Below are positions 1 to 16,236 of a DNA stretch of 16,236 bases, in pieces (the first letter of the stretch is position 1; each line of letters begins with the position of its first letter). Below the pieces are notes generated by a model that worked only from the letters and a program-made list of their open reading frames with translations, did no database searches and was not told the origin of the DNA. Origin of the DNA: an uncultured archaeon (GTDB taxonomy: Archaea > Asgardarchaeota > Lokiarchaeia > Sigyniarchaeales > SOKP01); NCBI GenBank assembly GCA_964508365.1, contig CAZDTP010000059.1:5254-21489 (forward strand). Direction: 5' to 3'. The translations under genes were made by a program, and so were the position numbers.

Positions 1-405
1 CACACACACGACCTTAATTTTTATATATTTTACAAGAATCATCATGGTATTCCTAATGATGACCCTTTGAGTAGTATCCAAATAATATAAGCGTAAATTC
101 GGTAATAGAACAGTGTAATATCTATATTATATCTAAGTATTACGCAAATTTTAATTCAGTTTCAATAAATTTACTCATATTACTCAAATACCTTTTAATC
201 AAAAAACATCGAAGTAGTATTTAAGTAACAAAGTAAACGGAAATACGGCAAATACTAAATTGAAATTAGTTTAGGTCGATTTCCATTGCAAGTTTGTATT
301 ATGGGAACGGTTTTTCTAAATAAAAAATCAATTTAAATAGTCAGTAAATAATTAGTATAATAGCAATTCCTGTGGATTTTAGGGATTAAGTAAGGTATCA
401 TTAAA

Positions 406-693
406 ATGATGACTGAATGTGATTTTTATAATAATCTTTACGACGATTTTCTTGATACAAGAAACGAAGAAAACGATAAAATTTTATGGAAAATGTATGA
501 AATTATCGATTTGATGAAAGTTACGGATGAAAAGGACGATAGTGGATTTATGGAAAATGGCTTAAGAATGATTATGCTTCTTTTTAATCGTTTTAAAATG
601 GATTCATGTGATCTTTGTAGCTTTGATTTAATCGAAACGCCCTTTAATGAGAAAGAAGAATTAATGCTTATTTTACAAAAAGAATTTATTTGA
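406..693 (+). CDS. Small acidic hypothetical protein (95 aa)
   Basis: ATG-started ORF with protein-like, D/E-rich composition and a CDLC (CxxC) motif. Its TGA end overlaps the convergent PUA gene by 8 bp. No recognisable family. Confidence 0.6.
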   Translation: MMTECDFYNNLYDDFLDTRNEENDKILWKMYEIIDLMKVTDEKDDSGFMENGLRMIMLLFNRFKMDSCDLCSFDLIETPFNEKEELMLILQKEFI

Positions 694-1192
694 ACTCCTT
701 AGCAAATTTCCATACATCGTCTTGTATAGTATGCAGATTTTTTACTACTTTACCTGCTTTGATTTCTTGCATTTGAGTGGCATTAAACATTGCCTTTCCA
801 ATGGCTAAAGCCCTATCGTGATTTTCATCCACAATAACGACGATATCGTCCTTTTTAATCGAAGCGTCTATTTTGGTGATCCCGGGACGCATTACATCTG
901 CAGCATTTGTTATAAAACGTATAGCTCCTTTATCTACAACAATTTTTTTCAAATCTACTTGTCTATTTAGGAGTAGCGTCAAAACAGGTATATACCCCTC
1001 TTTAGTTTTCCATAGCTTTAATATATTGTTTACCGCGTATAGCGTATCTCCAGTATCAGTCTGAATTACTTCTATACGAGCTTTTTTGGGAAATATTTGC
1101 GCCACAAATTTTTCATCGTAATGATTTAAAATATCATCCTGCAAGTCTTTAATTTGTGATTTTTGAATGAAATGTCTTTGTTTAATATTCAT
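686..1192 (-). CDS. PUA-domain RNA-binding protein (DUF1947+PUA; archaeal MCTS1/Tma20 homolog)
   Basis: C-terminal PUA signature VVDKGAIRFITNAADVMRPGI...KDDIVVIVDENHDRALAIG...GKVVKNLHTIQDDVW. N-terminal pre-PUA region ends in YIPVL. Confidence 0.9.
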   Translation of the reverse strand: MNIKQRHFIQKSQIKDLQDDILNHYDEKFVAQIFPKKARIEVIQTDTGDTLYAVNNILKLWKTKEGYIPVLTLLLNRQVDLKKIVVDKGAIRFITNAADVMRPGITKIDASIKKDDIVVIVDENHDRALAIGKAMFNATQMQEIKAGKVVKNLHTIQDDVWKFAKEFK

Positions 1193-1225
1193 AGTCCATA
1201 GGTGTAATAAAAATCATCAAATATA

Positions 1226-1250
1226 AACCTTATATATACCCATATTTATA
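1226..1250. promoter_or_regulatory. Putative bidirectional archaeal promoter (TATA-like) between PUA and 2H genes
   Basis: 71-bp gap between divergent starts contains TTATATATA and TTTATAA elements. Inferred from position; AT-rich background lowers certainty. Confidence 0.35.
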
Positions 1251-1263
1251 ATAATCCTAACTT

Positions 1264-1803
1264 ATGACTAAAGTTTATTCCACTGCCGTTGTGATTATAC
1301 CACCAAAAGATTTTTGGGTAGCGATTCAAGATATTAGGAAGAAGTATGATAGAAATTTCCATAGATGGATGCCCCATATCACTCTAATGTATCCTTTTAG
1401 ACCACAATCTGAATTTAAAAGCTTGGAACACTCATTCTTAACGCTTTGTAAAGGTGTAAAATCCTTCGAAATCTCGTTAACAAAAATTAAACAATTTTAT
1501 CACTTAAAACAGAATTATACCTTATGGTTGGCTCCAGAGCCAGATTCATTAATAATTAACCTCCAATCAAAGCTATTAGCAATTACACCTGATTGTAACG
1601 ATGTTAATTTATTCCAAGGTGGTTTTAATCCGCATTTAAGCGTAGGACAAATTAAGGGGAATCAAAAGCTTTCAACCTTTAAAAAAGAATTTCAAGAAAC
1701 TTGGATTCCATTCAAATTTATAGTGAAATCTGTTTACTTCATTGCCCGGGAAAAATTTAAATCATCGAGATTCGAAATAGCAAATGAATTCCATATGAAA
1801 TGA
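1264..1803 (+). CDS. 2H phosphoesterase / 2'-5' RNA ligase family protein (LENG9/YjcG-like)
   Basis: Two HxT/S motifs about 85 aa apart: RWMPHITLMYPF and FNPHLSVGQ. N-terminal AVVIIPP..W..IQ.IR segment fits this subfamily. Confidence 0.88.
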   Translation: MTKVYSTAVVIIPPKDFWVAIQDIRKKYDRNFHRWMPHITLMYPFRPQSEFKSLEHSFLTLCKGVKSFEISLTKIKQFYHLKQNYTLWLAPEPDSLIINLQSKLLAITPDCNDVNLFQGGFNPHLSVGQIKGNQKLSTFKKEFQETWIPFKFIVKSVYFIAREKFKSSRFEIANEFHMK

Positions 1804-1857
1804 ATATAATTATGGTAAAATAAATCTTAGATTAAGGATGAGTTAAAAAAGAGACTA

Positions 1858-2433
1858 CTACTTATAGTTCTCTTTAGACTTATAAACTAATTCTGCTATT
1901 TTCTGGAATACTACTTTTACATTTTCCCCAGTGAGAGCTGATGTCTCAAAATAGGGTGCATTTAATTTCTCACTCAGATGTTCAGCCATAGGTAAAATAA
2001 TTTTCCTTTCTTCTGCTAAATCTACCTTATTCCCGATTATGATTCTAGGTATTCCACTTAGTCCATACTTCACAGCTGCGCTATACCAGTTATTAACATT
2101 ACTAAATGTACTCGAGCGCGTAATATCAAATACTAGAAGCATTCCATCTGCCCCGTTGAAATATGGGCGATGAAGCATGTAGAATTGCGGTTGTCCTGCG
2201 ATATCCCAAAACATTAAATTAACTGTGGCATTCTGATCCTTCAGTTCGATTGGTTCCTTTAAAATACTTACTCCTACTGTTGGCAAATACTTCTCTTCAA
2301 ATTGATTTTTAGCAAATTTAGTAAGAAGGCTTGTTTTTCCAACAGCAGGATCTCCTATAACAATTACTTTATAAATTGCTTCAGTTCTCCCTTTGAAAAT
2401 TATTCCTCCTTCATTTCGTTCTTGATCGCTCAT
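1858..2433 (-). CDS. Rab-like small GTPase (Ras superfamily)
   Basis: G1 GDPAVGKT, G2 PTVG, G3 WDIAGQ, G4 NKVD, G5 ETSAL. RabF-like YFNGA and LVFDIT. No C-terminal cysteine. Ends with tandem TAG TAG. Confidence 0.93.
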   Translation of the reverse strand: MSDQERNEGGIIFKGRTEAIYKVIVIGDPAVGKTSLLTKFAKNQFEEKYLPTVGVSILKEPIELKDQNATVNLMFWDIAGQPQFYMLHRPYFNGADGMLLVFDITRSSTFSNVNNWYSAAVKYGLSGIPRIIIGNKVDLAEERKIILPMAEHLSEKLNAPYFETSALTGENVKVVFQKIAELVYKSKENYK

Positions 2434-2492
2434 ATGTTTTCTGATCGCTTTTGCTTTTAATTTTTTTTTATTATAATAAATATGAAGTTCTT

Positions 2493-2506
2493 CTATATAT
2501 TTCTTA
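2493..2506 (-). promoter_or_regulatory. Putative BRE-TATA promoter of the Rab-like gene
   Basis: Minus strand reads AAGAAATATATAGA (purine-rich BRE followed by TATA-like box) about 60 nt upstream of the ATG at 2433. Confidence 0.3.
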
Positions 2507-2647
2507 ACAATTTAATACCTTGATTTTAGCTTTAAGCTGGAAAAAGTTAAGTTCTAATGAAATTTTTTTTCAAATCAATAACACAGACAACTTTTTCAAA
2601 AATTCTTGAAATTCTCGAAAATATTAATAAGTTAAACTTAAACAGTT

Positions 2648-3277
2648 TTAATCTTTAAACATTAATTTATTAGTCCAAAATGTGATTTTCTCCATTAAAT
2701 GATTTTTAATTGTCTTTGAAGTTGTTTTTTGTTCATCCATCAAATCATTCAATGAATTAGCTGAATTTAATCGATTAATAACTTGTGAGATTTCATATAA
2801 AATTCTATGACCGCCCGTAAATTCAAAAATATTCTCTTTAATTTCCTCTAAAATTGGTTTGACGGTAAGGAAATCATCAAGCTCTTCTAAATTCTCTTTT
2901 AAACCATTTAGTTGGTTTAATATTAGATCTTTTTTGCTTGTTGCTGTTTCGTCCCTATCAACAGAATTTTTAACTTCTTTTTTTTTCGAAGAAGTTTGAC
3001 CCATATTTCTTAATAAAGATTTAATTAAATCCAATTCATCCTCTAAGACTTTCTGGTTTTCTATTACATTACTAAGTTGTGGGATCAAACTTTTTATATC
3101 GATTGTTGCTTTGTCCAAATCGTTAATTTTATCAATTAATTGGGTTATTTTGAGGTTAGTTTGTCCCATTTTTGTTATTATGTCTAAACCAAATTTTTCT
3201 AATATTGAAGAAAATAAATCCATCTTAGATTGGAACTCCTCAAATGACTTCGATAAATCTTCTATATTCTGATCCAT
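2648..3277 (-). CDS. Uncharacterised coiled-coil/helical protein (about 209 aa)
   Basis: N-terminal ~95 aa heptad-like region, a Ser/Lys-rich linker (SSKKKEVK), then a helical C-terminal domain. The ORF track starts at GTG 3286; ATG 3277 is preferred because GGTGG (SD-like) lies 5 nt upstream. Confidence 0.8.
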   Translation of the reverse strand: MDQNIEDLSKSFEEFQSKMDLFSSILEKFGLDIITKMGQTNLKITQLIDKINDLDKATIDIKSLIPQLSNVIENQKVLEDELDLIKSLLRNMGQTSSKKKEVKNSVDRDETATSKKDLILNQLNGLKENLEELDDFLTVKPILEEIKENIFEFTGGHRILYEISQVINRLNSANSLNDLMDEQKTTSKTIKNHLMEKITFWTNKLMFKD

Positions 3278-3459
3278 TGATTCCACCGTTGTTCCTTATA
3301 ATAATAACTTAATTAATTGTGAAAAGCAAAATTCTCCAGCAAAATTAGGGAGAATATTATATAAGATCAATTTTTTATTCTTTTTATAAATAAATAAATA
3401 TAGTATAAAAATTTAAATTCAAGTTTTTTAGGCATTTTAATTTACCTTTCTCAACTTCT

Positions 3460-4353
3460 GTGATAAGTGTGATTCAATATCTAAACATTTTAACTAAGGA
3501 CGGTAAGTCATTGCTATTCCGAAATTACGGGAGTTCAGATGTAGATAGAGATTTGTTAGCGGGATTTTTGAGCGCTTTTAGTGGATTTATGAAGGAAATC
3601 AGTCAAAGTGACATTAAATCGACTGCGACTGATGAATTTAAGTATTATTATACGATTATCGAAGCTATTATTATCGTTGTATGCACGGATTTAGAGGATG
3701 ATGATGCAATAATTAACTCTAAAATAACAACTATTAGGGTTAAGTTTATAGAAAAATTTGGAGAACTTCTTGCAAGCGGTAAATGGTCGGGGAATCGTGC
3801 GATTTTTACGAGTTTTGAAAAGGAAATCGATGACATCGTCTTAGGAGCTATTAAAGTATCAATCATAGGAACAGGAGGAGTCGGCAAAACATCCCTTTTA
3901 CACTTAATATGTGGCAAAGAAATCGATTTAGAATACATTCCAACTATAAATGTTGACATAGCTCCTTTTGACGGAGAAGAACTTGATGTTCCACGTTCAA
4001 TAGTACTTTGGGATTTTGCTGGGCAATCTAATTTTAGATCATTATGGAAAAGTTTACTAGATAGTACAGATATAGCGCTTATCGTCCTTGATTCAAGCTT
4101 TGAAAATGTTAATTACAGTAAAGATATAATTCGGGACATTTTAGATAAACACTATAGGGATGTCTTAGTAATAGGGATAGCAAACAAGCAAGATATGCCC
4201 AATCGATTAACACCCCAATTTTGCGAAAGAATTCTATCCGAAGCGGAAAGAGAACCGCCGATCAAAGTCCATGGAATGGTTGCGATTAATCCTGTATACC
4301 GCGAGAAAATTCTTGCAATTTTAAGAGAAGCAATAAATAAGATTTTCCATTAG
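3460..4353 (+). CDS. Longin-domain / Arf-like small GTPase fusion protein
   Basis: Residues ~1-128 have a longin/AP sigma-mu-like pattern (IQYLNILTKDGKSLLFRNY...LLAGFLSAFSGF...IIIVVCTD...FTSFEKEI). Residues ~130-297 form a GTPase: G1 GTGGVGKT, G2 PTIN, G3 WDFAGQ, Arf-like RSLW and ANKQD, divergent G5 VAIN. GTG start. Confidence 0.85.
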   Translation: MISVIQYLNILTKDGKSLLFRNYGSSDVDRDLLAGFLSAFSGFMKEISQSDIKSTATDEFKYYYTIIEAIIIVVCTDLEDDDAIINSKITTIRVKFIEKFGELLASGKWSGNRAIFTSFEKEIDDIVLGAIKVSIIGTGGVGKTSLLHLICGKEIDLEYIPTINVDIAPFDGEELDVPRSIVLWDFAGQSNFRSLWKSLLDSTDIALIVLDSSFENVNYSKDIIRDILDKHYRDVLVIGIANKQDMPNRLTPQFCERILSEAEREPPIKVHGMVAINPVYREKILAILREAINKIFH

Positions 4354-4440
4354 TTTTGAACTAAATTTTAATATTTTAGCTAAAACATAAAAAATTAATT
4401 GATTTTAGAATTATTGGATATTAACTGACTTTCTTATGTT

Positions 4441-6198
4441 GTGATAAAATTGATTGAATTTGAGTTAGAGGAATTTTCCCTTATTGATCGTGGTAAGTAT
4501 AAAGTTTTAAGACTAGAGGAATTAACGGAAGATGAGAGGTATATTGTAGATCCAATTGTTGACCCAACATCAGGATTGCGAATTAAGATACTTGACAAGC
4601 TAGAAAGAGCAGGTTCTGAGAAATTGGTTTTAACTAAGAGAAAGCTTTTCCTATTTCTTCGTGTTTTTAAAGCTATAAGTCAAAAATTCAAAGCAATAAA
4701 GGATGGTAAGAATCTCAAGGTATTAATTGTCACAGATGACCGTCCAACTAAAAGTATTCTATTAGAATATTGTTCTCAAATATTTGCTTACGATGGCTAC
4801 GAAATATTTCATCAGAAAGACATTCCTGGAGAATCGAAGCTTTCTTCTCCGTATGGAGCAGCGTCAGTTGGATTAATTGAGGATATTAAATTAGTAATCG
4901 TATTAACTGCGTCTCATAATGAACTGTCTTGGAATGGTGTAAAGTTTTACATCGATTATCCAATGCCTATGTCGGGAGATTTATTCAAAGAAATTTCTAA
5001 CATAGCATTAAGTATTGAGGAAATAAATCTCGATCCCTTTTACAAGCCCATGAAAATCGATGCTGAACAGATTAATAACGATTACGTTATAAGTCTATTA
5101 AATGATGTTTTGGAGCTTAAAAGTTTAATAGGTTTAAAAATAGTTATATGGCCATATCTAGGAAAAGCCAGAGGAATTGTTGATTTATTTAAACGCTTAG
5201 GAGCAGATGTAGTGTTGATTAACGAAGAAATTAATCCTCCTAACCCTATACAAGAAGTTCGCGAGGATAAATTGAAACAAGTTATGGAAAAAGAAGCTTC
5301 AAATATTGCGATACTTTTAGACGCAGATCGAGATAGGATTGCATTGTATATAAGACAGAATGGAAAATATTGTTTTTACATTCCAAATGAGATCTATTCT
5401 GCCTTGCATAATATTTTGGCTAATGAGTATCATAAAAAGATTATCAATGTGAGGACTATTCCAAGCGATTTGAGAGGAGATGAGACGAGTTTTATAAATA
5501 TTTTGACTGGTGTAGGTTATAAACATTTAGGAATAATCCTATATTTTCTGTTAGGGATGGAAGTAGAACAGTCAAAAGTTGATAAAGCAATCCTCTATTT
5601 TGAAGACGAGAATAAAAATTTGGTGAAAATCAACAAGGCTGAACCATTAAAAGAAGAACTAACTGAACTTATTGAAAAAGAAAAAATACAGGATGAAAGT
5701 TTTTTAATAGTCATGTGGGAAGAATCGGGAGGACATACTCTCAATGTATTAAATCCTGCGAAAAAAGATAACTTGGGGCATTTCGTATTTGATTCTAAGT
5801 TTCCAATAATTGCGGATAAATATCCTGTACCAGCTTTAGTTTTAATAACAGAACTACTTGCAAGAGGGCATGAAATATCAAAATCAATTGATTGGTCGAT
5901 TAAAGGGATAAATCGAACAATACCTGCTATAGACGAGCAAAAGATTAAGATTATGAATAATTTTATGAAAAATGACAAGAATTTTATCACAATTAATGAA
6001 AAAGAGTATAAAGTGAGTGCTTTATCTGATAATGCAAATAATGTAGATATCTACCGCCTTAAAAGCGCCGATTCTACGCTATATTTTAGACCAAGTGGCA
6101 CAGGTCCAGAAGTAAGGTTTTATATTTTTGGTAAACGCGAAACCCACTTAGAAGAATTAAAAACAGTGCAAGATTATATAAAAATACAATATTCATAA
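4441..6198 (+). CDS. Alpha-D-phosphohexomutase (phosphoglucomutase/phosphomannomutase family)
   Basis: Catalytic-Ser loop TASHN, metal loop DADRD, sugar loop EESGG, phosphate loop FRPSGT. DPTSGLR corresponds to the FGTxGxR motif. GTG start. Confidence 0.88.
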   Translation: MIKLIEFELEEFSLIDRGKYKVLRLEELTEDERYIVDPIVDPTSGLRIKILDKLERAGSEKLVLTKRKLFLFLRVFKAISQKFKAIKDGKNLKVLIVTDDRPTKSILLEYCSQIFAYDGYEIFHQKDIPGESKLSSPYGAASVGLIEDIKLVIVLTASHNELSWNGVKFYIDYPMPMSGDLFKEISNIALSIEEINLDPFYKPMKIDAEQINNDYVISLLNDVLELKSLIGLKIVIWPYLGKARGIVDLFKRLGADVVLINEEINPPNPIQEVREDKLKQVMEKEASNIAILLDADRDRIALYIRQNGKYCFYIPNEIYSALHNILANEYHKKIINVRTIPSDLRGDETSFINILTGVGYKHLGIILYFLLGMEVEQSKVDKAILYFEDENKNLVKINKAEPLKEELTELIEKEKIQDESFLIVMWEESGGHTLNVLNPAKKDNLGHFVFDSKFPIIADKYPVPALVLITELLARGHEISKSIDWSIKGINRTIPAIDEQKIKIMNNFMKNDKNFITINEKEYKVSALSDNANNVDIYRLKSADSTLYFRPSGTGPEVRFYIFGKRETHLEELKTVQDYIKIQYS

Positions 6199-6245
6199 GA
6201 CTCGAAAAGTCAATTTAAAATTTAAAATTTAAAGCGTAAGAAATT

Positions 6246-8234
6246 ATGAAAGATAATCGAAAAAAATTATGGGAACCTTCTGCTGAATGGATTAAAAACG
6301 CAGAAGCAACTCGTTTTATTAAATTTGTTAATAAGGAATACGGACAGAATATTAAAGGGGGGAAGGAACTTTATAACTTCTCTGTAGAATATATTGAAGA
6401 TTTCTGGGATGCTATGTGGAACTTTTCTGGAATTATTGCTTCTAAACCATATGATAAAGTTGTCGAAGATTTAAGCGTGTTTCCCGGCACTAAATGGTTT
6501 CCTGGGGCTCGATTAAACTTCGCAGAAAATCTATTGAAATTTAAAGACGATCAATTAGCTTTCGTATTTCAAGGTGAAACTAAAGTAACCAAACAAATGA
6601 CGTACGCAGAGTTAAACAAAACAGTTGCTCGGTTGGCAAAATCTCTTAAAGAATTGGGTGTTAAAGTAGGGGATCGCGTTGTTTCTTATATTCCAAACTT
6701 AATTGAAACACCTGTTGCCATGTTAGCAGCAACAGCGATTGGAGCTATATGGGCTTCGTGCGGTGCTGAATTACAACCTAGCGCCGTTATAGATAGATTT
6801 GGACAAATCGAGCCAAAAGTCTTGTTTACTGTAGATGGATACTTTTATAGAGATAAAGAGTTTAATATAATCGAAAATGTTAAAGCTGTAGTTGAAGCTA
6901 TTCCATCTATCGAAAAAGTTATCGTTGTTTCTTATATTTCTCAAAACAAACCAGATATCAGTAGCATTTCTAACGCCGTCCATTGGGATGACTTTATATC
7001 CAAAAATGAAGAACTAACTTTAGAATTTGAACAATTACCGTTTGACCACCCCCTATATGTTATGTTCTCCTCTGGAACAACGGGAGCGCCTAAATGTCTT
7101 GTTCAAAGTTCTGGTGGTGTATTAATCAATCATTTGAAGGAGCTTATCCTCTCTACCGATTGTAAAAGACGCGATGTACTCACTTATATCACCGCACCTT
7201 CTTGGATGATGTGGAATTGGCTCATTAGTGGACTAGCAGTGGGTTGTACGATATTTTTATACGATGGTAATCCTCTTTACCCTATTCCATTGAGATTTTT
7301 TGAATTAATAGAAAAGCATAAAATATCAATTTTTGGAACTAGTGCTGCGTATATCCATTATTTAATGGGACTTGGTGTTAAACCAGCTGAAAAATATGAT
7401 TTAAGTGCTTTAAGAGAAATTTCACAAACCGCATCAACGCTTTCCCCTGAAGGTTTTGAGTATGTATATAGAGAAATTAAAAAGGATCTCTTTTTTAATT
7501 CGATTAGTGGAGGTACTGATATTAATGGTTGTTTTGCTGGAGCTATTCCAATTCTTCCAGTGTATTCGGGTGAATTACAGGGTCGAGCTTTAGCAATGAA
7601 AGTTGAGTCTTATTCAGGAAAAGCCCAACCAATTGAGGACGAACAAGCAGAACTAGTGTGTGAAGCTCCAGCACCATCAATGCCAATTTATTTTTGGGGT
7701 GACGACGATAACATGACAAAATACAAAGCAGCTTATTTTGATTATTATAAAGATGTAGGAAAAACTGTCTGGAGACACGGCGATTATATTGTAATTCATA
7801 GCGATACAGGAGGCATAACGTTTTGGGGTAGATCCGACGCGGTTTTAAAACCCTCTGGTGTGAGAATAGGGACAGCAGAGATATACAATGTGGTCGAACA
7901 ACTGCCTGAAATAGCAGATAGTCTGGTTATTGGTCAAAAGATCAGTGGTGATATCAGAATCGTAATGTTTGTTTTGCTTAATGAAGGATTTGAACTTACA
8001 GACGAACTAAAAGTAAAAATTAAGCAAACTCTACGTGAGAAGACTAGTCCAAGACATGTTCCAAAACTGATATTTCAAGCACCTGAAGATGGAATTCCTT
8101 ATACATTTAGCAACAAGAAGGTCGAAATTGCAGTTACAAAAATCATTCACGGTATGGAAGTGGCGAACCGTGGGGCACTTAGAAATCCAGATTCTCTCGA
8201 TTTCTACATGGAAATGAAGGATAAGCTTCAATAA
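6246..8234 (+). CDS. aacS: Acetoacetate--CoA ligase (acetoacetyl-CoA synthetase)
   Basis: ANL P-loop MFSSGTTGAPK, WFPGARLNFAENLL, SISGGTDI, WRHGD, GRSDAVLKPSGVRIGTAEIY and C-terminal NKKVE. The 662-aa length is typical. Confidence 0.93.
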   Translation: MKDNRKKLWEPSAEWIKNAEATRFIKFVNKEYGQNIKGGKELYNFSVEYIEDFWDAMWNFSGIIASKPYDKVVEDLSVFPGTKWFPGARLNFAENLLKFKDDQLAFVFQGETKVTKQMTYAELNKTVARLAKSLKELGVKVGDRVVSYIPNLIETPVAMLAATAIGAIWASCGAELQPSAVIDRFGQIEPKVLFTVDGYFYRDKEFNIIENVKAVVEAIPSIEKVIVVSYISQNKPDISSISNAVHWDDFISKNEELTLEFEQLPFDHPLYVMFSSGTTGAPKCLVQSSGGVLINHLKELILSTDCKRRDVLTYITAPSWMMWNWLISGLAVGCTIFLYDGNPLYPIPLRFFELIEKHKISIFGTSAAYIHYLMGLGVKPAEKYDLSALREISQTASTLSPEGFEYVYREIKKDLFFNSISGGTDINGCFAGAIPILPVYSGELQGRALAMKVESYSGKAQPIEDEQAELVCEAPAPSMPIYFWGDDDNMTKYKAAYFDYYKDVGKTVWRHGDYIVIHSDTGGITFWGRSDAVLKPSGVRIGTAEIYNVVEQLPEIADSLVIGQKISGDIRIVMFVLLNEGFELTDELKVKIKQTLREKTSPRHVPKLIFQAPEDGIPYTFSNKKVEIAVTKIIHGMEVANRGALRNPDSLDFYMEMKDKLQ

Positions 8235-8259
8235 AAAAACAAAAAATTTGTTTTTTTTT
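8233..8259 (+). terminator. Hairpin/oligo-T terminator after aacS
   Basis: AAAAAAACAAA-AAA-TTTGTTTTTTT perfect 11-bp stem merging into a T9 run right at the stop codon. Confidence 0.55.
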
Positions 8260-8384
8260 CAAATTTCTTTTTCTAAATTAATTCTAAAAAATAAAAAAAA
8301 CCATAAATTACATATGCGATCTATTTCTACCTTATTGGATTGTAAATATATGTATTAGATTATATTTTATTTTTAAAATATTAA

Positions 8385-8399
8385 TTCGCATTTTGCGAA
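8385..8399. promoter_or_regulatory. Inverted repeat TTCGCA-N3-TGCGAA (possible operator) upstream of aIF-1A
   Basis: Perfect 6-bp GC-containing inverted repeat within an otherwise very AT-rich intergenic region. Confidence 0.3.
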
Positions 8400-8521
8400 G
8401 TAGTTCTATACAATAATTATTTCCGATTCTCAACCAATAGAATTAATTAATAACTATTCGAATTTTGGTATTTAAGATAATCGGATTTACAATTTTAAAA
8501 CAAAAAAAGAGTTTAAATTCT

Positions 8522-8911
8522 ATGCCAAAAATGAAGAAAAAACAAGTAAAGAAAGGAAGGAGAACCTATTCACCAAATCCACAACCAGAAATAAGACGCA
8601 TAAAAATGCCATATCGGAAAAATGGAGAAATTTTTGCCCGTGTAACAGATATTTATGGCCAAGAACGGATGGGGGTCTATTGTGAAGATGGAAAACATCG
8701 TTTAGGGCGGATTCGGGGAAAAATAAAGAAAAGAGTATGGGTAAGAAAAGGCGATTTAGTAGTAGTTAATCCATGGGAATTTGAAACAGAAATTGATGGC
8801 CAAAGAGAAAGGTGTGAAATCTCGTGGAGATACTTAAGACATGAAATTTCTTGGTTAGAACGACGGAATTTAATACCAGAAAATCTGGATATAAATAATA
8901 TTTCTCTCTAA
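8522..8911 (+). CDS. eif1a: Translation initiation factor aIF-1A (eIF-1A)
   Basis: OB-fold motifs GEIFARVTDIYG, CEDGKHRLGRIRGKIKKRVWVRKGDLVVVNPWEF and WRYLRHEISWL. ATG 8522 (MPKMKKK) is preferred over the TTG 8465 start in the ORF track. Confidence 0.93.
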   Translation: MPKMKKKQVKKGRRTYSPNPQPEIRRIKMPYRKNGEIFARVTDIYGQERMGVYCEDGKHRLGRIRGKIKKRVWVRKGDLVVVNPWEFETEIDGQRERCEISWRYLRHEISWLERRNLIPENLDINNISL

Positions 8912-8969
8912 TCAAATTTTTTATTATTTATGGGCTAATTGGATATTTTAAACTAATTAAAGCAAAAAT

Positions 8970-9068
8970 ACAAAAATAATCCATGTTATGGCAGTAGCCA
9001 ATCGTGGGGTTTTATGTAATCCTATTTCCCGTGTTTTCTATATCGAAATGAGAGATAAACTTCAATAA
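8970..9068 (+). pseudogene. Relic 3' end of an acetoacetate--CoA ligase gene (diverged direct repeat of 8136-8234)
   Basis: Translates TKIIHVMAVANRGVLCNPISRVFYIEMRDKLQ* versus aacS TKIIHGMEVANRGALRNPDSLDFYMEMKDKLQ*. Ungapped hand alignment gives 73/99 nt and 23/32 aa identical, with the same stop position. Confidence 0.9.
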
Positions 9069-9107
9069 ACACTACTATTTTTTAATTATTTAATCAGTTA
9101 CATTCAT

Positions 9108-10379
9108 TTAATAATAAGTATCTGGATATGAATTTTCTTTAGGAAACAAAACATCAATTATTTCACTTGATTCATGTAATATCATAGCATCTTTTATAAT
9201 ATGATTTATCTCTTCAAAACTCATGTCCCCTAAGATTAATTTGAACAAGAGGGATCCAGGTATTTGAAGATCACACGATCCTTCCTTCGGATATCCTTTT
9301 TCCATCTTTATAGTAGAAATTGACCCATTATTAAAAGATAATATAATAGTTGTTTTGTAATCACTTAATCTTAAATCTTGTGTTAAATCTTGAAAATTTG
9401 AATTATTAATTCTATTTTCTAATATTTGCTGTATTTTTTCTAAATATAATTTTAAATTTGGAATCTTAACTTGCCAACCATAAGTGTTATTCGTTGTTCC
9501 TCCAAGTTCACCAATAAGTTCAGCTAAATCTGTATCCTCTCTAACAGCCAAGTTAATTTGATCTGGATTTTCAATACTGGTGATTTCTTTAGTAAATTGA
9601 AGTATTTTTATTCCATATTTGCGATTTATATCTGAAGTCTTAATATCATATGCTAAATTATCATAAGACTTTCCGAATGTGAAATATGCTATAGTTTTTC
9701 CACCAGTCTCAATCAAATATGTTGAAGTTTTAAATGTATTGTAATTATCATTAAAAAATTTAGAGATGTAGCAATCTTTATCAAACAAGTTTGAAATAAA
9801 GAATTTTTCGTAATATTGATTATATTTGTTAGCAATTAGATCAATATCATCTAAGTTTGCTTTCCTAATTTTTAAAAAATCCAAATCATCTTGAGGAATC
9901 ATTGATGGTGATAAAAACATTCTATGATCAAGAGGTATAGCAAATTCATAGCCTAATTTTCGATAATAATAAGGGATGCCTCTTATGACAGAAATAATAT
10001 ATCCTTTTTCTGCCATGATGCGTTCATAAAGGTTATTTAACTCAACAATTAATTCTTTCCCACGATATTTTTCTAATGTTCCAACAAATCCCATCTCGCA
10101 TACTAAAACGTTAATACTTCCAACTCTCCATTCTAACGGCATTAAACTAATGCTTGATACAATTTTATTTGAATTAGAATCCTTGATATATAGAAATAGT
10201 ATGTCTTCTTTCCTTGGATGATTTAAAAATATGTGCTTAAAATAATCTCCTACTGATTCACCATGTACTTTAACATTTAATGCCAAAATTTCTTGAAATT
10301 CTTCCTTCTTATAATTCTCAGCAATATGAATTGAAAATTGTTGATTTAATTTCCTCTTATATCCTTTTGCAAGTCTCAT
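9108..10379 (-). CDS. GNAT family N-acetyltransferase, Eis-like (with C-terminal SCP2-like region)
   Basis: Motif A region VCEMGFVGTLEKYRGKE and motif B GIPYYYRKLGYE. C-terminal region LILGDMSFEEI. The 423-aa size matches Eis-type tandem GNAT proteins. Confidence 0.8.
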   Translation of the reverse strand: MRLAKGYKRKLNQQFSIHIAENYKKEEFQEILALNVKVHGESVGDYFKHIFLNHPRKEDILFLYIKDSNSNKIVSSISLMPLEWRVGSINVLVCEMGFVGTLEKYRGKELIVELNNLYERIMAEKGYIISVIRGIPYYYRKLGYEFAIPLDHRMFLSPSMIPQDDLDFLKIRKANLDDIDLIANKYNQYYEKFFISNLFDKDCYISKFFNDNYNTFKTSTYLIETGGKTIAYFTFGKSYDNLAYDIKTSDINRKYGIKILQFTKEITSIENPDQINLAVREDTDLAELIGELGGTTNNTYGWQVKIPNLKLYLEKIQQILENRINNSNFQDLTQDLRLSDYKTTIILSFNNGSISTIKMEKGYPKEGSCDLQIPGSLLFKLILGDMSFEEINHIIKDAMILHESSEIIDVLFPKENSYPDTYY

Positions 10380-10514
10380 TTCAGGTTTGTAAATAATAAC
10401 ATATTTAGAAATTTTATTGAATTATACATAACATAACATTTTAACTTTGAAATACTGACATTAAAATTATAATAATATATTTATTAAAAAAAAGTAATTT
10501 CTAAAATAATTTCA

Positions 10515-11972
10515 TTAAATTCCTAATCCCTTTGCGATTCTATCGCCCCAAGTCGAATCAGCTTTGTAGAAATGTTTAAGCATTCGTTCCTGAATGAACT
10601 TAGGTACTGTTTTTAGGCTATTAACAAGATTTTGTACTAGGCGATCCTGTTCATCGGGGGGCATTAATCTATAGAGATTTCCTGGTTGAACAAAATCATC
10701 ATCTCTTGTAGGTTGGTCATATGCATCTGCATCTCCAGATATTTTTAACGGGGGCTCCTTAAAGGAAGGGTTTTGTTGAGGTCCACCAAAACTATTTGGC
10801 TCATAAATTACAGAGTCTCCATAATTACCATCAAATCTCATGTGACCATCGCGGTGATAATTGCTTACCATTGCTTTTGGTTTATTTACAGGTAAACTTT
10901 GATAATTAACGCCAAGTCGATATCGATGTGCGTCTGCATAAGAGAAAGTTCTAGCTTGTAGCATCTTATCTGGTGAATAAGAAATTCCTGGGACTTTATT
11001 AGATGGATCCATTGCAACTTGCTCAACTTCTGCAAAATAGTTTGATGGGTTCCGATTAAGTTCCATTATCCCCACTTTAATTAAAGGGTAGTCTTTATGA
11101 GGCCAAACTTTAGTTAAATCAAATGGATTCCATCGATATGATTCAGCTTCAAGTTCAGGCATGATTTGCACAGATAACTCCCACTTTGGGAAATTTCCCT
11201 TTTCAATTCTTTCATAAAGATCACGGATTGTCCAATCTGGATCTTTACCCGCTAGTTCATCCGCTTCTTGTTGAGTAAAGTTTTTAATGCCCTGCATGGT
11301 TTTAAAGTGAAATTTTACCCAGAAACGTTCATCTTTTGCGTTAATAAAACTGTAAGTATGGCTTCCATAACCGTTCATATGGGGAATACCTCTTGGGATA
11401 CCTCGATCAGAAAAGAGTATTGTTACTTGATGTAAAGCTTCGGGAACTAATGACCAAAAATCCCACCACATTATTTGGGATCGAAGGTTTGTGTGTGGTG
11501 AACGTTTTTGAGTATGGATAAAATCACTGAATTTTAAAGGATCTCTTATAAAAAATACTGGAGTATTATTACCAACTAAATCCCAATTACCTTCTTCTGT
11601 GTAAAACTTTAGTGCGAAACCTCTTACGTCTCTAACTGTATCAGCAGAGCCTCTTTCACCAGCTACTGTTGAAAATCGGCCAATCATATCTGTTTTTTTC
11701 CCAATTTCTGAAAAAATTTTAGCTTTCGTATATTTTGTAATATCATTGGTCACTGTAAAAGTACCGTATGCACCAGCTCCTTTAGCGTGGACTACTCGTT
11801 CAGGTATACGCTCTCTATTAAAATGTGCCATTTTTTCAAATAAAAATACATCCTGCATGAGTAATGGTCCTCTTTCACCAGCAGAGAGTGAATTCTGATT
11901 ATCTGATACCGGAGCGCCTCCCTGTGTTGTTAATGTTTTAGATTTTCCTTCACTTTTATCATTTTTTTTCAT
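10515..11972 (-). CDS. katA: Monofunctional heme catalase (small-subunit, clade-3-like)
   Basis: Distal-His motif [43 protein letters not shown], proximal-Tyr motif [14 protein letters not shown]. 485 aa. Confidence 0.97.
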
Positions 11973-12112
11973 TAAAGATCATCTTTTTATATGTTAAGTA
12001 CGTTTTTTACAAGAAAGTTTACTATTTATAAATTTCTTTAATGTTTTATTATATAAGAAAGAATTTTACTTACTAATCAAAATCAAATAGATTAATATTC
12101 AAAAACACCAGT

Positions 12113-12520
12113 CTACATTATCATTTTCCATTCATTAGTGGGCATTTTTGTATAAATTTTACATACACGGCCTTTCCATTGATTTCTATTGCCTACTTTA
12201 TCAATCCATAATGTGTCAATATCGACAACTGCAAATGCTCCATCTTGCTCTTTTGAGACCTTAATTAGTTTAATTTCTCTCTTATTTTGAACCAGCTTAT
12301 GGCTATCAAATAGGTCTTGCCAGCCGTTTTTCCATCTGTTGTAATTAAATCTCCCCCAATCAATTACCCAATCCATAGGATCATGAGCTTTATTATCTTT
12401 AGGCCAAGGCCATACCATGTCTGGATGGAGGATTGTCATGAGTAAATCCACATCTTGAGTATCCCAAGCATGGGTCTCTCTATTTACAATTTCTTCTATC
12501 TTTTTTTCTGGATTACTCAT
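12113..12520 (-). CDS. SnoaL-like / NTF2-fold protein (possibly cut 7 codons short by TAG)
   Basis: N-terminal helix with AWDTQDVDLLMTILHPDMVWPWP, then beta-rich AFAVVDIDTLW...WKGRVCKIYTK...EWKMIM. In-frame TAG at 12113-12115 is followed by TGVFEY-TAA (to 12092). Confidence 0.72.
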   Translation of the reverse strand: MSNPEKKIEEIVNRETHAWDTQDVDLLMTILHPDMVWPWPKDNKAHDPMDWVIDWGRFNYNRWKNGWQDLFDSHKLVQNKREIKLIKVSKEQDGAFAVVDIDTLWIDKVGNRNQWKGRVCKIYTKMPTNEWKMIM

Positions 12521-12735
12521 ACTCTATTTGATAAAATAATTATATTATATACCTGAAATATATTTTACTCTATAAAATTTAGCTTTTAATCATGGAGAAA
12601 AAGCTTTAAGGAACCTAATCGGCAGTAATTCAATAATTTCCTTCTTAGTTTTTTCTAAAATGTTGATTTGATATTTGGTTTTGATATAAAATAAAAACAT
12701 CCCGCTTTTCTATTTATGAACCGATTTTTAAAATT

Positions 12736-12760
12736 TAATTAGAATAGAATATTCTAATTA
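12736..12760. promoter_or_regulatory. Perfect 10-bp inverted repeat (candidate operator) upstream of acyl-CoA dehydrogenase
   Basis: TAATTAGAAT-AGAAT-ATTCTAATTA, ending 36 nt before ATG 12797. Confidence 0.45.
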
Positions 12761-12796
12761 TTAAATTCAATTAATTGACTTCTTAATGAGATTATA

Positions 12797-14053
12797 ATGC
12801 AAGAAAAAATAATAAATGATGAAATTCTGGAAAAGATTACTTTAGAGAATGTTTTTAAGATTTTTAACGACAACATATTCCCGATGCTGAATGACGAGGA
12901 AAAAGCATATTGTAATGAACTCCAAGAATTTTGCTTAGAACTTAACCCTAAAATTGATAAATCTAAAGATGTTTATGTGTTGTTTCCAGAACTTGGAAAG
13001 CGTGGCTATATGCAGCGAATCAATAAATGGAACGATTTCACCCCATATGGGATGAAAAAAGAAATATTGCTGGGAACGCATTTATCATTATTAGACCCTC
13101 AATTGGAATTAGCAAGATTAGCTAGTGGAATTTTATGCGGTAATCCGACATTTCACTATTACGAACACGGAGGAACAGGTGAAACTATTCGAAAGGTTCA
13201 AGACGAATTAATGTCTGGACAGAAAATAGGATGTATAGGAATAACTGAACCTGAACGAGGTTCTGATGCCGTAAATATGACAACTGTTGCAACGAAAGAA
13301 GGAGATTCTGTGATTTACAACGGTGAAAAAGTATATACAACAAACGGTCCAAAAGCAGATTATTTTTGTACTTATGGGGTATATGATACAAATAATCCAC
13401 GCGATACAATGGTGCAAGCAATGATAAAAAGTGATTTTGGCGTGAGAACTGAAAGATTGAAAATCAATTCAGTTCCACGAGTACACATTGCTCACACCTA
13501 TTTGGAAAATGTTAAGATTCCCAACGATTATATCTTAGCTGATGATGGATTAGGTTATGTTCGATTGTTTGAAGGATTGGTTCCTGAACGTTTAGGAATA
13601 ATGGGATCGGGTATTGGAATCTGCTGGTCAGGTTTGATATACGGGATTATTTTTACGAATCTTAGAAAACAATTTGGCAAGCCAGTAATTAGATATCAAG
13701 GTGTTGGCTATGGATTAGCCGATTTGCTTGCTAAATCTACAGCTGCTACTAGTTTAGCACTTCAGGCGGCGACGATTTACGATGAAAAGATACTTTTTGC
13801 CGATACACCTTCAAAAGAAGCTGAAAAATGGGTTGCAAGTATCTCATCTCAAGGTAAATATTATACTGCAAAGCTAACACATGAAATTTGTTACGAAGTT
13901 CAGCAACATATGGGCGGAGTCAGCGTTACCGATAACACACCTGTAGATGAGCTAGCTGATGTAAGTAAAATTGAAGAAGTTATTGGAGGATCCCGGAATA
14001 TCCAACTTCTTCTAATCCAATCTCAAATCCAACGATTTATGAGACTTATATAA
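12797..14053 (+). CDS. Acyl-CoA dehydrogenase family protein
   Basis: CIGITEPERGSD, NGEKVYTTNG, LVPERL, RKQFGKPVIRYQGV, QQHMGGV and IGGSRNIQ motifs. Confidence 0.92.
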   Translation: MQEKIINDEILEKITLENVFKIFNDNIFPMLNDEEKAYCNELQEFCLELNPKIDKSKDVYVLFPELGKRGYMQRINKWNDFTPYGMKKEILLGTHLSLLDPQLELARLASGILCGNPTFHYYEHGGTGETIRKVQDELMSGQKIGCIGITEPERGSDAVNMTTVATKEGDSVIYNGEKVYTTNGPKADYFCTYGVYDTNNPRDTMVQAMIKSDFGVRTERLKINSVPRVHIAHTYLENVKIPNDYILADDGLGYVRLFEGLVPERLGIMGSGIGICWSGLIYGIIFTNLRKQFGKPVIRYQGVGYGLADLLAKSTAATSLALQAATIYDEKILFADTPSKEAEKWVASISSQGKYYTAKLTHEICYEVQQHMGGVSVTDNTPVDELADVSKIEEVIGGSRNIQLLLIQSQIQRFMRLI

Positions 14054-14060
14054 ATATAAA

Positions 14061-14078
14061 TTTTTCTTTTTTATTTTT
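14061..14078 (+). terminator. Oligo-T terminator-like tract after acyl-CoA dehydrogenase
   Basis: TTTTTCTTTTTTATTTTT beginning 8 nt after the stop, as expected for archaeal intrinsic termination. Confidence 0.4.
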
Positions 14079-14282
14079 ACGGATGTTTTATTCCATTTCA
14101 GAATCAAAGTTGATAGAAACCCAAGAATATTACTTGTTTAATAAACGACAAATGTCCTTTCTTTTTTCTTTACATTTGATATAAGAAGCTCATGAGGAAA
14201 ATTAATAAGTTCAAGTTGGTATTATCACTTTAGATAAGAATTATTTCAAAAATAATTAAACTTAGGAGCGATTCTCTAAACC

Positions 14283-14519
14283 TTGGAAGAAATAACAGAT
14301 AAAAATTATAGGAAAATCATGAGAAACTTTAAAGGACGAATAGAATTAATGAAAAAAACGCCTTTAGAGAATCTAGAAAAGCTATTTTTAGAGATATATG
14401 ATTACGGGATTAAAGATTATGTTCGAATCGAAAAGAAAAGGGATCCTAAAAAATCTCGAAAAGAAATCATTATTGATATGTATGAATTTCATGATAAAAT
14501 AAGAGGTCGTAAAAAATAA
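14283..14519 (+). CDS. Small helical protein, putative antitoxin/partner of the downstream nucleotidyltransferase
   Basis: Its TAA (14517-14519) directly abuts the ATG at 14520. Start is either TTG 14283 or in-frame ATG 14319, which has AGGA 5 nt upstream. Charged and helical. Confidence 0.6.
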   Translation: MEEITDKNYRKIMRNFKGRIELMKKTPLENLEKLFLEIYDYGIKDYVRIEKKRDPKKSRKEIIIDMYEFHDKIRGRKK

Positions 14520-15149
14520 ATGGAACTTTCTTATAAAATTGCTTTAAAGCAAATAATTGATTTACTCGATCAGCTTGAAAAAGAGAAACGTTTAAAATAT
14601 TATTTGGTTGGTGGAATTCTAGTAAATATATATTCAGATTTTAGAATAACTCGAGATATTGATTTAGTTATTGATTTTCAGGCATCTAATTTTAGAATTG
14701 AAGATTATGTTATTGTATTAAAACAAAATGATTTTTTTCCCTTCCAAGACTGGAATACTACAAATTATTTAGCCAGAGAAACTAAAATAATTCAATTTTT
14801 AGATAAAACCGAAACTGTGAAATATGATAATCATATTATTGATAAATTTGATAAGAGTAAATATAAAAAACTAGGTTCAATTGCGCTTAAAAGAAGAGTA
14901 AAAGAAACTTTATTTGGAGTAGAATGTTGGGTTACATCGAAAGAGGATTTTATTTTGAGTAAATTAATCTATGGCGGTTGGCAAGACTATTCCGATGCTT
15001 TAGGATGTTGGATGAGATTTGAACATGCATTAGATGTACAATATATGTCTATAAACAGCAAAGAATTAGGAATACAAAAAGAATTTAATCTATTAAAATC
15101 TGGAATTGACGATCCAGACGATTATTTTAAACAAATTAATGGGTACTAA
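14520..15149 (+). CDS. Pol-beta-superfamily nucleotidyltransferase (AbiEii/DUF6036-like), putative toxin
   Basis: YYLVGG...RITRDIDLVI (GG plus DxD metal motif) and C-terminal SKEDFILSKL...QDYSD. Confidence 0.75.
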   Translation: MELSYKIALKQIIDLLDQLEKEKRLKYYLVGGILVNIYSDFRITRDIDLVIDFQASNFRIEDYVIVLKQNDFFPFQDWNTTNYLARETKIIQFLDKTETVKYDNHIIDKFDKSKYKKLGSIALKRRVKETLFGVECWVTSKEDFILSKLIYGGWQDYSDALGCWMRFEHALDVQYMSINSKELGIQKEFNLLKSGIDDPDDYFKQINGY

Positions 15150-15187
15150 TTAAAATTCGTTCCAAAATTTATTTTTCATTCTTTTTT

Positions 15188-15949
15188 TCAGCTAATCAAC
15201 TTTAAAATTGATGAAACAATAGAATTGATGCTAATAACTAAGAGGAAACAAAAAACTGCAACCTGAAATTTTTTAACGGGTATTTTAGGTGTTAGCTTTT
15301 GACCAAATTTAGTACCCAGAAAAATTATTGGAAATCCTAATATAAATAATAAAACTAAGTCATAAGGGAAAATATCTGTTATGAAATAAAATGGTGTCCT
15401 CACAATAGAAAGCGAAAATCCAATCGCAGCGAAATTCTCTATAAAGTGTTCTCTATAATGACCCGTTCTTTCTAACATTGCTACATTGAGCGGTCCAACA
15501 GCACTTATTAAGGCTGACAAAAATCCATAACTAAACCCTCCCGCATAAATTAAGGGAGAAGTAGTATTAAGTCGTTCTTTTAACTCAAATTCCTCTTTTT
15601 CTTTAGAATATCGATATAATTTTAGAGTAGAATAACTAAGAATAAAAATCCCAAGGATAAGTTCTATCCATTCGAGTCTAATATCAATTAATAAAAAAGT
15701 TCCAAAGATAGTTGCGGGGATACCTAACGATAAGAATCTTATAAAGTAGCCTTTATCTAATAAATCACGGTACTTAATGAAGTTCAGCAAAGCGGTAAGT
15801 ATACCCCAAATATTTACCAGAATCACGGCATTCTTAATTCCAATTATGGGAGTAATTATTGGGATTAAGACAAGAGCGTCTCCAAATCCAATCATCCCAT
15901 AAACCATGCTCGAAAAAAAAATAGCAATTAAAGAGAGATAGATAATCAT
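15188..15949 (-). CDS. Sulfite exporter TauE/SafE family membrane protein
   Basis: About 8 hydrophobic segments, N-terminal GMIGFGDALVLIP and an internal repeat GFLSALISAVGP, which fits the TauE two-repeat architecture. Confidence 0.88.
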   Translation of the reverse strand: MIIYLSLIAIFFSSMVYGMIGFGDALVLIPIITPIIGIKNAVILVNIWGILTALLNFIKYRDLLDKGYFIRFLSLGIPATIFGTFLLIDIRLEWIELILGIFILSYSTLKLYRYSKEKEEFELKERLNTTSPLIYAGGFSYGFLSALISAVGPLNVAMLERTGHYREHFIENFAAIGFSLSIVRTPFYFITDIFPYDLVLLFILGFPIIFLGTKFGQKLTPKIPVKKFQVAVFCFLLVISINSIVSSILKLIS

Positions 15950-16236
15950 ATACTTTTGTAAAAGAGTTCTTTAATTTTTAACAATTTGAATTATCTACTT
16001 TTTTTTATTTTAAAAGACATAAAACTTAGAAATCATTTAATTCTCGCATTTACTTATCATTCTCTATCGAACTTTTTATTATTTACATTTCAAAAATGTA
16101 TCAGTTCCGATTAGAATCAAAAATTTTTTTAATTAATTTAACATTGGAATACATAACAAAAAAATAAGTGAATAAGAAAATGAACTCTAAACTAAAAAAA
16201 AGTATAATCTTATTTATGGGATTATTTATAGCGCTA

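Follow-up and report, generated by a model that had tools for sequence, protein, structure and literature searches.

The conserved unit at this locus appears to be a divergent pair of genes, encoding a helical protein (CC) and a fusion of a longin domain to an Arf-like GTPase (LonG), together with a phosphohexomutase-like gene directly downstream of LonG. In the reading that we favor, at a probability of roughly 0.55, CC is the dedicated partner of LonG and the nearby gene for a Rab-like GTPase (RabL) is a bystander. The DNA is from an uncultured Lokiarchaeia archaeon (Asgardarchaeota; assembly GCA_964508365.1, contig CAZDTP010000059.1), and the locus is located at positions 1858-4353 of the window, i.e. 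the whole stretch of 16,236 nucleotides that was analyzed. A sequence-only reading had proposed three adjacent genes here, and all three open reading frames were confirmed at their coordinates. RabL, CC, and LonG are conserved at the protein level in dozens of genomes and are, for this reason, above chance. The features are as follows:

1858-2433, minus strand: RabL, Rab-like small GTPase, 191 aa (Pfam Ras 1.7e-46; PDB matches; readable G motifs)
2434-2647, minus strand: AT-rich spacer of 214 bp between CC and RabL (read from the sequence)
2648-3277, minus strand: CC, helical protein of an unnamed family, 209 aa (ATG behind GGTGG)
3278-3459, no strand assigned: divergent spacer common to CC and LonG (between the divergent starts)
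3460-4353, plus strand: LonG, longin-Arf-like fusion, 297 aa (open reading frame; Pfam, fold, and PDB matches)
3460-3852, plus strand: longin domain of LonG, residues 1 to about 130-131 (predicted fold)
3850-4353, plus strand: Arf-like GTPase domain of LonG, residues about 131-297 (Pfam, PDB, fold, motifs)
4441-6198, plus strand: divergent alpha-D-phosphohexomutase-like protein, 585 aa (Pfam PGM_PMM_I and PGM_PMM_II above cut-offs)

In every one of the 47 reference genomes with both genes detected, CC and LonG were direct neighbors in divergent orientation; among the named Promethearchaeota loci with room for the pair, this held for 71 of 75. These counts come from mutually related genomes and hence from non-independent samples. 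Of the 47 genomes, 35 are members of the genus and 12 come from two further families of the order, with sequence identities there of ~53% for LonG and ~28% for CC. When co-occurrence was surveyed at the genome level in four families (f1 to f4, with 36, 13, 1, and 4 genomes), LonG was found in 35, 12, 1, and 0 genomes and CC in 34, 12, 1, and 0 genomes, respectively; neither was found in G027, in G051, or in any of the four genomes of f4, a sister family. The previously proposed clustering of the coiled-coil and longin-Arf genes is, accordingly, that of a strictly conserved divergent pair. At the order level the flanking genes differ from those in the window, and thus the trio of CC, LonG, and mutase stands out from the background synteny. 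The same data bear on the view that no functional module exists and that the three genes are unrelated, their arrangement reflecting neutral synteny or promoter/terminator overlap in a compact genome. We consider this unlikely: the trio was kept at the order level while all other window neighbors had moved away, the presence/absence patterns of CC and LonG match across families, and the divergent spacer harbors a block conserved in the genus. The view does gain from the relatedness of the genomes compared, from the published observation that Asgard eukaryote-like genes rarely occur in conserved neighborhoods, from the occurrence of the mutase in f4 without the other two genes, and from the fact that a shared pathway for CC, LonG, and the mutase cannot be named.

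The region between the two divergent starts, previously given as ~180 bp, has a length of 173 bp (3287-3459), or 191 bp with alternative starts. Alignment of 18 spacers revealed the genus-conserved block at approximately 3358-3410, reading roughly AAGATCAATTTTTTATTC and then TTTATAAATAAAT...ATAGTA. With promoter features judged by eye, this block probably represents back-to-back TATA/BRE promoters. Based on its co-occurrence with LonG and the shared promoter region, CC is most likely the dedicated partner of LonG, acting as an effector or regulator, although conserved gene order speaks to function only indirectly. Another coiled-coil protein, with a zinc ribbon, precedes the LonG' copy in G012 and the longin-GTPase-roadblock copy in G008, and these paralogous copies suggest a recurring pairing of a GTPase with a helical partner.

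CC had been described as an orphan coiled-coil protein. Its helical character was confirmed, with a heptad periodicity exceeding that of shuffled sequences in several segments, mostly in the N-terminal half. The orphan label has to be dropped, as 682 homologues were obtained at E<=1e-3, all of them unnamed and those from named sources belonging to Promethearchaeota/Lokiarchaeota. The 209-aa form starting at ATG is more likely than a 212-aa form starting at the alternative GTG at 3286 (2648-3286), since most homologues have 209 residues. Invariant positions in the 209-aa numbering are F29-G30-L31, I34, and G38 near the N-terminus and T154-G155-G156-H157 near the C-terminus, while the middle part is variable and of low complexity. 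No match that would assign CC to a family was obtained in Pfam, NCBIfam, or PDB, Pfam yielding only a sub-threshold match to SesA. A CC profile retrieved only generic coiled coils from PDB (E>=0.002; syntaxin-12 at 0.029), and the nearest ESM Atlas clusters were unnamed Promethearchaeota proteins. Weak profile matches in remoter genomes fell on C-terminal segments of proteins of 263-970 aa; since these lack the TGGH motif, they were treated as generic coiled-coil similarity and rejected.

The proposed fusion of a longin domain to an Arf-like GTPase was borne out for LonG, the longin part by predicted fold and the Arf-like part by Pfam, PDB, and fold matches. A possible alternative start, GTG at 3469, would yield a protein of 294 aa, which is the length of many homologues. 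As the match list for the whole model was filled by G-domain matches, the longin domain was folded and searched separately. In two AF2 models, DSSP assigned the order beta1-beta2-alpha1-beta3-beta4-beta5-alpha2-alpha3 that is typical of longin domains (strands 5-12 and 17-22, helix 30-44, strands 53-56, 60-67, and 70-77, helices 82-106 and 113-128). A roadblock domain, unlike a longin domain, begins with a helix. Solved longin domains matched the predicted N-terminal domain closely across its whole length. Among the longin sequence families considered (PF13774, PF19036, PF01217), residues 1-130 of LonG had no longin match of their own in Pfam even at E<=1; among 31 aligned relatives, 14 matched Fuz_longin_1, 10 matched Longin, and 5 matched Clat_adaptor_s.

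The G domain of LonG displays G1 (GTGGVGKTS), the switch I PT, G3 (WDFAGQ followed by FRSLW), and G4 (NKQD). In Pfam, Roc, Arf, and Ras all scored at ~1e-15; because these scores are nearly tied, 'Arf-like' is the limit of classification. The top PDB sequence match was Arf1 at ~1e-12, with the HMMER alignment pairing wdfagqsnfrslw with wdvggqdkirplw and ankqdmpn with ankqdlpn. The Arf-type columns, comprising G1-G4, WDxxGQ...RxLW, and NKQD, are conserved in 33 relatives. Foldseek was led by GerdArfR1 (8oum; TM 0.79-0.80 on the target) and Arf1, along with the Lov2-Rac1 fusion chains 2wkr, 2wkq, and 2wkp, in which both domains were aligned at an rmsd of 15-16 A; MglA and LAMTOR/MglB were among the weaker fold matches. 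Arf proteins are anchored to membranes by an N-terminal amphipathic helix that is usually myristoylated at Gly2. No such helix precedes the G domain of LonG, where the 130-residue longin domain comes before beta1 with alpha3 abutting it, and LonG is therefore Arf-like rather than a canonical Arf.

LonG would be a switch complete in itself, with the 'L-G' architecture already described for Asgard archaea. In the AF2 model (two-domain pTM 0.76), the helix at 113-128 and the strand at 131-136 form the junction, so that longin alpha3 would run through a two-residue linker into beta1 of the G domain at the position where eukaryotic Arfs have their amphipathic helix. Based on this predicted geometry, the longin platform and the nucleotide state of the G domain may be coupled in cis. 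By analogy with other longin/roadblock systems, the platform probably also mediates dimerization or partner binding.

Fusions of this kind are not new. Asgard L-G, G-R, and L-G-R architectures and their predicted dimers have been described (Tran et al. 2024, PMC10933270; PMC11914678), with the L-G fusions placed in a Rag-like/Arf-like class (Tran et al. 2024, PMC10933270); 'AArfs' carry an N-terminal longin (PMC11914678), and the preprint by Liu et al. 2020 also covers longin-GTPase fusions. LonG shares with the published fusions the N-terminal longin, the Arf/Rag-like G domain, and the lineage (Lokiarchaeia/Promethearchaeota), and the published L-G-roadblock form was seen in its close paralogues of 477-497 aa, which carry a C-terminal roadblock (PF03259). 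According to those papers, GTPases are rarely paired with partners in the genome layout; the LonG group, by contrast, has a strictly conserved divergent partner and a conserved downstream enzyme. No description of the trio was found in the publications consulted on Asgard longin-GTPase fusions. In the signal recognition particle receptor, the longin SRX of SR-alpha pairs with the Arf-like SR-beta, whereas LonG fuses both in one chain, lacks an SRP-type NG domain and a transmembrane anchor, has 12-18% sequence identity to SRX, and shows no SRP link at the locus. Unlike the AP/COPI systems, in which sigma/mu adaptin and zeta/delta-COP operate with Arf1, the locus contains no large adaptin or COP subunits. 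Compared to the tri-longin Rab GEFs (Mon1-Ccz1, Fuzzy-Inturned/CPLANE, HPS1-HPS4), LonG has one longin instead of three, and the adjacent Rab-like gene is not a conserved neighbor. As in Rag/Gtr and MglA-MglB, a small GTPase is tied to a platform of the roadblock/longin superfamily; LonG differs from Rag/Gtr in that the platform is an N-terminal longin, G4 reads NKQD as in Arf, and a C-terminal roadblock is absent, the chain stopping at residue 297 straight after the G domain. All parts of the locus are of known types; what lends it modest interest is that CC and LonG form a conserved pair.

The mutase gene has the same direction as LonG and starts 87 bp downstream of it, a gap that is compatible with an operon or with none. 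In 73 of 76 loci it was the next gene after LonG (gaps of 20-305 bp), and it was adjacent to LonG in all f2 and f3 loci, order and direction being kept across three families. The sequence-only reading had missed it, although it is the most consistently linked downstream gene. The protein is the fourth member of its family in the genome and highly divergent: its Arch_GlmM score of 74.8 bits is far below the cut-off of 439, no NCBIfam equivalog cut-off was reached, and phmmer returned no PDB match at 1e-3. The loops that define the superfamily (TASHN, DxDxDR, EESGG, RxSGT) are all present; in the form TASHN, DxDRDR, EESGG, and RPSGTG they were retained in 14 of 14 orthologues from four families, except that the residue after EESGG varies (H, or N in one). 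The mutase thus appears divergent but catalytically intact. It was present in f4, where neither LonG nor CC was found beside it, and given this occurrence its link to LonG may be positional.

These data were weighed against an account in which LonG is a Rag- or SR-beta-like switch with a metabolic output that controls, localizes, or is co-regulated with the mutase, CC serving as an adaptor. The output specified is the supply of sugar nucleotides or envelope glycans. We regard this account as quite improbable. It is in line with the order and direction of LonG and mutase, with the retention of all catalytic motifs in an extra, highly divergent paralogue, with the C-terminal roadblock that close LonG paralogues share with Rag GTPases, and with the published Rag-like/Arf-like view of these proteins. 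On the other side, the mutase occurs alone in f4, the adjacency may reflect insertion of CC and LonG upstream of an older gene, and no case is known to us in which a small GTPase regulates a phosphohexomutase. A related and rather doubtful proposal is that CC, LonG, and the mutase constitute a Lokiarchaeia-specific functional module. An Arf-like switch regulated in cis would, together with its dedicated helical partner, control the sugar-phosphate enzyme or be co-regulated with it. If true, an Asgard 'trafficking-type' GTPase would have a metabolic or envelope output, and this would be among the few Asgard small GTPases for which a specific partner can be derived from genome context.

RabL is indeed a Rab-like GTPase with all G motifs, as the sequence-only reading had it (GDPAVGKT, PTVG, WDIAGQ, GNKVD, and ETSAL in the translation). 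It has a Ras-family G domain with Rabs as nearest relatives: the best solved relative was the Thorarchaeota Rab 7ezb (9e-38), followed by Rab1A (5e-33), both aligned over the full length. In contrast to 7ezb and eukaryotic Rab1/Ypt1, RabL has an N-terminal extension of ~20 residues and lacks C-terminal cysteines for prenylation (geranylgeranylation); the translated tail, ...AELVYKSKENYK, is free of Cys and terminates in ...YKSKENYK. On the minus strand, the spacer between CC and RabL contains T5 runs and then a TATA-like run ~35-55 nt upstream of the RabL ATG, and RabL probably has its own promoter.

The sequence-only reading had further proposed a cascade with the Rab-like GTPase as target, the longin-Arf fusion as its GEF or regulator, and the coiled-coil protein as effector or tether. 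Among 54 genus-level loci with enough flank, RabL was located ~1.3-4.5 kb from LonG in 47, which is in favor of the cascade; retention was at the same background level as that of the housekeeping neighbors PUA (43/54) and LigT (41/54). Within the genus, RabL and CC occupy opposite strands in 42 loci and share a strand in 16, and a radical-SAM gene lies between the two in L020, the one such locus checked. As RabL is on the other strand in most relatives, co-transcription of CC and RabL cannot be general. The distance between the RabL and LonG orthologues amounted to 95, 278, and 430 kb in three complete sister-family genomes, and in a fourth the two were on separate contigs; identity was 52-58% compared to 39-43% for the next-best paralogues, and an actin gene adjoined the RabL orthologue in three of the four. 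Probable RabL orthologues (48-50% identity) also occurred in f4, the family that yielded neither LonG nor CC, which is weak evidence against the cascade. In MK-D1, GTPase genes are generally not in operons with longin/roadblock genes (Tran et al., PMC10933270). The synteny survey thus upheld CC and LonG as a conserved pair but not RabL as a member, and we consider the cascade very unlikely. For RabL, the survey gave the outcome that the sequence-only reading had itself named as speaking against its proposal, namely that the genes are not co-located in relatives. RabL is an independent gene and a genus-level neighbor of CC and LonG, not a conserved module member. The tandem-expanded locus of G012, with a Rab-like gene beside every LonG copy, counts against the bystander view and fits the proposed cascade. 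What backs the appealing 'Rab + Arf cascade' is synteny at the genus level only.

Small GTPases and longin/roadblock proteins number in the dozens in Asgard genomes, and gene order usually does not reveal their partners (PMC10933270). For one orthologue group, the locus described here departs from this rule, naming CC as a candidate partner and the mutase as a possible link. Should binding of CC to LonG prove to depend on the nucleotide, the pair would provide a minimal archaeal model of how a longin platform and an Arf-type switch were coupled before eukaryotes.

The window (C59:5254-21489) belongs to a parent assembly of 4.07 Mb with ~30% GC, and close homologues of its proteins were found in MAGs labelled Promethearchaeota, Promethearchaeia or Lokiarchaeota, which marks its source as an Asgard archaeon of the Lokiarchaeia type. 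The three adjacent ORFs recognized in the sequence-only reading were all present as described, and a fourth gene follows:

1858-2433, minus strand: RabL, Rab-like small GTPase (Pfam Ras 1.7e-46)
2648-3277, or to 3286 with a GTG start, minus strand: CC, helical/coiled-coil protein, an ORF without a family in Pfam, NCBIfam or PDB
3460-4353, plus strand: LonG, longin fold and Arf-like GTPase
4441-6198, plus strand: mutase, phosphohexomutase-like, 585 aa, next after LonG

The first 130 residues of LonG gave no direct match to any Pfam or NCBIfam model. AlphaFold2 models were obtained for the full-length protein (pLDDT 84.6, pTM 0.76) and for the N-terminal domain alone (pLDDT 80.4), and both displayed the longin order strand-strand-helix-strand-strand-strand-helix-helix. 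This order differs from that of a roadblock domain. The best Foldseek matches were the longin domains of COPI, AP sigma, VAMP7 and Sec22b, and among 31 aligned LonG family members Pfam identified Fuz_longin_1 in 14, Longin in 10, and Clat_adaptor_s in 5. The C-terminal half is Arf-like: Arf1 was its top PDB sequence match (~1e-12), with WDFAGQSNFRSLW paired with WDVGGQDKIRPLW and ANKQDMPN with ANKQDLPN, and the best fold matches of the G domain were the Asgard GerdArfR1 structure and Arf1. The longin and Arf-like domains suggested for this fusion were correctly called. Unlike Arf, LonG has no N-terminal amphipathic helix; in the model, longin helix alpha3 (113-128) abuts strand beta1 (131-136).

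Rag-family GTPases fused to longin domains have been described by Liu et al., and Tran et al. 2024 (PMC10933270) catalogued L-G, G-R and L-G-R architectures in MK-D1, termed those GTPases Rag-like/Arf-like, predicted dimers, and found the GTPase genes generally outside operons of longin/roadblock genes. Asgard Arfs with N-terminal longin domains were reported in a 2025 paper (PMC11914678). Because of these published fusions and the existing LonG relatives with a C-terminal roadblock domain, LonG is an already known kind of protein. Its longin domain is a multi-copy module that occurs in 173 representative clusters of a 1.8-billion-protein library. The window's genome contains about ten paralogues of it (on C18, C19, C5, C31, C114, C43, C65, C83 and C2; loci L002-L010), of which some are fusions with other domains. 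Among them are an 874-aa longin-GTPase-helical-repeat protein with an apparent nitrilase-like C-terminal end, a membrane protein of 701 aa whose longin domain is cytosolic, and a copy broken by a TAG codon (C2:41704-42129). LonG paralogues of 477-497 aa with an extra C-terminal Roadblock/LC7 domain have the L-G-R architecture (P0083, P0085, P0087, P0088). One L-G-R paralogue (L032:7074-9485, G008:C50) follows a co-directional gene for a coiled-coil protein of 293 aa that has a zinc ribbon and a homologous counterpart in genome G012; no CC, mutase or RabL is nearby. In G045, a genome of family f4 in which neither LonG nor CC was detected, the mutase orthologue is followed at a distance of 1.3 kb by a gene for a 258-aa protein (L062:9089-9865) whose N-terminus belongs to the same longin family.

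The best-supported unit comprises CC, LonG and the mutase gene, the tightest link being that between CC and LonG. LonG occurs as a single-copy orthologue in 35/36 genomes of the window's genus and, at ~53% identity, in two further families of the order (12/13 and 1/1 genomes); none was detected in the four f4 genomes. The CC profile detected 34/36, 12/13, 1/1 and 0/4 genomes of families f1 to f4, and LonG and CC were missing from the same genomes. By coordinates, CC is the immediate upstream neighbour of LonG, on the other strand, in 47/47 genomes in which both were detected, counts that overstate independence since the compared genomes are relatives of one another. Among 80 named Promethearchaeota loci, a sample overlapping that of the genomes, the two were divergent and adjacent in 71 and separated by insertions in two; the arrangement was missing with room for it in two, and five loci reached contig ends. 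Locus L065 (DATKTW010000043.1), 98-99% identical to this one, was deposited as 'Candidatus Nanopelagicaceae bacterium' and almost certainly represents a Promethearchaeota contig that was mis-binned or mislabelled.

That the trio has been maintained by neutral synteny without forming a functional module appears rather unlikely: the flanking genes on both sides differ at order level while the trio is kept, which makes it stand out from background synteny. The mutase gene is adjacent and co-directional after LonG in 73/76 loci, and likewise in all f2 and f3 loci. Its orthologues keep 4/4 catalytic loops of the superfamily; in the window's genome it is a highly divergent fourth paralogue of its family, and no PDB sequence match was obtained at 1e-3. 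Its position behind LonG would suit a metabolic output of LonG through the mutase; however, the gene also occurs in f4 without LonG or CC beside it, and we regard such an output as distinctly unlikely.

CC had been taken for an orphan, which did not hold, as 682 homologues were identified, every one unnamed. Because of the residues invariant in an alignment across two families (F29-G30-L31, I34, G38 and T154-G155-G156-H157, with a variable middle), CC shows itself, at the level of primary structure, to be more than a generic coiled coil. Heptad periodicity exceeded that of shuffles in several segments, mostly in the N-terminal half. The spacer from which CC and LonG diverge measured 173-191 bp, in agreement with the ~180 bp first noted. 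A genus-conserved block within it (window 3358-3410: AAGATCAATTTTTTATTC ... TTTATAAATAAAT ... ATAGTA) could, judged by eye, represent a pair of promoters or the target of a regulator. In genome G001 the CC orthologue (C97:29-552) is split and has in-frame stops (one TAG, two TAA), which may reflect a pseudogene or faulty assembly; the neighbouring LonG and mutase genes are intact.

RabL, predicted to be a Rab-like GTPase with complete G motifs, was confirmed as such, with every motif visible. Among solved structures the Thorarchaeota Rab 7ezb (9e-38) is the closest to RabL, followed by Rab1A, Sec4 and Ypt1; the RabL sequence contains no C-terminal cysteines. Within the genus, RabL usually lies 1.3-3.4 kb from LonG (4.5 kb in one locus); RabL and CC occupy opposite strands in 42 loci and share a strand in 16, the latter being the arrangement of the window. 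A radical-SAM/SPASM gene is situated between RabL and CC in L020, the one such locus checked. In the 54 loci whose upstream flank extended to 4.9 kb or more, RabL was retained in 47, and its neighbours LigT and PUA in 41 and 43. Outside the genus, RabL orthologues are clear (52-58% identity vs 39-43% for paralogues). In three complete genomes their distance to LonG is 95, 278 and 430 kb, and in a fourth genome the two are on separate contigs. Co-location of all three genes, as initially proposed, therefore stood for CC and LonG but not for RabL. In 3/4 of those genomes, all f2, RabL adjoins an actin-family gene (Pfam Actin 4.6e-83) opposite a 450-490-aa protein with a zinc ribbon at its end (L051:4789-6579 in G049, L052:5965-8003 in G044, L053:4651-6552 in G054). 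The window's genome does not share this grouping: its best actin match lies on C23, and the zinc-ribbon protein is encoded on C75. Two f4 genomes without LonG and CC have probable RabL orthologues (48-50% identity, weak evidence).

A Rab cascade of RabL, CC and LonG is favoured by a single point, a tandem expansion in G012 with the order RabL, CC, LonG, RabL', another coiled-coil protein, LonG', RabL'', then mutase. Given the distant RabL orthologues and the varying strand relative to CC, we consider this cascade highly improbable. The expansion spans L031:6475-14206 (C38); RabL' is convergent with a 27-nt gap, the second coiled-coil protein has 295 aa and a zinc ribbon, and LonG' shows 54% identity.

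A different coiled-coil protein, one carrying a zinc ribbon, is encoded ahead of paralogous LonG copies, in keeping with repeated pairing of GTPases and helical partners. Within the unit of CC, LonG and mutase, LonG would act as a putative cis-coupled longin/Arf-like switch, and CC is probably its dedicated partner.
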